Of a stretch of 64,000 bases of DNA, positions 1-64,000 are shown one piece after another. How positions within the stretch are numbered: the first letter of the stretch is position 1; the number at the start of each line of letters is the position of its first letter. Origin of the DNA: an uncultured Chitinophaga sp. (lineage in GTDB: Bacteria; Bacteroidota; Bacteroidia; Chitinophagales; LD1); assembly GCA_964493695.1 (NCBI GenBank), contig CAZBPG010000003.1, positions 124-64,123 on the forward strand. Direction: 5' to 3'. The notes beneath the pieces were generated by a model. The model was not told where the DNA came from and did not search any database. It saw only the letters and a program-made list of their open reading frames with translations. A program made the translations under genes and the position numbers.

Positions 1-1184
1 TGCCCGCCTCTCCCATTCGCAAACTCGTGCCCTATGCCGATGCCGCGAAAAAGAAAGGAGTGAAAGTGTATCACCTCAACATCGGTCAGCCCGATTTAGA
101 AACGCCCCCGCAGTTCTGGAGCAAACTCAAAACCATCGACATAAAAACACTGGAGTACTGTCCCAGCAACGGTATTGAATCGTACCGCAAAAAGTTTGCG
201 GGCTATTACAACAGTATCGGTATTGATGTGGACGCATCTGCCTTCATGATTACCGAAGGCGCGAGCGAAGCGCTTTCATTTGGCATGTATAGTTGCCTCG
301 ATGACGGAGATGAAATTATTATCCCCGAACCTATGTATGCCAATTACATTGGCTTTGCCATGGCCGGTGACATTAAAGTGAAACCGATTTCCACTTCCAT
401 CGAAACCGGTTTCGCCCTCCCTCCCATCGAAGATTTTGAGAAAGCCATTACGGCAAAAACCAAAGCCATTCTTATCTGCAATCCGAATAACCCTACCGGT
501 TACCTTTACAGCAAAGAAGAACTCGCTGTGCTCCGCGAAATTTGCCTGAAGCACGATTTGTTTCTTTTTGTAGATGAAGTGTACCGCGAATTCCTCTATG
601 GCGGAAAAGCGTTTTTCAGTGCCCTCAACTTGGAAGGAATGGAACAGCACGTAGTGGTGTTCGACTCTATTTCAAAAAGGTTTTCTGCCTGCGGTGCCCG
701 TATTGGCGCTATAGTTACCCGCAATAAGGAAGTTCTCGCTTCCGCCCTCAAGTTTGGTCAGGCGCGTCTTTCGCCCAACTCGCTCGGGCAAATTGCCGGT
801 GAAAATCTTTTCGACCTCGGCAAAGAGTATTACGATGGCATTGTTGCCGAATACCAAAAGCGCAGAGATGTCATGGTGGAGCAACTCAACAAGATTCCGG
901 GTGTGGTTTGTCCTAACCCCGGTGGCGCGTTTTATGCCGTAGCTTCTTTACCGGTAAAAGATACGGATGCGTTCTGCCAGTGGATGCTGGAAAGTTTTTC
1001 TTACAACAACGCTACGGTGATGATGGCGCCTGCTTCGGGCTTTTATTCCACTGCTGCTTCGGGAAAAAATCAGGTGCGCATTGCGTATGTGCTTAATACC
1101 GGTGATTTAACTGCTGCCATAAAGTGTTTAGAAGAAGGCTTGAAAGCTTACGCTAAAACTCCCGTCAGCGAGTTAGTGCATTAG
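1..1184 (+). CDS. PLP-dependent class I/II aminotransferase (aspartate aminotransferase-like), 5' end outside window
   Basis: The frame is open from the window edge ((M)PASPIRKLVPYA). Motifs: NIGQPD, CNPNNPTG, DEVY, DSISKRFSACGARIG with the PLP lysine. Confidence 0.9.
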   Translation, partial: PASPIRKLVPYADAAKKKGVKVYHLNIGQPDLETPPQFWSKLKTIDIKTLEYCPSNGIESYRKKFAGYYNSIGIDVDASAFMITEGASEALSFGMYSCLDDGDEIIIPEPMYANYIGFAMAGDIKVKPISTSIETGFALPPIEDFEKAITAKTKAILICNPNNPTGYLYSKEELAVLREICLKHDLFLFVDEVYREFLYGGKAFFSALNLEGMEQHVVVFDSISKRFSACGARIGAIVTRNKEVLASALKFGQARLSPNSLGQIAGENLFDLGKEYYDGIVAEYQKRRDVMVEQLNKIPGVVCPNPGGAFYAVASLPVKDTDAFCQWMLESFSYNNATVMMAPASGFYSTAASGKNQVRIAYVLNTGDLTAAIKCLEEGLKAYAKTPVSELVH

Positions 1185-1728
1185 CAAAAGCAATAAGCGA
1201 GTCATATTTGAAATCCACTAAAGGCTTTTCGTCTTTTTTAATCTTCGAATTGTCGCCCACGAACACGGTGAACATACCGGCATTCTTTCCGAACTGCATA
1301 TCGCTTCCGGTATCCCCAACCATCAGACATTTAGAGAAATCAATTTCCTTAAAATCTTTCTTCGCTTTCAGCGCCATGCCAATGTTTGGCTTGCGCATTT
1401 GCCGCGTATCCTCTTCAATCAAATCAGTAGCTGCATAAATTGCGTGTATCCGTCCCCCGTATTTGCGCACTTCTTTCAGCATTTCATCGTGTATAAACTG
1501 CAGGTCTTCCTGGCTCATCAACTCCTTTCCCACGCCCTGCTGATTGGTAACTACAATGATTCGCTTGAAGAGCGCTGAAAGATTCTTCAGCGCATCCATC
1601 ACCCCTTCCAGAAAATAAAACTCGTCCCATTTCTTTACATAATCGTTCGGGTAATGAAGATTGATTACCCCATCGCGGTCGAGAAAGAGTGTCCAGGTTT
1701 TGTCAATGTTTAAATCACTCAACTTCAT
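1165..1728 (-). CDS. gmhB: D,D-heptose bisphosphate phosphatase (HAD-IIIA family)
   Basis: LFLDRDGVIN, VVTNQQG, RKPNIGM and MVGDTGSD motifs; adjacent to gmhA. Confidence 0.85.
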   Translation of the reverse strand: MKLSDLNIDKTWTLFLDRDGVINLHYPNDYVKKWDEFYFLEGVMDALKNLSALFKRIIVVTNQQGVGKELMSQEDLQFIHDEMLKEVRKYGGRIHAIYAATDLIEEDTRQMRKPNIGMALKAKKDFKEIDFSKCLMVGDTGSDMQFGKNAGMFTVFVGDNSKIKKDEKPLVDFKYDSLIAFANALTR

Positions 1729-2423
1729 TCGAACAACTTTTTGAAGTCTATTTGTGCCTTGGTGTAATCTTCAGGAATACCAATATCAATGAAATAATTG
1801 CCGAAAACCTTGCCGTTGATTTTCTTTACACTCACATACTTCTCCAGCACTTCCTTCTCGAACGAAAATCTCTCTGCTTCAACACCAGCAAGTGTTTCCT
1901 TGTTCAAAAAATAAACGCCTCCGTTTATCAGCCCCTCTTCTACCGGTTTCTTCTCTTCAAACTTTACGATGCGTTCATCTTCCGTTTCAACAGTACCGTA
2001 ACGGTCGAAGTTGTGCATAAGCTTTAACGCCATCGAGATATCAGCGGAAGTATTGAAATGAAACTCCTGCAAGCCGTTCAAATCAATGTCAAAAAAAGTA
2101 TCGCCATTCAGCACAAAAGCAAAATCATCAACCGATTGAAACGCCTTCTTAATCGCGCCACCGGTGCCCAGCGGTTCATCTTCTTTGCTGTAAACAATCT
2201 CAACCTCCAGATACTTATTGCCAAAGTGCGCTTCAATAACCTCGGCTTTATATCCTACAGAAAGAATTGCTTTTGTAACTTTCTGGCGGCTGAGATAAAC
2301 AAAAACATAATGCAGAAAAGGTTTGCCGTTAATCATCGCCATCGGTTTCGGCAAATCGTTAATCACCCCCCGCAGACGGGTACCCAAACCACCGGCAAGA
2401 ACAATTGCAGGATAATTCTTCAT
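1725..2423 (-). CDS. hddC: Sugar-1-phosphate nucleotidyltransferase, HddC-like heptose-1-phosphate guanylyltransferase
   Basis: LAGGLGTRL, LPKPM, PLGTGGA, VLNGDT and FIDIGIPEDY motifs; lies between gmhA and gmhB. Confidence 0.75.
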   Translation of the reverse strand: MKNYPAIVLAGGLGTRLRGVINDLPKPMAMINGKPFLHYVFVYLSRQKVTKAILSVGYKAEVIEAHFGNKYLEVEIVYSKEDEPLGTGGAIKKAFQSVDDFAFVLNGDTFFDIDLNGLQEFHFNTSADISMALKLMHNFDRYGTVETEDERIVKFEEKKPVEEGLINGGVYFLNKETLAGVEAERFSFEKEVLEKYVSVKKINGKVFGNYFIDIGIPEDYTKAQIDFKKLFE

Positions 2424-2426
2424 CTT

Positions 2427-2999
2427 TTATGTGAAGAGTTTGTCTTCCACTAACTGGCAAATAATATGTCCGATAAGAATATGACTTTCCTGAATCCTCG
2501 GAGTGTCTTTGCTCGGCACATTAAAAAGATAATCGCAGGAGTCTTTCATTTTGCCTCCGCCTTCACCGGTAAACGAAATAACGTGCATACCGCGTTGTTT
2601 TGCTTCAATCTGCGCCAGCAAAACATTTTTCGAATTGCCTGAAGTGGAAATACCAATCAGCACATCGCCTTTTCTTCCGTACGCTTTTACAGCTCTTTCA
2701 TAAATCTGGTCGTAGCTATAATCGTTCGCCACAGCCGTCAGAAAAGAAGTATTCACATGTAATGCTTCAGCAGGAAGAGGTTCCCTGTCACTATAAAACC
2801 TTCCGGTAAACTCAGCAGCCAGATGCTGTGCATCGGCTGCGCTGCCACCGTTACCGCACAAATACAGGCGGTGCCCGTTTTCGAAAGCGTCTGCAATCAG
2901 TTTCGAAACTTCTTCAATCCGTTTTACAAAAAACTCATCCGCCAGAATTTTACTCTTGACTTCAATAGAGGAAGAAATAATGGATTTGATTTTACTCAT
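2427..2999 (-). CDS. gmhA: Phosphoheptose (sedoheptulose-7-phosphate) isomerase
   Basis: CGNGGSAADAQHLAAE, ISTSGNS and TPRIQESH motifs. Confidence 0.95.
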   Translation of the reverse strand: MSKIKSIISSSIEVKSKILADEFFVKRIEEVSKLIADAFENGHRLYLCGNGGSAADAQHLAAEFTGRFYSDREPLPAEALHVNTSFLTAVANDYSYDQIYERAVKAYGRKGDVLIGISTSGNSKNVLLAQIEAKQRGMHVISFTGEGGGKMKDSCDYLFNVPSKDTPRIQESHILIGHIICQLVEDKLFT

Positions 3000-3026
3000 A
3001 GCGCAAACATAAAGAAAAGGCAGACC

Positions 3027-4415
3027 TTAAACAGCGGCTGAATTTCTTTTTTCCACCTTCATCATCATGCCGTATTTCGGGCGGAGGGTAATGAGCGGTT
3101 CGGCTTCTACAATAAAATTTTCCTTCAGCCGGAATTTGTATTTGCGGTACATCAGTATCAGTATAATCTGCATTTCCATAATCGCAAAATTATTGCCGAT
3201 ACACAGGCGCGGACCACCACCGAAAGGGAAGTAAACGTACCGGTCAATGTTGTTTTTTAACTCCGGAGCAAAACGCTCGGGCTTAAACTTCATGGGTTCA
3301 TCCCAATACTTTTCGCTGTGGTGGAAATACATAATCGGCATCAGCACGTTCGTATCTTTCATAATACGGTAGCCGCCAATTTCATCCTCTTCATTGTTTC
3401 TTCTGCCCACAATCCATGCCGGTGGAAACAAACGCATACTTTCATCAATCACCTGACGCACATATTGGAATCCGAGAACGTTTTGAAAATTGAGTTCTAC
3501 TCCGGCATCTAACTTCTCATCAATCTCGCGAATCATTTTTGCCTCTGCTTCGGGGTTTTGAGAAAGCAGGTAAAGCGTCCATGCCATAGCATTGGCGGTA
3601 GTTTCATTACCGGCAATAAAAATAGTCATTACCTCATCGCGCAGTTGGCGGTTGTCCATCGCTTCACCGGTTTCTTCATCGCGGGCATCGAGCAACATGG
3701 AGAGCAAATCGCTTTTCGAAATTCCCTCCTTCCTTCTTTTATCAATAATGTCGTAAATAATCTTGTCCAGAATTTTTATCGCCTTGCGCTCCTGAATGTT
3801 TGTTGGAGTAGGAAACATAGCAGGCAACCGGATAGGAGAATTCAGTTTATCAGTGGCATATTGATTGAGTAAGGTAATCTGCTTGCTCACCAAATCCGCT
3901 TTATCATCTACCCCATTACTGAAAATAGCCTCCGAAATAATCTCTAAAGTAAGATTGGTCATTTGCGGAGCTACATCAAAATATTCTCCGCTTTCAGCTT
4001 TCGGCTTCATGCTATCAACCTCCTGCTGTGCCCTGCGCACCATCATAGCGGTAAGGTCAGCGAGTTTTTGTTTATGGAAAGCCGGTTGAATAAGCCTGCG
4101 CTGTTTTTTCCAGAACTCTCCTTCGCTGGTCAGCAAGCCATTCCCCAAAAGAAGACGCAGCATATCATAAGCCAGGCTCTTCCGGTAATTCTTGTTGTTG
4201 TCTACCAAAACATATTTGGCATATTCAGGCTTTGCCGCAATTACAATACGGTTAAAGGGAAGAGACAGTGAAAAAATTTCACCGTATTGCTTTATCAGCT
4301 TCGGCAAAACAGCATGGGCATTTTCGCGGAGCATGTAGCCGCTGCCAAACAGCCAATGTTTTTCTTTAGGAAAAGGAGGAACGGATTTCTTTTTTACAGG
4401 AGCTTCAGTTTCCAT
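3027..4415 (-). CDS. Cytochrome P450
   Basis: I-helix AGNETT, ExxR (ESMR), PERF and haem motif FGGGPRLCIG. Confidence 0.95.
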   Translation of the reverse strand: METEAPVKKKSVPPFPKEKHWLFGSGYMLRENAHAVLPKLIKQYGEIFSLSLPFNRIVIAAKPEYAKYVLVDNNKNYRKSLAYDMLRLLLGNGLLTSEGEFWKKQRRLIQPAFHKQKLADLTAMMVRRAQQEVDSMKPKAESGEYFDVAPQMTNLTLEIISEAIFSNGVDDKADLVSKQITLLNQYATDKLNSPIRLPAMFPTPTNIQERKAIKILDKIIYDIIDKRRKEGISKSDLLSMLLDARDEETGEAMDNRQLRDEVMTIFIAGNETTANAMAWTLYLLSQNPEAEAKMIREIDEKLDAGVELNFQNVLGFQYVRQVIDESMRLFPPAWIVGRRNNEEDEIGGYRIMKDTNVLMPIMYFHHSEKYWDEPMKFKPERFAPELKNNIDRYVYFPFGGGPRLCIGNNFAIMEMQIILILMYRKYKFRLKENFIVEAEPLITLRPKYGMMMKVEKRNSAAV

Positions 4416-4454
4416 TTCAGGCGCTATTTATCGGGTACAACGAACAAGAATCAA

Positions 4455-5666
4455 TCAAATTTTTGCGTCCTTGTATTTTCTCCAAAGGTAAACCGTTGCA
4501 GCAATACCTAACACAAACATAACGATGGAAATAACCTCGCTTTGCCGCAATTCAAATCCGCCAAAGAAGTAAGTATCCCTACCGCCCAAATCGCGCCACT
4601 GCTCAATGGCAAACCGCTGAATGCCGATAAGAATCATAAAGATGGTGAAGATGATACCCGGCTTGTAGGTCATCTTTTTACGGATGCTCCAGAGAATAAT
4701 AAAAATAGTCACGCACATCAGCAGTTCATAAAGCGGAGTGGGATACGCGGCATTTGCGAGATAAGTGCAATGTTCTTCAGTGCAATTAGGCAGAATAGTC
4801 GTGGGTTCGGCATCAATAATATTATGCGCGTAGTTATCGCTCCATAAAAACTGGGGAAACCACGAAGGCTTGTTGTAAGGATTTGCCAGGCCCCAATCAC
4901 CATCACCGGAAACATGACAACCGATTCTGCCAATACCATTGGCAAGAATAAACCCGGGTGCTACGGAATCAAAGAAATGAGCCAGATTGAATTTTTTCTT
5001 CCAGGCATAAACTGCGAAACCGATACCGGCAAAAATCAACCCACCAAAAACCGAAAGCCCGCTGAACATAGAGCCAAACGGATCGGCCCAGAAATTGGCA
5101 TAGTCACCGGGGTTTTCGAGATAGTTGAAAAAATTGGCCCCCGAAATACCCAGCACTGCTGCAATCACCACTAAATCGCCAATACCATCGGAAGGGTAAA
5201 CAGTGATTTTTTTCTTCACCGGTTGTGGCAGTTTCTCTTTGTTCTTTGTATAGTAGGAATAATACGCTAACGCTGCGCCACCAATAATTCCACCAAGCCA
5301 GCTACCGGTGGTAAGCGAAAGCATAAAATTATTGATAGCAATAGCTCCGGTGCTCAGTTCGGGCTGGTAAACAAAAAGACCTACGACTTTAAAGAACACT
5401 ACAAAACCAAAAAGGAAATAAAAAGCAATTTCAGTAACCGATGGGGCCTCACCCACTATTACATCTGCCGGCTGTCCGGCAAGCAGGCCGAGTTTCTCTC
5501 TTCTGCGCATTTCGGCAACCGATAAAGTAGCAGCCACAAAAAAGCCACAGGCAACAAAAAAACCATAGCTATATACAGGAAGAAACCGGAAATCTGCCCA
5601 GGAAGCCTGATTAAAAAAATGAAAAATAAAATCGGTGACCTTGGGATAACAGCGCAATAGAATCAT
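4455..5666 (-). CDS. lgt: Prolipoprotein diacylglyceryl transferase, long Bacteroidota form
   Basis: Multi-TM protein with GLSVFGG, GRIGCHVSGDGDWG, YPTPLYE and RFAIE motifs. Confidence 0.85.
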   Translation of the reverse strand: MILLRCYPKVTDFIFHFFNQASWADFRFLPVYSYGFFVACGFFVAATLSVAEMRRREKLGLLAGQPADVIVGEAPSVTEIAFYFLFGFVVFFKVVGLFVYQPELSTGAIAINNFMLSLTTGSWLGGIIGGAALAYYSYYTKNKEKLPQPVKKKITVYPSDGIGDLVVIAAVLGISGANFFNYLENPGDYANFWADPFGSMFSGLSVFGGLIFAGIGFAVYAWKKKFNLAHFFDSVAPGFILANGIGRIGCHVSGDGDWGLANPYNKPSWFPQFLWSDNYAHNIIDAEPTTILPNCTEEHCTYLANAAYPTPLYELLMCVTIFIILWSIRKKMTYKPGIIFTIFMILIGIQRFAIEQWRDLGGRDTYFFGGFELRQSEVISIVMFVLGIAATVYLWRKYKDAKI

Positions 5667-5718
5667 AAGGCAAATTTAGCAGGGCGAATAAAAGACTTTC
5701 TGTTTTGTTCAAAACAGT

Positions 5719-6072
5719 TTACAGTTTTCTTTTTCTAATTACATCTCTTTCCAGCACAATAAACCAACCGGTAATTTCACTTTTTTGCACCTGGAAAAAA
5801 TGTTTGAATACTTCATAAGGTTCCTCAGGAGTATTTGGATTAAACCTAAAAAACAAAACCCCAACAGGGGCAGGAAGTTTTTCTTTAAACAGCAGATGTC
5901 CGTAATCTTTGTCGAAAGTCAAAATTACTTGTTGATTGGCAACCGCGTGTTGCAGAACAATTTTATCGGAAACAGAAGACATGACTTCTGAAACACTTTC
6001 AACTTCAAAACCCTCCTCGCGAAGCTTTCTGATACTAGTGACGGGAAAATTTTCATTGGCAAGAAATTTCAT
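5719..6072 (-). CDS. DUF5615 PIN-like toxin
   Basis: MKFLANEN start and LTFDKDYG motif; overlaps the upstream DUF433 gene by 4 nt. Confidence 0.85.
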   Translation of the reverse strand: MKFLANENFPVTSIRKLREEGFEVESVSEVMSSVSDKIVLQHAVANQQVILTFDKDYGHLLFKEKLPAPVGVLFFRFNPNTPEEPYEVFKHFFQVQKSEITGWFIVLERDVIRKRKL

Positions 6073-6296
6073 GCCCGGATAAGAATGAGTTCATCTTTAA
6101 TACAATCTTGCAGGTATGCAAAAACAGCGCGCAAATCGTTTTGAGTAAGGCGCGGATAGTTTTCTAAAATTTGCTGCTCACTCCAACCGGCTTCATACAA
6201 ACCTAAAATGAATTCCACTGCCAAACGAGTTCCTTTAATAGCCGGTTTGCCAACTAAAACTTCCGGGTCAGATTGAATATGATTTCTCCAGTTCAT
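6069..6296 (-). CDS. DUF433 antitoxin
   Basis: DPEVLVGKPAIKGTRL...ILENYPRLT. ATG at 6296 is preferred over the GTG at 6302. Confidence 0.9.
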   Translation of the reverse strand: MNWRNHIQSDPEVLVGKPAIKGTRLAVEFILGLYEAGWSEQQILENYPRLTQNDLRAVFAYLQDCIKDELILIRA

Positions 6297-6338
6297 AAGC
6301 ACGAATTTAGTTTGTATTACCCAAACAAAAAAACATTT

Positions 6339-7694
6339 CTACGCAATTGAAAGTTCCAAATGCTTGGTGCCTTTTACATAGCCAAAATCCGAAACTTCAT
6401 TCAGCCGGATGGTTTGTATGGTGTTCCACATATCATCTTCGAACGGAATACCTGTTTTGATGTAGTTATCGGTAAAGCCGTAACGGATACCGTTATCGTT
6501 TTCGGCTTCAAACAAAACTTTGCGCTCAGTGTTTACGTGCTCGCTGTAAAACTTACGTTTCTTCTTTTCAGAAAGTATGCGCAGCATCCTGTTCCGCTCT
6601 TTTCTTTCGGGCACAGGAACCACTGGTGTGATGTTGAGCGCGCGGGTATTGGCGCGCTCGCTGTAGGTAAACACATGCAGATAGGAAACATCCAGTTCGT
6701 TCACAAAATTGTAAGTCTCTAAAAACTGTTCGTGTGTTTCACCGGGGAAGCCGACAATAACATCCACACCAATACAGGCATGAGGCATAACCGCTTTTAT
6801 TCTCTCCACTCTTTCTTTATACAGCTTGCTCAGATATTTTCTGCGCATCAGTTTCAGAATTTTATCGCTGCCGCTTTGGAGCGGAATATGAAAGTGCGGC
6901 ATAAATCTTTCGCTGCCTGCTACAAAATCAATGATTTCGTTGGTGAGCAGGTTCGGCTCGATGGAAGAAATACGGAAGCGCTCAACTTCTTTAATCTTAT
7001 CTAACTGCTGAATGAGCTGGTAGAAATCTTCACCGGTGCGTTCGCTGCCATCGGTAGCCTTGCCGTAATCGCCAATGTTTACACCGGTAAGCACAATTTC
7101 TTTTACACCGGTGGCAGCCACTTTCTTTGCCACTTCAACCGTGTGGGCAATGGTATTGCTTCTGCTTTTACCGCGCGCCAAAGGAATGGTGCAGAACGAA
7201 CAGAAGTAGTCGCAGCCATCCTGCACTTTCAGAAAACTGCGGGTGCGCTCGCCCTGCGAGTAGGCATCGGCATAAAACTCTACGTTATTGATATCGCCAC
7301 TGATAACAAGAGGAGATGCTTCGACTCCGCTCAGCATGACATTCTCTTCTAATTTTTCAAGATACTCATGAATCTTAAACTTCTCGTTGGCGCCCAGCAC
7401 CATGCTCACTCCCTTTATCTTCGAAATTTCTTCGGGCTTTAACTGCGCAAAACATCCAACGATGATAATTTTTGCTTCGGGGTTTGTCTTTAAAGCCGCT
7501 TTAACCACATGCCGTGTTTCTTTATCGGCATTCTCGGTAACACTGCAGGTATTAATAATGTAATAGTCTGCGCGGTCGCTGAACTCCACCTTCTGAAAGC
7601 CCTGCTCGGTAAGAATGCGGGCAATAGCCGAAGTTTCGGAGAAGTTGAGCTTGCAGCCAAGGGTGTGCAGCGCTATTTTGCGATTGTAATACAT
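6339..7694 (-). CDS. mtaB: tRNA t6A37 methylthiotransferase
   Basis: TLGCKLNFSET, INTCSVT, radical-SAM CDYFCSFC and C-terminal TRAM domain. Start trimmed to MYYNRKIA because the longer ORF-track start runs through intergenic DNA. Confidence 0.93.
   Translation of the reverse strand: MYYNRKIALHTLGCKLNFSETSAIARILTEQGFQKVEFSDRADYYIINTCSVTENADKETRHVVKAALKTNPEAKIIIVGCFAQLKPEEISKIKGVSMVLGANEKFKIHEYLEKLEENVMLSGVEASPLVISGDINNVEFYADAYSQGERTRSFLKVQDGCDYFCSFCTIPLARGKSRSNTIAHTVEVAKKVAATGVKEIVLTGVNIGDYGKATDGSERTGEDFYQLIQQLDKIKEVERFRISSIEPNLLTNEIIDFVAGSERFMPHFHIPLQSGSDKILKLMRRKYLSKLYKERVERIKAVMPHACIGVDVIVGFPGETHEQFLETYNFVNELDVSYLHVFTYSERANTRALNITPVVPVPERKERNRMLRILSEKKKRKFYSEHVNTERKVLFEAENDNGIRYGFTDNYIKTGIPFEDDMWNTIQTIRLNEVSDFGYVKGTKHLELSIA
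7314..7341 (-). repeat. REP-like element TGTCATGCTGAGCGGAGTCGAAGCATCT inside mtaB
   Basis: Near-identical intergenic copy TGTCATGCTGAGCGTAGTCGAAGCA at 60274..60298. Confidence 0.85.
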
Positions 7695-7729
7695 CGGGGT
7701 GCGAATATAGGAAAGTAGGCGTTTGCCAA

Positions 7730-7764
7730 TAACCCCGAAAGGGTTTGGAACCCTTTCGGGGTTA
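7730..7764. repeat. REP-like palindrome AACCCCGAAAGGGTT-N3-AACCCTTTCGGGGTT, copy 1 of 3
   Basis: Perfect 16-bp arms with a 3-nt loop; further copies at 21430..21462 and 42454..42486. Confidence 0.9.
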
Positions 7765-7865
7765 CCGCCAACTGTGAACTGTGAACTATCCAATCCACAA
7801 AAGTTTTTGCACATCCTTTGAAGAAATAATCGTGTTGAGTTTTTACAGCCGCATACATTCGTTGC

Positions 7866-8885
7866 ATGGCAAGAAAAGTTCGGGTTGGAGTATTTGGTGT
7901 TGGTCACCTCGGCAAAATTCACGTAAAGCTTCTCAAAGAAATTTCGGGTTACGACATTACCGGTTTCTACGACCCCGATGATAAAAACGCGCACAAGGCC
8001 GAAACCGATTTTGGTATTAAGCGTTTCGATAACCCGAAGAAATTAATTGAGAGTTGCGATGCCATTGATATTGTTTCGCCCACTACCACGCATTTTCAGA
8101 TTGCTAAAGATGCCATTAAGAAAGGCAAACACATTTTTATTGAAAAGCCGCTTTCATCTACCGTAAAAGAAGCGAAGGAACTGGTGGAACTGGTGGACGA
8201 AGCCCGCGTGAAAGCCATGGTGGGCCATGTAGAGCGTTTTAATCCGGCTATTCTAAGCCTGAATAAAAAGAACATCAAGCCGATGTTTATTGAAGTGCAC
8301 CGGTTGGCGGAGTTTAATCCGCGCGGCACCGATGTTTCGGTGGTGCTTGATTTAATGATTCACGACCTCGATATTATTTTGAGCCTGGTAAAAGCCAACG
8401 TAAAAAAAGTTTCGGCCAGCGGTGTGGCTATTCTTTCCAAAAGCCCCGATATTGCCAATGCACGCATTGAGTTTGATAACGGTTGTGTGGCGAATGTTAC
8501 CGCCAGCCGCATTTCGGTGAAGAGCATGAGGAAGATGCGCATCTTTCAGCCCGGTGCTTACATCAGTATGGATTTTTTGAAAAAGAAGAGCGACCTCTTC
8601 CGCATTGAAGATGAAATGCCTTCCACCAATGGCGAGAGCAACCACTTTGAAATTGACTTGCCCGACAACACCAAAAAATACATTACTTACGAAACTGCCG
8701 AGAAGAAGGATGTAAACGCCATTCAAATGGAGCTGGAGCTTTTTCATAAATCTATTACCCAAAACAAACCGGTGCCGGTAAGTATGCTCGATGGCTACAA
8801 TGCCATGCACCTGGCGCAGAATATTCTCGATAAAATAAATGTACAGCTAACAGCCACCCCCAAACCCCCTAAAGGGGGCTTTTAA
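7866..8885 (+). CDS. Gfo/Idh/MocA family oxidoreductase
   Basis: GVFGVGHLG, FIEKP, VGHVERFNPA and DLMIHD motifs. Confidence 0.92.
   Translation: MARKVRVGVFGVGHLGKIHVKLLKEISGYDITGFYDPDDKNAHKAETDFGIKRFDNPKKLIESCDAIDIVSPTTTHFQIAKDAIKKGKHIFIEKPLSSTVKEAKELVELVDEARVKAMVGHVERFNPAILSLNKKNIKPMFIEVHRLAEFNPRGTDVSVVLDLMIHDLDIILSLVKANVKKVSASGVAILSKSPDIANARIEFDNGCVANVTASRISVKSMRKMRIFQPGAYISMDFLKKKSDLFRIEDEMPSTNGESNHFEIDLPDNTKKYITYETAEKKDVNAIQMELELFHKSITQNKPVPVSMLDGYNAMHLAQNILDKINVQLTATPKPPKGGF
8856..8881 (+). repeat. REP-like ACCCCCAAACCCCCTAAAGGGGGCTT encoding the oxidoreductase C-terminus
   Basis: Matches the reverse complement of 62714..62738 with one indel. Confidence 0.8.
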
Positions 8886-8886
8886 T

Positions 8887-8928
8887 CCTTCTCCTTTAGG
8901 AGAAGGTGCCCGTAGGGCGGATGAGGTT
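8887..8928. repeat. REP-like CCTTCTCCTTTAGGAGAAGGTGCCCGTAGGGCGGATGAGG family, copy 1
   Basis: Double hairpin; near-identical copy at 46600..46641 and a modified copy inside sucA at 20500..20551. Confidence 0.9.
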
Positions 8929-8988
8929 ATTTTTCCTTTATTCGCAATCTTTTAAAGCAACGCACGTTTAAGTTTTTCGTTTTATCAA

Positions 8989-9816
8989 ATGAAGATTCGG
9001 TTCCTTTCTTTTTGTCTACTGCCTATTGCCTACTGCCTGCTGGTAATCGGTTGCAACATGCCCAACGATGGCATTCCGGTACTTATGAAAATAGATTCGG
9101 TTACCGTATCTGCCCTGTCCGGTCAGGGAGCGGGCTCGCATAACATTACCGATGTATGGGTAGAAGCCAATGACGACAACGTAGGCGCTTACGCCCTGCC
9201 CTGCAATATTCCGGTGCTGCGGGAAAACGAAATACGCTTTGTGGTAAGTGCGGGAATTAAAGAAAGCGGGCAATCGGGTATCCGGGTTATTTATCCTTTT
9301 TACGCTGCCGATACTTTTACTATTACCGGTGTGCGGGGCCAGCAGTATTCGCGCAACCCTGTTTTTAAATATGTAAACAGTGCGCAGTTTTCGTTTGCCG
9401 AAGATTTCGATTTCAGCAATCCGTTCAGCGGCTCTACCATAGTGAACGATTCGGGCTATGCCGGCACGCGCTGCATTAAATTCAGTGTAAATACTACCGA
9501 TAGCAGCAAAGAGGTTTCGCACGTTACCAAATACGATTTACCCGAAGGGCAGGAAATTTGGCTGGAGGTGGACTACAAAAGCGAAGTGCCTTTTTTTGTT
9601 GGCTTTTACGCCACTTATAATGGCAGCAGTGGGGGGCGCGTGCCGGTGATGTTTGTTACCGCGCAGCCCGAGTGGAACAAGGTGTATGTAAAGTTCAGCA
9701 ATTATGTGGGTAGTGTGAGGGCAGATAGCTATAATGTATACTTCGAGGCACTACGGCCTTATGGCTCGGCTGGCGGAAGTGTATATATAGATAACGTGAA
9801 ACTGGTTCATTTTTGA
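8989..9816 (+). CDS. Uncharacterised lipoprotein
   Basis: Signal peptide ending VIGC (lipobox); beta-rich 275-aa ORF with a C-terminal YIDNVKL typical of CBM-like folds. Confidence 0.75.
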   Translation: MKIRFLSFCLLPIAYCLLVIGCNMPNDGIPVLMKIDSVTVSALSGQGAGSHNITDVWVEANDDNVGAYALPCNIPVLRENEIRFVVSAGIKESGQSGIRVIYPFYAADTFTITGVRGQQYSRNPVFKYVNSAQFSFAEDFDFSNPFSGSTIVNDSGYAGTRCIKFSVNTTDSSKEVSHVTKYDLPEGQEIWLEVDYKSEVPFFVGFYATYNGSSGGRVPVMFVTAQPEWNKVYVKFSNYVGSVRADSYNVYFEALRPYGSAGGSVYIDNVKLVHF

Positions 9817-9874
9817 GGTTTTGAAGCAAAAACACATGGTTTTTAACAAAATACACGGTTTTGGAGTTTCCCGG

Positions 9875-10092
9875 AATGATTTACGGACTACAGGAAATGA
9901 TTCCCTGACAACAGTAAATGATTTACGGACTACCGGAAATGATTCCCTGACAGCAGTAAATGATTTACGGACTACCAAAAATGATTCCCTGACAGCAGTA
10001 AATGATTTACGGACCACCGGAAATGATTCCCTGACAGCAAAAAATGATTCCCTGACAGCAGAAAATGAATTACGGACTACCGGAAATGATTT
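9875..10092. repeat. Tandem array of alternating 21-bp units AATGATTTACGGACTACCGGA / AATGATTCCCTGACAGCAGTA
   Basis: 10 full units starting every 21 bp from 9875 to 10064 (order ABABABABBA) plus a partial unit. Confidence 0.95.
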
Positions 10093-10146
10093 TCTAATAC
10101 AAATATGCTTTCCACAAATGTCAAAAATCATTTACAAAAAGGCAGC

Positions 10147-11565
10147 ATGAACAAACGAAAATCCATCCTTGTCTGGTATGTGTTCAGCGATTATGTGGCT
10201 GCCGTGCTGGCCTGGTATTTTCTTTTCCTTTTCCGCAAAATAGTTATCGAAGGCAACCCCTTTGCTTACAACCTGCCCTTTAGCGACAGTAATTTTTGGG
10301 TAGCCATGATGATAGTGCCCGAGCTTTGGCTGCTGTTCCACTACCTTACCGGAACCTACACCGACCTCTACAAAAAATCGCGCCTGCAGGAACTGGGCAA
10401 AACCTTTATTGTAACTTTTGTAGGCAGCATTATTGTTTTCTTTCTGCTGCTGCTTGACGATTTTGTGCGCAGATATTCCGACTACTACCTCACGTTTGCG
10501 GTTTTATTCTCGCTGCAATTCTTTTTCACCTTCCTGGGCAGGTTCGTTATACTGAATGTGGTTAAAAGAAATATCTGGAGCGGCAAAGCGGGTTTCAGCA
10601 CCCTGCTTATTGGCAGCAGCCAGAAAGCAAACGAGCTGTACGAAGAAATGAAGGCCAAGGAGCGCTCCTTTGGTTTTCAGTTCACCGGTTACCTCGAACT
10701 GAACGGCAGCACTAAAAACACCCTCACTACCGAGCTGAAAGAACTTGGCAAACTCCGCGATTTGGAAAAAGTGATTGACCGGTACAGCGAGATAGAAGAA
10801 GTCATCATTGCTATCGAATCGTCCGAGCACCATCAGCTCAACGATATCCTGAACCGGCTGGCCGATAAAAATGTAACCATCCGCATCATTCCCGACATGT
10901 ACGATATCCTCTCCGGTACCGTGCGCATGAACCACGCCATCGGTGAAGCGTTTATCGAAATTCCTCCGCGCCTACTCAACGAATGGGAACGCATCACCAA
11001 ACGCTGGTTCGATGTGTGGGCTTCGCTCTTTGCGCTCTTTATCACGCTGCCGGTTACTCTGTACGTAGCGCTGCGCATAAAAATGATTGATGGCGGTCCT
11101 GTTTTTTACATGCAGGAACGCTTAGGCCAATACGGAATCCCTTTCCGCATTTATAAGTTCCGTTCCATGAAGATAAATGCCGAATCAAACGGCCCGCAAC
11201 TGACCAGCGAAAACGATGACCGCATTACCGGTATCGGTAAAACCATCCGCAAGTACCGGATAGATGAACTGCCGCAATTCATCAATGTATTAAAAGGCGA
11301 AATGAGCATTGTTGGTCCGCGTGCAGAGCGCAGATACTTTGCCGACCGCATTACCGAACTTGCGCCCCACTACCGGCACGTGTTTAAAGTGCAGCCCGGC
11401 ATCACTTCCCTCGGCATGGTTAAATACGGCTACGCTTCCACCGTTGACGAAATGGTAAAGCGCCTGAAATACGACATCATCTACATCGAAAACATGAGCA
11501 TCACACTCGACTTTAAGATAATGGTTTACACCGTGCTTACCGTTATTTACGGCAGAGGGAAATAG
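10147..11565 (+). CDS. Polyprenyl glycosylphosphotransferase (WcaJ/WbaP-like sugar transferase)
   Basis: N-terminal TM helices, a Rossmann-like middle region, and YKFRSM, RKYRIDELPQFINVLKGEMSIVGPR, PGIT motifs. Start at MNKRK. Confidence 0.92.
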   Translation: MNKRKSILVWYVFSDYVAAVLAWYFLFLFRKIVIEGNPFAYNLPFSDSNFWVAMMIVPELWLLFHYLTGTYTDLYKKSRLQELGKTFIVTFVGSIIVFFLLLLDDFVRRYSDYYLTFAVLFSLQFFFTFLGRFVILNVVKRNIWSGKAGFSTLLIGSSQKANELYEEMKAKERSFGFQFTGYLELNGSTKNTLTTELKELGKLRDLEKVIDRYSEIEEVIIAIESSEHHQLNDILNRLADKNVTIRIIPDMYDILSGTVRMNHAIGEAFIEIPPRLLNEWERITKRWFDVWASLFALFITLPVTLYVALRIKMIDGGPVFYMQERLGQYGIPFRIYKFRSMKINAESNGPQLTSENDDRITGIGKTIRKYRIDELPQFINVLKGEMSIVGPRAERRYFADRITELAPHYRHVFKVQPGITSLGMVKYGYASTVDEMVKRLKYDIIYIENMSITLDFKIMVYTVLTVIYGRGK

Positions 11566-11573
11566 CTGAAGAG

Positions 11574-11744
11574 TTACTTCTTTAATTTTATTTCGCGGGC
11601 AGGAACAAGAACAACTTTATTGCCGCGCATGATGACGAGTTCATCGTTATTGCGGATAGATTCTTCTAAAAATATTTCAAAAGATTTTCGAATCCCTCTT
11701 TTGATTTTATTCATCAGTAAGTCAAGTCGTTGGTCTTTACTCAT
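11574..11744 (-). CDS. Small hypothetical protein (56 aa)
   Basis: Charged helical ORF ending NDELVIMRGNKVVLVPAREI; start overlaps the upstream stop. An alternative start lies at 11759. Confidence 0.55.
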   Translation of the reverse strand: MSKDQRLDLLMNKIKRGIRKSFEIFLEESIRNNDELVIMRGNKVVLVPAREIKLKK

Positions 11745-13125
11745 ACTGTTTGATTTCATTTCGCTTGGTTTCGGTTTGAATATAGTATTTCTTCATACAC
11801 TTATCTACCCACCAGGCAGTATCGTTTCTTACATCCACAATTTGAAACGTGTTAGGAATCACAGCAAGTTTTTCAATGGGCGCTCCGGGATTTGCAATAA
11901 CATTTTTCTGCCGCTCGTAAAAAGCAGTTTCGTATTTCCTGAAATTATTGTCTTTAAAATCGCGAAGTATTTTAAAGCCGTTACCGGTGAACATTATCGC
12001 AGTAATGCTTAAAACAATAGCAACGCCCGTCACCTTTTTACCGACAAGCAGAAATTGCTTTTCATCGGGAAAAAATTTTCGGGCAACAGAAATCAAAAAC
12101 AAGACCCAAAGCAGAATAAAAAAGAAGAAAACAAAATTAATAGTGCGGTGTTGCCCCAATACACCGGTTGCGAAGTACGGCAGAAACGAACCAATAAAAA
12201 CAACAAAGAGCATAGCCGCAAGAAGCAACCGGTAATCAAAATCTACTTTGGGTTTAATCCTTCCGGCATTAGCCACAACTACCATACTCAACATCAAAAA
12301 CGGAGCAGTCAAAATCCACTTCGCTAAAAAGCGAACGGTTTGCAGCGAGGCATAAAACATAGAATGAAACAAATCATACCGGTTCTCAAACTCATGACTG
12401 CGAACAAAATTGCCGGGAGAAAAGAAAACAAAGGCAGAAGCAAGAAAAGCAATTGCAGCAAAGGCAATCCACAGTTTCCAGTTTCCGGTTTCTTGTTTCG
12501 CGCTGAGCAACGCAACTGTTGCATAAAAAAGAGGAATCAGCATAGCGGCTACTTCATTAAAGCCAACAGAAACAATCAAAAGAAGCACAGATACAACCTG
12601 AAGAAAAATCTTAGTTCCATCCTTTGCCGAAAATGATTTTAACAGCAAAGTGAGCTGAAGAACAAAAAGAAGATTGCCCAAATGATAATTCGAAATGCCT
12701 ATGAACCAATAAACACCCTCGGTAAGGTTGGGTTGATAGTTTAAGTAGAAAAGTGTGATGAAGAGGGAGGCTATAAGCGAAATGAACTTTGGTCTGACGT
12801 TAGTCTGACCATTTCTTAAAACCTCCAGAACAAAAACATACAGCACAACCGGTGTTGCCGCAAGAGAGACAAAAACATGCAACTGATAAATGAGAATCTT
12901 TCCGGCAACCAGCGGATGAAGGTTCACCAGCACATCAGCGGTATACCTTCCGTTCCAGTATAAATACTGGTTCAAAAACTTTTGAATGAATGGAATACTT
13001 TCTGAGGCGGTCCACCCAAAACAATAATCATCGGCAAACGGAAAAGCATAAAGACAAACAAGCAAATAAGGAACCAGCGCAACCGCAAGCAGCAGGAGAA
13101 TAAAATATTTCAGCGTTGGCTTCAC
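11737..13125 (-). CDS. Polytopic membrane protein, DUF6056-like (possible GT-C-type polysaccharide modifier)
   Basis: PFADDYC, YLYWNGRY, VGFNE and FSPGNFVR motifs; more than 10 TM segments. Confidence 0.7.
   Translation of the reverse strand: MKPTLKYFILLLLAVALVPYLLVCLYAFPFADDYCFGWTASESIPFIQKFLNQYLYWNGRYTADVLVNLHPLVAGKILIYQLHVFVSLAATPVVLYVFVLEVLRNGQTNVRPKFISLIASLFITLFYLNYQPNLTEGVYWFIGISNYHLGNLLFVLQLTLLLKSFSAKDGTKIFLQVVSVLLLIVSVGFNEVAAMLIPLFYATVALLSAKQETGNWKLWIAFAAIAFLASAFVFFSPGNFVRSHEFENRYDLFHSMFYASLQTVRFLAKWILTAPFLMLSMVVVANAGRIKPKVDFDYRLLLAAMLFVVFIGSFLPYFATGVLGQHRTINFVFFFFILLWVLFLISVARKFFPDEKQFLLVGKKVTGVAIVLSITAIMFTGNGFKILRDFKDNNFRKYETAFYERQKNVIANPGAPIEKLAVIPNTFQIVDVRNDTAWWVDKCMKKYYIQTETKRNEIKQYE
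12786..12811. repeat. 26-bp element ACTTTGGTCTGACGTTAGTCTGACCA inside a CDS
   Basis: Identical copy at 13172..13197; diverged copy at 50329..50354. Confidence 0.9.
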
Positions 13126-13145
13126 GTGTTATAAAGGTGAAATAA

Positions 13146-13171
13146 AAAAGGCGATTCGAAAATCGCCTTTT
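13146..13171 (-). terminator. Intrinsic terminator of metK
   Basis: AAAAGGCGATT-CGAA-AATCGCCTTTT hairpin, with a T-run on the minus strand. Confidence 0.8.
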
Positions 13172-13197
13172 ACTTTGGTCTGACGTTAGTCTGACCA
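13172..13197. repeat. 26-bp element, intergenic copy
   Basis: Identical to 12786..12811. Confidence 0.9.
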
Positions 13198-13212
13198 ATT
13201 ATTCTTTAAGTA

Positions 13213-14472
13213 TTAAATACCGAAAGCCTTTTTCACCGCACCTATCGAGTTTAATTCTTCCCAAGGAAACAACTTCACTTTCACTTTAAGTTCGTTCTTC
13301 TTCCCTTTGTTGAAAGTCTTCTCCACCACTTTGCTCTCGCGGCCCATGTGCCCATAAGAAGCAGTCTCCAGATAAATTGGCGTGCGGAGGCTGAATCTCT
13401 TTTCAATAAAGTAAGGGCGCATATCAAACTCGGGCAACTTCGAAATCTTAGAGGCAATCTGTCCGTCAGTCAATTTCACCTTTGCAGTACCGTAAGTATT
13501 TACAAACAAGCCAACCGGCTGAGCAACTCCAATCGCATAAGCAACCTGCACCAGCGCCTCATCGCAAACTCCGGCAGCTACCAAATGCTTGGCAATATGC
13601 CGGGTAGCATAAGCAGCCGATCGGTCAACTTTGCTCGGGTCCTTACCGCTGAAAGCACCACCACCGTGTGCTCCTTTACCTCCGTAAGTATCCACAATAA
13701 TCTTTCTTCCTGTCAAACCTGTATCTCCGTGTGGTCCGCCAATTACAAACTTTCCGGTAGGGTTAATGTGATACTTAATCTTGTTGTTGAACAAATACTG
13801 CACACGCTTAGGGAGCTTTTTCATTACACGTGGTACCAGAATGTTCACCATATCATCCTTAATCTTCTTCAGCATCACGGCATCTTTTCCGAAATCGTCA
13901 TGCTGGGTAGAAATTACAATAGCATCAATTCTCAATGGCTTATTATCATCACCGTACTCAATAGTCACCTGGCTTTTTGCATCAGGGCGAAGGTAAGTCA
14001 TCACTTTCGCTTCTCTGCGGATAGCTGAAAGTTCGCGCAATAAAGTGTGCGCCAGTTCCAACGGAAGCGGCATATAATTGTCAGTCTCACGGCTCGCATA
14101 ACCAAACATCATTCCCTGGTCGCCTGCACCTTGTTCTTCGGGTTTCTTTCTTTCAACTCCTTGATTAATATCGGCACTTTGTTCGTGGATAGCAGAAAGA
14201 ATTCCGCAACTGTTTGCTTCGAACATATACTCGGCCTTTGTATAACCGATTTTGCGAATCACCTCGCGGGCAATTTCCTGAACATCCAGGTAAGCGTTGG
14301 ACTTTACCTCACCGGCCAAAACAACTTGTCCGGTAGTAACCAGCGTCTCACAAGCTACTTTACTTTGCGGATCATAAGCCAGAAATTGGTCAATAAGTGC
14401 ATCAGAAATCTGGTCGGCTACTTTATCAGGGTGTCCCTCAGAAACAGACTCGGATGTAAAAAGATAAGGCAT
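13213..14472 (-). CDS. metK: S-adenosylmethionine synthetase
   Basis: [40 protein letters not shown] and [10 protein letters not shown] motifs. Confidence 0.99.
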
Positions 14473-14556
14473 GTGTGTTTTTGCTTTTTAAAATGAGGCG
14501 TGAAAATAAATAAATGGGTGGAAGTAGCAAGGCGCCTCTTCTTCTTCTGTATAGCA

Positions 14557-14595
14557 ACAGCGCCCCGTATCGGCTTAGCTGATACGGGGCGCTGT
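14557..14595. repeat. GC-rich hairpin (18-bp stem) between the histidine kinase and metK
   Basis: ACAGCGCCCCGTATCGGC-TTA-GCTGATACGGGGCGCTGT. There is no clear U-tract, so it may be a REP or RNA stabiliser rather than a terminator. Confidence 0.7.
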
Positions 14596-14616
14596 CAAAC
14601 AATTCTCAATATCGAA

Positions 14617-16011
14617 TCAGAATTTACGGATAGTAAAATGGAAAGTTGTTCCTTCTCCTTCCACACTTTCGAACCAAACTTCACCGTGGTAATACTCCAC
14701 AATTTTCTTACAAATCGCGAGACCTATACCTGTTCCATCATAATCCTGCTCGTTGTGAAGCCGCTTAAACATCTGGAAGATTGTGGTGGAATACTCCTTT
14801 GAAATACCAATACCGTTATCGGATATGGTAAACGTGTAATAATTCAGCGAGTTCGTGTAATTAATGTTTATCTCCGGATTCTCCCTTTTATTAAACTTCA
14901 ACCCGTTGCTGATCAAATTCTGGAATACGTGATACATGAGCGATGAATGCACGTTGCTTATCACAGGTAGCTCCTTATTGATATTGATTGTTGCGTTACT
15001 TAGACTCATTTTTTCTCTCAACTCAAAACGAATCGTGCTTACCACATCATTCAAATTAACAGGAATGGGTTTAGGAAGATTTGTACCAATACGGCAATAA
15101 GCCAACACATCATCTATCAATCGCTCCAGGCGTTTTGCTCCGGTGTGTGAATAATCTACAAACTCCCGCGCTTCCGGATGCATAGTAGGGCCGTATTTAG
15201 TCACCAGCAAACTCATAAAACTGGAAATATTCCGCACCGGTGCTTTTAAATCGTGCGAAATGATATAGGCAAACTGCTCAAGGTCAGAATTCGAACGCCT
15301 TAACTCACCGGTTTGAAACACCATCTGGCTATTAGAATTTTCCAGTTGCTTTTCGGTTTTCATGTTGTAATACACGAACTGATAAACTGATAAAAGCAGT
15401 AAAGCGCATTGCATAACGATTCCCACTTGTTGCAATATTCTTTGTTGATCCGGTTCAAGGTTATAGCTGCTGAAATACGGAAATACAAAATCGTAGGTGT
15501 AAAGGAGTATCATCGGAACAACAATCCCCATTCCAATAAGCCAAAATTTCTTTACATCAAAAATGAGAAAGGGAAGAATCAGCGCTATAAAAAGATAATT
15601 GTTACCTAACACATTCGGACCTGCAAACAAAGTGTTCAGAAATACCAGCCAGTTAAAACCGAGTATAAAAGTAACCCGGGAAGCAGTTGTTTTGCCGAAA
15701 CTATTCAGCGCTAAAACACCAAGACAACTAAGGCTCAAACCAACCATGGTATAAAGCCAGTACCATTGTTCCCAAAATATAGCAAAAGTAAGATACACCA
15801 GCGTGCCCAGAAAAGTAATGACTGCAACAAAATTGGTAATACGGGTATACTTCTTTTGGCTTCTGTTTGTAACGGTATTTGCGCCCAAATTCAACAACCC
15901 GAGATAAACCGACCTAAACGGATTCATCTCATTGGCTTCTACTTTTTGTGCGTATTCGCTTGACTGATTGGTTAGGGTTAACTCCGAAGTGTTTTCGTAT
16001 AATTTTGCCAT
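14617..16011 (-). CDS. Membrane sensor histidine kinase
   Basis: About 6 TM helices; H-box FAYIISHDLKAP; N-box QNLISNGLKF; G boxes DNGIGI and GTGIGLAI. Confidence 0.93.
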   Translation of the reverse strand: MAKLYENTSELTLTNQSSEYAQKVEANEMNPFRSVYLGLLNLGANTVTNRSQKKYTRITNFVAVITFLGTLVYLTFAIFWEQWYWLYTMVGLSLSCLGVLALNSFGKTTASRVTFILGFNWLVFLNTLFAGPNVLGNNYLFIALILPFLIFDVKKFWLIGMGIVVPMILLYTYDFVFPYFSSYNLEPDQQRILQQVGIVMQCALLLLSVYQFVYYNMKTEKQLENSNSQMVFQTGELRRSNSDLEQFAYIISHDLKAPVRNISSFMSLLVTKYGPTMHPEAREFVDYSHTGAKRLERLIDDVLAYCRIGTNLPKPIPVNLNDVVSTIRFELREKMSLSNATININKELPVISNVHSSLMYHVFQNLISNGLKFNKRENPEININYTNSLNYYTFTISDNGIGISKEYSTTIFQMFKRLHNEQDYDGTGIGLAICKKIVEYYHGEVWFESVEGEGTTFHFTIRKF

Positions 16012-16238
16012 AGGATGATTATTTGAACAAAGTTGCCCTTGTGGTTTTACAAAATATTAAACGAAATGTTACATAAACCTATTAATAATTTCCGCAAACA
16101 AACAACAGCAGCATCAACATTAATTAAGTGCTCTCTGTCTGCGCCACTAAATAAAAGGAAATAAAATTGGAATTAGATACTGAAACGTATGTGCAAATCA
16201 GTCAGCAGATCAATATCGCTCTAAAACAGGGAAGAAGG

Positions 16239-16487
16239 CTATTGTGTTTTACCGGCTTCGGCACAAACAATCACCTTATTGTTCAGGCACTCTACAAAGC
16301 CACCGGTGATGGTAAAGTTTTTATCGCCTGATGCTGATTTCACTTTTACTGTGCCGTTGCCAAGAGCCGAAATAATGGGCGCGTGTTTATCTAGAATTTC
16401 AAACAAACCATCTACCCCCGGAAGCTGCACCAATGTAGCATCTCCGCTGTAGAGTTTTTTTTCAGGAGTAAGTATATCCAAAGTCAT
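16239..16487 (-). CDS. atpC: ATP synthase F1 epsilon subunit, short form
   Basis: LDILTPEK...PGVDGLFEILDKHAPIISAL...GGFVE; directly follows atpD. Confidence 0.93.
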   Translation of the reverse strand: MTLDILTPEKKLYSGDATLVQLPGVDGLFEILDKHAPIISALGNGTVKVKSASGDKNFTITGGFVECLNNKVIVCAEAGKTQ

Positions 16488-16499
16488 AGTATGCAATTT

Positions 16500-16559
16500 G
16501 CAGTAGGCAGTAGGCAATAAGCAGCCGGACTTTGCCTACTGCTTATTGCCTGTTGCTTA
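16500..16559. repeat. Inverted heptamer tracts (GCAGTAG/GCAATAA versus TTGCCTA/CTGCTTA) between atpD and atpC
   Basis: About four 7-mers followed by four complementary 7-mers. Related tracts occur at about 9016-9040, 18125-18140 and 43254-43270. Confidence 0.75.
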
Positions 16560-16560
16560 C

Positions 16561-18111
<1,551 letters not shown>

Positions 18112-18239
18112 CTAATGCACCTTGCTTACTGCCTACTGGTTTTCAAAATGCGGTGCGAAAATAGACGTAAAAGTCAATTTTCAAAATGATTGATTTAAAA
18201 TGTGGAGAAGAGTATTTCCACTACCAAATCATCTCAGTC

Positions 18240-21020
18240 TTACTCAAACGCTCTTTTCAAAATCACCTCCTGCTCCTGCAAATGTACTTTCTTAAATCCC
18301 GTGGCCGGTGAAGCAGAATTCTTACGCGCTATACCGCGAATAGTAAGTTTATCGTTAAAGCGTGCATGAATAAAATACCAGGCACCCATGTTCTCCGGTT
18401 CTTCCTGCACCCACCATACTTCTGCTTTCGGATGCTTTTTGGTCAGCTCAATCATTTTGTCCTGTGGTACCGGATAGAGTTGCTCTACCCTTGCAATCAC
18501 CACATCGGTAATGTTATCGCGCTCTTTCCTTTCCAGCAGGTCGTAGTAAATTTTACCGGTGCAGAACAATATTTTGCGGGCCTGACTGCCGTTAGGCATG
18601 TCCTTGCCTTTCACCTCATCCACCAGCAACTCTTCAAAACTTCCTTTCAAAATATTCTCGATAGGCGAAACGCATTTAGGATGGCGCAGCAAACTCTTCG
18701 GGCTCATCACTATCAATGGTTTGCGGAAATTCCAGTGCATTTGCCTGCGAATGGCATGGAAGAAATTAGCAGGGTCAGAAATATTCACCACCACCATATT
18801 CATTTCGGCACACTGTTGTAAAAATCTTTCCAGCCGGGCGGAAGAGTGTTCCGGTCCTTGCCCCTCATAACCATGCGGCAAAAGCATCATTAATCCCGAC
18901 TGACGCTGCCATTTACTTTCACCCGATGAAATAAACTGGTCAATAATTATTTGAGCGCCATTCGTAAAATCGCCAAACTGCGCTTCCCAAATTACCAGCG
19001 ACTCCGGACTGGGCAACGAGTAACCATATTCAAAACCTAACACACCGTATTCACTCAAATGCGAATTGTAAACAAAAAACCTTCCCTGCTTTTTAGCCAG
19101 GTTACACAACCGGCAATACTCCTTGTCCGTATTCTCATCCGTAATTACCGCATGGCGGTGAGTAAACGTTCCGCGCTTCACATCTTCACCGGACAAGCGA
19201 ATATCTTTCCCTTCCAGCAAAATAGAACCGTACGCCATCAACTCGGCAGCCGCCCAGTCCAGCTTTTTTTCCTCCAGCGAAAGACGCTTTCTTTCCTCCA
19301 GATACTTCTGCACTTTTTTGAGCGGCACAAAACCATCCGGTACTTTATTCAATCCCTGCGTAAGAACTTCTGCCGTTTCTTTCGACACAAAAGTTTCGGG
19401 CGATTTCTTGAAATCATCAATCGTTGCCTTGCCTAATTTCTCCCACGCAATTTCAGTTGGCTGTGGTTTATAGGGCAACGGATGTTGTTTCACCGAATCT
19501 AAACGCGCCTGCAGTTCTTCCCAAAACTCCTTCTCCATTTTCTTCGCCAGTTCTGCCGTTACTGCTCCCTCTGCTTCTAATTGTTTTATATAAAGGTCGC
19601 GCGGGTTAGTGTGCTTTTCAATCAACTTATACATCACCGGTTGAGTAAACTTCGGGTCATCGCTTTCGTTATGTCCCCATCTGCGATAACACACCATATC
19701 AATAAAAATATCCTTGTTGAATTGCTGACGGTATTCAGCCGCCATTTCGCAGGCAAACACCACTGCTTCAATGTCATCGCCATTCACATGCAGTACCGGT
19801 GCTTCGATAGTAGCGGCAATAGAAGTAGAATAATCTGAAGAACGCGCTTCATCAAAATCGGTAGTAAAACCTATCTGGTTATTGATAACAAAATGAATAG
19901 TACCGCCCGAATAGTAACCATCGAGTTTTGCCATCTGCAACACTTCGTAAACAATTCCTTGTCCTGCCACAGCCGCATCACCGTGAATCAGCAACGGAAG
20001 AATTTTGTTGTAATCAGACTTATAAATAGCATCAGCTTTTGCACGTGCAAAACCGGTAACTATCGGATTCACCGCTTCCAGATGCGAAGGGTTTGGCATC
20101 AGTTTCAGGTAAACATCTTTACCCCCTTCCACCGGATACTGCGAAGAAAAACCCAGGTGATACTTTACATCGCCATCGCCCATGGTTACATCGGCCTGCA
20201 CATTTCCTTCAAACTCATTGAAAATTTCTTCATAAGTTTTACTCATGATGTTCGCCAGTACATTCAACCTTCCGCGGTGCGCCATGCCAATTACCACTTC
20301 CTCTACCCCCATTGCAGCTGCTGTTTGAATAATAGCATCCAAAGCCGGTATAGCCGTTTCGCCACCCTCCAGCGAAAACCTTTTTTCGCCAACATACTTG
20401 GTGCCGAGAAATTTCTCGAACGAAACCGCCCTGTTCAATTTGCGCAGAATACGCTCCTTCTTTTCTAAAGAGAATTGAAACAACGAAGAGTTGTCTTTCC
20501 CTTCTCCTTTAGGAGAATCCCGATGGCTATCGGGACGAAGGGCGGATGAGGCTTCCGTTCTGCTCCTGAAAAAATCTATTTCATCTTTCAGCCTTACGTA
20601 ACCGGTTTCAAACCCAATGCTTCCGCAGTAAATCTTTTTAAGTTTCGCCAGAATTTCATTCAATGAAGAATCCGGCAACTCGATTTCGCTTCCAATCGAA
20701 AACCTTCTCTCCAAATCTTTTTCACTCAAACCAAAACTCTCCAACTCTAAATTGGCATGGCGGTTTTTGCGGGGTTTTATAGGATTGGTACGGGCAATTA
20801 AATGTCCCTTATTGCGGTAAGCAATAATCAGGTTGTAAACCTTAAACTCATCAGCCGAAAACGAAGACTTTTTTCCGTTGTAATTCAGCGTAGCGAAATC
20901 AAATCCCTCAAAGAATTTTTTGAAGTCTGGGTCAACAGAAGCAGGGTTTTTCCTGAAATCGTTATACAGGTTTTCAAGAAATTCGGGGGTGGCATTGGTC
21001 AAAAAAGAGTAATTATCCAT
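18240..21020 (-). CDS. sucA: 2-oxoglutarate dehydrogenase E1
   Basis: KRFSLEG, GMAHRGRLN, NPSHLE, HGDAA, WEAQFGDF and HGYEGQGPEHSSARLER motifs. Confidence 0.98.
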   Translation of the reverse strand: MDNYSFLTNATPEFLENLYNDFRKNPASVDPDFKKFFEGFDFATLNYNGKKSSFSADEFKVYNLIIAYRNKGHLIARTNPIKPRKNRHANLELESFGLSEKDLERRFSIGSEIELPDSSLNEILAKLKKIYCGSIGFETGYVRLKDEIDFFRSRTEASSALRPDSHRDSPKGEGKDNSSLFQFSLEKKERILRKLNRAVSFEKFLGTKYVGEKRFSLEGGETAIPALDAIIQTAAAMGVEEVVIGMAHRGRLNVLANIMSKTYEEIFNEFEGNVQADVTMGDGDVKYHLGFSSQYPVEGGKDVYLKLMPNPSHLEAVNPIVTGFARAKADAIYKSDYNKILPLLIHGDAAVAGQGIVYEVLQMAKLDGYYSGGTIHFVINNQIGFTTDFDEARSSDYSTSIAATIEAPVLHVNGDDIEAVVFACEMAAEYRQQFNKDIFIDMVCYRRWGHNESDDPKFTQPVMYKLIEKHTNPRDLYIKQLEAEGAVTAELAKKMEKEFWEELQARLDSVKQHPLPYKPQPTEIAWEKLGKATIDDFKKSPETFVSKETAEVLTQGLNKVPDGFVPLKKVQKYLEERKRLSLEEKKLDWAAAELMAYGSILLEGKDIRLSGEDVKRGTFTHRHAVITDENTDKEYCRLCNLAKKQGRFFVYNSHLSEYGVLGFEYGYSLPSPESLVIWEAQFGDFTNGAQIIIDQFISSGESKWQRQSGLMMLLPHGYEGQGPEHSSARLERFLQQCAEMNMVVVNISDPANFFHAIRRQMHWNFRKPLIVMSPKSLLRHPKCVSPIENILKGSFEELLVDEVKGKDMPNGSQARKILFCTGKIYYDLLERKERDNITDVVIARVEQLYPVPQDKMIELTKKHPKAEVWWVQEEPENMGAWYFIHARFNDKLTIRGIARKNSASPATGFKKVHLQEQEVILKRAFE
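20500..20551. repeat. Composite REP-like element inside sucA
   Basis: The 8887/46600 family element, with its central GGTGCC replaced by the palindrome TCCCGATGGCTATCGGGA. Confidence 0.9.
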
Positions 21021-21042
21021 TATATCGCTGAAAATTGGAGCG

Positions 21043-21090
21043 CAAACCTAAGGAAAGTGTTTGGAAATTAAAGGGATGCGTATATATTTG
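21043..21090. promoter_or_regulatory. Divergent Bacteroidota housekeeping promoters for sucA (minus) and rpsT (plus)
   Basis: TAGGTTTG on the minus strand (21043..21050). On the plus strand, TTTG (21060..21063), 19 nt, then TATATTTG (21083..21090), matching the -33/-7 consensus. Confidence 0.75.
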
Positions 21091-21115
21091 CACTCCTTTT
21101 AAAAAAGAGATAACA

Positions 21116-21370
21116 ATGGCACATCACAAATCAGCGAAAAAGAGAATTCGTCAGACAGCAAAAAGAAGACTTGAAAACAGGTTTTATGCTAAAACCACGC
21201 GTAACCTGATTCGCGACTTACGTGCAGAGAAGAAACCTTCTGAAGCCAAGAAAGCTCTTCCGTTGGTTGCTGCCGCTATTGATAAACTGGCAAAACGCGG
21301 TTACATCCACGCTAACAAAGCAGCTAACCTTAAAAGCGGTTTGGCTAAGCGTGTAGCTGCAACAAAATAA
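21116..21370 (+). CDS. rpsT: 30S ribosomal protein S20
   Basis: MAHHKSAKKRIRQ...IHANKAANLKS. Confidence 0.98.
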   Translation: MAHHKSAKKRIRQTAKRRLENRFYAKTTRNLIRDLRAEKKPSEAKKALPLVAAAIDKLAKRGYIHANKAANLKSGLAKRVAATK

Positions 21371-21388
21371 TTTCTGAATAGAAAATAG

Positions 21389-21419
21389 AAAAAGGCATCC
21401 CGTCCAGGATGCCTTTTTT
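21389..21419 (+). terminator. Intrinsic terminator after rpsT
   Basis: AAAAAGGCATCC-CGTCCA-GGATGCCTTTTTT. Confidence 0.85.
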
Positions 21420-21429
21420 GTTTACCACA

Positions 21430-21462
21430 AACCCCGAAATGGTTTAGAACCCTTTCGGGGTT
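21430..21462. repeat. REP-like palindrome, copy 2 of the 7730 family
   Basis: AACCCCGAAATGGTT-TAG-AACCCTTTCGGGGTT (one mismatch). Confidence 0.9.
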
Positions 21463-21511
21463 CTGCTTACTTGCAACTTTGACTTCTAAAACCATATCTT
21501 CATTTCTCTAA

Positions 21512-22924
21512 ATGGCAAGTATGAAAAAATGTTTCCTCTTTTCAGTTCTCAGTTTATCCGCCTTCTTTATTTACGCCCAAAACAATGTAGGCATAGGAAC
21601 TCCCACACCCGATGCTTCTTCTATTCTTGAACTGAATTCAAACACCAAAGGTTTCCTTGCCCCACGCATGACTACTGCCGAGCGTCTGGCTATTGGCGCT
21701 CCGGCTACCGGTTTGCTGGTTTATGATACTTCCCTTGGCTGCTACTTCTATTATAATGGTGCATGGACATCGCTCTGTCAGTCATCTCCGGTTTGTAACA
21801 CCGCTGCTGCCGGAAACATTGCCATGTTCGCCTCTCCCGCTACTGTTTGCAACTCCGTTTTATTTCAAAGCGGAAACAATATTGGGTTAAATACCACTAC
21901 ACCGGTTCTTTCCTTTCAGGTAAATGCTACCGATGCTATCGGCCTTCCAAGCGGTACAACAGCCCAGCAACCTGTCGGTGCTCCGGTTGGCTCTATCCGT
22001 TACAATACAACGTTGGGCGCTGCCGAAGTTTACACCGGTACCTGTTGGCAGAATGTAAATACCCCGCCCATCGGCTCTACTTATGTTCAATGGTTTAACG
22101 CAGCTGACCCTAATACTATTTACCCGTGTACCCAATGGATAGGCTCGGATATAGCCAACGGTGAGTTTATCCGCGCCCGTGGCGGGGCATCGAATGTGGC
22201 AGCCGGTGGTGCATTGACCGGTACCCTTCAAAGCCATGCTGTCGAAGACCATACACATACCATCGCAGGTATCATTAACGGTTCGGGTGCGCTCACCACC
22301 TCGAGCGATGGAGCGCACACCCATAACTGGGGAGGTAACTGGAGCAATGATGACTCCCGCGATTATACAGCCGCTGCCGGTAATGGCGATGGCAACGGAA
22401 ATACGCTGAGCGACAACTCCTTTTGGTGGGGAGGAAACCCCGGCACTACCGGTAATGCCAACCAGGAATTTGCCGTGCGCACTTCTACAACTAACGGTAA
22501 CCACAGCCACACCGGTGCCACTTCAGGAGCAGTAACCAATAACCCCAATACCTGGATACCTTATGATGATAACCTGTCCAGTGATGCCAGCAACCTTTCT
22601 ATGGGCGATAACCCCACTACCTGTGGTAGCGGTTGGGACGGAAGGCATACAGCAGGAAATTTTATGGGACGATTAAGTGACGGCTGCATGGGGCATGTGC
22701 ATAACATTACTGCCGATGGCAACCACTCACACACAGTTGATTTTTATGCCCACCGTCATTTTATAAAAATGCGCGCAACTACTCTAGATGGTGCACACAC
22801 TCATACCCTTGCAGACCATACGCATACCTTTAACCTGAACGTGGGGAGTATGAACAGCGGAACATCAGGCACCGAAACCCGCCCCGATAATGTGGCAGTG
22901 GTATTTTGGAGAAGGGTGAATTGA
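21512..22924 (+). CDS. Secreted protein with phage tail-fibre/baseplate-like domains and eight HxH motifs
   Basis: Signal peptide, then an NVGIGTPTP...GFLAPRMTT module, PIGSTY...DPN...FIRA, eight HxH motifs and a terminal ETRPDNVAVVFWRRV. Confidence 0.75.
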   Translation: MASMKKCFLFSVLSLSAFFIYAQNNVGIGTPTPDASSILELNSNTKGFLAPRMTTAERLAIGAPATGLLVYDTSLGCYFYYNGAWTSLCQSSPVCNTAAAGNIAMFASPATVCNSVLFQSGNNIGLNTTTPVLSFQVNATDAIGLPSGTTAQQPVGAPVGSIRYNTTLGAAEVYTGTCWQNVNTPPIGSTYVQWFNAADPNTIYPCTQWIGSDIANGEFIRARGGASNVAAGGALTGTLQSHAVEDHTHTIAGIINGSGALTTSSDGAHTHNWGGNWSNDDSRDYTAAAGNGDGNGNTLSDNSFWWGGNPGTTGNANQEFAVRTSTTNGNHSHTGATSGAVTNNPNTWIPYDDNLSSDASNLSMGDNPTTCGSGWDGRHTAGNFMGRLSDGCMGHVHNITADGNHSHTVDFYAHRHFIKMRATTLDGAHTHTLADHTHTFNLNVGSMNSGTSGTETRPDNVAVVFWRRVN

Positions 22925-22937
22925 AAAAGCTCGGTAC

Positions 22938-23217
22938 TTTCGACATTCGTCTATTACCTCTGTAACTTCTACAGAGCCTTTGCACATTCGTCTAATACCT
23001 CTGTAACTTCTACAGACCCTTTCGACATTCGTCTATTGCCTCTGTAACTCCTACAGACCCTTTCGACATTCGTCCATTGCCTCTGTAACTTCTACAGACC
23101 CTTTCGACATTCGTCTATTGCCTCTGTAACTTCTACAGACCCTTTCGACATTCGTCCAATGCCTCTGTAACTCCTACAGACCCTTTGCACATTCGTCTAA
23201 TGCCTCTGTAACTCCTA
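22938..23217. repeat. 41-bp tandem array, about 6.8 units
   Basis: Consensus TTTCGACATTCGTCTATT-GCC-TCTGTAACTTCTACAGA-CCC; unit starts every 41 bp from 22938 to 23184. Confidence 0.95.
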
Positions 23218-23232
23218 GAGAATGTTAAAAAC

Positions 23233-23263
23233 AAAAAAGCCCTCCGAAAATCGGAGGGCTTTT
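23233..23263 (-). terminator. Intrinsic terminator of tuf, likely bidirectional
   Basis: AAAAGCCCTCCGA-AAA-TCGGAGGGCTTTT. Confidence 0.85.
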
Positions 23264-23296
23264 GTATTGTCTGACATCTAGTGTCTAACGATTGTC

Positions 23297-24493
23297 TTAT
23301 TTCACGATTTCAGTAACCTGACCGGCACCTACTGTTCTTCCACCTTCGCGGATAGCGAAGCGAAGACCTTTCTCCATCGCAATAGGATAGATAAGTTTTA
23401 CAGAAAGTGTTACGTTATCGCCAGGCATAACCATTTCTACACCTGCCGGCAAAGTAATTTCACCTGTTACATCAGTCGTACGGAAATAGAACTGAGGACG
23501 GTATTGGTTGAAGAATGGAGTGTGACGTCCGCCTTCTTCTTTACTCAATACGTAAGTTTCGCATTTAAACTCAGTGTGCGGAGTTACAGAACCCGGTTTT
23601 ACAACCACCATGCCTCTCTTAATCTGCTCTTTTTCAATACCACGGAGAAGAAGACCTACGTTATCGCCAGCCTCGCCTCTGTCAAGAATTTTACGGAACA
23701 TTTCCACACCGGTAACAGTTGAAGTCAAAGGTTTTTCACCTTCTTTCTGCAATCCGATTAATTCTACCGGGTCGTTAGAGTTAATAACACCCCTTTCGAT
23801 ACGTCCTGTAGCAACCGTTCCACGACCTGTAATAGAGAAAACATCTTCACATGGCATAAGGAAAGGAAGTTCAGTTGCACGCGGAGGAACGGGAATCCAG
23901 CTATCCACAGCAGCCATTAACTCATCAATTTTTTCCACCCATTTTGCTTCACCGTTCAATGCACCGAGAGCAGAACCCTGAATAATTGGAATGTTAGCAC
24001 CATCGAATTTATAGAAAGTCAACAGGTCGCGTATTTCCATTTCACCTAACTCCAGGAACTCAGGATCTTCAACCAAATCAACTTTATTCATAAATACCAC
24101 GATTTGAGGAACACCTACCTGACGGGCAAGAAGGATGTGTTCGCGTGTTTGCGGCATAGGACCATCAGTAGCAGCAACAACAAGGATAGCACCATCCATT
24201 TGGGCAGCACCTGTAACCATGTTCTTGATGTAATCCGCGTGACCCGGGCAGTCAACGTGTGCATAGTGACGGTTAGCAGTCGCATACTCAACGTGAGCTG
24301 TGTTAATGGTAATACCTCTTTCTTTTTCTTCAGGGGCATTATCAATTGAAGAATAGTCGCGCACCTCAGCGAGACCTTTCTTTGAAAGCACCGTTGTGAT
24401 AGCGGCAGTCAAAGTTGTTTTGCCGTGATCCACGTGTCCGATGGTTCCGATGTTCACATGCGGCTTGTCCTTAATGAATTTTTCTTTAGCCAT
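23297..24493 (-). CDS. tuf: Elongation factor Tu
   Basis: [21 protein letters not shown] and [10 protein letters not shown] motifs. Confidence 0.99.
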
Positions 24494-24575
24494 TGTTATT
24501 GTTTTTAATTGTTGTGTTTAAATATTTATTGAAAATCTTTGTTTACTGTTCTTTTACTACTACTTCAAATTTTAG

Positions 24576-24647
<72 letters not shown>

Positions 24648-24682
24648 TTGTTAAGGAAGTTCCCTTCCCTTACATTTAGTTG

Positions 24683-24755
24683 AGCGGGAGACGAGGCTCG
24701 AACCCGCGACCTACAGCTTGGAAGGCTGTCGCTCTACCAACTGAGCTACTCCCGC
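24683..24755 (-). tRNA. tRNA-Gly(TCC)
   Basis: GCGGGAG/CTCCCGC acceptor stem; anticodon arm ACAGC-CTTCCAA-GCTGT. Confidence 0.95.
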
Positions 24756-24840
24756 ATTACTAATTCAGAATTCGGAATTTTGAATTCGGAATTTAATTCA
24801 CCCTTCTGCATTCCGCATTCCGCATTCCGCATTTGCAAAG

Positions 24841-24923
24841 TGGGGAGATCAGGATTCGAACCTGAGAACTCGTGAGAGGACAGATTTACAGTCTGTTGTC
24901 GTTGGCCACTTGACTATCTCCCC
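24841..24923 (-). tRNA. tRNA-Tyr(GTA)
   Basis: GGGGAGA/TCTCCCC acceptor stem; anticodon arm ACAGA-CTGTAAA-TCTGT; long variable arm. Confidence 0.95.
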
Positions 24924-24952
24924 TTCTTATAAAGGTGAATTTTAAAAACCAG

Positions 24953-25025
24953 AGCCCGAGGATGGATTCGAACCTCCGACCTGCTGATTACAAATCAGCT
25001 GCTCTACCAACTGAGCTACTCGGGC
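24953..25025 (-). tRNA. tRNA-Thr(TGT)
   Basis: GCCCGAG/CTCGGGC acceptor stem; anticodon arm GCTGA-TTTGTAA-TCAGC. Completes the classical Thr-Tyr-Gly-Thr-tuf order. Confidence 0.95.
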
Positions 25026-25079
25026 AATTTTTTTTGGTACCAAAATGCAATGAACACACCCGTTCTTAAAAACGGAGCG

Positions 25080-25087
25080 CAAATCTA
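25080..25087 (-). promoter_or_regulatory. -7 promoter box of the tRNA-tuf operon
   Basis: TAGATTTG followed by CGCTCCGTT. The same TAnnTTTGCGCTCCGTT context precedes tRNA-Gln. Confidence 0.7.
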
Positions 25088-25153
25088 AACAGTTAATTGA
25101 ATTTTCAAAAAGTGAGAAAAGAATTTGAGAAAGGAATTTTTAGAGAGAGAAGC

Positions 25154-25191
25154 AGAAAAAAAGAAGCGGGAATTTTTGGTTCCCGCTTCTT
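25154..25191 (-). terminator. Intrinsic terminator of hpf
   Basis: AAGAAGCGGGAA-N7-TTCCCGCTTCTT, with an A-run on the plus strand. Confidence 0.8.
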
Positions 25192-25197
25192 ACTCTG

Positions 25198-25497
25198 TTA
25201 ATGCTCTTTTATTCTTTGTTTCTGCTTTTTAAGCTGACCGGCAATGGTATGAAGTGCAAGGTCAGTGCTTTCTTCAAATGATTTTGCTGTTTTGGTTACA
25301 AACAATGTTTTACCGGGAACGTGAACTTTAATCTCAACAATCTTGTCTTTCACATTCTGCTTCGATTCTAGTTTAAGAAACACCTCGGCTTCAATAATTC
25401 GGTCGAAGAAAGTTTCAAGCTTTGTCAGTTTTTTGTTTATAAAATCTACAAGCTGAGCGGATGCATCAAAATGCACCGGATGGATTACCACATTCAT
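25198..25497 (-). CDS. hpf: Ribosome hibernation factor (HPF/RaiA)
   Basis: HFDASAQLVDFINKKLTKL...VHVPGKTL...SFEESTD. Confidence 0.92.
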   Translation of the reverse strand: MNVVIHPVHFDASAQLVDFINKKLTKLETFFDRIIEAEVFLKLESKQNVKDKIVEIKVHVPGKTLFVTKTAKSFEESTDLALHTIAGQLKKQKQRIKEH

Positions 25498-25660
25498 AAA
25501 GAACTGTTTTAAAAGGTTAGAAAAATCGATTCCTGTGACTAAATAACGAAATAGTTATCGGAATCTTGTATAATTCTTACGAAATATTTTGAGGAAAGGT
25601 TAGCCGTAAAAAACAAACTGGCCTTTAAGTCATTTCTATTCTGAATTTTATTAAAGTTCC

Positions 25661-27727
25661 CTAAAATGATAAAAGCTCCTCCATTGCCATCCTCACTTTC
25701 TCTGCATTTGGCAGCATGGCTTTCTCTAAATTCCCGTTGAGCGGAATAGCAGGTGTATTAACTGAGCCAATTATTTTTATCGGAGCATCTAAATCGCGAA
25801 AACACTCAGCAGATATTCTTCCGGCAAGTGCTTCGGCAAAAGAATGAGTGATGGTTTCTTCGGTAAGCACTAAAACTTTTCCGTGCTTCTTTACAGAAGT
25901 GTAGATAGCTTCTTCATCAAGCGGATTCAATGTTCGCAAATCAACCACCTCAATCTGCTGCTCAAAATTCTTTGCTGCATTTATTGCCCAGTAAACTCCC
26001 ATACCGTAAGTAATTACTGTAAGTGATTCACCATTTTCAATTTTTTCTTCGCTTGCTTCCAAGGCAATTCGTGCTTTACCAAGAGGTACAACATAATCCT
26101 CATCCGGCTCGATTGTTTTGGCGAGTTCGGTTCCTTTTACCTTACTCCAGTAAAGCCCCTTGTGTTCCAACATCACCACCGGGTTTGGGTCATAGAAAGC
26201 CGCTTTCAGCAACCCTTTCATATCAGCTGCATTGCTCGGATAACAAACCTTTACTCCTTTTATCTGCAGCACAAAACTTTCTACAGAGGATGAATGATAG
26301 GGACCTCCGCTGCCATAGGCACCAATCGGAATACGGATTAATGTTTGCACCGGAAACTTACCGTTTGTCAAATAGCAGGAGCGGGAAACTTCAGTAAACA
26401 ACTGGTTCACTCCGGGGAAAACATAATCAGCAAACTGCACCTCCACTATCGGCTTACAACCGGCAGCGCTCATGCCCACCGTTGAACCAATAATGTATGC
26501 CTCCATAATAGGCGTGTTAAACACACGCTTATCTCCATATTTTTTTGACAGCAGAGCAGCTTCACGAAACACACCACCGAGTTCTCCTCCCACATCCTGA
26601 CCATACAATAAAGCTTCGGGATGTTTTTTTAAAATTTCATCTACTGCATGAAGTGCAGCATCTACCATAATAATCGGTTCAGCGTTGGCAGGGCTGCGTT
26701 CTCCCGTTTCTTCAATAACCGATGTTGGTACAAAAATATGTGTGGTCAAATCTTCTTCCGTAGGGAAAGGTTCAAGAACAGCACGCTCAAAATCTTCCTT
26801 TACCAATTGCTTTGCCTGTTCTTCAATTTCGGTCAACTCAAGTGGTGAACAAATTTTTTCGTAAAGCAAATGCTTCTTTAATTTTTTGAATGGGTCGCGC
26901 ATAGCATCACTCTCTAGGTTTTCTTCAGGGCGATACCATTCTTTTCTTACTCCGCTCGTATGATGATTCAACAAAGGAACTTTTGCGTGAACCAAATAAG
27001 GTGCGCGATGCGTACGCACATAATTCACCACACGGCTCATGGTTTCGAAACATTCCTCGAAATCGGATCCGTCAATACTTTCCACTTTCAATCCTTTAAA
27101 CCCTTTGGCGTAATCCGATGCATCCTGCGCGCGCACTTCAGTTGAATAAGCAGAAATATCCCACTCATTATCCTGCACTAGGTAAATAATAGGATAGTTG
27201 TGCAGCACAGCCATTTGAAAGGCTTCGCTCACTTCACCTTCGGTAATAGCACCATCACCAAGCGAACAAATCACCAGGGGCTCTTCTCCTTTTTTAAAAC
27301 CGGTTAAGGCTTGTTGCTCTTTGTATTGCAAGCCCTGTGCGGTACCGGTGGCGGGAATTACCTGCATGCCGGTGGCAGAACTCTGGTGAGGAATTTTAGG
27401 GAGGTCTTCGCGATTTGAACTCGGATGCGAATAATATGTTCTTCCACCGCTGAAATAGTCGGTCTTCTTTGCCAGCAACTGCAACATTAAATCAAACGGA
27501 GTGAATCCCATTCCCAGCAACATCGAATCATCTCGGTAATAAGGAAAAACAAAATCCTGTGGCTTTAGCTGAAATGCGGCTGCGAGTTGAATTGCTTCGT
27601 GCCCGCGGGATGTAGCATGAACATATTTGGAGGTAACATCTTTGCGCTCCTCATACAGTTCTGTCATTGCTTTCGCGGTTGACATTAACCTAAACGCATT
27701 GAGAAGAATTTCGTTGGAAGGTTTCAT
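25661..27727 (-). CDS. 2-oxoacid (2-oxoisovalerate-like) dehydrogenase E1, alpha/beta fusion
   Basis: TPP motif GDGAITEGE, YGQDV, FNTPIME, VEVQFADY and EVVDLRTLNPLD. Confidence 0.9.
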   Translation of the reverse strand: MKPSNEILLNAFRLMSTAKAMTELYEERKDVTSKYVHATSRGHEAIQLAAAFQLKPQDFVFPYYRDDSMLLGMGFTPFDLMLQLLAKKTDYFSGGRTYYSHPSSNREDLPKIPHQSSATGMQVIPATGTAQGLQYKEQQALTGFKKGEEPLVICSLGDGAITEGEVSEAFQMAVLHNYPIIYLVQDNEWDISAYSTEVRAQDASDYAKGFKGLKVESIDGSDFEECFETMSRVVNYVRTHRAPYLVHAKVPLLNHHTSGVRKEWYRPEENLESDAMRDPFKKLKKHLLYEKICSPLELTEIEEQAKQLVKEDFERAVLEPFPTEEDLTTHIFVPTSVIEETGERSPANAEPIIMVDAALHAVDEILKKHPEALLYGQDVGGELGGVFREAALLSKKYGDKRVFNTPIMEAYIIGSTVGMSAAGCKPIVEVQFADYVFPGVNQLFTEVSRSCYLTNGKFPVQTLIRIPIGAYGSGGPYHSSSVESFVLQIKGVKVCYPSNAADMKGLLKAAFYDPNPVVMLEHKGLYWSKVKGTELAKTIEPDEDYVVPLGKARIALEASEEKIENGESLTVITYGMGVYWAINAAKNFEQQIEVVDLRTLNPLDEEAIYTSVKKHGKVLVLTEETITHSFAEALAGRISAECFRDLDAPIKIIGSVNTPAIPLNGNLEKAMLPNAEKVRMAMEELLSF

Positions 27728-27741
27728 CCACTACAAAGAAA

Positions 27742-28344
27742 TCATTTCACTTCGAAATCAAAAACCTTTTCGGCTTCCAGAAAACCCTCTAACCGGTCGC
27801 CAATTTTTACAGGTCCTACTCCGGCAGGTGTTCCTGTAAAAATTAAATCACCGGTTTGCAAAGTGAAGAACTGTGAAGCGTAGGAAATTATTTTCTCGAA
27901 AGAGAATATCATATAGATGGTGTTTCCCTTTTGAACTTCTGCACCATTCAAATTCATGGAGAAATTGAAGTCTTTGGAATCATCTGCCTTTTTGAATTTA
28001 CCAATAACAGCAGAGTTATCAAACGCTTTTGCAATTTCCCAGGGCAGGCCTTTTGCTTTTTGCCGGCTTTGTAAATCACGGGCGGTGAAATCAATTCCAA
28101 CTGTTACTTCATCAAAATACTTTCGGGCAAATTTTTCATCAATGTATTTCCCCTGCTTACAAACTTTCAAAACCAACTCGGTTTCGTAATGCAGATCTTG
28201 TGTCCATTCAGGATAATAGAACGGCTTATTGTCTTTGAGTAAAGCGGTTTGAGGTTTCAGAAATACAACTGGCTTATCGGGAGTTTCATTCTTCAGTTCT
28301 TTAGCATGTTCGCTGTAGTTTCGCCCTATGCATATAATTTTCAT
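27742..28344 (-). CDS. Fumarylacetoacetate hydrolase family protein
   Basis: CIGRNYSEH, HYETEL, DFTARDLQ and GDLIFTGTPAGVG motifs. Confidence 0.95.
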   Translation of the reverse strand: MKIICIGRNYSEHAKELKNETPDKPVVFLKPQTALLKDNKPFYYPEWTQDLHYETELVLKVCKQGKYIDEKFARKYFDEVTVGIDFTARDLQSRQKAKGLPWEIAKAFDNSAVIGKFKKADDSKDFNFSMNLNGAEVQKGNTIYMIFSFEKIISYASQFFTLQTGDLIFTGTPAGVGPVKIGDRLEGFLEAEKVFDFEVK

Positions 28345-28354
28345 GAAACGAATA

Positions 28355-29131
28355 TCAAAAACTTTTAGAATGACATCTTTTGTCTATCGCAACATACACG
28401 CAGGAAAGGAGAAATCCACTGCGAAACAGAAACTCGGGAAACCCGAACAAGAGAGAAAGATAAACAACAACTACCAGCCAAATACTGCCAATCATAGCAG
28501 CCGGACGGGAAAATTTTCCAGTTAACAGCCAGAGTCCTAAAAAAGTATCTGTAAACCCACTGTAGAACACAATCTTGTTTGCCGTTTCTTCTGAAAAAAT
28601 TTGTGAAGCCAGTTCAATGTGTGCGCCTTTCAATCCGAACAGGGCAAGTGAGGCTAGTCCATGTGCCAAAAACGCGAAAGCAATTCCACCGCGCAGTAGT
28701 TTGTAATACTGAATGTTCCTATAGTGATACAGGATCAGAAATATGCAGTAGAAAATCCACGGGAAACGCCTGAACGATTCGGCAATGCCGAACAGCGAAC
28801 CTGTTTTGTGAACAAAATAAGCCCAACCGCAACAAGCAACTGTTATCAGATAAATTCCTGAATAAGGCAAGATATACTTCGGGAAAATTCTAAAAAGGAT
28901 ACTAGTCGCAAGAATCAAATCCATTATACCCTGAATTTTCAAAAACGTTTCAACATCCCAGTGTAAAACATTAACGGATTCAAATATTCGGTAGTGTAAC
29001 TCGTAACCATTGCTAAATCCCAGAGAAACCAACCCGTGACCGATAAAAGTGATAAACAGCACAAAGCGGAAACACAATACTGTGTTTTCTTTCACCCAGC
29101 CTAAAATTCGTTGCAAGAAAAGTTCCAACAT
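28355..29131 (-). CDS. Hypothetical membrane protein made of two DoxX-like halves
   Basis: About 8 TM helices; GHGLVS and AHGLAS repeated in each half. Start trimmed to MLELF. Confidence 0.65.
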   Translation of the reverse strand: MLELFLQRILGWVKENTVLCFRFVLFITFIGHGLVSLGFSNGYELHYRIFESVNVLHWDVETFLKIQGIMDLILATSILFRIFPKYILPYSGIYLITVACCGWAYFVHKTGSLFGIAESFRRFPWIFYCIFLILYHYRNIQYYKLLRGGIAFAFLAHGLASLALFGLKGAHIELASQIFSEETANKIVFYSGFTDTFLGLWLLTGKFSRPAAMIGSIWLVVVVYLSLLFGFPEFLFRSGFLLSCVYVAIDKRCHSKSF

Positions 29132-29242
29132 TGTATTGCAAAATGGGCAAAAATTTTTAATCGCAAAATTTTGATTATGCCGATAATACCTTAGTTTTCC
29201 GCAAGCTATTTCTACCACTTACACTAACCACTCAAACTTTGA

Positions 29243-30694
29243 ATGACGAGTTTCATCTTCAAAAAGATTATTAGGCCAATTGTATTTGCACCGATTTTCC
29301 TGTTTGGTGCCGGTAATTTTTGTGTTCTGTCCCAACCTGCTTTTCAAAAAGCCTTAGGCATGGAAAGTTTTGAAAAGGGAAGTGCCTTTAAAATTCTTCG
29401 TGATAACTCTTTCATTATAGTTGGCGAATCGGAAAGTTACGGGCAAACCGAGCGTGATATGCTCATGATGAAAACGGATAGCTTAGGGAATGTAATCTGG
29501 ACTAAAACTTATGGTGGACCAGAACGTGAAACGGTAAACGATGTACTGCCCACCCAAAACGGATTTTTGTTTACAGCTGAAAAATACCAACCAAACAAGC
29601 AAGAAGGCGAAAACCTTACACTTTTTAATACAGACATAAATGGAAATTTAAGATGGAAAAAAATATTTGATGAAGGTGGTAATGAAACAGAAGGCTTTTC
29701 GATGCAGCAAACCCTCGACAACAATTACATCATTGCAGGTATGGTAAAAAAAATGAGTGTAGTAAGCAGTGCATTTTTTACCATGCGCAGCGAAGACCAA
29801 AGTGTTTACCTCTTAAAAGTTGACGAAAATGGTAATAAACTATGGTCGCGTACTTTTGATTATGGCGAAGAAAATGTTTCCAGCACAGGCACCTCGGTGG
29901 CGGTAATGAAAGATGGCTCTTACATGATAAGCGGTAACATTGCGAAAATAGGTAAGACAGACAAAAAAATAGAAAAACCCGCAAGGCAGGTAAACATGGA
30001 TGATATACGAAACATGTTGCTGATGAAGGTTTCTCCTAACGGGGCTTTACAGTGGGCGAAGGAATATTCGGCTTCTAAAATCACCATGGGTTATACTGTG
30101 ATAGAAAAAGAAGATGGAGGAATAGCTGTTATCGGAAACACGAATGTTTCTTCTAACAACATTGATGTTTTCTTAATGAACCTGGATAAAGACGGGAATG
30201 TTCAATGGGCAAAAACTTTTGGAGGTGCAAAATTTGAATCAGCCGCTGATATACTTCAAACTCCCGATGGAGGCTTTATTGTTTCAGCGATGACTTACAG
30301 CTTTGGTAACGGTATATCCGATGTTTTGAATTTTAAAGCCGATGCAAAAGGAAATTTACTTTGGGCTAAAACTTATGGCGGCAAGAATGAAGAGTATCCT
30401 TCAAAAATAGCGTTGACGAAAAACGGCATCGTTACACTAGGATGCACCGGCAGCAATGGTGCTGAAAGTTTTGATGTTTTGCTGATGAAAACAGATTTAA
30501 GCGGTAACAATTCATGCTTCGGCAAAGATGCAAAACTGGCAGTTGCAAATTTTCAGACTGCTTCCCGCAAAATTGAAAATGCGAAAACAGAAAAAGTTGA
30601 ACAGGGAGTTTTTCCTCCTAATATGACAAGGCCGGATGTAAAAAATGTTTCAGAAAACAGAAGAGAAGTAAGAAGTAAAAATCTGTGTGAGTAA
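29243..30694 (+). CDS. Secreted beta-propeller-like repeat protein
   Basis: Signal peptide and repeated L(L/M)KTD..GN..W.KT(Y/F)GG blades; no C-terminal T9SS signal seen. Confidence 0.75.
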   Translation: MTSFIFKKIIRPIVFAPIFLFGAGNFCVLSQPAFQKALGMESFEKGSAFKILRDNSFIIVGESESYGQTERDMLMMKTDSLGNVIWTKTYGGPERETVNDVLPTQNGFLFTAEKYQPNKQEGENLTLFNTDINGNLRWKKIFDEGGNETEGFSMQQTLDNNYIIAGMVKKMSVVSSAFFTMRSEDQSVYLLKVDENGNKLWSRTFDYGEENVSSTGTSVAVMKDGSYMISGNIAKIGKTDKKIEKPARQVNMDDIRNMLLMKVSPNGALQWAKEYSASKITMGYTVIEKEDGGIAVIGNTNVSSNNIDVFLMNLDKDGNVQWAKTFGGAKFESAADILQTPDGGFIVSAMTYSFGNGISDVLNFKADAKGNLLWAKTYGGKNEEYPSKIALTKNGIVTLGCTGSNGAESFDVLLMKTDLSGNNSCFGKDAKLAVANFQTASRKIENAKTEKVEQGVFPPNMTRPDVKNVSENRREVRSKNLCE

Positions 30695-30715
30695 TTTTTA
30701 ACCAAAATCCGCAGC

Positions 30716-33700
30716 ATGAAAGCTGCTTTACGCAAAGTAATTTTTCTGGTTCTATCACTGATTCTTTTCAGCGCAGAGAAATTGCATGCCAACGGCTGCA
30801 CCGGTTCCTGGTTTACAATGGTTTATTCGCCCTGGTGTAACTGTTGGCAGGTTTGCGGTAATTACATCAGCGACTGCGATGAAGTAGTAAGCCTAAGCTG
30901 GAATTTTGGAGACGGCACTACCGCAACTGGCGAAAATCCTTGCCATCAGTTTCCTGGACCCGGAACTTATACTGTAACAATGACCATTGTTGCATACTGT
31001 CACAATACTTTTTTTAATCTATTCACAACAACCTGTCATATTACGCAACAGGTTGTTGTGCCGGCCAATAACCCGCCTTTGGTGGCAGATTTTGTAGCTG
31101 ATACGACCTGTTATGGAAGCCCCACAACTTTTACAAATGCGACAACCGGGCCTGGCGGAAACAATACTTACACCTGGGTATTTCCCGATGGCACAGTTAG
31201 CCATGCAGCAAACCCCAGTTACACCTTTGACAGTTGCGGAGCATTTGATGTGATGATGATTGTGCAAAACCAAGCACCATGTTGCACTTATGTAGGTGAC
31301 GACACCATTATTCAGCGTGTGTTTGTGGATTGCACTCCGTTCGAGCACTCCAACGAACTCGGACTAACCGAACCCTATATTCATGAAAGCCTGGCAACCA
31401 TTGATGTTTTATCCGGTACCTGTGCAGGCGATACTACCCGTTTTCTGATAACACCGGTCGGTCCTATTGTTCATTGGTTTTGGACTTTTCCTGACGGCTC
31501 ACTGAGTTTTTATCCTGATCCATGGTATGTTTATAACGCCTGCCCTCCTGCAATAAATTATACTACAGTAACAGTGTTTACTGATAGAGGATGTGTAGGA
31601 TACATTGATTCCCTTACCGGAATATTTTGTCCCTCTAACATTGGGCTGAATTACACAGAGCCGCTTTGTACCGGTCAATGCAGTGCTACAGCAACTACTA
31701 CTTTATCCGGAGGGACTCCACCTTACACTGTAGAATGGAGTGACCCTAACAATCAGACAACTGCAACTGCCACTAATCTTTGTCCGGGGAACTACACCGT
31801 TACAATTACGGATGGTAACGGGTGCACTGCCACCCCGAATCAACCGGTAACGGTAACTGATTTTCCTTATCCATTTTTGGGGTTGGTTTCAGCCGGAAGT
31901 ACTATCCTTTGCTATGGTGATTACGGAGGATCTGCTGTTTTGAACATGAGCGGAGGTACTCCACCATACACTTTCTTTTGGGCAAACGGTGTTGCCGATA
32001 GCAGCGTTACAGGATTACAGGGAGGCAATACCAACGTAACCGCTACCGATGCACACGGATGCACTTTTGTTGGCACCGCCTTTATCTGGCAACCGGACCC
32101 AATGGATGCAATTATTACTTCAGGCAATGCGGCTTGTGGTATGTGTAATGGTTCTGCAAATGCAGAAGGTACAGGCGGACACTTTATTTACAATTATGAA
32201 TGGTTAACCACACCGGTGCAAACCACCGCTTATATCGGCAATCTTTGTGCGGGAATATATCTGGTAGAAGTGGAAGATGCCACAGTGCCGGGGTGTTTAG
32301 ATACAGTAACAGCAATTGTGAATGAAACCGGTGCACAAGCAATTAGTGTTTCTTCTGTAAATGCTACTTGCTCAAACATTTGCAACGGCAACGCGACAGT
32401 TACATTTACGGGCGGGTGCAATGATCCTCCATGTACTGTCGAGTGGCTCGACTCTTCCGGAGCACCTATAAATCAAACATCTGTTACCGCAACAGGTTTG
32501 TGTGAAGGCGATTTCATTGTTCATATTACTAATGGATTGGGCTGTAATTCATTTGCAAGCTTCAGCATCGCAGTTCCTAATCCGGTTGTGCCAAATACTG
32601 CTACCACGGTAAATAGTTGCGGGGGTTCCTGTAACGGAAGCATTACAGTAACCACAACAGGAGGAACTGCTCCTTATACAAATGCCTGGCTGGACAGTAA
32701 CGGCATTTTAATTGCCGGTCAAACAAACGCCATCATAAATAATTTGTGTACTGGAAATTACTTCGCTCAGGTAACCGATCAATCCGGATGCATCGCTGTT
32801 GCTTCAGCCACCATTTATGGGAATCCGTTTAATGCTACCGCTACCGGAAACTCCGTTTTATGCAATGGAGATTGTAATGGAATGGTTACTGCTATAGCCA
32901 CAGCAGGCACAACGCCATACTCGTATTCTCTGTTAGATGGAAACAATAACACCGTTTATTCCGGAAACAGTTTTGTTATTGCTAATCTGTGTTCAGGCAG
33001 TTACACTTTAAATGCGTTAGATGCGGGCGGATGCACGGTAAGTGTTCCGGTAAGTATTTCACAACCCGCAGCAATAAATCCTGTTACTTCTACAATAGAG
33101 CCTTCTTGCTTCGGCAACTGTAACGGAACAGTTTCGGTAACCGTTTCCGGGGGAACACCTCCATTCACATACGAATGGAGAAATAGTATTGGTTCTTTGA
33201 TTGGCACAACCTCTTCCATAAATAATCTTTGTGCGGGCACTTATGCAGTTCAGGTTACAGACTCAAATCATTGCATTACACCATTCGTACCGGTTGTATT
33301 GAACCAGCCACTGGCTTTACTCGATTCAGTAGAAATTATTGATCCCTACTGTAACGGGGGACAGGGGTCTATTGATCTCACTCCATTTGGCGGAACTTCT
33401 CCTTATGCTTTCACGTGGAACACAGGCGATACTACAGAAGATATAGGCGGACTTTCAGGCGGAAATTTTTCTGTATTGATACAAGACGCAAACAATTGCG
33501 TAAGAAACGTGGCCGTTACATTCACTTTACTTCCACCGCTTGTAACGAGTATTGCAGCACATTCCTATAACGGGTATCACTTTAAATGCTACAACGGCAA
33601 CGATGGAGAAGTAGTTTTAGATGTAACCGGTGGATTACCGCCCTATACTTATTTGTGGGATGACCCGCAGAATTCTACCGTTGACTCCATTTACGGTTTG

Positions 33701-35305
33701 GCTCCCGGATTGTATCATGTAACCGTAACGGATGCCCATGGTTGTGTACGGGCTGATAGCGTAAGCCTGGATTTGATTCCACCGCCATATTCCCTTGATG
33801 AGGTTCATCAGGATGTTTTGTGTTATGGCGACAGCAGCGGAAGTATTACTGTTACACCGGTTGGAGGTGTACCCCCGTACATTGCTTATTGGGAACATGA
33901 TAATAACCTGCAAAATACCCAGATTTCGAATCTTGACACCGGTCAATACATCATCTATGTTTTTGATTCGGTTTTCTGCTTAAAGATAGATACCACTCAA
34001 ATTACCCAACCATTACCTCTTTCTGTTTCGCATATAGCAATAGATGCAACTTGTGCAGGAGTAAACAACGGAAGCGTTGACCTAACTGTGATTGGGGGAA
34101 TAACACCTTATAGTTTTTCCTGGAATACAGGCTTGTATACTACAGAAGATGTGTCTTCTCTTGCTGCCGGTGCTTATAATGTTGTGGTCAACGACTCAAA
34201 CAATTGCACTATTTCTGATTCTGCGATTGTCAATCAACCGCAAGCAATGTCAACCTCCATTACCACAAATAATACAAGTTGTTTTGCAGGGAACGATGGC
34301 AGTATTGATTTGACAGTAACAGGAGCATCTTTGCCAATAACTTATAACTGGAACGCAGGACAATTTTCCACCGAAGATTTGCAAAGCGTTTATGCGGGAA
34401 ATTATTTGGTAGTAGTTACAGATAACAATAACTGTACAACTACTGATTCCACCGTGATTACGGAACCACCTCTGATAACCGGTAACAGGCAGGTAAGCAT
34501 TTGCATAACGGATAGTTTTTTTGTTGGAGGAAGTTTCCAAAATAGTGCAGGAGTCTACATTGATACACTGAATGCTTCCAATGGTTGTGATAGCGTTCTA
34601 GCTACTGATCTGTCCCTGATCAATCAATTCAACAGCCAGTTTCAGCAAACAGTTTGTTACGGACAGTGGTTTTTATACAATGGCAATTACTATTCTTCCG
34701 CTGGGGTTTATCTTGACACACTTACCTCTGCTGCCGGCTGTGACAGCATTATCACTTTTACTTTGAATGTATTACCAGATATTGACATAAGCGCATCTCC
34801 AGATCACGCCAAGCTTTTGATTGGAGATAGCGTTACAATAAACATTCTTACTAATGCTGCAGCAGGAAATGTTACCTATAGTTGGTTCCCCACAGGCGGA
34901 TTAAGTTGCCCGACCTGTCCGGTTTCAATTGTTTCTCCTGAATTAGATACACGCTATACGGTAATTGGGATCGATACAAATGGTTGTCGGGATACTACCA
35001 TCGTTCCTGTTTTCGTCTCTCAGCCTGCCCTTTTTATTCCGAATGTATTTACGCCTAACGGTGATGGAGCCAACGATTTCTTTCAGATTTTCGGAAACCT
35101 AAGTTCACTTAGGTATTTAGAGGTGAAAGTTTTTGACCGGTGGGGCGAAAAAGTTTTCGAAAGCAACGACCACCATTTTAAATGGGACGGAACTTTTAAA
35201 GGAAAACCAATGCAGCCCGCTGTGTTTGTGTATGTAATAGAAGCGGCTTTTGCGAATGATTCAAAAGCTCGCCTTTGGAAGGGTAGTGTAACCTTAATGC
35301 GGTAG
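30716..35305 (+). CDS. Large T9SS type-B cargo (gliding-motility-associated CTD) with PKD domains and SprB repeats
   Basis: WNFGDG PKD motif, many GGTPPY.Y.W repeats and a terminal FIPNVFTPNGDG.ND CTD. Confidence 0.92.
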   Translation: MKAALRKVIFLVLSLILFSAEKLHANGCTGSWFTMVYSPWCNCWQVCGNYISDCDEVVSLSWNFGDGTTATGENPCHQFPGPGTYTVTMTIVAYCHNTFFNLFTTTCHITQQVVVPANNPPLVADFVADTTCYGSPTTFTNATTGPGGNNTYTWVFPDGTVSHAANPSYTFDSCGAFDVMMIVQNQAPCCTYVGDDTIIQRVFVDCTPFEHSNELGLTEPYIHESLATIDVLSGTCAGDTTRFLITPVGPIVHWFWTFPDGSLSFYPDPWYVYNACPPAINYTTVTVFTDRGCVGYIDSLTGIFCPSNIGLNYTEPLCTGQCSATATTTLSGGTPPYTVEWSDPNNQTTATATNLCPGNYTVTITDGNGCTATPNQPVTVTDFPYPFLGLVSAGSTILCYGDYGGSAVLNMSGGTPPYTFFWANGVADSSVTGLQGGNTNVTATDAHGCTFVGTAFIWQPDPMDAIITSGNAACGMCNGSANAEGTGGHFIYNYEWLTTPVQTTAYIGNLCAGIYLVEVEDATVPGCLDTVTAIVNETGAQAISVSSVNATCSNICNGNATVTFTGGCNDPPCTVEWLDSSGAPINQTSVTATGLCEGDFIVHITNGLGCNSFASFSIAVPNPVVPNTATTVNSCGGSCNGSITVTTTGGTAPYTNAWLDSNGILIAGQTNAIINNLCTGNYFAQVTDQSGCIAVASATIYGNPFNATATGNSVLCNGDCNGMVTAIATAGTTPYSYSLLDGNNNTVYSGNSFVIANLCSGSYTLNALDAGGCTVSVPVSISQPAAINPVTSTIEPSCFGNCNGTVSVTVSGGTPPFTYEWRNSIGSLIGTTSSINNLCAGTYAVQVTDSNHCITPFVPVVLNQPLALLDSVEIIDPYCNGGQGSIDLTPFGGTSPYAFTWNTGDTTEDIGGLSGGNFSVLIQDANNCVRNVAVTFTLLPPLVTSIAAHSYNGYHFKCYNGNDGEVVLDVTGGLPPYTYLWDDPQNSTVDSIYGLAPGLYHVTVTDAHGCVRADSVSLDLIPPPYSLDEVHQDVLCYGDSSGSITVTPVGGVPPYIAYWEHDNNLQNTQISNLDTGQYIIYVFDSVFCLKIDTTQITQPLPLSVSHIAIDATCAGVNNGSVDLTVIGGITPYSFSWNTGLYTTEDVSSLAAGAYNVVVNDSNNCTISDSAIVNQPQAMSTSITTNNTSCFAGNDGSIDLTVTGASLPITYNWNAGQFSTEDLQSVYAGNYLVVVTDNNNCTTTDSTVITEPPLITGNRQVSICITDSFFVGGSFQNSAGVYIDTLNASNGCDSVLATDLSLINQFNSQFQQTVCYGQWFLYNGNYYSSAGVYLDTLTSAAGCDSIITFTLNVLPDIDISASPDHAKLLIGDSVTINILTNAAAGNVTYSWFPTGGLSCPTCPVSIVSPELDTRYTVIGIDTNGCRDTTIVPVFVSQPALFIPNVFTPNGDGANDFFQIFGNLSSLRYLEVKVFDRWGEKVFESNDHHFKWDGTFKGKPMQPAVFVYVIEAAFANDSKARLWKGSVTLMR

Positions 35306-35318
35306 CCTTTAGAGTTTG

Positions 35319-35720
35319 TTACTTCTTTCCGAAAAATTCTTCTCGAAAGTATCCCCCGCTTCCGCCATTGTTATAATAGAATCTCAAACTATCAGGCGAT
35401 TTAAATTCAAATGACTCTCCTACCGTGCAACAACCCCATCTGCTGAATTGGGCACTATCGTTGTATTCAAATTTCCATTCATAATTATCATAAACGCGCT
35501 TGATAACTATACTGTCGTTATGAAGCGTATCTACTATAAAACTCCCTGTAAAGATCGAATCAAGGTAAGGCATACAGCCGTAACAACCAGCCACCTGATG
35601 AAAGGAGCCCATATAAGTGCCTCTTAAATAACAGGCATCGCAGGTTGTTTGCTGAGTCTCTTTTTTACAAGCCTGTAAAAGCAACACCGAAAAAACTATT
35701 ACGGGAATCGGCCTCATCAT
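35319..35720 (-). CDS. Hypothetical lipoprotein
   Basis: LLLQAC lipobox followed by KKE; several CxxC or CC motifs; overlaps the pth stop. Confidence 0.65.
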   Translation of the reverse strand: MMRPIPVIVFSVLLLQACKKETQQTTCDACYLRGTYMGSFHQVAGCYGCMPYLDSIFTGSFIVDTLHNDSIVIKRVYDNYEWKFEYNDSAQFSRWGCCTVGESFEFKSPDSLRFYYNNGGSGGYFREEFFGKK

Positions 35721-36277
35721 TTGTTGTATTTACTCATTGCCCGTTCAATTCCTTCAAACATAAAACTGTTTACTCCTTCGCAGGCAACTTTAATTCTTTC
35801 ATCTAAAGTTTTCATTTCTTCTACGCCCCACTTTCCTAAAACATAATCTACCTGTTTGCCTTTGGCAAATTCATTTCCTACCCCAAAACGTAGACGCGGA
35901 TAGTTGCTATTGCCCAAGGTGGCATCAATATCTTTAAGTCCGTTGTGTCCGCCATCACTTCCTTTTTGGCGAATGCGAATAGAACCGAAGGGAATTGCTA
36001 AATCATCCAGCACTACCAATAAATTTTGCTGAGGGATTTTCAGTTCATTCATCCAATATCGAACTGCTTTGCCCGAAAGATTCATGTAAGTAGTCGGCTT
36101 GATGAGATAGATGTTTTTTCCCCTGCTTCTGTATTCGGCAAAAAAGGCAAGCCGCTCCAACCGAAACAAAATCTTGTTCTGCTTTGCCAACTCATCGGCT
36201 ATTTTAAATCCGATATTGTGACGGGTATTCTCGCATTCTTCTCCTATGTTTCCCAATCCGGCAATCAAAAAACTCAT
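35717..36277 (-). CDS. pth: Peptidyl-tRNA hydrolase
   Basis: GLGNIG, TRHNIGF, KPTTYMNLSG and GGHNGL motifs. Confidence 0.97.
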   Translation of the reverse strand: MSFLIAGLGNIGEECENTRHNIGFKIADELAKQNKILFRLERLAFFAEYRSRGKNIYLIKPTTYMNLSGKAVRYWMNELKIPQQNLLVVLDDLAIPFGSIRIRQKGSDGGHNGLKDIDATLGNSNYPRLRFGVGNEFAKGKQVDYVLGKWGVEEMKTLDERIKVACEGVNSFMFEGIERAMSKYNK

Positions 36278-36343
36278 AGTGTTAAAGTGAATAGTAAATA
36301 GTTCCTCCCGTGGTTAAGCGGAAGTGAACAGGCAATAGTAAAT

Positions 36344-36376
36344 AAAAAAAGCGTGCTGCATTTCTGCGGCACGCTT
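36344..36376 (-). terminator. Intrinsic terminator after rplY
   Basis: On the minus strand, AAGCGTGCCGCA-GAAA-TGCAGCACGCTT followed by a T-run. Confidence 0.8.
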
Positions 36377-36398
36377 AGTTTGAAAGTAATCGCGAAGT

Positions 36399-37058
36399 TT
36401 ACTTCTTCTTATCGTCCTTTTTTTCTTCTGCTTTTGCATCAGCACCCGCAGCAGCCGGTGTTGCACCAGCAGCAGGAGCTGCAGCAGCAACCGGTGCAGC
36501 CACTTCTTCAACCACTGTGCGCGGTATCTGAACTTTTGCAAACGGATTAGCCGGAGCGTGCAACAATGTAACGCCCGGAAGCACTATCTCTTTAATACGC
36601 TTGATAGAACCGAGGTCCATATCTGTTACATCAATAACAATTTCTGCTGGCAGGTCTTTAGGTAAAGCAAGCACATGCAATTTTCTGAAAGCTTGTTCTA
36701 ACCTTCCTCCCAGAATAATTCCCTTCGGAGTTCCTGTAAGTTTAAGCGGAACGTAAACTTTTACTTTTACATCGTCTACCAGTTCCTGAAAATCGAGGTG
36801 CATTAAACTGTCCTTTACCGGTTCGAATTGTGAGTCTTTCACAATCGCTTTATAGGTTTTTCCGTTCAGGTTGATTTCGGCCAAACGAAAGTCGGGCGTG
36901 TAAATCAGTTTACGGAATTCCGAAACCGGAGCATAGAAGTTTAAAGTTTCTTTGCCTCCATACAAATTACAAGGAACGTTACCTGCCTTGCGCAGTGCAC
37001 GCGTAGCCTTCTTCCCTAATTCGGTTCTTGGCGTGCCGTTGATTACTACTGTTTCCAT
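36399..37058 (-). CDS. rplY: 50S ribosomal protein L25 / general stress protein Ctc
   Basis: RTELGKKATRALRK, VPCNLYGG and HLDFQEL motifs; Ala-rich tail. Confidence 0.96.
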   Translation of the reverse strand: METVVINGTPRTELGKKATRALRKAGNVPCNLYGGKETLNFYAPVSEFRKLIYTPDFRLAEINLNGKTYKAIVKDSQFEPVKDSLMHLDFQELVDDVKVKVYVPLKLTGTPKGIILGGRLEQAFRKLHVLALPKDLPAEIVIDVTDMDLGSIKRIKEIVLPGVTLLHAPANPFAKVQIPRTVVEEVAAPVAAAAPAAGATPAAAGADAKAEEKKDDKKK

Positions 37059-37105
37059 TTTAAAATTGGATTTTGGTTTATGAATAAAATCTTGTTTACC
37101 TTCTT

Positions 37106-38053
37106 TTATACTGATGGTGTTATGAACAGCGAGTTAATACTCTTGTGTTCATGCGTATTTCTGATTGCCTGAGCAAAAAGTTTAGCTACACTTAACGCTT
37201 TAATTTTTTTCGATTCGTGTGTTAAAGGAAGAGTGTCTGTTACTATCAGTTCCGTCAACATGCTCTTCTCAATGTTATCGTATGCCTTGCCCGAAAGCAC
37301 TGCATGAGTACAAAATGCTCTAACGCTGTTAGCTCCCTTATCCATCACCATGCTGGCTGCACTACAAAGCGTACCACCGGTATCAATCATATCGTCCACG
37401 AGCACCACATCTTTTCCTTCTACGCTCCCAATCAAAGTCATCTCGGCTACTTCATTAGCGCGCTTGCGATACTTATCGCAAATAACCATGTCGGCATTAA
37501 AATACTGCGCATAAATACGGGCACGTTTTACAGAACCCACATCGGGCGAAGCGAAACATAGGTTACTCCACTTTTGCTTTTTGATATAAGGCAAAAATAT
37601 TGCTGAACCGTTTAAGTGATCAAGCGGAATATCGAAGAAGCCCTGAATCTGTCCTGCGTGTAAATCCATCGTCATTACACGGTTGGCACCGGCAGCAGTT
37701 AAAAGATTAGCCACTAACTTAGCAGCAATTCCTACACGCGGCCTGTCTTTTCTGTCCTGACGGGCATAACCAAAATAAGGAATCACCGCAGTAATATAAT
37801 CTGCCGAAGCACGCTTTGCAGCATCTATCATCATCAGCAACTCCAGCAGGTTATCGCCCGGTGGGTTAGTGCTTTGAATAATAAACACAAATGAGCCGCG
37901 TATACTTTCCTTTATTTCAGGCTGAAACTCTCCATCACTAAATTTAAGAACGTCCATTTTACCGAGTGGCTGACCGTAGTGGTCTGCAATGTCTTCTGCC
38001 AGATATTTGGTTGCTGTACCTGTAAAAATCTTTACGTCTGTAGTCAGTAACAT
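37106..38053 (-). CDS. prs: Ribose-phosphate pyrophosphokinase
   Basis: FSDGE, PYFGYARQDRK, DLHAGQIQGFF and VDDMIDTGGT motifs. Confidence 0.98.
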   Translation of the reverse strand: MLLTTDVKIFTGTATKYLAEDIADHYGQPLGKMDVLKFSDGEFQPEIKESIRGSFVFIIQSTNPPGDNLLELLMMIDAAKRASADYITAVIPYFGYARQDRKDRPRVGIAAKLVANLLTAAGANRVMTMDLHAGQIQGFFDIPLDHLNGSAIFLPYIKKQKWSNLCFASPDVGSVKRARIYAQYFNADMVICDKYRKRANEVAEMTLIGSVEGKDVVLVDDMIDTGGTLCSAASMVMDKGANSVRAFCTHAVLSGKAYDNIEKSMLTELIVTDTLPLTHESKKIKALSVAKLFAQAIRNTHEHKSINSLFITPSV

Positions 38054-38134
38054 CGGTGTCCTTTTTTTTAAAAGGAGTGCAAAGATAATTTTAGAACTGA
38101 AAAACGGAAATGGGGTAACTTATTAGCCCGAATC

Positions 38135-38638
38135 CTACCTTCTCCTCTTTACATACATCGCCACGGAATACACCTTTGGAGCCGCAATAATAATGGCAAT
38201 GTTCAGCGTTAAATCTTTTGTTGTCGCTCTTGCTTTCTTTAGTTCTTTCAAGAAAACCGTAGCCGAATCATTACCATTCACTTCCTCCCATTTTTTCCAT
38301 TGCATACTATCCAGACAATAACCTACAAATGTCTTTAGCTCCTCTAGTTTTTTTAAGGCTGAAAGCGAATCCATGTTCTCGTTTGTCTTTGCCACAAAGC
38401 GGTTGTCTTTATCAGCATAATTTACCGGAAAACCCTCCAGTTTGATTGAATAGCCCGGCACCGGCAAAAAAGGACTTTGCTTGACCATTGTTCCATCGTA
38501 CGATTCAAAATTGTCGTTACGGCCGAGTTCAAATACTTTATTCAGGTTTTTGCAAAAGTTTTGCTGCGCATAACCCGGGGGTTGCGAAAAACCACTCAGA
38601 CTAAAAAAGAGAAAGAGAAAAAGAAAAAAACCTCTCAT
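38135..38638 (-). CDS. Hypothetical secreted protein
   Basis: Signal peptide MRGFFLFLFLFFSLSGFS. The longer ORF-track start runs through tRNA-Gln and was trimmed. Confidence 0.65.
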   Translation of the reverse strand: MRGFFLFLFLFFSLSGFSQPPGYAQQNFCKNLNKVFELGRNDNFESYDGTMVKQSPFLPVPGYSIKLEGFPVNYADKDNRFVAKTNENMDSLSALKKLEELKTFVGYCLDSMQWKKWEEVNGNDSATVFLKELKKARATTKDLTLNIAIIIAAPKVYSVAMYVKRRR

Positions 38639-38707
38639 AAGAAAAACAATTGCTGCACAAAAAAGGAAAGCGTTCCGTATATTAACGGAACGCTTAACAC
38701 TTTTCTG

Positions 38708-38778
38708 TTGACCCAGCTGGATTCGAACCAACACACACAGAACCAAAATCTGTAGTCCTGCCATTAGACGATGGGTCA
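38708..38778 (-). tRNA. tRNA-Gln(TTG)
   Basis: TGACCCA/TGGGTCA acceptor stem; anticodon loop TTTTGGT; GGTTCGAATCC T-arm. Confidence 0.93.
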
Positions 38779-39045
38779 GTGTTTCCCTTTTTCAGAAACG
38801 GAGCGCAAAAATAAACATCCTGCAAACTTTTGCAACTCCTGCAAAAATTAACCACCTTTGTTCCTTCTTCTCTCCTCTTGTATTATGCTTCCGTTTGCCG
38901 TCTTTCGTCTTCCATCTATTTTAATACTTTTACCCGCTTCAAAAATTAATATGCAGAAATGCCCGCAATTCAAATTTTCCAACAACCATGAATATATTAC
39001 CACGGGCATTCCATCTGGCCATTAAAAAAAACAAATTAGATACAG

Positions 39046-42000
39046 ATGAAATACAAATTGCTCAATAACATCTTCGGATGGGTTTCCTTTGCTTTCGCTG
39101 CTGTGGTGTATGGTATGACCATGGAAAGCACCGGCAGTTTCTGGGACTGTGGTGAGTTCATTTCAGGTTGCTTTAAATTACAGGTAGTTCACCCACCGGG
39201 TGCCCCTTTCTTTTTAATGCTCGGCAGAATCTTTACCCTTCTTTCAGGAGGCGACCCTTTAGTAAACGGAACAGGAGGCAATGTTGCCCTTTCCATCAAT
39301 TTAATGAGTGCTTTGGCCACAGCCGCTTCGGTAATGTTTACTTTCTGGACGGTGACCGCACTTGCCCGCAAGTTTGTGTTCAAAGACGGCAACTACACCA
39401 CCGGTGGAATCATCACCGTGATTGGTGCCGGTTTAGTGGCTGCTGCTTCCTGCACGTTCCTCGATTCGCTTTGGTTCAGCGCGGTAGAAGGTGAGGTTTA
39501 CGCCTTATCGCAATTCTTTATGTCGTTCATTTTCTGGGCTATTATGAAATGGGAAGCCGATGACAGCAAGTATGCCGACCACTGGTTGGTGCTTATCTCC
39601 TACATGACCGGTCTTTCCATAGGTGTTCACTTGCTCAGCTTGCTCGCGCTCCCTGCAATTGCTTTGGTTTACTACTACAAAAAATTCAAAACCACATTGA
39701 CCGGATGGATGGCTGCGGCAGGTATCGGCTTCTTGATTCTCGGGCTTTATATGAAATTCATTATCTCCTTTACGCAATCGTATTTAGCGGGAATGGATTT
39801 GTTTTTTGTAAACACACTGAATTTACCGTTTAACTCGGGTGTAATTTTCGGATTGTTGTTACTGGTGGCCGTTTTGTTTTTTATTATCCGCTTCACCCAC
39901 TCCGGCAGCGAAACAGATTTCAGGATTGCCATGGGAGTTAGTATTGCCTACGTAATCATCGGCTTTGTTATTTCCGATAGCTGGACAGCCCGCTTACTGC
40001 GCTTGCTGTTCCCTGTTTTTGTATATGTGGCAAATAAACACGGCTACGAATCAAGAAGGCTGCTGAACATAGGTATACTATCCATTGCCTTTTCTTACAT
40101 CGGTTACATGAGTTACATCATGGTGCCTATCCGAGCTATCGCGAATCCGCCCATTAACATGAACCGGCCAACAGATCCGTTCACGATTAAGTCATATGTT
40201 GACCGTGAGCAATACGGTGACCGCCCTTTATTAAAAGGGCCGGATTACACCGTAACTTCTTACGATATTGAAGATTATATAAAGACCGGTGAACGCTGGG
40301 TAAAAGACGAAAAGAAAAAGCAATACGTTTACGGAGGCGATAAACAGGATTACAAATTCCGCGATGATGTGCAGATGCTTTTCCCGCGCCTTGGTTTCTG
40401 GCAGGAAGAAGGAAAGAAAGCCGGTTACCGCGCCTGGTTAAATCCGGAATACAATGTGGTGGACCGTGCTTCGAAAAATGTGGTAAAAACTTTCCCTCCT
40501 TCTGGTTTAAAACAGGCAAATGAGTATGCGGCCGGTTTAAACAAAGATGGCGGGCAGAATCAGTACTACGTAAAGGACGCCATTACATTTGCCGATAACA
40601 TGCGGTTCTTCTTCAAATATCAGATTGGCTACATGTATTTCCGCTATTTCTTCTGGAATTTCTCAGGGCGCCAAAACGATGTTCAGGGAACCTACGGCAA
40701 CGATGACGGCCGATGGATTTCAGGCATTCCTTTCATAGATAACTCACACAAATTCTTTACACCGGAATGGCCGCAGGACAATCTTTCTAAATCAATGCTG
40801 GCTAACAAAGCGAGGAATAAATTTTACATGATTCCTTTTATTCTCGGTTTAGCCGGTTTGATATTCACGTTGTTTAAAGACGAAAGAACCTTCTGGATTA
40901 TCCTCGTGCTTTTCGGCACTACCGGTTTCCTGCAGATTATTTATCAGAACGAACCACCGATAGAGCCGCGCGAAAGAGATTACGCCATAGCCGGTTCCTT
41001 TATCATGTTTACCATGTGGATGGGCTTCGGGGTAATTGCGCTGATTGATTTCCTGAAAAAGAAACTACCGGAAGTACCCAGTGCCATTGGTGCCGTGGTT
41101 TTGTGTGCCATTGCTCCTTTCTTAATGGGCTCTCAATGCTGGGACGACCATACCCGTCACAACCGGTATCCGGCACGCGACTTCGCTATTGATTATTTGG
41201 AATCCTGCGCACCAAACGCCATTGTGTTTACACAAGGCGATAACGATACCTATCCGCTTTGGTATGCACAGGAAACCGAAGGCGTACGCCCCGATATCCG
41301 CATCATCAATCTTTCGCTGTTAGGTGTTGACTGGTATATCGAGCAACTGAATTACAAAACAAATGAAGCGGCACCGGTTAAGCTCACGTTTAAACCCGAA
41401 CAATACGAAGGCAACAACCGCGATGTAGTTCGCTTTAAACAGGATGCCCGGATACCGGATGGAACTTCGGTAGAGTTGAAACGCGTGATGCAGTTTATAG
41501 GGAGCGAAGATGCCCGCGATAAAGTAATGTATCAGAACGGTGAAAGCGAAAACTATCTTCCTTCAAAAAATTTCTACTTGGATGTAGATACAGATAAAGT
41601 GAAGGCCATGAACATGGTGGCACCGGAAGATTACGGACAGATTGTTCCGCGCATGAACTGGACAATTGATAACAGTGCCTTGCTGAAAAACGATTTGCTC
41701 ACGCTTGACATTGTAGCAAACAACCTGATGGAGCGCCCAATCTATTTCGCTGTTTCGGTAGCACCCGAAGCCTACATGGGGCTGGAGAAATATTTCCAGT
41801 TGGAAGGTTTAACTTACCGGGTAGTGCCGAAAGAAAACCCGAGCAACTCGCCATACAACGCACCGGCACGCACCGATGTAATGTATGAGAACATGATGAA
41901 GAAATTCAGGTTTGCGGGTATTGCCGAAAACAAAAATGTTTATCTGGATGAAAACACCCTGCGCATGACGGTGAACATCCGCGGCAACTTCGGCCGCCTT

Positions 42001-42441
42001 GCACAGGCATTGCTCGATAAAGGCGAAAAAGAAAGAGCCGCAGCCGTAATTGATTACTCGCTCAAGGTAATGCCGCCTGACCGGGTTGAACATTCGGTGT
42101 TCGATTATTCGTATCCGGAAGTTTACTACGAAGCAGGACAGAAAGAGAAAGCCCGCGCGTTGGTAAACGAAATGTTCGACAAGGCGAAAGATGAACTCAA
42201 CTATTACAAGGGAGTTTATCAGTTCTCGCTGAACCAGGCGCGCGATGCAGGCGACATGGCCTACTTCAGCCAGTTGCAGCAGGGTGCCTTTATGGAGCGC
42301 AGAGAAGTGCGCGAACAGCTTTTCATTATGCAGGAACTTACATTGGCCTCTAAGAAATATGATGATGCCGATTTCAGCGCTAAAATTGACAAGACCTTCC
42401 AGGACTACCGGATGAGTTTTGTGCAGATGCCGAAACAGTAA
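39046..42441 (+). CDS. DUF2723 family membrane protein (TMEM260-like GT-C glycosyltransferase)
   Basis: SFWDCGEFI, VVHPPGAPFF, WFSAVEGEVYA, RERDY and GDNDTYPLWY motifs. Confidence 0.92.
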   Translation: MKYKLLNNIFGWVSFAFAAVVYGMTMESTGSFWDCGEFISGCFKLQVVHPPGAPFFLMLGRIFTLLSGGDPLVNGTGGNVALSINLMSALATAASVMFTFWTVTALARKFVFKDGNYTTGGIITVIGAGLVAAASCTFLDSLWFSAVEGEVYALSQFFMSFIFWAIMKWEADDSKYADHWLVLISYMTGLSIGVHLLSLLALPAIALVYYYKKFKTTLTGWMAAAGIGFLILGLYMKFIISFTQSYLAGMDLFFVNTLNLPFNSGVIFGLLLLVAVLFFIIRFTHSGSETDFRIAMGVSIAYVIIGFVISDSWTARLLRLLFPVFVYVANKHGYESRRLLNIGILSIAFSYIGYMSYIMVPIRAIANPPINMNRPTDPFTIKSYVDREQYGDRPLLKGPDYTVTSYDIEDYIKTGERWVKDEKKKQYVYGGDKQDYKFRDDVQMLFPRLGFWQEEGKKAGYRAWLNPEYNVVDRASKNVVKTFPPSGLKQANEYAAGLNKDGGQNQYYVKDAITFADNMRFFFKYQIGYMYFRYFFWNFSGRQNDVQGTYGNDDGRWISGIPFIDNSHKFFTPEWPQDNLSKSMLANKARNKFYMIPFILGLAGLIFTLFKDERTFWIILVLFGTTGFLQIIYQNEPPIEPRERDYAIAGSFIMFTMWMGFGVIALIDFLKKKLPEVPSAIGAVVLCAIAPFLMGSQCWDDHTRHNRYPARDFAIDYLESCAPNAIVFTQGDNDTYPLWYAQETEGVRPDIRIINLSLLGVDWYIEQLNYKTNEAAPVKLTFKPEQYEGNNRDVVRFKQDARIPDGTSVELKRVMQFIGSEDARDKVMYQNGESENYLPSKNFYLDVDTDKVKAMNMVAPEDYGQIVPRMNWTIDNSALLKNDLLTLDIVANNLMERPIYFAVSVAPEAYMGLEKYFQLEGLTYRVVPKENPSNSPYNAPARTDVMYENMMKKFRFAGIAENKNVYLDENTLRMTVNIRGNFGRLAQALLDKGEKERAAAVIDYSLKVMPPDRVEHSVFDYSYPEVYYEAGQKEKARALVNEMFDKAKDELNYYKGVYQFSLNQARDAGDMAYFSQLQQGAFMERREVREQLFIMQELTLASKKYDDADFSAKIDKTFQDYRMSFVQMPKQ

Positions 42442-42453
42442 CACTACACACAT

Positions 42454-42486
42454 AACCCCGAACGGGTTTAAAACCCGTTCGGGGTT
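42454..42486. repeat. REP-like palindrome, copy 3 of the 7730 family
   Basis: AACCCCGAACGGGTT-TAA-AACCCGTTCGGGGTT, with a compensatory change relative to copy 1. Confidence 0.9.
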
Positions 42487-42495
42487 TTTCTTTTT

Positions 42496-43260
42496 ATGAA
42501 AGAACCCAAACAACACTTTTGCATTTTCGGACGAAAGCCCATTATTGAAGCGTTCAAAGCAGGAAAACGTTTCGATAAGATTCTGTTATTGAAATCGTGG
42601 AAGAGCGAAGAGATAACCGAAATTCAAAAGCTGGCGGCAGAAACCGAAACACCGGTGCAGGGTGTTCCTAAAGAAAAACTGGAAGCCGTTGCCAAAAAGT
42701 ATTCAAAGTATCAGACCTATAGCCACGAAGGGGTAATTGGCTTTCTTTCGCTTATCAATTATTACAGTATTGACGATGTGCTGCACAACGTTTATGCAAA
42801 AGGGCAAACGCCTTTGTTTATAGTGCTCGATGGCGTAACCGATGTGGGAAACTTTGGTGCCATTGCCCGCTCGGCTGAATGTATGGGTGTTCACGCGCTC
42901 ATTATTCCTGCACAGGGCTCGGCACAAATAAATACCGAAGCCATGAAAGCCAGTGCCGGTTCGCTCACACATCTTTTAGTATGCCGCGAAAAGAGTTTGC
43001 TAAACGCCATCAACTATCTAAAGACAAACGGCATCCGCATTTACGGAACCGAGATGCGCGAATCTTCCGAAATTTCGAAAGCAGACTTTACCGTGCCTTG
43101 TGCCATTGTCATGGGCTCCGAAGGCATGGGTATATCAAAAGAAATTCTGCGCGCCTGCGATGAACGCGTGCGCATTCCCATGACCGGTAAAACAGAATCG
43201 CTCAACGTTTCGGTAAGCACCGGTATTGTGTTGTATGAGGCTTTGAGACAGCGGCAGTAG
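42496..43260 (+). CDS. rlmB: 23S rRNA (G2251) 2'-O-methyltransferase, TrmH family
   Basis: LDGVTDVGNFGAIARSA, GSEGMG and IPMTGKTESLNVSV motifs. Confidence 0.93.
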   Translation: MKEPKQHFCIFGRKPIIEAFKAGKRFDKILLLKSWKSEEITEIQKLAAETETPVQGVPKEKLEAVAKKYSKYQTYSHEGVIGFLSLINYYSIDDVLHNVYAKGQTPLFIVLDGVTDVGNFGAIARSAECMGVHALIIPAQGSAQINTEAMKASAGSLTHLLVCREKSLLNAINYLKTNGIRIYGTEMRESSEISKADFTVPCAIVMGSEGMGISKEILRACDERVRIPMTGKTESLNVSVSTGIVLYEALRQRQ

Positions 43261-43321
43261 GCAGCAGCAGCAAATACAGTCTTCCATAAATTTCTTTACC
43301 TTTAATTTAAACTTCAGGGGT

Positions 43322-43537
43322 ATGAAAACAATTAAATTAACAGAAGAAATAGCGGAGATAGAAACATACGTACGCAAGCTTAGTGTACGTGAGCGAAATG
43401 TTTTATTGAAACAACTTCGCAAAAAATTTTTGATGCAGGAGGCTAAGCGGCTGAGTAAATCTGTGCGGAAAGAACCGGTTATTTCTATTGAGGATATTGT
43501 GGCGGAAGTAAACAAAGTACGAAAGAATGCCGCTTGA
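43322..43537 (+). CDS. Putative antitoxin partner of the PIN toxin
   Basis: 71-aa basic helical ORF ending ISIEDIVAEVNKVRK; overlaps the PIN gene start. Confidence 0.7.
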   Translation: MKTIKLTEEIAEIETYVRKLSVRERNVLLKQLRKKFLMQEAKRLSKSVRKEPVISIEDIVAEVNKVRKNAA

Positions 43538-43946
43538 CAGAGTTGTATTAGACAGCAACACCTGGCTCAGTTATTTCTATTACAATGAGTTTGAAAAACT
43601 GGTAGAGATAAGCGAAGATTTAGAAGTTAAGATTTATACCTCCCAAAAACAGTTGCAGGAAATTAAGGCTGTATTGCAACGTCCTAAGTTCAAAAATAAA
43701 ATCGCCTTACCTGCCTTTGACTATATCAACTTCATAAAACATATCGCTTACGTTATCAAAATTGATGAGCGGTTTGACCGCATTACCGATACCAACGATA
43801 ATTACTTATTCGATATTGCCTACACGGCTAAATGCAGTCATGTAGTTACTGATGATAAAGCAGTGCTGCTGCTAAAGCACGTTGGTAAAATTTAAATTAT
43901 TTCAAAAGAAGATTTTAAGAAGAGTATCAGAAAATTGAAGCGTTGA
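43527..43946 (+). pseudogene. PIN-domain toxin with a probable premature TAA at 43893..43895
   Basis: VVLDSN, EIKAVL, DTNDNYL and VVTDDK PIN residues. The frame continues IISKEDFKKSIRKLKR to a TGA at 43946. Confidence 0.7.
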
Positions 43947-43958
43947 AGTATTTGATTC

Positions 43959-44141
43959 GCGGCAGTCTCCGTTTCGGGACCCTGCCGCACTACTACCGCA
44001 GGGTCTTCGCAAAGCCGAAAGACTGCGGGGAAAAAAGAGGAAAGTAAAGGCGTTTGTCATGCCGAGGAACGAGGCATCTTGCTTTTTGTTTATTGCAATA
44101 CAGGATTCTTCACTTCGCAGAGCCTTCGTTCAGAATGACAA
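43959..44141. repeat. Cluster of REP-like hairpins
   Basis: GCGGCAG..CTGCCGC and CCGCAG..CTGCGG hairpins, plus GTCATGCCGAGGAACGAGGCATCT and GATTCTTCACTTCGCAGAGCCTTCGTTCAGAATGAC. The last two recur inverted at about 60350..60435. Confidence 0.85.
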
Positions 44142-44144
44142 TGC

Positions 44145-44462
44145 CTACCTTTCAAACCCATAATCCCTCTCCACCTTACACACCCGTAGTTTAAACTGCG
44201 CGTACCATTTTTCCTTACCCAGTTGCTGAGCCTGCAAATGCTCCACATTCATTTTCCAGTGGCGTATGCTTTCCAAATCTTTCCAGTACGAAACCGTAAT
44301 ACCCAATTCTTCCCGCGCTGATTCTATTCCCAGATAACCGGGTTGCTCTTTGGCGAGTTCTTCCATCCGGTTCGCCATTTCAGCATAACCGTTATCGCCC
44401 TCGGTACGCAGGCTGGTGAAGATGACGGCATAGTAGGGTGGTGGCGGTGTTTGGGCAAGCAT
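44145..44462 (-). CDS. Antibiotic biosynthesis monooxygenase family protein
   Basis: PPYYAVIFTS, QPGYLGIESAR and ITVSYW motifs. Confidence 0.93.
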   Translation of the reverse strand: MLAQTPPPPYYAVIFTSLRTEGDNGYAEMANRMEELAKEQPGYLGIESAREELGITVSYWKDLESIRHWKMNVEHLQAQQLGKEKWYAQFKLRVCKVERDYGFER

Positions 44463-44497
44463 TTCGTGTTTCTTGTTTGTTGTTCTTTGTTTCCTGT

Positions 44498-45352
44498 TTA
44501 CTGCACCACTAATTTACCTGCACTAATTTTTTGCGAAGAAGAAACAACCTGATACAAATACATTCCCTTACTTACTTCATTCAACTCTACGCGGTTTGTG
44601 GCACCGGTTAGTTGTTTCTGCAAAACCATTCTGCCGGTTATATCGAAGAGTTGGAAAGAAGTTTTTTCGGGAAGATTAGTTTCTGATTGAATGGTGACGG
44701 AGGTGGTGGCGGGGTTGGGAAAGAGATGAAAAAGGTTCTGTACTTTCTCTTTTATTCCTGTTGCAGAATTGTAAATACAGGTATCTATGAAAGGGTCGTG
44801 ATATAACAATTGAGAATTTTCAAAATAACACAACAGCCACCAATCGGGACCGTCTACTGTTAAAAACTCTGTTTCCGGATGCAAAAAGTGAGAATAAATA
44901 GAACCGACACCATCAATCCATATATCAGGATACGGACCAATAAATATTCTCTTGCGCCAATGCCCTATATAAACAGAATCAACCGAATCAATGATTGCTG
45001 TGTAGGTTTGTAAATTTTCATCGTTTTGCAAATTGTAAATTGTATCCCCTTTATTGACTCCAAAATCATAAAGAAATACCTCCGATGTATCGGTTTGGTA
45101 CTTATAGATTCGGTTAGCCGTATCCCTTCTCATAAAATGTCCCGATATGTTTTGATATGAAACTCCGGCAAGAACAGTATCCGATTCGCTTAGGAAAACA
45201 AGAGTTAAGTAGTAGTCAGGATATGGTAACCATGTATCATAATACAAAACCACATTCCACTGCGCAGTTGAATCCGCAAACCGGAAATCAGTTTGAGCAA
45301 ACAGCCCGTTAACCGAAACTGAAATAAGAAGAAGGAGTAAATACTTTTTCAT
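44498..45352 (-). CDS. T9SS type-A sorting domain protein
   Basis: Signal peptide; WIDGVGS; CTD LFPNPA...FDITGR...GMYLY...KLVV. Confidence 0.9.
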   Translation of the reverse strand: MKKYLLLLLISVSVNGLFAQTDFRFADSTAQWNVVLYYDTWLPYPDYYLTLVFLSESDTVLAGVSYQNISGHFMRRDTANRIYKYQTDTSEVFLYDFGVNKGDTIYNLQNDENLQTYTAIIDSVDSVYIGHWRKRIFIGPYPDIWIDGVGSIYSHFLHPETEFLTVDGPDWWLLCYFENSQLLYHDPFIDTCIYNSATGIKEKVQNLFHLFPNPATTSVTIQSETNLPEKTSFQLFDITGRMVLQKQLTGATNRVELNEVSKGMYLYQVVSSSQKISAGKLVVQ

Positions 45353-45454
45353 GCCTTATATACCCTGCAAGATAAAACTAAAAAGCTGTCCGCATTACAC
45401 TCTCTTAAAAAATGACATTTCTATGACAATCCTCACCGCTATTTACTTAACCCC

Positions 45455-45740
45455 TGTTACCGATTAGTTACACTGCCTGTATCTTTCATAATGCCTGTAA
45501 CTTTTCGGTAACATGTTCTGTAACTATTACAGATTCTGTAACTATTCGGTGACATCTTCTATAATAAATACAGACCTTGTAACTATTCGGTGTCATAGGC
45601 TATAACTATTACAGGTTATGTAACTATTTAGTTACATACTCTATATTTTATACAGAAGCTGTAACTATTCGGTTACAACTTCTGTATTTTATAAAACAGA
45701 TGTCACCGAATAGTTACACCGTCTATTAACTTCTTATAAC
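45455..45740. repeat. Degenerate 41-bp-period array, homologous to 22938..23217
   Basis: 18-bp TGT(A/C/T)AC-N6-GT(T/G/A)ACA-like units start at 45455, 45496, 45537, 45578, 45619, 45660 and 45701, separated by 23-bp linkers containing TCTGTA-N5-TACAGA-like sequence. Confidence 0.9.
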
Positions 45741-45833
45741 AGATAACCGCATAATTTTCTGTATGGAAAAACCGTTATCCATACATCATCTGAAAAGTAT
45801 TGAACCGGTTTTGCGAACCATAATTCAATTTGT

Positions 45834-46556
45834 ATGAGCAAGAAAAAAGTGCGCCTGCTGCTGAACAGCTTTGAAATACAAACCAGGCGCAGCCACAAAA
45901 AAGCAGTTTCGCTTAGTTTTGGAACTATCCGCAAACTAAGCCCGGTAACGGTGCCTGCTTTGCAGCAAATACATAACGATTACCTGCCCCATCATGAAGC
46001 GTACATCAACCTCGACACTGCGGTGGGGATGCTGGAAGGAACCTATAAGGGCAAAACAAATTCCTTTATACTTCTAATAAACAACCTGCCGGTTAAACTC
46101 CGGCAATGGGAAGCCCCTATACACACAGTTTTTATGGAAGATTCAGCGGAGGCCATAGACATATTTTCGCGCAAGCGCACTCCTTTTTATGTGGGCACGT
46201 ATGAGCAGCGGCTAATGGCTATTCGTGTGCTGCGCAATAAACTGGCAGAATATATTGCTGCTTACCCTGCACTGGCACCGGTGCAGACAGATGTAGCCAC
46301 TTATTGCACACTGGCAGAAACTGCGCGCAGTTTGCAGCAAGGCAAAGAAGGCAACCTGGGCGAATTGCGGACCCTTCGCGAAGCTCAGCGCGTTGCTACT
46401 ATGAATGCTTATTGGGGAATAGTGTACTGTGGTTTAATGAGGCAGTTTTATACCAACCCTGCAGAGGTAGCCGCCTTTATTGAGTTTGAACTGTTGTATG
46501 AAAAAGAAAAAGAGGAAGAGGAAGGTGATGAAGGGCTAACCGGTGCCATAGTTTAA
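45834..46556 (+). CDS. Hypothetical helical protein (240 aa) downstream of the 41-bp array
   Basis: Intact ORF with an acidic tail; no signal peptide or recognisable catalytic motif. Confidence 0.75.
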   Translation: MSKKKVRLLLNSFEIQTRRSHKKAVSLSFGTIRKLSPVTVPALQQIHNDYLPHHEAYINLDTAVGMLEGTYKGKTNSFILLINNLPVKLRQWEAPIHTVFMEDSAEAIDIFSRKRTPFYVGTYEQRLMAIRVLRNKLAEYIAAYPALAPVQTDVATYCTLAETARSLQQGKEGNLGELRTLREAQRVATMNAYWGIVYCGLMRQFYTNPAEVAAFIEFELLYEKEKEEEEGDEGLTGAIV

Positions 46557-46599
46557 TGCGGTGGCATCGGTGTCTAACTTCTGAATAGTCAATGTATTT

Positions 46600-46641
46600 C
46601 CTTCTCCTTTAGGAAAAGGTGCCCGAAGGGCGGATGAGGTT
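46600..46641. repeat. REP-like element of the 8887 family, between convergent genes
   Basis: CCTTCTCCTTTAGGAAAAGGTGCCCGAAGGGCGGATGAGGTT; two substitutions relative to 8887..8928. Confidence 0.9.
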
Positions 46642-47324
46642 TACTCCGAAATAATCCTCACTTCCGTCCTCCGGTTCTTTTGCTTACCGGTGGCGGTAGC
46701 GTTATCAGCCACCGGTTGGGTATCGCCATAACCTTTGGCGGTCACCCGCTCCGGTGCAATGCCTTTCTTCTTCAGGTATTCTTTCACCGCGTTGGCCCGG
46801 TCTTCCGAAAGTTTTTGATTGGCCTCTACTACACCCACATTATCGGTATGTCCGGCAATTTCAATAAACAAAGCCTTCTTCAGGCTCATGTATTCCGCCA
46901 GTTCATTCAGTTCTCTGTTCGATTCTGCCCGCAGGCTTGCTTTTCCTGAATCAAAAAACACATTATCCAGCGTAAACGATTTAGGCGGAGTGGCGGTAAT
47001 GGTATACTCAAACGTATAAGGATCGGCAGCCGAAGGCATGTCAAGCACCAGGTCGCTCTCTACGGTGGTGAAGATTTTGTATTTCACCTTATACTTCTGT
47101 GCCGGTGGTATCAGCATCTGGAATTTACCGGTGGCATCTGTCTTACCGGTGAACTCCTTTCCGTCTTTAATAGAAGTAAAAGTTACCGCCTGATTCGCCT
47201 GCGGTTTGTTTTTATCATCAATCACCATCACTTTCAATAAAGCCTGTGTGGCGGTGGGTTTAAGTTCCTGTGCCTGGAGTTGTGCAGCAATAAATACAAA
47301 GGCGAATAAGAATAGGTTTTGCAT
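46641..47324 (-). CDS. OmpA family protein with an N-terminal carboxypeptidase-regulatory-like domain
   Basis: Signal peptide; FDSGKA, GHTDNVG, LSEDRA, GYGDTQP and NRRTE motifs. Confidence 0.93.
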   Translation of the reverse strand: MQNLFLFAFVFIAAQLQAQELKPTATQALLKVMVIDDKNKPQANQAVTFTSIKDGKEFTGKTDATGKFQMLIPPAQKYKVKYKIFTTVESDLVLDMPSAADPYTFEYTITATPPKSFTLDNVFFDSGKASLRAESNRELNELAEYMSLKKALFIEIAGHTDNVGVVEANQKLSEDRANAVKEYLKKKGIAPERVTAKGYGDTQPVADNATATGKQKNRRTEVRIISE

Positions 47325-47396
47325 AACAATGGTTTTAAGAAATCAATTGGTGCGGCTATTAAACGTAAAGGAAGGGGATAATATTGGATGGCTTAA

Positions 47397-47747
47397 TCAA
47401 GCCATCAGTATCTCGTACGGAATTCCGAATGAATCGTGAAGGGCGCGGATCATTCGTTTAGAAAGTTCTCGCTTACGGTTCAACACTTCCGAAACCTTGC
47501 TTTTATCGCCAATGGCTTTTTCAAGGTCTTTTCTTTCAATCCCTTTTTCTTCCATCAGGTACTTAATCGCCTCGACCGGGTCCGGTGCTTCAATAGGAAA
47601 GTTCACTTCTTCGTAATTATCTACCAGCGTTGCCAAAACATCCAGTTCATCGCCCTGTGGTGTTCCGCTCTTTGAACCCCAAAGAATTTCCATACGCTTG
47701 ATAGCTTCGCTGTAATCGCGCTTTGTTTTTATTGGTTTAATATTCAT
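47397..47747 (-). CDS. higA: HigA antitoxin (HTH)
   Basis: IKPIKT...ELDVLATLVDNYE...PDPVEAIK...SEVLNRKRELS. Confidence 0.93.
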   Translation of the reverse strand: MNIKPIKTKRDYSEAIKRMEILWGSKSGTPQGDELDVLATLVDNYEEVNFPIEAPDPVEAIKYLMEEKGIERKDLEKAIGDKSKVSEVLNRKRELSKRMIRALHDSFGIPYEILMA

Positions 47748-47748
47748 A

Positions 47749-48042
47749 TCAAATGTTTTTTACGTCAATTTTATCGTAGGCTTTATGTGTCCCTATAAAC
47801 CGAATCCAAAGAATCTGTTTTTCGTAATCCAAAGCAGCCACTAACCGGTAGTCGTTCCCTTTTATATTAAAAACCACTCTGTCATTACCAACCACGCTTG
47901 CGTTACCAAACTTTGCTTTTAGCTGATTAAAACTCTTCCACTCCGCCTTTTTTACTTCACTAAACCATGTTTTAAGCGGTGTTTCCGCATCCGCATGTTT
48001 CTCCCAAAAACTTCTGAGGGTGCTTCGCGCAATAATTCTCAT
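47749..48042 (-). CDS. higB: HigB toxin
   Basis: MRIIARSTL...VVFNIKGNDYRL...IRFIGTHKAYD. Confidence 0.93.
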   Translation of the reverse strand: MRIIARSTLRSFWEKHADAETPLKTWFSEVKKAEWKSFNQLKAKFGNASVVGNDRVVFNIKGNDYRLVAALDYEKQILWIRFIGTHKAYDKIDVKNI

Positions 48043-48087
48043 GTCTACTGCAAAAATATAAAAAGGTTTCCAAAAAGGGAACTTTTC

Positions 48088-49110
48088 TTAAAACAAACTA
48101 CCTCCGGTAGTTGGCGGGGTTTTACCAAGATGCTTATAGGCAAGTTCAGTTACCTCTCTTCCGCGCGGGGTGCGTTTAATAAACCCTTCCTTAATCAGGA
48201 AAGGCTCATAAACTTCTTCAATGGTTCCCGGTTCTTCGTGAACGGCAGTAGCAATGGTAGTAAGACCAACCGGTCCTCCTTTAAACTTGTCAATAATAGC
48301 TGAGAGAATACGGTTATCCATTTCATCGAGCCCGAACAAATCTACGTTCAGGGCTTCAAGGGCATACTTGGTAATCTTTAGTGTGATGCTTCCATCGCCT
48401 TTTACCTGTGCAAAATCGCGCACCCTGCGCAGCAGTAAATTGGCGATACGCGGAGTGCCACGGCTTCTGCGGGCAATTTCAAAAGCGGCATCATCGTTTA
48501 TTTCGGTCTTCAAAATTTTTGCCGACCGTTTGATAATGTTCTTCAGCACTTCGGCATCGTAATACTCCATGCGGCAGGTAATACCAAAGCGCGAGCGCAA
48601 AGGCGCGGTAAGCAAACCGGAGCGGGTAGTAGCCCCCACCAGCGTGAACGGATTTAAACTGATCTGAACACTGCGCGCATTCGGACCGGTGTCAATCATA
48701 ATGTCAATCTTATAATCTTCCATCGCGCTATAGAGGTATTCTTCTACCACCGGTGAAAGGCGGTGAATTTCATCAATGAACAGCACATCATTTGTTTGCA
48801 GATTGGTAAGCAGGCCCGCAAGGTCACCGGGTTTTTCCAGCACCGGACCGGAGGTAACTTTAATACTCACGTTCATTTCGTTCGCTACAATATAACTGAG
48901 GGTAGTTTTACCCAGACCGGGAGGACCGTGTAACAACACATGGTCGAGTGCCTCGCTGCGTTGCTTGGCGGCTTCAATAAACACAAACAGGTTGTCAACT
49001 ATCTTGGGCTGCCCCATAAAGTCATCAATCGCCTTAGGGCGCAGGGCTTTCTCTACTTCCAGTTCGGCAGAAGAAAGGTCATCTTTATCGGGGTCCAGGT
49101 TCGTGTTCAT
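48088..49110 (-). CDS. ruvB: Holliday junction branch migration helicase
   Basis: [23 protein letters not shown] and EPFLI..G...RTPRGR motifs. Confidence 0.98.
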
Positions 49111-49145
49111 TTCAGTTTGCGGCTCACAGTTCTAAATCAAAGCTA

Positions 49146-50321
49146 CTAACATTTTCTCCTTTTAATCTCTTTCTTAATCAGCGCAAACTCCCGGCTGGTT
49201 TGTCCGGCCACAGAAGTATTCTCCTGTGTTCTGCGTATTAAATAAGGTATCACCTCTTTCACCGGTCCGTAAGGCAGATATTTGGTGGCGTTAAACCCAA
49301 GTTTAGAAAGATTGAAAGTGATGTTATCGCCCATGCCGTTTAACTGCGAGAAAACAATGTGCTCCGATGTTCTGTCAATTTTCTTTTTATCAATCTGCTG
49401 AATAGCGAGCAGGTTGCTTTCCTCACTTTGCGAGGCAATGCAAACAAAAACCTGTGAAAGATTATCGAGGCAAACATTTACCGCTTCATCAAAATCCTCG
49501 TCAACCGCTTTTTTATCTTCATGAATCGGTGACCGGTAGCCCATTTCTTCAGCCCGCTCTCTTTCCTTTTCCATATAAGCACCGCGCACCAGCTTAATGC
49601 CATACAAATAACCTCCGGCTTTTGCTTTTTTAATTTGCTCTTTCAAATAATCTAACCTATCGCACCGGTAAAGCTGAACGGTGTTAAACACGATGCATTG
49701 CGTGCGATTGTATTTTGCCATCATCTCCTCCACCATCGCATCCAACGGGTTCTGAATCCAGCTTTCTTCAGCATCTACATATAATGCTACTTCGTTTCGT
49801 GCGGCTACTTCACACAATTTTTCAAAACGTTTTTTCACTTTTACAAACTCCTTCTTCTCTGAAACACTTAACTTTTCTCCGTTCTGAATTTTTTGAAACA
49901 AAGCTAATCTTCCGGAACCTGTCAACTTTAAACAAAGGCCTTTTACCGATCTGTTTTTACCTGCAAATTCGAGCGCCTCCAAATTTTTTGCAATTGTTTT
50001 ATCAAAATCTTCATCGGTTTCTTTCAACTCTACTCCGTAGTTGAGCAATACGCCAACCTGGTGTTGCTGCAACCTCTGAATTGTTTTTTTACACTCTTCA
50101 AAAGTTTCTCCCCCGCAGAAATGATTATAAACCGTATATCTGAAAACCGGTGAAACCGGAAGGTGAATAGAGAGCGCAAATGTAGCCAGAGAACTACCAA
50201 GTTTAACCAACGAGTTATTTCCCATTAACTGAAACATGAACTTCGCTTTCTGCAAGTCGTTGTTGCTTTTAGCAGCATAAGCAGTTTCCGTATCTTCAAA
50301 AATGTCGGGAGAAATTTTCAT
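49146..50321 (-). CDS. Proline dehydrogenase, monofunctional
   Basis: HFCGGE, VDAEES, KLVRGAYMEKER and KYLPYGP motifs. Confidence 0.92.
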   Translation of the reverse strand: MKISPDIFEDTETAYAAKSNNDLQKAKFMFQLMGNNSLVKLGSSLATFALSIHLPVSPVFRYTVYNHFCGGETFEECKKTIQRLQQHQVGVLLNYGVELKETDEDFDKTIAKNLEALEFAGKNRSVKGLCLKLTGSGRLALFQKIQNGEKLSVSEKKEFVKVKKRFEKLCEVAARNEVALYVDAEESWIQNPLDAMVEEMMAKYNRTQCIVFNTVQLYRCDRLDYLKEQIKKAKAGGYLYGIKLVRGAYMEKERERAEEMGYRSPIHEDKKAVDEDFDEAVNVCLDNLSQVFVCIASQSEESNLLAIQQIDKKKIDRTSEHIVFSQLNGMGDNITFNLSKLGFNATKYLPYGPVKEVIPYLIRRTQENTSVAGQTSREFALIKKEIKRRKC

Positions 50322-50328
50322 TCAGTAA

Positions 50329-50354
50329 ACTTCGGTCTGATGTTAGTCTGCACC
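50329..50354. repeat. Diverged third copy of the 26-bp GGTCTGACGTTAGTCTGACC element
   Basis: ACTTCGGTCTGATGTTAGTCTGCACC. Confidence 0.7.
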
Positions 50355-50458
50355 GATGCGTTGGCGAAATTGAAAATATTTTTGAATTGCAATACAATTA
50401 CTACTAAATCTATCTGTCGAATATTTTTACTTTTAAAATTCAAACTCACAGCAGGTAA

Positions 50459-51772
50459 ATGAATATTGTATTTCTGGTTATAGGATTAGTGGTTGGTCTT
50501 GCTTTGGCATTTTTGTTTCTAAAAGGCAGAAACGAAAGCGCTTTGAGTACCGCCAATGAAAAAGCGCGGCTGTTGGAGCAAAATGTGAATGATTTGAAAA
50601 ATGATTTGCGAAATACCGTAACAGAAGCTGAGCGTAAACTAAATGAGGAAAGAAAGAAAACGGAAGAACTCAACTCATCGTTTGCATCCTCTAAAACTGA
50701 AAATGAAAATCTTCGTCTGAAGTTAGCGGAGCAGAAAAGCGAATTGGAACAACTGAATCAGAAATTCACCAAAGAGTTCGAGAATCTTGCCAACAGAATA
50801 CTGGATGAAAAAAGCCAGAAGTTTACCGAGCAGAACAAAACAAATCTTGATATCATTCTGAATCCGCTTAAAGACAGAATCAAAGAGTTTGAAGCAAAGG
50901 TTGATAAAACCTACAAAGACGAATCTGCAGAGCGCATTACGCTTAAAACCGAAATCAAAAATCTGATTGACCTCAATAAGCAGATAAGCGAAGAGGCAAA
51001 CAATCTTGCAACCGCGCTTAAAGGCGATAATAAACAACAAGGCAACTGGGGCGAAATGGTGTTAGAGAAAGTTCTGGAACGCAGCGGACTGAAAGAAGGC
51101 GATGAATACAGAATGGAGTATGCCACCACTAACGCAGAGAACGAAAGAATACGACCGGATGCGGTTATCTTCCTTCCCGACAATAAGCATGTAATTGTTG
51201 ATTCAAAAGTTTCGCTGGTTGCGTATTCTGCTTGTGTAAACGCAGCTAATGAGGACGACCGCATTAAATTTCTAAAAGCGCACATCGAATCGCTTCGAAA
51301 TCATGTGAGATTATTGAGTGACAAAAGTTATCAAACAGCCGTTGGTTTAGAGTCCCCCGATTTCGTTTTGCTGTTTGTTCCTATTGAGTCCTCCTTCAGT
51401 TTAGCCGTGCAGGGCGATGCAGAGTTATTCAATTACGCATGGGATAGGAAAATTGTAATTGTAAGTCCCTCAACTTTGCTCGCAACACTAAGGACGATTG
51501 CATCTATCTGGAAACAGGAAAGACAAACCCGCAATGCCATTGAAATTGCAGAAGAAGGCGGAAAGCTTTACGACAAGTTTGTAGGCTTTTATGAAGACTT
51601 AGTGAAAGTCGGCAAAAAGATGGACGATGCTAAAGGGGATTATTCTGAAGCCATGAAAAAATTGTATGACGGTTCGGGAAATTTAGTAAGACGTGCAGAA
51701 AAAATGAAAGAATTGGGTGCCAAAACTGCCAAACAATTACCACAAACAATCATTGACAGAGCCAAAGAATAA
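50459..51772 (+). CDS. rmuC: DNA recombination protein RmuC
   Basis: N-terminal TM and coiled coil; QGNWGEMVLE, RPDAVI, VIVDSKV and SPSTLLATL motifs. Confidence 0.95.
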   Translation: MNIVFLVIGLVVGLALAFLFLKGRNESALSTANEKARLLEQNVNDLKNDLRNTVTEAERKLNEERKKTEELNSSFASSKTENENLRLKLAEQKSELEQLNQKFTKEFENLANRILDEKSQKFTEQNKTNLDIILNPLKDRIKEFEAKVDKTYKDESAERITLKTEIKNLIDLNKQISEEANNLATALKGDNKQQGNWGEMVLEKVLERSGLKEGDEYRMEYATTNAENERIRPDAVIFLPDNKHVIVDSKVSLVAYSACVNAANEDDRIKFLKAHIESLRNHVRLLSDKSYQTAVGLESPDFVLLFVPIESSFSLAVQGDAELFNYAWDRKIVIVSPSTLLATLRTIASIWKQERQTRNAIEIAEEGGKLYDKFVGFYEDLVKVGKKMDDAKGDYSEAMKKLYDGSGNLVRRAEKMKELGAKTAKQLPQTIIDRAKE

Positions 51773-52318
51773 ATGTTCTCACTCATCATATACATTCTTG
51801 TTGCGACCATCGGTTTTATGATGGCGTTTTTGTATAAAAAATCGTTTACCACCGCTCAGTTTTTTCAGGTAGAGCCGAAAAAACTGTTGCGGATTTTTAC
51901 AATTGTATTTGCAGTAGCTGTGGTTTTAACTTTCGCCCTTTCCTGGTGGACAATGCATGTGCTTGGCAACACAACCATACCGGATGAGAGTTCGATGAAG
52001 CATAAGGACACTAAATCTGTTATGATATTCCTGATGAATTTTTTCTTTCTGGCACTTATGGTTATAGCAAACCTGTATTCACAGGCATTAAAAAAAGTAG
52101 CCCTTATTCCGTATCTGTTGGTGTTTGGCTTCTATGTCCTTTTTGTTTTAAAAGATGCTTACTACATTTCTGATTATTTCTCTATGTGGCAGCAGTCTCT
52201 TCAGCTATTGAAAGGCGACCTGCCCGATTTTCACAGCACCGGCTGGATGAAAAGCGGAATTGCTTTCCTGGTTACTTCGTTTAATGCGTTAATGATTTGG
52301 TGGGGCCTGAGAAAATAG
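51773..52318 (+). CDS. Hypothetical membrane protein
   Basis: About 5 hydrophobic segments; starts immediately after the rmuC stop. Confidence 0.65.
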   Translation: MFSLIIYILVATIGFMMAFLYKKSFTTAQFFQVEPKKLLRIFTIVFAVAVVLTFALSWWTMHVLGNTTIPDESSMKHKDTKSVMIFLMNFFFLALMVIANLYSQALKKVALIPYLLVFGFYVLFVLKDAYYISDYFSMWQQSLQLLKGDLPDFHSTGWMKSGIAFLVTSFNALMIWWGLRK

Positions 52319-52331
52319 GAAGCAGGGAAGT

Positions 52332-53066
52332 TCACGAATTCCAGATTTCCCAACTTTTATCGGCCTGTAATTGAAGCATCTCTAATCCGTTTTTTGTTTT
52401 TGCTCCCTGTAGTTTTCCGCGTTCTAGAAATGCTGTTTCAGTAGGGTTATAAATGAGGTCAAACAGGAAATCATTTTCGGAAATTTTTTCGTAAGGAATC
52501 GCAGGTGCTTCCGAAGCAGCCGGGAACATTCCAACAGGGGTAGTATTGATAAAAAGATTCTCTTCTTTCATCAAATCTGAAATTTCAGCGTACGAAATGT
52601 TGTCGCGCTTTTTTCCTCTTGAGACCAAATGAAATGAAATGTTCAGTTTTTTAAAAACGTATTGAATTGCTTTTGATGAGCCGCCTGTTCCCAAAACAAA
52701 AACCCGCTTTCTGTTAGTCGCTTGACCAACAAAATTCTTTAGCGAAGTTTCAAATCCGAATACATCGGTATTGTACCCTTTCAATGTTCCGTTCTCCACT
52801 TTAATACAATTCACTGCACCAACCTCCTTCGCCTCTTCGGATACTTCGCTTAAGCAACTCATCACTGTTTCCTTATAAGGAATAGTAACGTTCAAACCAA
52901 TCAAACCCGGATTTGATTTTATAAGTAAAGGAAGTTCCTGAATACTCTTCAGTTCAAACAAATCATAACGGCAACCGCTAATACTTTCGCGTTGAAATTT
53001 TTCTTCAAAATACTTTTTGGAGAAGGAATGAGTGAGGGAAAATCCTATCAATCCGAATTTTCTCAT
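52332..53066 (-). CDS. aroE: Shikimate dehydrogenase
   Basis: HSFSK, GLNVTIPYK, GAVNC, NTD, LGTGGS and DLIYNP motifs. Confidence 0.95.
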   Translation of the reverse strand: MRKFGLIGFSLTHSFSKKYFEEKFQRESISGCRYDLFELKSIQELPLLIKSNPGLIGLNVTIPYKETVMSCLSEVSEEAKEVGAVNCIKVENGTLKGYNTDVFGFETSLKNFVGQATNRKRVFVLGTGGSSKAIQYVFKKLNISFHLVSRGKKRDNISYAEISDLMKEENLFINTTPVGMFPAASEAPAIPYEKISENDFLFDLIYNPTETAFLERGKLQGAKTKNGLEMLQLQADKSWEIWNS

Positions 53067-53713
53067 GCCTGTTTTGCCGGAAACTTTGCTTTAAACATTT
53101 GCCAGGCAATAGGCAACACTGAAATGAAAATAATTCCCAGCACAACGAATTCGAAATTCCTTTTTACCGGTTCGTAATTCCCAAACAGATAACCGAGAGA
53201 AGTAATTCCTGCTACCCATAAAATTGCCCCGGAAATACAGAACAAAATATAACGGGTATAACTCATGCTGCCTGCCCCTGCTACAAAAGGAGCAATAGTT
53301 CTTACAATTGGAACAAAGCGCGCCATGATAACCGTTTTGCCTCCGTGCTTGACATAAAATGCTTCTGTCTCATTAATATACTCACGTTTAAAAAAGAGTA
53401 TCCTTTCCCTCGACTTAATCTGCTTGCTGAAAAATTTACCGACAAAATAGTTGACGTTATCGCCCAGCAAAGCGGCAACTATAAGCAGTGGGATAATGAT
53501 TGCAATATCCAGTTTACCGGTGGCTGCCGCTAACGCACCTGCCGCAAACAACAGCGAATCTCCGGGTAACAGCGGCATCACTATCAGCCCGGTTTCCACA
53601 AAAATTATCACAAACAAAATTGCGTAAGTAAGTGTGCCGTATTGTGTGAGAAGATCTGCCAGATGTTTGTCGAGATGCAGAAAAAAATCGAGTGCAAATT
53701 TTATAAATTCCAT
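53063..53713 (-). CDS. DedA family membrane protein
   Basis: FVETG..LPGDSLLFAAG, ALLGDNVNY and ARFVPIVRTIAPFVAG motifs. Start trimmed to MEFIK. Confidence 0.93.
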   Translation of the reverse strand: MEFIKFALDFFLHLDKHLADLLTQYGTLTYAILFVIIFVETGLIVMPLLPGDSLLFAAGALAAATGKLDIAIIIPLLIVAALLGDNVNYFVGKFFSKQIKSRERILFFKREYINETEAFYVKHGGKTVIMARFVPIVRTIAPFVAGAGSMSYTRYILFCISGAILWVAGITSLGYLFGNYEPVKRNFEFVVLGIIFISVLPIAWQMFKAKFPAKQA

Positions 53714-53792
53714 ATGGCGTAAAAGTAAAATAATTGCGCGCACATGAAATATTACAACCAATACGAACGAAAATTTATCTTTACCCTGATAC

Positions 53793-56700
53793 ATGAAGAA
53801 GTTTTACTCGTTTGTGTTATTTATCGGCCTCACGTTGCAAATCTTTTCGCAAGGGCAGGCTAACATTTGGTATTTTGGAATTAATGCAGGCGTAGATTTT
53901 AGCAGCGGCTCACCTGTAGCCCTTACCAACGGAGCATTAGCCACCAGCGAAGGCTCAGCATGTATCAGCGATAAAAACGGCAACCTCCTTTTTTATACCG
54001 ATGGAATCAAGGTATGGAACCGAAATCATATTCAGATGACAAACGGTTTCGGAATGTTAGGTGACCCTTCTTCTGCTCAGTCGGCTATTATTGTTCCTAA
54101 ACCTGGAAACCCGAATTGGTACTACATTTTTACCGTTGCTGCGGCAGGCGGAGCAGGCGGCTTTTGCTACAGCGAAGTGGATATGACTTTGAATGGTGGT
54201 TTGGGTGATGTAATTGCCGGAACAAAAAACACCCAGCTTTTTACTCCGTCAGCGGAAAAATGCACAGCAGCAAAACACGCTAACGGTTTATACGTTTGGG
54301 TGATTGCTCACGGCTTTAATAACAACACCTATCATTCTTATCTGGTAGATTGCAACGGAGTAGGTCCGGCAGTAAATACCAACGTTGGCCAGGTAGAAGG
54401 ATGGCCGGGCTGGGGATGTATGCAGTCTTCTCCTGACGGACAAAAACTTGCTTGTGCCGTGCGGAATTCAGGGTTTGAGGTAGTTGACTTCAACAATGCA
54501 ACCGGAGTTGTTTCTAACCCGGTTAACCTCGGTTTAGGGGGCGATGACTACGGCATTTCATTTTCTCCCGATAATAATCTTCTGTATGGGTTGCGTATTA
54601 CCCCGGGAACAATTTATCAGTGGAATTTGCAAGCCGGAACACCGGCCGCCATTGCTGCGTCAGTCATCACCCTCGGGACCGCAGCGGGCACAAACGCACC
54701 TTACAACGGTGGCTCTATGCAATTAGGCCCTGATGGAAAACTTTACATCTGCCAATACCAACAACCATTCTTAAGTGTGATAAACTCTCCTAATACACTC
54801 GGAGCAGGATGTAACCTTCAGTTTAATGCAGTAAACCTCTCGGGAAGAAACTCTACGCTTGGACTTCCTCCTTTTATTCAGAGTTATTTTGATACAACCG
54901 CAATTATTCAATACGGAACTCCGAATTGTGTCGGTTACCCGTCTTCGTTCTCTATCAGCGGCAATACTTCATACCTTGATTCTGTAAAATGGGATTTTGG
55001 AGAGCCTCTCACCGGTGCCTTGAATTTTTCAACCCAGCTTACGCCCAGTCACATTTTCACTTCGGCCGGCACTTTTACAGTGCAATTGATACGTTTTGTC
55101 GGGTGCATAGCTGATACAGCTTACAGCAGTATTGATATCACAGGCCCGTCTACCTCCAGTCAAAACGTAACTATATGCCCTAATTCAACTTATACTACTC
55201 CTTCAGGAAACACTGTTTCAAACTCGGGATTGTATGTTGATACCATTGTCGCCTCTACAGGATGCGACAGTATTGTTTCAACAAATCTCACGGTAGCTAC
55301 CTTCAATATTGATGCAGGCACCAATATTTCTATCTGCAATGGAAACTCAACACAACTTAATGCCACCGGTGGCCTGATTTATTCATGGACTCCGGTTACC
55401 GGTCTTGACGATCCGAATGTTTCAAATCCTATGGCTTCGCCAACTGTTACCACCACTTACACTGTTTCTTCTCAGTCACCAATAGGCAACTCAATTGTTA
55501 ACGGAGACTTTAGTTCGGGAAACACCGGTTTTTCATCCAGCTACAACTACACTGTAAGTAACACAACCGAGGGACAGTATTATATAGGACCAAATGCTGC
55601 TGCCTGGAACGGTGGCATGGCTTCGTGTGGAGACCATACAACCGGCAACGGAAATATGCTTTGTGTAAATGGAGCAACCACACCTAATGTTACCATCTAC
55701 TGTGAAACGGTGAGTGTGTTGCCAAATACAGATTATGCATTTACAACATGGCTGATGACTTTATCTCCGGGCAACCTGGCTCTGCTTCAATTTTCTATCA
55801 ACGGCAGTTTGCTTGGTCCGGTATTCACAGCACCGGCTTCAACCTGTGTGTGGCAGCAGTTTTATCAAACCTGGAATTCGGGAGCAAACACAACAGCTAC
55901 GATTTGCATTGTAAATCAAAACACAAACGCTGGGGCTAACGATTTTGCTTTAGACGATATTTCCTTTTCGCAATTGTGCACTGCAACCGATTCAATTACT
56001 GTTACGGTAAATCCGGTTTATAGTAACACGGTGAATGCCTCTGTTTGTCAAAACCAGAATTACACCCTACCCGGTGGAAGCGTAACTAATTCAGCCGGTA
56101 CTTATGTTGATACTCTGCTCACCGTAAATGGATGCGACAGTGTTATCACCACCAATCTTACAATTAATCCAACGTATGCTTACACCGTTTTTCAAACGAT
56201 TTGTCCAAGTGATTTGTATATTTTACCGACCGGAATTCCGGTAAACACAACCGGCATTTATATAGATACCCTTTCGACCATAAACGGATGCGATAGTGTG
56301 ATCACCACCAATCTTACTGTTGTTCCGCCCGCTATTACGGTTTCAAACGATACACAGGTTTGCCTTGGTTCATCTGTTCAACTCAACGCCAGCGGTGGCT
56401 TGTTCACTTATCTATGGACACCGGCAACCGGTTTAAGCAGCGATACAATTTCCAATCCCATTGCTACTCCGCTGCAAACAACTTCATACATTGTTACTAC
56501 ACAGGTTGCCAGTGGCGATTTAATTTCCAATGGAAATTTTGAAAGCGGGAATGTCGGTTTCAGCAGCAGCTATACCTATGGTACCAATATTTATCCGGCA
56601 GCTACTTATTATGTGGCGAATAATCCGAATGCTTATCATTCCGGCTTTTCCGCCTGCCCTGACCACACCTCAGGAGCCGGAAACATGATGATTATAAACG

Positions 56701-58520
56701 GGTCGAGTACAGCTAACACAAATGTTTGGTGCGAAACAATTAATGTGGTCCCGAACACGAACTATGCCTTTGGTGCATGGCTAGCCAGCGTAAATCCCGG
56801 TAGCCCTGCCATTTTACAATTCCAGATAAACGGCACTTTGATTGGTCCTCCGTTCAATGCTTCAGCAACAACCTGCCAATGGCAGCAGTTTTATTCTGTT
56901 TGGAATTCAGGCGGCAACACCACTGCAAACATTTGCATCATTAACCAAAACACAGCCGGTGGCGGAAACGATTTTGCGCTGGATGATATTACCTTCATCG
57001 GCTTATGTAATGTAAGTGACACCGTAACCATTACAGTTCATAATCCAACTGTTACCAATGTAAATGCGGCTGTTTGTCAGGGAACAACATATACTTTTCC
57101 AAACGGTGTAACTTCCGTGGCTTCTACAATTGACACTTCTTTGTTGCAAGATCAGTTCGGCTGCGACAGCACTATCATTACCAACCTTACTGTGAATCCG
57201 ACTTTCCTTGTGAATGTTTCTGACACCATTTGTTCTAATCAGAGCTACATCTTGCCTTCGGGTAATTCTGTAAACCTTACAGGAGTTTATATAGACACTC
57301 TGTTTACTATTTTCGACTGTGACAGTATAATTGTTACAGACCTTACAGTTCATCCTACCTCCGCCACCACAGTTCTTGATACCATTTGCAGCGGCTCTTC
57401 TTTTGTGCTTCCCGATGGAAACAGTGTAAGCGTCACCGGAAGCTATCCCGTTACTCTTCTCAATCAATTCGGTTGCGATAGTGTTGTCACTACCAATCTT
57501 TCGGTGATTAGTGTGGCTCTTTCTGCCTCAGCCACCGATGTGCTTTGCAATGGCGGAAACTCCGGAAGTGTTTCGTCTTCTGCAACCGGTGGAGTTTCCC
57601 CTTATAATTTTGACTTGCTGAACGGAGGAACTATTATTTCAGGTAATGCTGTTGGAAATTTCGCCTCACTTGTTGCCGGAAGTTATTCCGTAAACGTAAC
57701 CGATAATTTTGGCTGTATGGCTGCTGCTTCGGTTACCATCAATGAACCTGCTTTGCTGGTTATCTCCGATACCGTAAAGAATGTGCGCTGTTTTGGAGAA
57801 GACAACGGAGAAATTTTCATTTCTGCTTCAGGCAGCACTCCTGGCTATTCTTTCAATCTCAATAATCAAAGTGTCAATTCAACAGGATTTTTCTCTTCCC
57901 TCATTGCCGGAAATTATTCTTACACCGTTACTGATGCTCACGGCTGTGCTGATTCTTCAAATATAGTAGTTACAGAGCCACAGTTGGTAACCATCAGTTT
58001 AAACCCCTCTTCAGTGATAATGGACTTGGGCGAAATAGTTCAGTTGAACGCCTCCTCTAATTACGACCCTGCTGCAACTTATCAATGGACTCCTGCAACC
58101 GGTTTAAGTTGTTATACCTGTCCTGATCCGGTGATTGAAATTTATAACAGCATTGATTACACGGTGGAAGTAACCGCGAACATCAACGGCAACGATTGTT
58201 CTGCCGAAATACAGGTTCCGGTAACGGTTATTCCGAATTACGATATTTTTATTCCGAACGTTTTTACGCCTAACGGTGACGGCAATAACGATTTGTTTCA
58301 AATCTTCGGCAACCTGCCTGCTTTAAAATATCTGGATGTAGAAATATTCAACCGAATTGGCGAAAAGGTTTTTGAAAGCAACGACTTAAATTTTATCTGG
58401 GATGGTAATTACAAAGGCAAACCTCTTCAGCCTGCTGTGTTTGTTTATACACTCCGTTTAGTGTTTGTAGATAATCATACTGAAAAAATCTATAAGGGAA
58501 GTTTGACCCTGCTCAGGTAA
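53793..58520 (+). CDS. Large T9SS type-B cargo: WYFG beta-propeller, PKD domain, duplicated CBM-like module, SprB repeats and CTD
   Basis: QANIWYFG, WDFGEP, GCDS.I.T.L repeats and a terminal FIPNVFTPNGDGNND. Confidence 0.92.
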   Translation: MKKFYSFVLFIGLTLQIFSQGQANIWYFGINAGVDFSSGSPVALTNGALATSEGSACISDKNGNLLFYTDGIKVWNRNHIQMTNGFGMLGDPSSAQSAIIVPKPGNPNWYYIFTVAAAGGAGGFCYSEVDMTLNGGLGDVIAGTKNTQLFTPSAEKCTAAKHANGLYVWVIAHGFNNNTYHSYLVDCNGVGPAVNTNVGQVEGWPGWGCMQSSPDGQKLACAVRNSGFEVVDFNNATGVVSNPVNLGLGGDDYGISFSPDNNLLYGLRITPGTIYQWNLQAGTPAAIAASVITLGTAAGTNAPYNGGSMQLGPDGKLYICQYQQPFLSVINSPNTLGAGCNLQFNAVNLSGRNSTLGLPPFIQSYFDTTAIIQYGTPNCVGYPSSFSISGNTSYLDSVKWDFGEPLTGALNFSTQLTPSHIFTSAGTFTVQLIRFVGCIADTAYSSIDITGPSTSSQNVTICPNSTYTTPSGNTVSNSGLYVDTIVASTGCDSIVSTNLTVATFNIDAGTNISICNGNSTQLNATGGLIYSWTPVTGLDDPNVSNPMASPTVTTTYTVSSQSPIGNSIVNGDFSSGNTGFSSSYNYTVSNTTEGQYYIGPNAAAWNGGMASCGDHTTGNGNMLCVNGATTPNVTIYCETVSVLPNTDYAFTTWLMTLSPGNLALLQFSINGSLLGPVFTAPASTCVWQQFYQTWNSGANTTATICIVNQNTNAGANDFALDDISFSQLCTATDSITVTVNPVYSNTVNASVCQNQNYTLPGGSVTNSAGTYVDTLLTVNGCDSVITTNLTINPTYAYTVFQTICPSDLYILPTGIPVNTTGIYIDTLSTINGCDSVITTNLTVVPPAITVSNDTQVCLGSSVQLNASGGLFTYLWTPATGLSSDTISNPIATPLQTTSYIVTTQVASGDLISNGNFESGNVGFSSSYTYGTNIYPAATYYVANNPNAYHSGFSACPDHTSGAGNMMIINGSSTANTNVWCETINVVPNTNYAFGAWLASVNPGSPAILQFQINGTLIGPPFNASATTCQWQQFYSVWNSGGNTTANICIINQNTAGGGNDFALDDITFIGLCNVSDTVTITVHNPTVTNVNAAVCQGTTYTFPNGVTSVASTIDTSLLQDQFGCDSTIITNLTVNPTFLVNVSDTICSNQSYILPSGNSVNLTGVYIDTLFTIFDCDSIIVTDLTVHPTSATTVLDTICSGSSFVLPDGNSVSVTGSYPVTLLNQFGCDSVVTTNLSVISVALSASATDVLCNGGNSGSVSSSATGGVSPYNFDLLNGGTIISGNAVGNFASLVAGSYSVNVTDNFGCMAAASVTINEPALLVISDTVKNVRCFGEDNGEIFISASGSTPGYSFNLNNQSVNSTGFFSSLIAGNYSYTVTDAHGCADSSNIVVTEPQLVTISLNPSSVIMDLGEIVQLNASSNYDPAATYQWTPATGLSCYTCPDPVIEIYNSIDYTVEVTANINGNDCSAEIQVPVTVIPNYDIFIPNVFTPNGDGNNDLFQIFGNLPALKYLDVEIFNRIGEKVFESNDLNFIWDGNYKGKPLQPAVFVYTLRLVFVDNHTEKIYKGSLTLLR

Positions 58521-58537
58521 CAGTTCACCGGTTCTTT

Positions 58538-58585
58538 AAAAATCAAGATGCGTCCCGCAGAATTGCGGGACGCATCTTGATTTTT
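58538..58585. terminator. Perfect 22-bp hairpin between convergent genes, probable bidirectional terminator
   Basis: AAAAATCAAGATGCGTCCCGCA-GAAT-TGCGGGACGCATCTTGATTTTT. Confidence 0.8.
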
Positions 58586-58644
58586 GCCTTTTGAGTTTTG
58601 CTCTTTGCCTTTTCTTCCTGCCCCCTGCCACTGCTACTGCCCAC

Positions 58645-60060
58645 TCAACTCCTATACTGCTCTATCACCTGAATCACTGCTCCGTCATCCAACAGCGAAT
58701 CATCCATATCAAAAATCAGTACATGCTCATCAAAATTCATCAGCAGGCCGCGCTCAAGGCTAAGCAACGCTTCGTGACGGTTACCTGCCTGAAAATAAAA
58801 CACTGCTTTAATGTATAGAATATCAGCGCTGTTCTCATACTTCAGTTCAGCTTCGTTCAACACCTGAAACGCCTTGCGGTAATTCTCCACGTTCAGATAA
58901 GCCGTGGCAAGGTTTATCCAGTTCTGTTTGGTTTGCGTATCGAGCTGAAAAATCTTTTCAAAAATCTCCAGGGCCATTTCACCCTCTCCTATACTCATAT
59001 ACGCCTCCGCCAATGCTGCCAGATAATCAACATTCTCTTTGCTCAGTTTCACTGCCCGCTCAAACGATGAAATCGCTTTATTCCATTTCTCCTCCAGCCG
59101 GTAAGTTTCGCCTATCCGGAAAAACGCTTCATCAAAATAAGGATCTACACCTATCGACTTCCGCAAATACGACCGCGACTTCGCAAACTCACCCAGCTTC
59201 TCATAACACTCCGCTGTTTTCAGATACAACTCCTTGTTCGGTTTCGAAAGTTTAATCGCATCCAGATAAAAATTGATACTCTCCTGATAACGCTCCATGT
59301 TATAAAGCACATCTCCGCTGCAAACATAAGCGGCATCAAACGTATCCTCAATTGCAATTACGTAGCTGAACGCCTCCAGCGATTTTTCAAACAACTCCAG
59401 TCCGGCAAAAGCATGTCCTAAGTTAAACCACGCCAAATGCGAATACGGGCTTTGCTCAATCAACTCCTCATGAAACTGCACACTCTCCTCATATTTCTCG
59501 GTAAGCTCCGTACAAAACCAAAACCGGTTCAACCCTTCCTCGTTCATCGGGTTCATGCGCAAGGCATCCTTAAGGGCAGTTACCACCTCCGCATACTTCT
59601 CCTGGTCCTCATATATATCTGCCAGTTCCAGATACAACTCGCATTTATCCTCCGGCTCGCTTGGTAAAGTCAGTGCATAATCCACATACGCTTTCGCTTC
59701 CTCATGCCTACCCTCCCACATCGCCACATCCGCACGTATCAAAAAAATGTTGATGTCGTTCGGGTCCAGCTTCTGCGCTTCATCCAGCGACAGCAAAGCC
59801 TCTGCAAAATGTTTCTGATTGGCGAGTATTTCCGCCTTTTTAGTATAAAAAAAAGAAGAGAAAGAAAACTGCTCCAGCGCGCTTTCTATTACGCGCAGGG
59901 CTTTATTGTTTTCGCGGCTATCCTGATAAAACTGAATGATTTGTTCATAATTCTCCTCGTCTAAAAAAACCTGCTGCTTCTCCTTTACCGACTCTTCATA
60001 CTTCTTTACCAGGTCTACTATCTCACCGAAACTCGGTTCCATAAATTCATTTTCTTCCAT
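58645..60060 (-). CDS. Tetratricopeptide repeat protein
   Basis: Repeated TPR-like patterns such as AWFNLGHAF and AFFRIGETY; acidic 471-aa ORF. Confidence 0.9.
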   Translation of the reverse strand: MEENEFMEPSFGEIVDLVKKYEESVKEKQQVFLDEENYEQIIQFYQDSRENNKALRVIESALEQFSFSSFFYTKKAEILANQKHFAEALLSLDEAQKLDPNDINIFLIRADVAMWEGRHEEAKAYVDYALTLPSEPEDKCELYLELADIYEDQEKYAEVVTALKDALRMNPMNEEGLNRFWFCTELTEKYEESVQFHEELIEQSPYSHLAWFNLGHAFAGLELFEKSLEAFSYVIAIEDTFDAAYVCSGDVLYNMERYQESINFYLDAIKLSKPNKELYLKTAECYEKLGEFAKSRSYLRKSIGVDPYFDEAFFRIGETYRLEEKWNKAISSFERAVKLSKENVDYLAALAEAYMSIGEGEMALEIFEKIFQLDTQTKQNWINLATAYLNVENYRKAFQVLNEAELKYENSADILYIKAVFYFQAGNRHEALLSLERGLLMNFDEHVLIFDMDDSLLDDGAVIQVIEQYRS

Positions 60061-60199
60061 ATCATCTGTTTACGTGAAAGAATCAATTTAGCAATGCCGC
60101 TAATAAAGAACGTTGCAATTTCTATAACGACATACCGAAGGTAAATTTCTAAAAATATTTTGTCAATTCCTCTTTTCAACAAATAAAATTACCGCTGTA

Positions 60200-60665
60200 T
60201 AATTTTGCTACGGGCGTTACCCTCGCAAAGCCTCGGGTCGGGTTATTCGTTTCAAGTCCCGCATTTTTTTTCATGTCATGCTGAGCGTAGTCGAAGCACA
60301 TAAAAAAAATGCGGGAGCTTTCCACTTCTACCCCTAACGCAAACAGCCAAATACAAGATGCCTCGTTCCTCGGCATGACAAAACTCGCACACTTTGTCAT
60401 TCCGAACGAAGGCTTTGCGGAGTGAGGAATCTTGTATTTGTATTCTGTATTTAAATTCCCCTCCTTGTTTTTAAGGAGGGGCTGGGTTACTATTGCGTAG
60501 TGGGGTGGTAGTAAAGCAACCTTCCGCTTTGCATTTCTGTATTAGCACCCCAGCGGGGTGCCAGCTTTGTAGCCCCCTATTTCAATCGGGGGTAAATAAA
60601 CACCACAAAAAAAACGACCCTCCTCGCCTGCCGTAGTCTCTCACGAAGGCAGGGAGGGGTCGAAC
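60200..60665. repeat. Mosaic of several REP-like families
   Basis: Contains copies of the mtaB-internal element and of the 44050-44140 elements, plus CCCCTCCTT..AAGGAGGGG, GCACCCC..GGGGTGC and CGACCCTCC..GGAGGGGTCG hairpins. Confidence 0.8.
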
Positions 60666-60695
60666 CATAAAGTAAAGTTAAGGCAATGAAAAAAC

Positions 60696-60920
60696 CTAAG
60701 CCGCCTTACTATTCTCTAATTCTATCGAGGCAATTTCTTCGGGCTTTATAACTTCCCCTTCGTGCAGTTGAAGCAAACTGCAATTAAATACTAAGTGATT
60801 GTATAAAACATTTCCGTTCTTTAATACAATCCTCACCCGCTGATACCCCATACCGTTCTCCGGCAACTGCACCAGTCGTTGAACAAAAACTTCGGGCAAC
60901 TCTATTTTGTAACTACTCAT
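60696..60920 (-). CDS. Small hypothetical protein in the defence cluster
   Basis: 74-aa ORF (LPENGMGYQRVRIVLKNG...IASIELE) lying 15 nt downstream of the Abi gene. Confidence 0.65.
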   Translation of the reverse strand: MSSYKIELPEVFVQRLVQLPENGMGYQRVRIVLKNGNVLYNHLVFNCSLLQLHEGEVIKPEEIASIELENSKAA

Positions 60921-60935
60921 GGCTTACTCAGCATT

Positions 60936-61841
60936 CTATTTCCATAGTTCCTCAACATTCCAGTTAGGCTTCAAACCAAGTGCTTTGGGGTCAATGTTCG
61001 GATATCTGCTCAACAGGTCTTTTAGTTTTTGAGTAAAATGGTTCTCTTGATGTACGTAATTAAGCAAATACTTCATGCAACATAAATGAACATACAGCAT
61101 ATGGTGTTCGTTCGCTGCCGGAACATCTTTTATCCACGCTCCCGGTGGCTTAGGCATCAATTTCGGTCTTCCGGGCAGGTTCTTATTCCAAAGCCTGCCA
61201 TGATGCGCACAAATATTTCTTATTTGAGTTATGCTCTACAACCAACTGGGCAAAAAAGTATGATTAACCGTTCCCAATTCAGCGGCTATAGCATCCTTCG
61301 ATTTTACGGTAGGTAGCAGGTTGCCGTATAACTTTGAAACATTCCCCAAACTGGCAATCTCCAGCGTTTTCCAGGCTGGTGGTCTTCGGTTATCCGTATG
61401 ATACTTTTTATAGTGTTCCTTTATAAATACCTCCTTGGTCTGCTTTAGCTCACGGTCAATTGCCAGCAGCGTTTCTGTATGCTCTACTGCATTTTTAAAA
61501 TAAGTCGAGTCTTCAAACCACCACGGATTTAACTCATGCGATAAATGATAAACAATCTTTGTCCTGAAACCAATCTCTATTCGCTCAATTACATCAAACA
61601 GCAAAATGCGCAGCTCACGGTCAAAATTGTAAATAGCCACTACGTTTTCAAACGTGCTGTTGGGTTTAAAAGTATGTTGTGTTTTATCTGCCTGCATCGG
61701 CCACCAGTAACCGGCTAACCGGTAGTAACTGATATTACTCAATAACAATGCGGCTTCTGCCTCATCGGCAATGAGCAGTCCTCTGCTTTTTAGTTTAGCA
61801 ATCTGCTGCTGTATGTCGGTGCTGGGCTTGGTGTATTTCAC
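60936..61841 (-). pseudogene. Abi family (AbiD/AbiF, Abi_2) HEPN protein interrupted by an in-frame TAG at 61236..61238
   Basis: GTG start; LKSRGL, ISYYRLAGYW, Y.FDRELR, IERIEI and WKTLEI motifs. After the stop, the same frame continues SITQIRNICAHHGRLWNKNL to 60936 (906 nt in total). Confidence 0.88.
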
Positions 61842-61900
61842 AACCTAAATATAATAACCAACTGCTTTTTCCCGTAACGGTAACCCAATAAAAGCAAAAG

Positions 61901-61941
61901 ACACGCCCTGGGACGCTGTTCTTATGGGTAGCGTGGCGTGT
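61901..61941 (-). ncRNA. Candidate abiF-type RNA hairpin upstream of the Abi gene
   Basis: Minus strand reads ACACGCC-ACGCT-N12-AGCGT-CCCAG-GGCGTGT: two stacked stems with a 3' bulge, 60 nt upstream of the start codon. Confidence 0.6.
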
Positions 61942-61984
61942 ACTGTTGCTGCAATTATACGAACTTTTTTCATTTATGATACAT

Positions 61985-62704
61985 TCATCCAATCCCTTCA
62001 ACTATAAAACTCCCTTTCTCCAAAATTCGCAACAAATCTTCTTGCGTTCCGGGTTGTAACTTCTCTCTTTCTTTTGGGTTCATAATAACCTTATCCAACT
62101 TATCATAAACGCCTTTGTATTCCGCCATCTTTCCTACAAAGCTTTTCAGTGTTGCTGGTTTGCCGAAATAATAACTGCCTCCACCAATTTCTATTGGATC
62201 AATTACTTCCTTAACTACACGTCCGCTTAGTTTTAAAAAATACTCAACGTCCTCATTATCTATTCGCAAATCAGTTCGGTCTCTGTCTAAATGAGCAACA
62301 TACTTATCCCTGATGTCATTTAGTTTCTTGTAATGCCTTTGAAATTTCTCGCTTTTAAACTCTTCCAACAATTCCGTTACACTCTGCTTGTTCACTTTGT
62401 CTTTAAAAGGTGGCTTGTTGCATTTGATGTTCAACACATTTAGTACTGCTTCTATTCTGTACTTGTCATTCCCGCGTTTGCTGAATAATTTACTTAACTC
62501 AAGTATCAGATAATTCCACATCAATTCATGGATGAAACGCCACTGATAAAACTCGAGTAATTCACTTTCCGGCTCACCCGTAACACCATTTCCTTGCAGA
62601 TATTTAATATCATTAAACGTATCGCTACAGGCATACAAAATACCACGTTGCACTTCAAGTTTGTGTTTCAAATCTTCCATCTCCTGCTTTTTCATTTTCT
62701 GCAT
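61985..62704 (-). CDS. HEPN-domain protein, AbiU2-like
   Basis: LILELSKLF and LNDIRDKYVAHLD (R-x4/5-H motif). Confidence 0.7.
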   Translation of the reverse strand: MQKMKKQEMEDLKHKLEVQRGILYACSDTFNDIKYLQGNGVTGEPESELLEFYQWRFIHELMWNYLILELSKLFSKRGNDKYRIEAVLNVLNIKCNKPPFKDKVNKQSVTELLEEFKSEKFQRHYKKLNDIRDKYVAHLDRDRTDLRIDNEDVEYFLKLSGRVVKEVIDPIEIGGGSYYFGKPATLKSFVGKMAEYKGVYDKLDKVIMNPKEREKLQPGTQEDLLRILEKGSFIVEGIG

Positions 62705-62711
62705 TCGGCTG

Positions 62712-64000
62712 TTAAGCCCCCTTTAGGGGGTTGGGGGTGTTCCCCTCCACTATTTTCACCTCCTCCTCCGTCAACCCATACAACACATACACCATCCTAT
62801 CTATCTCCTTATCCGTTTTCTCTATTTCATTCTTCAACTCCATTGCCTTCTTCTTTTGCTCTGCAAAAAACGGCATCCATTCCGCAGTCTCGCGTAGCGA
62901 CAAGGCAGCACGCTGCCTTGTTGCCTTTTCCAGCTCCTTCACAAACTCCTTAAACTCCAACTCATACCACCCTTGCAGTTTTTTAGGCAAGGGAGCATGC
63001 TCCCTTGTTGCACTAAAAGCCACCTTGCTTTGCAGCACCGCGAGGAATTGTGATTGGATTACTTGTAATTTCGGTGTGGCATTTACTATAGTATTAACCG
63101 CTTCAATAAATGCTGTTTGGACACCTGCATTTGCTATTTTAATAGGTAAGTTTCGAATTGCTTCCGGGTAAACATGGAGGTTACTGCTTAATATTAGTTT
63201 GAAATAAAAATTAAGAAGTCTTGAATTGATTAAGGCGAGTATATATTTCACAGAGGTTTCTTCCGAAAGCTTTACCTGTTCAAAAGTGCCCTCAACTCCT
63301 CTCTGTTTAACGTCTTTTAGTTTCCACCAAGGTATTACAACACTCATAGTGTCGTTCACGTAATATTCTTCATAATCATACGCTGCCATAAGCCCCTCAG
63401 TTGTTGAGATATTTCGCACCAACAGTTTTTCGTTTTCAAATAACTCTGGAAACTTAGGTCTGTGCATCTCATCAGGTTGATAGTCTAAATATTTATTGTC
63501 CCACTCAATCAAATATCTGTTAACATTTTTTCCTTCGATATATTTATGACAGCGTTCGTTCTCCTTTTCATTCTTAATAAGTCTATCCTTCGAAGCTCCG
63601 GTTTCAGAATTGTGAGGAACTGCTCCAATCACGACATAACAGAAATCATTTACTTTTTTTGATTGCTCAGTTATCTTCTTTATGAGTTTGACTAACGCTT
63701 CATTCAAATCTGTTCGAAAGGTTGTGTTTGGCAAATCCCGATAAATATCTTTGCTAATTAAGTATCGAGTAGTCGATAGAAATTGAACTTCGTTCAAGGG
63801 TTTGTATATAAGCACATTCTTACTTGGCAACGCTTTTCTAACTGTAATTATTCCTGTCTCAACTGCAACACCTTTGAAAACATCTATGTTTGATAAATCT
63901 ATCAATTCTAAAATGTCCAATTCATTCAAAAGCCACTCTCTTTGCTTTACAGAGTAGTTTTGATTATAAAAAGATGATGGGAAAATGTAAGAGAGGAATC
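62712..64000 (-). CDS. Type IIG/Eco57I-like adenine methyltransferase, C-terminal part with a TaqI-like specificity domain (5' end outside window)
   Basis: The frame is open to the window edge (FLSYIFPSSF...IDLSNIDVF). Motifs: KYIEGKNVNRY, KLLVRNIS, YILALINS and EIDRMVYVLYGLTEEE. Confidence 0.85.
   Translation of the reverse strand, partial: FLSYIFPSSFYNQNYSVKQREWLLNELDILELIDLSNIDVFKGVAVETGIITVRKALPSKNVLIYKPLNEVQFLSTTRYLISKDIYRDLPNTTFRTDLNEALVKLIKKITEQSKKVNDFCYVVIGAVPHNSETGASKDRLIKNEKENERCHKYIEGKNVNRYLIEWDNKYLDYQPDEMHRPKFPELFENEKLLVRNISTTEGLMAAYDYEEYYVNDTMSVVIPWWKLKDVKQRGVEGTFEQVKLSEETSVKYILALINSRLLNFYFKLILSSNLHVYPEAIRNLPIKIANAGVQTAFIEAVNTIVNATPKLQVIQSQFLAVLQSKVAFSATREHAPLPKKLQGWYELEFKEFVKELEKATRQRAALSLRETAEWMPFFAEQKKKAMELKNEIEKTDKEIDRMVYVLYGLTEEEVKIVEGNTPNPLKGA

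Follow-up and report, generated by a model that had tools for sequence, protein, structure and literature searches.

A triplex-type repeat with a nested palindrome in the sucA gene of an uncultured Chitinophaga

How can a dispersed repeat come to lie in frame within a core enzyme of the TCA cycle, and how can the centre of that repeat come to be a palindrome of a second family? This question is raised by the sucA gene in a 64,000-nucleotide stretch of DNA from an uncultured Chitinophaga sp. (the whole stretch analysed is referred to as the window, and the genome as G000). To our knowledge, BoxC and other triplex-motif repeats have been on record since the 1990s, and their function and spread have long been unexplained. 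PIT (potential intrastrand triplex) elements were reportedly described by Hoyne and Maher in 2000. Palindromic repeats in frame in housekeeping genes are known to us mainly from Rickettsia. The present locus joins both, with a triplex-type repeat written into several core proteins of a free-living Bacteroidota lineage. Very probably, a repeat of this type was inserted in sucA, its centre was later swapped for a nested palindrome, and the product is tolerated as a passenger in a loop of the protein.

The insert in SucA and its age

The sucA open reading frame contains the Pfam domains 2-oxogl_dehyd_N, E1_dh, Transket_pyr and OxoGdeHyase_C, and because all four match it was assigned to SucA, the E1 component of 2-oxoglutarate dehydrogenase (E1o). 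The product matches E. coli SucA (2JGD) with an E-value of 1e-227, in agreement with a preliminary description of the locus that had named the host as this core TCA-cycle enzyme. An argument based on a sucA operon was dropped; the neighbouring ORF at 16561-18078 encodes an ATP synthase alpha/beta subunit and not sucB. The dispersed-repeat copy lies in frame within sucA at 20500-20551, where the + strand reads CCTTCTCCTTTAGGAGAA-TCCCGATGGCTATCGGGA-CGAAGGGCGGATGAGG. Two comparison copies elsewhere in the window are truly intergenic, abut stop codons and read CCTTCTCCTTTAGGA(G/A)AA-GGTGCC-CG(T/A)AGGGCGGATGAGG. These sequences agree with the preliminary description. The left 18-mer of the element has 3 forward matches (at most 3 mismatches) against 0.04 expected and the right 16-mer has 3 against 0.31, so the repeat matches exceed chance. 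The pyrimidine-purine-purine strand of the sucA element is the + strand, antisense to the gene, and the element is recovered by profile search (nhmmer; C3:20614-20677, E = 7e-9).

The size of the insert was set by comparison with orthologues. An element of 52 nt encoding 17 residues, and a gap of about 17 amino acids in other SucA proteins, had been expected from the window. An in-frame insert and a gap were indeed found, but the alignments give 57 nt and a gap of 19 amino acids, because the additional CTTTC is the usual 5' extension of the element. The full peptide is ASSALRPDSHRDSPKGEGK, within which SSALRPDSHRDSPKGEG occupies residues 158-174, and the predicted tryptic peptide over the insert is TEASSALRPDSHR; the corresponding G051 peptide, with the canonical insert, contains ASSALRAPSPK. 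The insert is absent from 27 relatives and from 34 of the 35 other genomes of the genus with a match, and 10 further families in the order also lack it. The coordinates of the insert, its parts and the comparison copies are given in Table 1.

Table 1. Features of the sucA locus and of the two intergenic comparison copies, in window coordinates.
Feature	Position	Strand	Description	Basis
sucA (2-oxoglutarate dehydrogenase E1, E1o)	18240..21020	-	926 aa, intact	ORF list, translation, Pfam
Whole in-frame insert	20495..20551 (~20495-20552, ambiguous by 1 nt)	+	57 nt = 19 codons, SucA residues 157-175	Codon alignment with 8 congeners; DNA alignment with G050, G051 and others
CTTTC	20495..20499	+	Usual 5' extension (GAAAG on the coding strand)	Many copies preceded by (T)TTC
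Pyrimidine arm CCTTCTCC	20500..20507	+	Y arm shared by hairpin 1 and the triplex motif	
Loop 1, TTTA	20508..20511	+		Sequence
Truncated purine arm GGAGAA	20512..20517	+	Canonical form GGAGAAGG; final GG lost in the swap	Canonical copies and G051 orthologue
Nested 18-nt palindrome TCCCGATGGCTATCGGGA	20518..20535	+	7-bp arms, 4-nt centre; in place of GGTGCC; codes PDSHRD	
CGAAGGGC	20536..20543	+	3' half left over from the canonical mini-hairpin of loop 2, GCCCGAAGGGC	Canonical copies, G051
GGATGAGG	20544..20551	+	Putative third-strand (reverse-Hoogsteen) tract; mirror of GGAGAAGG with one A -> T	Mirror test, three-way covariation
Canonical intergenic copy	8887..8926	+	Begins 2 nt past the stop codon of ORF 7866-8885	
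Canonical intergenic copy	46600..46639	+	Between convergent ORFs 45834-46556 (+) and 46641-47324 (-)	

In the sister species G051 (= P0002/P0122, contig L091), sucA has the canonical 45-nt element, at exactly this position and with the same junctions. The two sucA elements differ solely in their centre, an 18-nt palindrome in G000 and GGTGCC in G051. G000 and G051 group as sisters with a support of 0.99; in the next clade the site is empty. Since the canonical insert occupies the identical site in G051, the insertion is ancestral and the centre was replaced afterwards in place. Evidently, a 45-nt copy of the dispersed family was inserted into sucA, in frame, before G000 and G051 diverged, and the landing site was an A-rich stretch predicted to code for a loop between two helices in the N-terminal part of SucA. 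On the same comparison, GGTGCC, which comprises 2 nt of the purine arm and the 5' half of the mini-hairpin, was exchanged in the G000 lineage for an 18-nt palindrome of a second dispersed family. The swap adds 12 nt, so the frame was kept and the insert is now 19 amino acids long. The in-frame exchange of 6 for 18 nt, which the preliminary description had proposed, is thereby upheld by the orthologue of the sister species.

The sucA gene gives a clear series from empty site to canonical insert to remodelled insert. In conserved genes, the sequence before insertion can be read exactly and a molecular clock is available; target choice, junctions, turnover and possible gene conversion of this repeat class are therefore directly testable. 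Empty and filled sites in sucA, asnB, mfd and cas1 have A-rich targets (GAAAAG, CAAAAAC) and a possible duplication of 2-5 nt that is inconsistent between sites; no clean target-site duplication was found at the empty and filled junctions of these four genes.

Architecture of the host repeat

The canonical element consists of CCTTCTCC, loop 1, GGAGAAGG, loop 2 with the mini-hairpin GCCCGAAGGGC, and the tail GGATGAGG. By sequence symmetry, the three tracts stand in the class II order of pyrimidine, purine and reverse-Hoogsteen purine, the last antiparallel to the purine arm, and 8 of 8 triads are of the allowed G.G, A.A or T.A types; this layout agrees with the published class II definition and TM-ECO pattern (PMC4666352). 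The sucA copy of G000 keeps 6 of the 8 triads. Judged from these symmetries, the host repeat is a class II purine-motif intrastrand triplex motif of the BoxC, TM-ECO and PIT kind. A perfect mirror third strand lies at most 45 nt downstream of 44 of the 129 pyrimidine-purine hairpins in G000, against 3 upstream, and hairpins with asymmetric arms have 39 mirror versus 14 direct third tracts. Two triads co-vary on all three tracts in G000 and 7 other species, with CCTTCTCC/GGAGAAGG/GGATGAGG replaced by CCTCCTCC/GGAGGAGG/GGAGGAGG in one case and by TCTTCTCC/GGAGAAGA/AGATGAGG in the other.

Purine-motif triplexes do not form in RNA (PMC4666352), and this property, together with the mirror symmetry, points to DNA. 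A structured RNA was considered and dropped. Rfam at gathering score returned only tRNAs over the window, a permissive scan of the surroundings of the 8887 copy gave nothing credible at E-values as high as 10, and the folds are those of ordinary hairpins with z-scores of -0.3 to -4.3. The ideas of a hammerhead-like core or an attenuator were dropped along with that of an RNA gene.

The family numbers 38 copies in G000 (nhmmer, E < 1e-3), and 1-7 copies are found in each of 14 of the 39 other species of the genus. Its sequence is identical between species whose SucA differs by 10-25%. In these dispersed copies the stems are more conserved than the loops; loop 1 reads TTTA, TTCG, TGTT or TTAG, and loop 2, which holds the variable hairpin, is occupied at one position by hairpins that differ in both sequence and length. 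Loop 2 falls into length classes of 3-4, 10-14 and 20-27 nt in the genome-wide hairpin set. A literature search for the repeat sequences gave no match.

The repeat is also found in frame in AsnB, Mfd and Cas1, and sister subfamilies are in frame in GpmI and LeuS. The AsnB copy corresponds to a 12-aa gap in 13 relatives and the GpmI copy to an 8-aa gap in 14. A single site in Mfd has inserts in four species, and a single loop of Cas1 holds two different triplex-motif subfamilies, in different species; the Cas1 copy of the repeat has the identical GGAGAAGG-GAAAG junction. The in-gene copies of the subfamily found in SucA, AsnB, Mfd and Cas1 share one frame. In the antisense direction, one of the three open frames of the canonical element encodes the hydrophilic, Ser/Pro/Gly-rich ASSALRAPSPKGEGK. 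Both the triplex-motif (BoxC-like) nature of the element and its presence in frame in several other genes go beyond the preliminary description.

Origin of the palindrome and tolerance of the insert

The palindrome TCCCGATAGCYATCGGGA forms a dispersed family in its own right; 29 of the 39 other species in the genus have it, and controls were close to 0. At 20 sampled loci it lies mostly inside other hairpin or triplex repeats, and in L101, L103, L106 and L108, from other genomes, it occupies the corresponding place between the purine arm and the tail. Taken with the varied hairpins at one position of the host family, these observations support the original proposal of a nested repeat and of modular hairpin cassettes. 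This palindrome, found for the most part within other repeats, seems not to have been described before. The exact 18-mer occurs elsewhere at G031:C5:34138 and G044:C39:21079, and the single other copy of the palindrome in G000 (C87:3728) differs by 1 nt. The nested variant is seen in one assembly only; searches of JGI metagenomes and GTDB representative genomes with exact and junction patterns, in which its own genome may have been masked, gave no match, and no donor copy with the same junctions was found.

A local origin of the palindrome, by template switching or hairpin-templated repair in the CCC...GGG mini-hairpin and with convergence behind the family likeness, is unlikely. Old and new centres do have CCC/GGG cores, TM-ECO loci are reported to be rearrangement-prone (PMC4666352), and G000 offers just the one other, imperfect copy. 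The sucA junctions also differ from those of nested composites in other genomes. However, a 17/18 match to the family consensus would be expected only about 0.007 times per genome by our estimate, the exact 18-mer is present in two other species, and members of the family are repeatedly placed between purine arm and tail. It is very improbable that the insert, or the nested 18-mer alone, is an assembly artefact of mis-assembled repeat reads in this metagenome-assembled genome. The canonical insertion was independently assembled in at least 8 contigs encoding P0122, and in G051; the variant is longer by exactly 12 nt, leaves the 926-aa frame open and lies mid-contig in a contig of 113 kb. Repeat collapse would not leave a cleanly joined chimera within a unique gene, although the genome is in 198 contigs, the exact G000 SucA protein is on record once, and the nested junction is found nowhere else. 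Acquisition of the palindrome from its dispersed family is the preferred reading.

Tolerance of the insert in a housekeeping protein, which had been suggested at the outset, is supported by both gene and protein. The dN/dS of sucA relative to the G051 orthologue is 0.038 over a dS of about 1.1 accumulated since the insertion, and by this measure the gene is under strong purifying selection despite the insert. In an AF2 model of moderate quality (mean pLDDT 70), residues 162-177 are coil with pLDDT < 50 between confident helices at 145-155 and 185-204, and E. coli SucA (2JGD) aligns with a gap at the insert site, between A193 and T194. The predicted peptide is probably a functionless passenger in what would be a disordered surface loop. 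Only copies that are in frame, free of stops and located in loops would survive selection; such a filter would account both for the single frame used by the in-gene copies of this subfamily and for the repeated hits in the same loops.

The 12 element codons common to G000 and G051 have 0 synonymous differences versus 5.7 expected (P about 2e-4), which a purely neutral passenger does not predict. This points to DNA-level constraint, gene conversion from other copies or independent site-specific insertion. The last of these, with the two sucA copies as independent or refreshed insertions at a site-specific hot spot, is improbable. The lack of synonymous change against a gene dS of 1.08 would fit such a hot spot, as would the Cas1 loop with its two subfamilies and the Mfd site filled in four species, but the sucA junctions are identical to the base in sister species with an empty-site outgroup, Cas1 and Mfd copies common to several species have diverged at ordinary rates, and frequent conversion should have erased the nested palindrome. 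It is quite improbable that the insert is adaptive, either as a loop that alters SucA regulation or complex assembly or through a DNA or mRNA structure that modulates replication, transcription or translation. The same peptide occurs in unrelated proteins, 34 congeners and all other families searched are without the insert, the centre was replaced and two triads were lost without consequence, and the AF2 model shows disorder; set against this are the perfect conservation of the element at synonymous sites, its retention over a dS of about 1, and the folding of the mRNA-sense strand to about -20 kcal/mol. The favoured reading is still that of a tolerated passenger. The repeat looks like selfish DNA, and the loci illustrate how such DNA can, by a simple route, add loops to proteins.

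Relation to known repeats and possible means of spread

BoxC, PIT and TM-ECO repeats occur in E. coli, other Proteobacteria and Cyanobacteria (Holder et al. 2015, PMC4666352). Like them, the repeats described here are short, dispersed and highly conserved between copies, with loops less conserved than stems, and consist of a 5' pyrimidine tract, loop, purine tract, loop and mirror purine tract (class II). They also have no transposon link and a copy number that varies sharply among close relatives. The TM-ECO consensus is CCCTCNCCC-N3-6-GGGNGAGGG-N3-GGGNGAGGG, with 9-nt stems and a 3-nt second loop (PMC4666352), whereas the present repeat has 8-nt arms of other sequence, belongs to the phylum Bacteroidota and departs from the consensus; it is of the same kind but of another sequence family. 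Its second loop contains a mini-hairpin of 12-13 nt, in place of which other hairpins, as long as about 27 nt, can stand. Other subfamilies in G000 (CCCTCTCC TTC GGAGAGGG TTA GGGAGAGG) approach the TM-ECO pattern. In E. coli K-12, TM-ECO is always intergenic (PMC4666352), unlike the in-frame copies in SucA, AsnB, Mfd and Cas1.

Rickettsia palindromic elements (RPEs), as summarised in PMC10969869 from Ogata et al. (2000, 2002), are about 100-150 bp long and form the Rickettsia-specific families RPE-1 to RPE-10 in reduced intracellular genomes. In that account, RPEs resemble the present repeat as palindromic dispersed repeats that lie in frame in unrelated housekeeping genes, are absent from orthologues and also occur between genes, with no known mobilising enzyme. 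The RPE peptide is described there as fold-compatible and located in loops, and the insert here is likewise predicted to lie in a loop. In contrast, the present element has 45-57 nt, a triplex-motif architecture and a free-living Chitinophagales host with a 4.2-Mb genome; it works like an RPE and is not a member. It further differs from RPEs as described in that source by having a second repeat nested inside the first. Intragenic MITEs and small mobile sequences with ORFs, such as ERIC (Delihas 2007, via PMC10969869), are, in the same summary, similar as small non-autonomous repeats with occasional in-frame fusions within genes. The present repeat differs in being far shorter; inverted repeats like those of an IS were not seen at its ends, and the signs of a target-site duplication are ambiguous.

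REP and REPIN sequences, which are mobilised by RAYT proteins (Y1 HUH transposases) (PMC3733652; PMC6006769), are similarly short, imperfect palindromes of 20-40 nt with many copies, often clustered and located at gene ends, and G000 encodes 7 Y1_Tnp-like genes. The present copies, however, start with (T)TTC-CCTTCTCC and end with GGATGAGG, without a GTAG or CGTC head, the third mirror tract is not a REP feature, and no Y1_Tnp gene is flanked by the element or the palindrome. A REP/RAYT system was rejected; each of the 7 Y1_Tnp genes in G000 is flanked by its own different hairpins, and 0 of 28 Y1_Tnp loci in five palindrome-rich genomes are flanked by the nested palindrome.

The leading candidate for copying of the repeats is a homing or gene-conversion-like process that would be linked to DUF559 genes, which encode a small Vsr-like endonuclease and include C171:3331-3672 and C50:26014-26331. 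We tentatively raise the possibility, itself doubtful, that the triplex repeats of the genus are a living and modular system working as DNA. Their loops would be landing pads for TCCCGATAGCTATCGGGA, a self-inserting repeat that colonises others, and homing or gene conversion, perhaps via DUF559, would keep the copies identical even in essential genes. If this were true, the dated empty and filled sites in conserved genes would be base-resolution records of the spread of BoxC-class repeats. In G000, two of the three DUF559 genes are bracketed by triplex motifs, and these flanking repeats belong to other subfamilies.

The sucA insertion and its history

The 52 nt at 20500-20551 read CCTTCTCCTTTAGGAGAA-TCCCGATGGCTATCGGGA-CGAAGGGCGGATGAGG, and in the copies of this dispersed element at 8887 and 46600 GGTGCC stands where the central 18-nt palindrome is. 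A pattern search gave three forward matches to the left 18-mer (0.04 expected by chance) and three to the right 16-mer (0.31 expected by chance). Both comparison copies are intergenic and adjoin stop codons, each starting or ending within 2 nt of one (8883-8887 and 46639-46643). The sucA copy lies in an ORF with four Pfam domains of 2-oxoglutarate dehydrogenase E1 and a match to E. coli SucA (2JGD) at an E-value of 1e-227, and is predicted to encode SSALRPDSHRDSPKGEG as residues 158-174. The downstream neighbor of sucA is not sucB, so there is no sucAB operon here.

Nineteen residues are missing at the insert point in all of the aligned SucA sequences, which came from 17 congeners and from 10 further families of the order. 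In the codon alignment the gap measures exactly 57 nt, made up of the 52 nt and CTTTC, a common 5' extension of the element. The preliminary description anticipated a gap of about 17 aa in orthologues; the gap holds in congeners and families alike, but its size is 19 aa. In a second search of the genus, 35 other genomes gave a match and in 34 of them the site was empty; alignment with E. coli SucA places the gap between A193 and T194. Sequence, ORF, Pfam domains and orthologue gap together confirm the insert, and the interpretation first placed on it is supported, with translation of the insert predicted. To this are added the identity of the element as a hairpin-bridged BoxC-type triplex motif, a dating of the central swap by an orthologous canonical copy, and in-frame insertion that is genome-wide and RPE-like.

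A large protein collection, searched with SucA residues 110-230 only, held one close SucA of 916 aa (P0002) and a second member of its cluster (P0122), seen on eight contigs; both read ...RSRTEASSALRAPSPKGEGKDS... at the insert. The DNA of P0002 (locus L091) is 84.8% identical to sucA of the genome under study (G000) and carries the canonical element at the same position, with the same junctions, GGTGCC versus the 18-mer being the only difference inside the element. The sucA of a second genome of the genus, G051, is the same allele (0 mismatches over 52 nt). In a SucA tree built with the insert columns removed, P0002 and P0122 are sister to G000 (support 0.99), and the next clade out (P0123, P0125 = G050) has an empty site. 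Given the canonical copy in G051, the sister grouping and the empty site in the next clade, the most economical history runs from an empty site, via insertion of the canonical 45-nt element in the shared ancestor, to a replacement of the center that added 12 nt in the G000 lineage. The proposed 6-to-18 nt exchange is thus borne out by an orthologous copy with the same junctions. The nested variant was not found in other public contigs among the JGI metagenomes and GTDB representative genomes scanned.

Between G000 and G051, sucA has a dS of 1.08 and a dN/dS of 0.038, so purifying selection on the insert-bearing gene has remained strong. An AlphaFold2 model from a 36-sequence alignment (mean pLDDT 70) shows residues 162-177 as coil with pLDDT < 50; on either side are helices 145-155 and 185-204, with averages of 83-88 over 10-residue blocks. 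The predicted insert peptide is hydrophilic, with a high content of Ser, Pro and Gly. The dN/dS and the modeled coil agree with the suggestion that a housekeeping protein, presumably still active as an enzyme, tolerates the insert. A second small insertion, at SucA residues 807-812 (DMPNGS; 18585-18602), is absent from the 17 congeners and G051; another lineage (P0124) has a related insertion, AVPDGR, and no repeat origin was seen for DMPNGS.

The triplex motif and its nested palindrome

In the 4.24-Mb genome G000, nhmmer found 38 copies of the element (E < 1e-3). Its 28-nt core is present 24 times there and, elsewhere in the genus, in 14 of the 39 other species, with 1-7 copies apiece (reversed-pattern controls, 0). 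No Rfam family matches the element. Common to the copies are a pyrimidine arm CCTTCTCC, a variable loop, a purine arm GGAGAAGG, a variable middle and a tail GGATGAGG that mirrors the purine arm except that a T stands for one A. At every position the triad is thus one that the purine motif allows (G.G-C, A.A-T, T.A-T). The arrangement matches the class II layout of the E. coli intrastrand triplex motif BoxC / TM-ECO, CCCTCNCCC-N3-6-GGGNGAGGG-N3-GGGNGAGGG; purine-motif triplexes form in DNA, not RNA (PMC4666352). Among 129 perfect pyrimidine-purine hairpins in G000, a perfectly mirrored third tract lies downstream within 45 nt in 44 cases and upstream in 3, and asymmetric arms have 39 mirror versus 14 direct third tracts. 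A tolerant scan of G000 gave ~125 triplex motifs in several subfamilies, with the three tracts changing together. Covariation across all three tracts was seen at two triads in seven other species: T-A.T is replaced by C-G.G in CCTCCTCC/GGAGGAGG/GGAGGAGG, and C-G.G by T-A.A in TCTTCTCC/GGAGAAGA/AGATGAGG. By its layout and covariation the element is a hairpin-bridged BoxC-type motif that would form a triplex. Four copies or variants lie within ~350 nt at C51:25738-26091 (G000), including a tandem fusion (…AGATGAGGCAGAGAAGGTGCCCGTAGGGCGGATGAGG).

The variable "cassette" corresponds to loop 2 of the motif, which falls into length classes of 3-4, 10-14 and 20-27 nt and contains GCCCGAAGGGC, GTCCGAAGGAC, GCCGAAGGC, TCTCGGCTTAGCCGAGA, TTCCGCTGCTTTGAGCGGGA or GCTCCGCGCAGCGGAGC; the same hairpins are also found between different arms. 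In sucA the swap cost the purine arm its final GG and the mini-hairpin its 5' half; 6 of the 8 triads remain. G000 has one other near copy of the 18-mer (C87:3728-3745, 17/18), and of the 39 other species in the genus 29 carry TCCCGATAGCYATCGGGA, with up to ~15 loci per genome (controls, 0-1). The 20 sampled palindrome loci lie mostly inside other repeats: between purine arm and tail of triplex motifs, as in CCTTCTCCTTCGGAG|pal|TAGGATGAGG, a composite also present in reverse orientation; in apical loops of simple pyrimidine-purine hairpins; or inside GTCATYCTGAGC...GAAGGATC-type hairpins. The phrase "repeat within repeat" is therefore literally true, and the sucA case is one example of the palindrome's general habit of nesting. 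The dispersed palindrome TCCCGATAGCTATCGGGA (loci L099-L118) sits mostly within loops of other hairpin or triplex repeats, and one nested composite is present twice in genome G035.

Copies in other genes and mobilization

Three genes besides sucA carry an in-frame, antisense copy of the element, set in the same frame as in sucA (SSALRAPSPKGEG), and copies of sister subfamilies lie in others (Table). Of the six frames of the element, three are open. This genome-wide phenomenon is likened to RPE, in which repeats stand in frame in genes. About 20 of the ~125 triplex motifs of G000 lie inside ORFs of at least 250 aa (including on C50, C10 and C11).

Table. Locations of genes and repeat-associated loci
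Feature	Location	Strand	Remark
sucA ORF (2-oxoglutarate dehydrogenase E1)	18240-21020	minus	926 aa; contains 20500-20551
ATP synthase alpha/beta-family subunit	16561-18078	minus	downstream of sucA
Stop-codon neighbor of copy at 8887	7866-8885	plus	
Stop-codon neighbor of copy at 46600	46641-47324	minus	
AsnB-type asparagine synthase	C3:85015-86973		12-aa gap in 13 relatives
Mfd	C13:20690-24178		25-aa insert, common to G011 in diverged form
Cas1	C8:19168-20145		copy common to G033
Triplex motif in GpmI	C126:753-782		sister subfamily; 8-aa insert, gap in 14 relatives
Triplex motif in LeuS	C66:6522-6553		sister subfamily; net 5 aa, variable region
Triplex motif in BCKDH E1 fusion	C18:8908-8937		sister subfamily; ORF context only
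Triplex motif in CoxL-like protein	C107:8154-8183		sister subfamily; ORF context only
Y1_Tnp	C180:2156-2494		own hairpins
Y1_Tnp	C84:9160-9504		own hairpins
Y1_Tnp	C61:23545-23889		own hairpins
Y1_Tnp	C32:22124-22327		own hairpins
Y1_Tnp	C11:42465-42674		own hairpins

Comparison loci for cas1 and mfd (L032, L033, L038, L075, L076) show a CCTTCTCC-type element in the Cas1 loop of G000 and G033, a CCCCTCTCC-type triplex motif in the same loop of G009, and inserts at the Mfd site of four species (G000, G011, G009, G006). As insertion hot spots that are hit repeatedly, the two are either permissive loops or preferred targets. Copies in Cas1 and Mfd that species have in common diverge, unlike the sucA copy. 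The 12 element codons common to sucA of G000 and G051 have 0 synonymous differences versus 5.7 expected at a pS of 0.57 (P ~2e-4), and the element halves lie within identical runs of 29 and 26 nt, both among the six longest in the gene. DNA-level constraint, gene conversion from other copies and re-insertion are each possible sources of this identity.

Comparison of empty and filled junctions (sucA, asnB, mfd, cas1) shows A-rich targets (GAAAAG, CAAAAAC) and gave no consistent target duplication. Y1_Tnp was considered as mobilizer and rejected: the element flanks 0 of 7 such genes in G000, and the nested palindrome was without association with Y1 transposases at 28 Y1_Tnp loci of five palindrome-rich genomes. 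A number of Y1_Tnp (RAYT/IS200-like) genes have flanking hairpin repeats that differ from gene to gene, so in addition to the triplex motifs G000 contains several REP-like systems independent of one another. Of the three DUF559 (Vsr-like endonuclease) genes in G000, two have triplex-motif composites from other subfamilies bracketing them tightly; these composites are two-sided and lie on both sides or one side of the gene (C171:3252-3779, C50:25805-26331). This offers a lead, not a demonstration, that DUF559 genes are linked to mobilization of triplex-motif repeats. The third DUF559 gene (C9:52354-52680) is bracketed by inverted GTCCCCCTTTGAAGGGGGCAGAC hairpins.

What the first reader, a model, noticed from the sequence alone, without database searches (positions are those of the whole stretch)
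22938..23217. 41-bp non-coding array, the young member of a family also present at 45.5 kb
About 6.8 near-identical 41-bp units begin 13 nt after the fibre gene stop. Each is an 18-mer (TTTCGACATTCGTCTATT), 3 nt, a 17-mer hairpin (TCTGTA-ACTTC-TACAGA) and 3 nt. The 45.5-kb array has the same 18+3+17+3 layout, a 17-mer identical at 15 of 17 positions (TCTGTAACTATTACAGA) and ATTCG at the same offset in the 18-mer. 41 is not a multiple of 3 and there are no unique spacers, so this is neither coding nor CRISPR. This copy has no companion gene.
Basis: seen in the sequence. Interest (0 to 1): 0.62.

Follow-up and report, generated by a model that had tools for sequence, protein, structure and literature searches.

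The report
Gene-less copy of 41-bp site array
A run of seven 41-base repeats wedged between a fibre-like gene and the EF-Tu gene is a recently arrived, gene-less copy of an undescribed repeat element that normally sits just upstream of one family of unknown genes in this Chitinophagales bacterium, and it still keeps the element's conserved core.

Summary
There are 7 head-to-tail 41-bp units (92% alike, no indels) at 22937-23221. They start 13 nt after the ORF470 stop and end 14 nt before the bidirectional terminator shared with tuf. They are non-coding and have no spacers.

The link to the 45.5-kb array is real: 25/41 matches in the predicted register, against at most 24 in 20,000 shuffles. 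Its closest relatives lie elsewhere in the genome, at C84:2666-2961 and C9:50936-51555.

The C84 copy sits 123 bp upstream of a 330-aa gene that is 62% identical to the gene beside the 45.5-kb array. All 5 paralogues here, and 6 of 6 orthologues examined elsewhere, carry a 41/42-bp array upstream. So this array is an orphan of a "master" array-plus-gene module.

Each unit has a conserved 9-nt core (ACATTCGTC) and a palindrome. The palindrome is kept by compensatory changes with no G·U strand bias, which points to DNA rather than RNA. The core resists variation in orphans as much as in masters.

The site downstream of tuf carries no array where it could be read in same-genus genomes, so this copy is young.

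Best reading (0.45): a displaced, still competent, phased protein-docking array. The binding factor is unknown.

The scan has noted this 21/42-bp array class before on other DNA of this genome. The master-plus-orphans pattern is new here.

The parts
22937..23221 (+). Orphan array: 7 head-to-tail 41-bp units (the last is cut after 39 nt). Unit starts: 22937, 22978, 23019, 23060, 23101, 23142, 23183.
   Evidence: TRF; unit listing.
23101..23121 (+). Half A of a representative unit (CTTTCGACATTCGTCTATTGC). The conserved 9-nt core ACATTCGTC lies at 23107-23115.
   Evidence: The core is invariant or nearly so across 41 distinct units from 11 arrays in 3 genomes. Unit-to-unit variation avoids it: orphans 13 differences against 30.5 expected, masters 7 against 24.6.
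23122..23141 (+). Half B of the same unit (CTCTGTAACTTCTACAGACC). The palindrome TCTGTA-ACTTC-TACAGA lies at 23123-23139.
   Evidence: 84.9% of cells are paired, against 36-47% when the partner is slid. Three pairs show compensatory changes. G.T 20 against A.C 24, so there is no strand bias.
21512..22924 (+). ORF470, the 'fibre gene'. It has a signal peptide and matches phage tail-repeat/tail-fibre-like families weakly. Its stop lies 12-13 nt before the array. It is a neighbour, not a partner.
   Evidence: Its orthologues in 11 same-genus loci have no such array.
23235..23263 (.). Bidirectional intrinsic terminator (13-bp stem, A-run and T-run) shared by ORF470 and tuf. The array sits between the ORF470 stop and this hairpin.
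   Evidence: sequence.
23297..24493 (-). tuf (EF-Tu), convergent with ORF470. It is preceded by the genes for tRNA-Thr, Gly, Tyr and Thr.
45494..45683 (+). The related, older 41-bp array in the same window (72% unit identity). It lies 151 bp upstream of its companion gene.
45834..46556 (+). p240, the companion gene of the 45.5-kb array. It is 62% identical to p330, the companion of the master array of this orphan's sequence type (G000:C84:1551-2543, minus strand).

Best explanation
**What it is.** The array is an orphan (gene-less) copy of a DNA-level, phased site array. Its normal home is about 100 bp upstream of the start codon of a p330-family gene. The 'master' copy of this sequence type is at G000:C84.

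**Unit design.** Each 41-bp unit offers two sites about 20.5 bp apart, that is two helical turns, so all sites face the same side of the helix. One site is a sequence-conserved core (GACATTCGTC, itself a small palindrome). The other is a 6-8-bp-arm palindrome whose sequence drifts while its symmetry is kept.

**Proposed mechanism.** A sequence-specific, probably dimeric, DNA-binding factor docks cooperatively along the row. At master loci this would control the adjacent promoter.

**This copy.** It was placed recently, by an unknown copying route, into the convergent gap between the ORF470 stop and the tuf terminator. That is a place where insertions are tolerated. It has no promoter to control there. 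It most likely persists as a secondary docking or decoy platform for the same factor, and is carried passively in the 3' UTR of ORF470.

**Shown:** family membership, the master-plus-orphan relation, palindrome covariation without strand bias, core constraint in orphans, and recency.

**Inferred:** that a protein binds, what that protein is, cooperative same-face docking, and any effect on neighbouring genes.
For: - **Closest relatives.** C84:2666-2961 matches at 36/41 and C9:50936-51555 at 32-34/41. The C84 array lies 123 bp upstream of p330.
- **Arrays travel with the gene family.** All 5 paralogues in this genome have a 41/42-bp array 55-316 bp upstream. So do orthologues in G008:C108, G022:C184, G022:C26, and in L055, L056 and L057.
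- **The promoter probably lies between array and gene.** The ~98-bp spacer between array and ATG is 84% conserved among four loci whose proteins are 57-64% identical to p330. By eye, the sequences upstream of the arrays show no obvious conservation. This places the arrays upstream of the promoter (inference).
- **Palindrome under constraint.** 84.9% paired against 36-47% for slid controls, with compensatory pairs GC/AU/CG at three positions. G.T 20 against A.C 24, so no RNA-strand signature.
- **Core under constraint in orphans too.** Orphans show 13 differences against 30.5 expected (P = 7.5e-5); masters show 7 against 24.6.
- **Recent arrival.** Downstream of tuf, G022 and G007 have the terminator but no array; G001's contig ends about 70 nt past the terminator with no array up to that point. 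ORF470 orthologues have no such array.
- **The pattern recurs.** Five array sequence types each have exactly one companion-linked copy plus 1-6 orphans. Of 10 orphans with both flanks resolved, 5 lie between convergent genes and none between divergent genes; the genome baseline for convergent gaps is 14.8% (P about 0.01).
- **Ancestral unit type.** The distal end of the C84 master array still carries a relic half-unit, TTCTGTAACTTCTACAG, identical to this orphan's hairpin.
Against: - No binding protein has been identified. The AlphaFold2 model of p330 (pLDDT 84) is a helical domain plus a beta-sandwich, with no significant PDB match and no recognisable DNA-binding fold. It has no convincing Pfam, NCBIfam, PADLOC or PHROG match.
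- A docking array between two 3' ends has no obvious job.
- Palindromes can be kept perfect by template-switch mutation, without selection.
- Units within an array are not independent, so the P values for covariation and core constraint are optimistic.
- G002 has the master of its own sequence type but no orphan, so orphans are dispensable.
Confidence: 0.45

Rival explanations
1. Neutral or selfish minisatellite. The array is ordinary satellite DNA produced by this lineage's tendency to duplicate DNA in 7/21/42-bp steps. It was copied to a new site by ectopic recombination and kept homogeneous by slippage and gene conversion. It has no binding partner and no function.
For: - About 145 arrays with periods 21, 41 or 42 are scattered over the genome.
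- Sequence types turn over fast: this type is in 3 of 67 family genomes.
- Orphan positions differ between genomes.
- Orphans lie where insertions do least harm: 5 of 10 are in convergent gaps and none in divergent gaps.
- G002 has no orphan of its own type.
- An earlier scan note (e1-2230646) read decayed 21-bp arrays in this genome this way.
Against: - Variation between units avoids the 9-nt core in orphans (13 against 30.5 expected). Neutral decay should be even across the unit.
- Palindromes are kept through compensatory changes.
- 38 of 39 genes in seven families have their 5' end facing an array, which is not expected of junk.
- The core is retained across orthologous modules with only 55-64% protein identity.
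Confidence: 0.22
2. Non-autonomous copy of a mobile element. The master gene's product, or another enzyme acting on DNA hairpins, recognises 'hairpin plus conserved adjacent core' and copies arrays to new sites, much as RAYT transposases spread REP sequences.
For: - One gene-linked master plus several gene-less copies per sequence type, in five types and in three genomes.
- The unit design, a covarying stem next to a conserved 9-10-nt core with no strand bias, resembles substrates of enzymes that act on single-stranded DNA.
- Orphans favour 3'/convergent sites, as REP elements do.
- 4 of 7 Y1-transposase-like matches lie within 2.6 kb of an array, against 15% for random positions.
Against: - p330 has no nuclease, transposase or HUH motif and no structural match.
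- The genome's own Y1/RAYT-like genes are flanked by different short hairpins, i.e. their own REPs.
- The arrays share no flanking sequences, terminal inverted repeats or obvious target duplications.
- There are no solo units: 18 single core 9-mers occur outside arrays, about what chance gives.
Confidence: 0.15
3. RNA-level element. The array is transcribed as the 3' UTR of ORF470. It acts as a row of stem-loops that stabilises the mRNA (as REP/BIME elements do in E. coli), sponges an RNA-binding protein, or is cut into unit-length small RNAs.
For: - It lies between the stop codon and the only terminator, on the ORF470 strand. The sibling on C9 is placed the same way, after ORF436.
- It folds far better than shuffles, z = -7.2.
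Against: - The opposite strand folds equally well, z = -7.5.
- Stem mismatches show no G.U preference for either strand (20 against 24).
- Master copies lie upstream of a conserved promoter-like spacer, not inside a transcript (inference).
- No Rfam family matches; the weak hits are the terminator.
- In a convergent gap, every orientation is 'co-oriented' with one neighbour, so the placement carries no information.
Confidence: 0.1

Closest known systems
Plasmid centromere and iteron arrays, e.g. F-plasmid sopC (12 tandem 43-bp units, each with a short inverted repeat, bound by SopB). From established knowledge; PMC3597684 turned up in a literature search but was not read.
   Same: Spacer-less head-to-tail units of about 41-43 bp, each carrying a short inverted repeat. 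At master loci the array lies next to one particular gene. Extra copies elsewhere could titrate the binder.
   Different: These arrays are chromosomal and there are dozens of them. No ParA/ParB or Rep protein is present. The adjacent protein has no recognisable DNA-binding fold. There are two different sites per unit. Gene-less copies sit at the 3' ends of unrelated genes. Binding is untested.
REP/BIME elements with their RAYT transposases (Enterobacteria, Pseudomonas)
   Same: Palindromic extragenic repeats. Preference for 3'/convergent gaps and avoidance of divergent promoter gaps. One gene-linked copy per sequence family plus dispersed gene-less copies.
   Different: REPs occur singly or as inverted pairs, not as strict 41-bp head-to-tail rows. 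The linked gene here is not a Y1 transposase. This genome's RAYT-like genes have their own, different, flanking hairpins.
BrickBuilt minisatellite-MITE of Porphyromonas gingivalis (PMC4596501)
   Same: Found in Bacteroidota. A spacer-less tandem repeat, always intergenic, with many copies per genome and limited host range.
   Different: BrickBuilt has a 23-nt unit and conserved 'leader' and 'tail' subunits with inverted-repeat ends (19 copies in strain ATCC 33277). These arrays have 41-bp units, no shared flanks or inverted ends, and a companion-gene association.
MIRU-type intergenic minisatellites of Mycobacterium tuberculosis (from established knowledge)
   Same: Tandem repeats of tens of bp at many intergenic loci, often just after a stop codon. 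Copy number is likely to vary.
   Different: MIRUs keep reading frames and sit within operons. Here 41 is not a multiple of 3, the units carry stops, each unit holds two palindromes, and there is a master gene.

Membership tests
CRISPR array | Repeats separated by unique spacers of similar length | tested here: not met
   The units abut head to tail with no spacers.
CRISPR array | Match to a known CRISPR repeat RNA family | tested here: not met
   No Rfam family matched at gathering score. At E <= 1, only weak terminator-driven hits appeared.
REP/BIME-RAYT | Short imperfect palindromes dispersed in extragenic, mostly 3'/convergent, positions | tested here: met
   Each unit has a palindrome. 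Of 10 resolved orphans, 5 are in convergent gaps and none in divergent gaps, against a 14.8% baseline.
REP/BIME-RAYT | Cognate Y1 (HUH) transposase gene flanked by the same repeats | tested here: not met
   Seven PF01797 matches exist. Their flanks carry other hairpins. The core ACATTCGTC on contig C84 occurs only inside the array. The companion p330 has no Y1 domain.
REP/BIME-RAYT | Elements occur as singletons or inverted pairs (REPINs) | tested here: not met
   Only strict 41-bp tandem rows are seen. Single core 9-mers outside arrays (18) are at chance level.
BrickBuilt-type minisatellite MITE | Conserved leader and tail subunits with inverted-repeat ends flanking the repeat block (PMC4596501) | tested here: not met
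   blastn (word size 7) of 300-bp flanks from five family arrays found nothing shared beyond chance.
BrickBuilt-type minisatellite MITE | Spacer-less tandem unit, multi-copy, always intergenic | tested here: met
Plasmid centromere / iteron array | Tandem units with an inverted repeat, phased with the DNA helix | tested here: met
   The period is 41 bp. Two palindrome centres lie about 20.5 bp apart in each unit.
Plasmid centromere / iteron array | Adjacent gene encodes the protein that binds the repeats (ParB/SopB, Rep) | tested here: inconclusive
   This orphan has no adjacent candidate. The master has p330, but it shows no DNA-binding fold or family match. Binding cannot be tested with these tools.
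Plasmid centromere / iteron array | Resides on, or derives from, a plasmid or phage replicon | tested here: not met
   No blastn match among 72,556 plasmid or 50,697 phage records. The flanks are chromosomal housekeeping genes.
p330-family upstream 41/42-bp array (undescribed; defined in this scan) | 41/42-bp unit with a conserved core plus a covarying palindrome, homologous to arrays upstream of p330-family genes | tested here: met
   36/41 identity to the C84 master. Same hairpin as the G022:C184 master. 25/41 identity to the 45.5-kb array, against at most 24 in shuffles.
p330-family upstream 41/42-bp array (undescribed; defined in this scan) | Lies 55-320 bp upstream of a p330-family gene | tested here: not met
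   No family member lies near 22.9 kb (tblastn). Both flanks are 3' ends. This copy is therefore an orphan of the family, not a full module.

The most novel reading that the evidence does not exclude
In this reading, the 21/41/42-bp arrays of this Chitinophagales lineage form an undescribed genetic system. Each sequence type would have one 'master' module: a phased two-site array plus a gene for a helical/beta-sandwich protein of unknown fold. Each would also have several gene-less satellite arrays that remain under the same sequence constraint.

Two versions fit the evidence. In one, this is a new kind of self-propagating DNA element. In the other, it is a distributed network of protein-docking platforms that ties distant loci, including the 3' ends of the tuf and rplL operons, to one factor.

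The orphan at 22.9 kb would then be a working node of that system, not debris.
Probability: 0.3. Interest if true: 0.85.

Novelty: new variant of a known kind. Interest (0 to 1): 0.62.

Why it matters
Dispersed repeats such as REP, MIRU and BrickBuilt have each opened a chapter of bacterial genome biology. This case adds a design I found no description of in three full-text searches: a fixed 41/42-bp ruler, two palindromic sites per unit, and a strict link to families of unknown genes.

The orphan is useful because it separates the array from its gene and promoter. It keeps the conserved core with nothing to regulate, so it is a natural control. If a factor binds the master, it should bind here too. 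If the array acts only on a promoter, this copy should be inert.

Arrays of this class also break assemblies. Many contigs of this genome end in them. They may also drive rearrangements next to core translation operons.

Tried and rejected
**Expression and population data**
- Other assemblies of the same locus: two metagenome scans, one with the junction and one with the unit pattern, found nothing. An exact look-up of ORF470 found nothing.

**Known families**
- Known RNA families: none.
- Plasmid or phage origin: none.
- MITE structure: the arrays share no flanks or terminal inverted repeats. The A-rich motif before the terminator that looked shared between the C3 and C9 orphans occurs 14 times in the genome, so it is just the local terminator style.
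- REP/RAYT: the genome has Y1 genes, but they are flanked by other hairpins.

**Possible partners**
- ORF470: rejected as a partner. Its 11 orthologous loci lack the array and lack tuf synteny.
- p330 as a recognisable DNA binder: two AlphaFold2 models and two Foldseek-PDB searches gave only weak jelly-roll hits for the C-terminal domain and nothing for the helical domain. The Pfam, NCBIfam and PADLOC searches found nothing convincing, and PHROGs gave only one marginal hit.

**Other tests**
- RNA folding as a way to tell the strands apart: both strands fold equally well.
- An empty-site comparison for the G022:C79 orphan failed, because its flanking genes are on different contigs in this genome.
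- Profile comparison of the seven companion families gave only weak links: families 2-7, 4-7 and 5-6, at 28-51% probability.

Full report
**1. Observation.**
- Tandem Repeats Finder reports one array at 22937-23221: period 41, 7.0 copies, 92% matches, no indels.
- Read in register, the units are CTTTCGACATTCGTCTATTGC + CTCTGTAACTTCTACAGACC, with a few variable positions.
- Fourteen nt after the last unit comes a 13-bp-stem hairpin with an A-run on one side and a T-run on the other (23235-23263). It scores as a terminator on both strands.
- Next comes the 3' end of tuf (23297-24493, minus strand), then four tRNA genes.
- No ORF of 50 aa or more lies within the array.
- The window is a chromosomal stretch of a 4.24-Mb, 198-contig Bacteroidota genome with 43% GC. 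Earlier scan notes call it an uncultured freshwater Chitinophagales bacterium.

**2. Is the 45.5-kb array related?**
Twenty thousand shuffles gave mean 17.8, sd 1.36 and maximum 24.
- Stronger evidence comes from the genes. The ORF 151 bp downstream of the 45.5-kb array (p240, 45834-46556) is 62% identical to a 330-aa ORF on contig C84 (p330, C84:1551-2543, minus strand).
- p330 has, 123 bp upstream, a 41-bp array (C84:2666-2961) that is the closest relative of the array under study, at 36/41.
- In genome G022 the p330 orthologue (64% identity) is preceded by units CTTTGGACATTCGTCTAATGC CTCTGTAACTCTTACAGACC, almost the same as those in this window.
- The two window arrays are therefore diverged members of one family that travels with one gene family.

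**3. The family and its normal position.**
- tblastn finds five paralogues of p240/p330 in this genome. Every one has a 41- or 42-bp array 55-316 bp upstream, on the same strand.
- Orthologues in G008:C108, G022:C184 and G022:C26, and three further orthologues fetched from public assemblies (55%, 57% and 51% identity), all have a 41-bp array ending 40-160 bp before the start codon.
- The most distant orthologue has a different spelling but the same design. It carries two different palindromes per unit: TTCCAA-CATC-TTGGAA and TCCACTG-TTT-CAGTGGA.
- Between array and ATG lies a ~98-bp spacer that is 84% conserved among four loci. By eye, the sequence upstream of the arrays shows no obvious conservation.
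- I infer that the promoter lies in the spacer, so the arrays are promoter-upstream DNA elements rather than leaders.

**4. This copy is an orphan.**
- The core motif at 41-bp spacing occurs in only 3 of 67 genomes of the taxonomic family: G000, G008 and G022.
- G000 has one master (C84) and several gene-less copies:
  - this array;
  - C9:50936-51555, with at least 12 units. It begins right after the stop codon of an LRR/T9SS protein gene, is followed by a terminator, and is convergent with rplL;
  - two more distant arrays, C9:39588 (85 bp upstream of a radC-like gene) and C4:85 (at a contig edge).
- G008 and G022 likewise have masters plus orphans, at other places: upstream of an LRR/T9SS gene, and between queG and a SWIB-domain gene.
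- Downstream of tuf, G022 has a convergent T9SS-tailed gene and a terminator but no array. G007 keeps the classical tuf-tRNA-secE order. G001 shows only the terminator before its contig ends about 70 nt later.
- ORF470 orthologues in 11 same-genus loci have no such array.
- The insertion is therefore recent and specific to this lineage. This agrees with 92% unit identity here against 72% at 45.5 kb.
- The distal end of the C84 master still carries a relic half-unit, TTCTGTAACTTCTACAG, identical to this orphan's hairpin. A 48-bp palindrome separates it from the rest of that array. So the orphan preserves an older unit type of its master.

**5. DNA or RNA?**
- I aligned 41 distinct units from 11 arrays in three genomes.
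- The half-B stem is paired in 84.9% of cells, against 36-47% when partners are slid. Three positions alternate between GC, AU and CG.
- Mismatches are G.T in 20 cells and A.C in 24. An RNA read from one strand should tolerate only one of these two kinds.
- Both strands fold equally well (z = -7.2 and -7.5).
- No Rfam family matches.
- Together with the promoter-upstream position of the masters, this favours a DNA-level palindrome.

**6. Is the orphan decaying?**
- I tiled each array strictly every 41 bp and counted differences from that array's own consensus.
- The 9-nt core ACATTCGTC carries 13 of 139 differences in orphans, where 30.5 are expected if variation were even (P = 7.5e-5). In masters it carries 7 of 112, where 24.6 are expected (P = 5.7e-6).
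- Units within an array share ancestry, so these P values are optimistic. Even so, orphans and masters show the same pattern.
- Orphans therefore look constrained, or are too young to have lost the constraint.

**7. The wider class.**
- Whole-genome TRF shows sharp excesses of arrays at period 21 (75 arrays), 42 (69) and 41 (12). Most 'ORFs' covering them are created by the repeats themselves.
- Clustering the flanking ORFs gives seven families: 39 genes of 134-441 aa (mostly 220-330 aa). They have no informative domain match, apart from a CarboxypepD_reg domain at the C-terminus of one family. For 38 of the 39, the 5' end faces an array 55-460 bp away.
- Clustering the 41/42-bp units by sequence gives five types that each have exactly one companion-linked copy plus 1-6 orphans.
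- Of 10 orphans with both flanks resolved, 5 lie between convergent genes, 5 between tandem genes and none between divergent genes. Convergent gaps are 14.8% of all gaps in a crude ORF map (P about 0.01).
- In G002 the local sequence type has a master only.

**8. The companion protein.**
- AlphaFold2 (16-sequence alignment, pLDDT 84) gives a helical domain (residues 1-222) and a beta-sandwich (226-329).
- Foldseek against the PDB finds only weak jelly-roll or cupin-like matches for the C-terminal part. For the helical domain alone, modelled as p240, it finds nothing with E below 0.4.
- PADLOC, NCBIfam and Pfam gave nothing, and PHROGs gave one marginal hit, E = 0.005.
- The factor that reads the arrays is therefore unknown.

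**9. Comparison with known systems.**
- *CRISPR:* excluded, because there are no spacers.
- *REP/RAYT:* the 3' bias and the master-plus-orphans logic fit. But the genome's Y1-transposase genes are flanked by their own short hairpins. There are also no solo units, and the companion is not a Y1 protein.
- *BrickBuilt* (PMC4596501): shares the phylum, the spacer-less tandem unit and the intergenic dispersal. It has a 23-nt unit and leader/tail ends, which are absent here.
- *F sopC and iteron arrays:* share the ~43-bp unit with an inverted repeat. They belong to replicons with ParB or Rep proteins, and no plasmid or phage match exists here.
- Three full-text searches found no description of such arrays.

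**10. Verdict.**
- The array is a young orphan of an undescribed array-plus-gene module.
- The best mechanistic reading is a phased, same-face protein-docking array acting on DNA. Here it is displaced to a tolerated 3' site, where it can at most act as a secondary platform (0.45).
- Rivals: neutral satellite (0.22), non-autonomous mobile copy (0.15), RNA element (0.10).
- The scan had already noted this array class elsewhere in this genome (e1-5117459, e1-2230645, e1-4627661). Three things are added here: the master-plus-orphans pattern, the evidence that orphans keep the core, and the link between the two arrays of this window through their genes.

Noticed in passing
window 9875-10092: Another 21/42-bp tandem array (AATGATTTACGGACTACCGGA / AATGATTCCCTGACAGCAGTA). 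It lies in the gap between a lipoprotein gene (8989-9816, plus strand) and a sugar-transferase gene (10105-11565, plus strand). No companion-type gene is adjacent.
   Followed up: partly
G000:C9:50936-51555 (contig C9, outside the window): The sibling orphan array (at least 12 units, with an assembly gap inside) begins right after the stop codon of an LRR/T9SS gene. It is followed by a terminator and convergent rplL. Both well-resolved orphans of this sequence type therefore sit at the 3' end of a translation-apparatus operon (tuf, rplL).
   Followed up: partly
G000:C84 about 2962-3015 (outside the window): A 48-bp perfect palindrome (CGAGTAAAGACTTGCCAAGTTTT | CAAAACTTGGCAAGTCTTTACTCG) is inserted between a relic half-unit and the first full unit of the master array.
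   Followed up: no
G000:C83:1-460 (outside the window): The end of an IS element (C-terminus of a DDE transposase) abuts the last 54 codons of a second p330 copy, 98% identical to the C84 gene. This is either an IS-disrupted paralogue or a population variant of the master gene.
   Followed up: partly
G000:C11:42351-42926, C32:21869-22432, C84:9148-9582, C61:23479-23895, C180:2138-2590: Five Y1-transposase (IS200/RAYT-like) genes. Four of them (C11, C32, C84, C61) are flanked by their own short hairpins, such as GTTGTTTGGTGTTATCACCAACAAC, CCCACGGATTTATCCGTGGG and AAACCGTTTAAACGGTTT. Four of the seven Y1 matches lie within 2.6 kb of a 21/41/42-bp array, against 15% for random positions. On C61 a further array fragment starts about 600 bp away, at the contig end.
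   Followed up: partly
window 62712-64000 (runs on to G000:C3:66560): A 1241-aa minus-strand ORF, which looks like an Eco57I-type restriction-modification enzyme (not tested against domain libraries), contains an internal stretch matching the Y1 transposase domain (PF01797, 35.6 bits). That stretch lies just beyond the window end.
   Followed up: no
L015 (G023:C47) 2914-3033: Directly after the stop of the ORF470 orthologue lie two inverted arms made of tandem octamers, (GTGTTCAG)x5 and (ACCTGAAC)x4. This is a different repeat device at the equivalent position.
   Followed up: no
G000, many contig ends (e.g. C4:85, C5:2, C80:1, C101:1, C130:1, C158:1, C10:61926, C32:34117, C157:5404): 41/42-bp arrays sit at many contig ends. 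This repeat class is a main cause of assembly breaks in this genome, so the 'orphan' status of arrays at contig edges is uncertain.
   Followed up: partly

What the first reader, a model, noticed from the sequence alone, without database searches (positions are those of the whole stretch)
45455..45740. 41-bp lattice of palindromic sites with individually inverted units
Seven 18-bp quasi-palindromes start exactly 41 bp apart. Units 2-6 read TGTAAC-T(A/T)TT(CG/TA)-GT(A/G/T)(A/T)CA. Units 1 and 7 are reversed: unit 7 (TGTCACCGAATAGTTACA) is the exact reverse complement of unit 3, and unit 1 is close to the reverse complement of unit 2. The linkers keep their orientation. Simple slippage cannot give local inversion in unchanged register. 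This suggests a dimeric protein or recombinase acting on the sites, or selection for phased sites (about four helical turns, in 20/21-bp halves that both start CTGTAAC). The array fills a divergent promoter region 93 nt upstream of an orphan gene. It is the best candidate here for an undescribed array-plus-gene system.
Basis: partly seen in the sequence, partly recalled or inferred. Interest (0 to 1): 0.75.

Follow-up and report, generated by a model that had tools for sequence, protein, structure and literature searches.

The report
Conserved 41-bp array upstream of gene
A row of seven 41-base repeats in front of an uncharacterised gene is the local copy of an undescribed element: across the phylum Bacteroidota, two unrelated families of unknown proteins nearly always carry such an array just upstream, with the repeat length fixed at 41-42 bases while the repeat sequence changes completely.

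Summary
Seven 18-bp quasi-palindromes sit exactly 41 bp apart at 45455-45740. Unit 7 is the exact reverse complement of unit 3, and unit 1 matches the reverse complement of unit 2 at 16/18.

The gene at 45834-46556 is not an orphan. It belongs to a family of about 900 clusters (50% identity) that matches no annotation library searched.

Of 23 distinct homologous loci, 19 have a tandem array within about 230 bp upstream of the ATG. The period is 41 bp in 18 and 42 bp in one. The units fall into at least 8 sequence-unrelated classes. DUF6261 genes, with no detectable sequence relationship, carry the same kind of array in 3 of 3 lineages examined.

Units hold one or two short palindromes whose arms co-vary, but there is no G·U over A·C excess on either strand. 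Flipped units recur in another locus (L017). A conserved promoter-like element lies between array and gene.

Best reading (about 0.45): a helically phased double-stranded DNA scaffold upstream of the core promoter. Unit flips would be tolerated by-products of the palindromes. A transcribed hairpin array (about 0.27) is not excluded. No recombinase evidence was found.

The parts
45455..45740 (.). Tandem array W3: 7 units of 41 bp. Each unit is an 18-bp 'A' palindrome plus a 23-bp linker that holds a 'B' palindrome.
   Evidence: Homologous arrays in 19 of 23 related loci.
45455..45472 (.). Unit 1 A site, TGTTACCGATTAGTTACA, flipped relative to units 2-6.
   Evidence: 16/18 to the reverse complement of the unit 2-6 consensus, 11/18 forward.
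45496..45677 (+). Units 2-6: A sites TGTAAC-TATTCG-GTTACA at 45496, 45537, 45578, 45619 and 45660, centre in the ATTC orientation shared with related arrays. B palindromes CTRTAAC..TACAG at 45518-45532, 45559-45573, 45600-45614 and 45641-45655. The sixth linker palindrome, 45682-45699, lies just beyond the end given here.
   Evidence: The B palindrome class co-varies across 12 arrays.
45701..45718 (.). Unit 7 A site, TGTCACCGAATAGTTACA, the exact reverse complement of unit 3. The inverted segment extends over about 45691-45724.
   Evidence: (inverted repeat I4).
45726..45755 (+). Promoter-like element TTAACT-N18-CATAAT between array and gene (inferred core promoter; not a canonical Bacteroidota -33/-7 promoter).
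   Evidence: The same element, TTAACx-N18/19-yAyAAT, ends 66-68 nt before the ATG in 11 further locus records (about 8 distinct loci), including a 32%-identical homologue.
45760..45785 (+). Inverted repeat TGTATGGAAAA / TTATCCATACA. It includes the motif CGTTATCC, which is conserved about 50 nt before the ATG in many homologous loci. Role unknown.
   Evidence: (inverted repeat I20).
45834..46556 (+). Gene for a 240-aa member of an uncharacterised Bacteroidota family. This is the short form: it has the helical N-domain only, while most homologues (about 330 aa) carry an extra C-terminal beta-sandwich.
   Evidence: No Pfam, NCBIfam, PHROG or PADLOC match.
22937..23221 (+). Second array of the same class (W2), 7 x 41 bp with 92% matches, and no family gene beside it. 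It lies between the stop codon of the 470-aa gene (22924) and a bidirectional terminator (about 23233-23265) ahead of tuf.
   Evidence: Its consensus unit is 36/41 identical to the array upstream of homologue P0007 in L008.

Best explanation
The lattice is one copy of a Bacteroidota-wide class of promoter-proximal tandem arrays, and it most likely works as double-stranded DNA.

Each 41-bp unit spans about four helical turns. It carries two short two-fold-symmetric sites 20/21 bp apart (about two turns), so all sites face the same side of the helix. The array ends a few bases to a few tens of bases upstream of the core promoter of the adjacent gene.

A still unidentified factor, presumably dimeric, would load cooperatively along that face, or the DNA would wrap or curve coherently, and so set transcription of the gene. 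Copy number, which appears to change in steps of exactly 41 bp, would tune the effect.

The flipped units are by-products of the palindromes: template switching or recombination between the arms inverts the segment around its dyad and so keeps the register. They are tolerated because the sites are read symmetrically.

Shown: the array-gene linkage, the fixed period with free sequence, the symmetry covariation, the absence of a strand-specific wobble excess, the recurrence of flips, and the position of a conserved promoter-like element.

Inferred: binding of a factor, the action on transcription, and the origin of the flips.
For: 1. Linkage. 19 of 23 distinct loci encoding homologues (down to about 30% identity; Chitinophagales, Bacteroidia and Flavobacteriales MAGs) have a 3-8-copy array ending 42-230 bp before the ATG. 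No other 41-bp array occurs in their roughly 130 kb of flanks.

2. Period. It is 41 bp in 18 loci and 42 bp in one, although units fall into at least 8 classes with no similarity above shuffled controls. L095 keeps 41 bp through a +7/-7 compensation inside the unit.

3. Second family. DUF6261 genes carry 41/42-bp arrays in 3 of 3 lineages, and hhalign gives probability 0.2 for any relationship. The element is therefore general.

4. Symmetry. The arms of the 19-bp B palindrome co-vary: 91 double-change cells against 32 +/- 5 in shuffles, 0/500 shuffles reaching the observed value.

5. No strand-specific wobble. Non-Watson-Crick cells show no G·T excess: 38 against 42 A·C within arrays, 8 against 5 at consensus level, and 9 against 18 in inner B pairs. 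RNA folding energies do not consistently favour one strand across arrays (the antisense strand is the more stable in most).

6. Flips. Unit flips in an unchanged register occur in W3, and about half the units of L017 are flipped. Hairpin centres are inverted in L015 and L085.

7. Promoter position. TTAACx-N18/19-yAyAAT lies between array and ATG at a fixed 66-68 nt from the ATG in 11 locus records (about 8 distinct loci); W3 has it at 78 nt. In L098 an upstream terminator abuts the array start.

8. One array (L095) has no palindromes but keeps 20/21-bp direct half-units.
Against: - No binding factor is identified.
- The adjacent proteins are acidic (median pI 5.1 and 4.5) and show no recognised DNA-binding fold.
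- Palindrome arms vary freely while the centres (ATTC; YTT) are conserved and mostly in one orientation relative to the gene. That is the pattern expected of stem-loops rather than of dimer operators.
- Covariation at inner stem positions points to base-pairing itself being maintained.
- The promoter-like element does not match the canonical Bacteroidota -33/-7 consensus.
- One locus (L100) has a perfect canonical promoter 4 nt upstream of the array, pointing into it.
- Two arrays (W2, L054) lie in 3' or intergenic positions where transcription through them is likely.
- The sense strand is pyrimidine-rich in 17 of 23 arrays.
- No transcription start site data exist.
Confidence: 0.45

Rival explanations
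1. Transcribed hairpin array. The array is part of a long 5' leader, or of a separate non-coding RNA. Each 41-nt unit folds into two short stem-loops with conserved loops (AUUC, YUU) separated by C/U-rich linkers. The row of hairpins would bind or titrate an RNA-binding protein, or stabilise or regulate the mRNA.
For: - Two hairpins per unit, with variable co-varying stems and conserved, mostly sense-oriented loops.
- Two alternating but both foldable B variants within one array (L054).
- L017's mixed-orientation units would give long hairpins.
- A perfect canonical promoter sits 4 nt upstream of the L100 array.
- A shared CGTTWTTTGAAA motif lies about 20 nt upstream of the arrays in L001, L014 and L015.
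- W2 lies between a stop codon and a terminator.
- The sense strand is pyrimidine-rich and G-poor in 17 of 23 arrays.
Against: - No G·U over A·C excess on the sense strand in any count.
- Folding energy does not favour the sense strand.
- No Rfam match, even at E <= 1.
- L095 has no hairpins.
- Loops are inverted in L015, L085 and W3 units 1 and 7.
- RNA gives no obvious reason for an invariant 41-nt period with compensated indels.
- A conserved promoter-like element lies downstream of the array.
Confidence: 0.27
2. Self-contained array-protein module. The product of the adjacent gene itself assembles on its own array (DNA or RNA), as centromere-binding proteins do on parC or sopC. This would give autoregulation or a higher-order nucleoprotein particle, and each paralogue would recognise its own unit sequence.
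For: - Tight one-to-one linkage across about 30-100% protein identity.
- Paralogues in one genome have different units: L003 type against L010, L008 against L011, L001 against L018.
- Array sequence classes follow protein subfamilies.
- The N-terminal 40 residues are basic (median pI 9.35; 12.0 in the window protein), with conserved Lys and Arg.
- Loci often lie in variable or defence-type neighbourhoods: toxin-antitoxin modules in the window, and CRISPR-cas in L013 and L102.
Against: - The whole proteins are acidic, and DUF6261 has pI 4.5.
- No nucleic-acid-binding fold was recognised.
- Two sequence-unrelated families share the array type, which favours a common external factor.
- Gene-less arrays exist (W2, L054).
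- There is no partner ATPase or other conserved neighbour.
Confidence: 0.13
3. Non-functional satellite. A hairpin-containing promoter-proximal segment was amplified by slippage or unequal crossing-over. The palindromes are kept perfect by quasi-palindrome template switching rather than by selection.
For: - Apparent copy-number differences in exact multiples of 41 bp with identical proteins: 1.6/4.6/5.6 copies and 3.7/5.7 copies.
- The spectrum of mismatches looks neutral.
- Flips and end-capping inverted copies are typical of palindrome mutagenesis.
Against: A neutral satellite would not do the following:
- Persist in front of two gene families across orders.
- Hold its period at 41/42 bp through complete sequence turnover and compensated indels.
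- Keep 3-8 copies at a similar distance from the ATG.
Confidence: 0.1
4. Recombinase target. A site-specific recombinase acts on the palindromic sites and inverts single units or segments, giving phase variation.
For: - Sites have inverted arms around an asymmetric centre, as recombination sites do.
- Two units are flipped in W3, and several in L017.
Against: - No recombinase gene lies next to the array in the window or in the related loci. The only integrase seen is 1 kb away in one locus, beside a CRISPR array.
- Direct sites 41 bp apart are too close for synapsis and would be resolved by deletion.
- Identical orientation patterns appear in independent assemblies of the same locus (L003-L006).
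Confidence: 0.03

Closest known systems
Plasmid centromere and iteron arrays (F sopC, 12 x 43 bp each with a short inverted repeat; R1 parC; R6K 7 x 22-bp iterons). Recalled from established knowledge, not tested here.
   Same: - Tandem units of about 2 or 4 helical turns.
- Each unit carries a short inverted repeat.
- Placed upstream of, or overlapping, the promoter of the adjacent gene.
- Several to a dozen copies.
- Function depends on phased cooperative binding.
   Different: - These arrays are chromosomal and present in several copies per genome.
- No ParA/ParB/ParR or Rep partner is present, and the adjacent protein is acidic with no recognised DNA-binding fold.
- The unit sequence is free while the period is fixed.
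- The same array type serves two unrelated gene families.
REP/BIME palindromic units of enterobacteria (established knowledge).
   Same: - Short imperfect palindromes in intergenic DNA.
- Units can occur in either orientation (as in W3 and L017).
- Some copies lie at 3' ends of genes (W2, L054).
- Stems co-vary.
   Different: - REPs are dispersed in hundreds of copies with variable spacing and are not tied to a gene family.
- Here there is a strict head-to-tail 41-bp lattice, preferentially upstream of two families.
- No RAYT-type transposase was seen.
Promoter-proximal variable-number tandem repeats and upstream curved or phased activating DNA (established knowledge).
   Same: - The position immediately upstream of a promoter-like element.
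- Apparent copy-number polymorphism in whole units.
- The period is close to an integral number of helical turns.
   Different: - Known cases are single loci in single species.
- Here the architecture is conserved across orders and through complete sequence turnover.
CRISPR and TIGR arrays.
   Same: - A regular array next to a protein gene.
- Palindromic repeats.
- Two family loci lie inside CRISPR-cas loci (L013, L102).
   Different: - There are no variable spacers: units are near-identical and head-to-tail.
- The partner is neither a Cas nor a Nop-domain protein.

Membership tests
CRISPR array | Repeats separated by unique spacers of similar length. | tested here: not met
   Units abut head-to-tail with period 41 and no unique segments.
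CRISPR array | Adjacent cas genes. | tested here: not met
   No cas gene lies among the ORFs at 42-50 kb. PADLOC gives no match for the adjacent protein.
TIGR-Tas | A tandem array with two variable spacer segments per unit and a Nop-domain Tas protein. | tested here: not met
   Units are near-identical. The protein has no Pfam domain at all.
Any Rfam RNA family | Covariance-model match at gathering score, or at least E <= 1. | tested here: not met
   At gathering score the window yields only tRNAs. At E <= 1 nothing falls on the arrays of L008, L011, L014 or L015.
Plasmid-type centromere (parC/sopC) with its binding protein | Tandem, helically phased units each with an inverted repeat, upstream of the operon. 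| tested here: met
Plasmid-type centromere (parC/sopC) with its binding protein | The adjacent gene encodes a ParB/ParR/RHH/HTH-type DNA-binding protein, with a partner NTPase. | tested here: not met
   No Pfam, NCBIfam or PDB-sequence match. Foldseek finds no DNA-binding fold. No conserved neighbour gene.
Plasmid-type centromere (parC/sopC) with its binding protein | The protein binds the array. | not testable with these tools
   Needs EMSA or a footprint.
REP/BIME | Imperfect palindromic units about 20-40 nt long, in either orientation. | tested here: met
REP/BIME | Hundreds of dispersed copies genome-wide, not tied to particular genes; an associated RAYT transposase. | tested here: inconclusive
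   Only 64 kb plus about 130 kb of flanks could be inspected. In the flanks, arrays occur only beside the family gene; the window has one gene-less 41-bp array and one 42-bp array. No whole genome was available.
Invertible promoter (inverton) | A promoter segment flanked by inverted repeats, with a nearby serine or tyrosine recombinase. | tested here: not met
   No recombinase ORF lies near 45455-45740. The flipped pieces are single units, not a promoter segment.
DUF6261 (PF19775) | Pfam model match of the adjacent protein. | tested here: not met
   hmmscan finds no hit for the window protein or its homologues. hhalign of the family profile against a DUF6261 profile gives probability 0.2.

The most novel reading that the evidence does not exclude
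The array and the adjacent protein form a self-contained, previously unknown nucleoprotein system of Bacteroidota. An acidic helical protein would assemble on a sequence-free but length-fixed 41-bp (or 41-nt) lattice encoded next to its own gene. Paralogue-specific pairs would exist, with a preference for variable or defence regions, including positions between a CRISPR array and its cas genes. Its function would be other than simple transcriptional control, for example defence, DNA anchoring or particle formation.
Probability: 0.13. Interest if true: 0.9.

Novelty: new variant of a known kind. Interest (0 to 1): 0.72.

Why it matters
A non-coding element whose length is held to the base pair while its sequence is free is rare, and it points to a geometric reading of DNA or RNA. 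Here it is found across a whole phylum and attached to two large protein families of entirely unknown function: about 900 clusters for one, and Pfam DUF6261 for the other. DUF6261 includes members from gut Parabacteroides.

The finding gives both families a first handle, namely a shared and experimentally tractable cis-element. It also gives Bacteroidota gene regulation a new element type and a clear test: start-site mapping plus re-phasing of the units. If the adjacent proteins bind the arrays, this would be a new nucleoprotein system.

Tried and rejected
- **Rfam**, at gathering score and at E <= 1: nothing on the arrays.
- **Protein libraries.** Pfam, NCBIfam, PHROGs, PADLOC and PDB-sequence searches gave nothing. 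Foldseek on AF2 models of both families found only weak jelly-roll or cupin-like hits for the C-domain and non-significant helical-bundle hits.
- **Viral origin.** No relative in IMG/VR or in phage genomes.
- **Metagenome scan** for ACATTCGTC-N32-ACATTCGTC. 42 of the 72 hits are 41-bp arrays, but the pattern itself imposes that period. Most look like eukaryote-type satellites with sparse ORFs, so the scan is not evidence of wider distribution. Only L054 and L085 were useful.
- **ECF-sigma promoter per unit** (TGTAAC ... CGTC): the spacing is wrong (15 or 22 nt), and the motif is absent from most arrays.
- **LytTR box:** only L020/L021 resemble it.
- **Canonical Bacteroidota promoter scan.** It gave one perfect hit upstream of an array (L100) and one between array and gene (L011). 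That is about what chance gives over roughly 5000 positions, so it is uninformative.
- **Whole-array RNA folding on both strands.** It is dominated by inter-unit pairing and shows no consistent strand preference.
- **Literature.** Searches for 41-bp or 41-nt arrays, Bacteroidetes tandem repeats and DUF6261 found nothing relevant. One possibly relevant preprint (10.64898/2026.09.22.753630) could not be opened.
- **Homology between the two protein families:** rejected at sequence level.

Full report
**1. The observation**

Reading 45200-46000 shows seven 18-bp sites of the form TGTAAC-N6-GTTACA. They start at 45455, 45496, 45537, 45578, 45619, 45660 and 45701, an exact 41-bp step. The pattern, allowing up to 2 mismatches, has 15 hits in the window against 2.8 +/- 1.7 expected, and seven of them form this lattice. 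TRF reports period 41 (4.6 copies, 72% matches) and an 82-bp super-period. The repeat finder gives five in-register copies spaced 41 bp apart.

Unit 7 equals the reverse complement of unit 3 at 18/18. Unit 1 matches the reverse complement of unit 2 at 16/18, against 11/18 in the forward sense. The arms TGTAAC/GTTACA are self-complementary, so what is really inverted is the asymmetric centre (TATTCG against CGAATA or CGATTA) together with whichever arm carries the variant base.

The linkers contain a second palindrome, CTRTAAC..TACAG.

First, the orientation of linkers 1, 6 and 7 cannot be decided (10/10/9 forward against 9/12/11 reverse, out of 23). Second, the inverted piece at the right end is about 34 bp long, not 18 (45691-45724 against 45654-45687, 27/34). 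An inversion symmetric about a palindrome's dyad keeps the register automatically.

**2. The gene**

45834-46556 encodes 240 aa with no Pfam, NCBIfam, PHROG or PADLOC match. It is not an orphan. A word-indexed search found 15 relatives, mostly about 330 aa. The extra roughly 90 residues are C-terminal, so the start codon is shared. A profile search of 1.84 billion cluster representatives found 903 clusters at E <= 1e-3 and 308 at E <= 1e-30. All sources that name any of them call them hypothetical proteins, from Bacteroidota (Chitinophagales, Bacteroidia, Flavobacteriales, Bacteroidales MAGs).

An AF2 model of a full-length member (pLDDT 84) shows a long helical N-domain, with helices of 43 and 60 residues, and a C-terminal beta-sandwich. 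Foldseek gives only weak jelly-roll or cupin-like hits for the C-domain, including Ena3A, PirA and small phage proteins, and nothing convincing for the helical part. The family is absent from viral contigs and phage genomes. The proteins are acidic (median pI 5.1), apart from a basic N-terminal 40 residues.

**3. The array travels with the gene**

I collected 23 distinct loci encoding homologues at about 30-69% identity.

Nineteen have a TRF-detectable tandem array of 3-8 copies ending 42-230 bp upstream of the ATG. These are W3, L001, L002, L003, L007, L008, L010, L011, L014, L015, L018, L019, L020, L094, L097, L098, L100, L102 and L104.

The other four are as follows:
- L009 sits at a contig edge.
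- L016 has its array 1.1 kb upstream.
- L013 has its array 236 bp downstream of the gene, with a CRISPR leader upstream.
- L017 has a decayed lattice of about 41 bp with units in mixed orientation.

In the roughly 130 kb of flanks no other 41-bp array occurs. Neighbouring genes are not conserved. The unit of inheritance is therefore array plus gene.

**4. The period is fixed and the sequence is free**

The period is 41 bp in 18 arrays and 42 bp in one (L104). Consensus units compared at every rotation and on both strands fall into at least 8 classes whose best identity does not exceed the shuffled controls (17.4 +/- 1.5 of 41).

In L095 the unit has about 7 extra bases after the ATTCG core and about 7 fewer after GTAAC, compared with its relatives. 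It is still 41 bp.

Identical proteins occur with 1.6, 4.6 and 5.6 copies (L096, L094, L095) and with 3.7 and 5.7 copies (L111, L109). The differences are exact multiples of 41 bp. These come from short-read assemblies, so collapse of the repeats cannot be excluded.

**5. Anatomy of the units**

In the subfamily nearest the window, each unit has two parts.

The first is an 'A' palindrome: variable 5-6-bp arms around a conserved centre, which is ATTC, or AATC or CATC in some arrays. Examples are TTGGAC-ATTC-GTCCAA, TTCCAT-ATTC-ATGGAA and CAGAC-AATC-GTCTG. In W3 it is TGTAAC-TATTCG-GTTACA.

The second is a 19-bp 'B' palindrome, YTC-N5-YTT-N5-GAR.

Over 51 distinct B units from 12 arrays, one of them linked to a DUF6261 gene, 82.8% of cells pair. 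There are 91 double-change cells against 32 +/- 5 in shuffles (0 of 500 shuffles reached the observed value), and slid-partner controls collapse. Complementarity of the arms is therefore maintained.

The non-Watson-Crick cells show no excess of G·T (an RNA wobble on the sense strand) over A·C:
- 38 against 42 within arrays.
- 8 against 5 at consensus level.
- 9 against 18 in the inner B pairs.

RNA folding energies do not favour the sense strand across arrays; the antisense strand is the more stable in most. One array (L095) has no palindromes at all, but keeps direct 20/21-bp half-units beginning AATACC.

Flipped units recur. About half of L017's units are inverted, and the hairpin centre is inverted in L015 and L085.

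**6. Position relative to the promoter**

A sigma-70-like element, TTAACx-N18/19-(C/T)A(T/C)AAT, lies between array and ATG. Its second hexamer ends 66-68 nt before the ATG in 11 locus records, about 8 distinct loci, including L097, whose protein is only 32% identical to the window's. In W3 it is at 45726-45755 (TTAACT-18-CATAAT), 78 nt before the ATG and 8 bp after unit 7. A further motif, CGTTAT, is conserved about 50 nt before the ATG.

This is not the canonical Bacteroidota -33/-7 promoter. A scan for that consensus gave one perfect hit upstream of an array (L100) and one between array and gene (L011), about the chance expectation. In L098 a terminator-like hairpin of the upstream gene abuts the first unit. 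The transcription start is therefore not established. The conserved element suggests that it lies downstream of the array.

**7. The element is general**

The window holds a second array of the same class at 22937-23221 (7 x 41 bp, 92% matches). Its consensus is 36/41 identical to the array upstream of homologue P0007 in L008. No family gene lies beside it: it sits between a stop codon and a bidirectional terminator ahead of tuf. L054 is a similar gene-less copy between two genes on the minus strand.

One hit of the metagenome scan (L085) lay next to a DUF6261 gene. Following this up, three DUF6261 lineages all have arrays ending about 45-75 bp before the ATG:
- L085, 41 bp x 4.8.
- L106, 42 bp x 3.6.
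- L107 and L109-L112, 41 bp x 3.7-5.7. This lineage comes from a Parabacteroides MAG, and its unit has a TTCCCGCG-CTT-CGCGGGAA palindrome.

DUF6261 proteins are all-alpha and acidic (pI 4.5). They show no sequence relationship to the first family (hhalign probability 0.2). The only paper mentioning DUF6261 is unrelated.

**8. Interpretation**

Several features argue that the element is read as double-stranded DNA with two-fold symmetry:
- The invariant period, close to four helical turns, with half-sites at two turns.
- The compensated indel in L095.
- The tolerance of flips.
- The absence of any strand-specific wobble excess.
- A conserved promoter-like element immediately downstream.

I therefore favour a phased scaffold just upstream of the core promoter (about 0.45). 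It would be bound cooperatively by an unidentified factor, or would act through coherent curvature or wrapping.

Recombination or template switching between palindrome arms inverts the enclosed segment about its dyad, which preserves the register. This is established behaviour of quasi-palindromes and is inferred here, not shown.

The main difficulty is that the arms are free and co-vary while the centres are conserved and mostly oriented. That is the signature of stem-loops, so a transcribed hairpin array remains a serious rival (about 0.27).

A third possibility is that the adjacent protein itself assembles on the array, in the manner of parC or sopC (about 0.13). The one-to-one linkage and paralogue-specific units fit this. 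The acidity of the proteins, the lack of any known nucleic-acid-binding fold, the sharing of the array type by two unrelated families, and the gene-less arrays weigh against it.

A neutral satellite (about 0.10) cannot explain the conserved period and position. A recombinase (about 0.03) has no support.

**9. Comparison with known systems and novelty**

The array is not a CRISPR or TIGR array, because it has no spacers and no Cas or Tas protein. It matches no Rfam family. It is not an inverton. It does not meet the protein criterion for a plasmid-type centromere.

It resembles sopC, parC and iteron arrays in geometry, and REP/BIME elements in its palindromic, flip-prone units.

I found no description of 41-bp arrays linked to these families. 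One possibly relevant preprint could not be opened.

I rate it a new variant of a known kind, namely phased tandem site arrays. There is a modest chance that it is a categorically new array-protein system.

Noticed in passing
window 9875-10092: A third tandem array, with period 42 bp made of alternating 21-bp half-units (AATGATTTACGGACTACCGGA / AATGATTCCCTGACAGCAGTA; 93% matches at period 42). It lies between the stop codon of a plus-strand gene (about 9816) and a WbaP-like sugar-transferase gene starting near 10149. It is possibly the same kind of phased upstream element on a third type of gene.
   Followed up: partly
L013 1-4300; L102 458-6981: Two family loci lie between a CRISPR array and its cas genes. 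In L013 the order is CRISPR (30-nt repeat GTTTCAATTCCTCAATGGTACGATTATTAC, 26-787), family gene 1144-1881, 41-bp array 2117-2393, then cas2, cas1 and cas4 on the minus strand. In L102 the order is CRISPR (period 76, 458-2317), 41-bp array 2560-2769, gene 3001-3981, then cas9 on the minus strand from 4063. Other loci have toxin-antitoxin neighbours. This may mean a preference for variable or defence regions, or it may be chance.
   Followed up: partly
window 43322-43895 and 47397-48042: Two toxin-antitoxin pairs flank the locus. One is a small ORF plus a PIN_3-domain toxin (43322-43537 / 43527-43895). The other is a HigB-like / HigA-like pair on the minus strand (47749-48042 / 47397-47747); those two names were judged from the translations only.
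   Followed up: partly
L094 / L095 / L096 and L109 / L111: Identical proteins and flanks occur with arrays of 4.6, 5.6 and 1.6 copies, and of 5.7 and 3.7 copies. The differences are exact multiples of 41 bp. This is either real copy-number polymorphism between samples or collapse of the repeats in short-read assembly.
   Followed up: partly
window 39046-43260; L104 1536-4161: In the Flavobacteriales locus L104 the family gene is followed by a SpoU-type methylase and a PMT_2 glycosyltransferase. The window has a large PMT-like membrane protein (39046-42441) and a SpoU-like methylase (42496-43260) 2.6 kb upstream of the family gene. This may be remnant synteny. The window proteins were named from their translations only.
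   Followed up: no
window 21512-22924: A 470-aa protein with a signal-peptide-like N-terminus matches 'phage tail repeat like' weakly and several PHROGs of unknown function (best E = 2e-10). The gene-less array W2 starts 13 bp after its stop codon.
   Followed up: partly
window 31787-33639: Hits to the TGTAAC-N6-GTTACA pattern with 1-2 mismatches recur at steps of about 243-246 bp (32387, 32630, 32873, 33119). This suggests a diverged tandem repeat of about 81 codons inside a large coding region, unrelated to the array.
   Followed up: no
L011 2837-2860; window 45691-45724: Arrays can end in an extended palindrome. In L011 the sequence after the last A site (TCGGAATAGCTCC) is the inverted copy of the sequence before it (GGAGCTATTCC). 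This parallels the flipped last unit of W3 and suggests fold-back events at array ends.
   Followed up: partly
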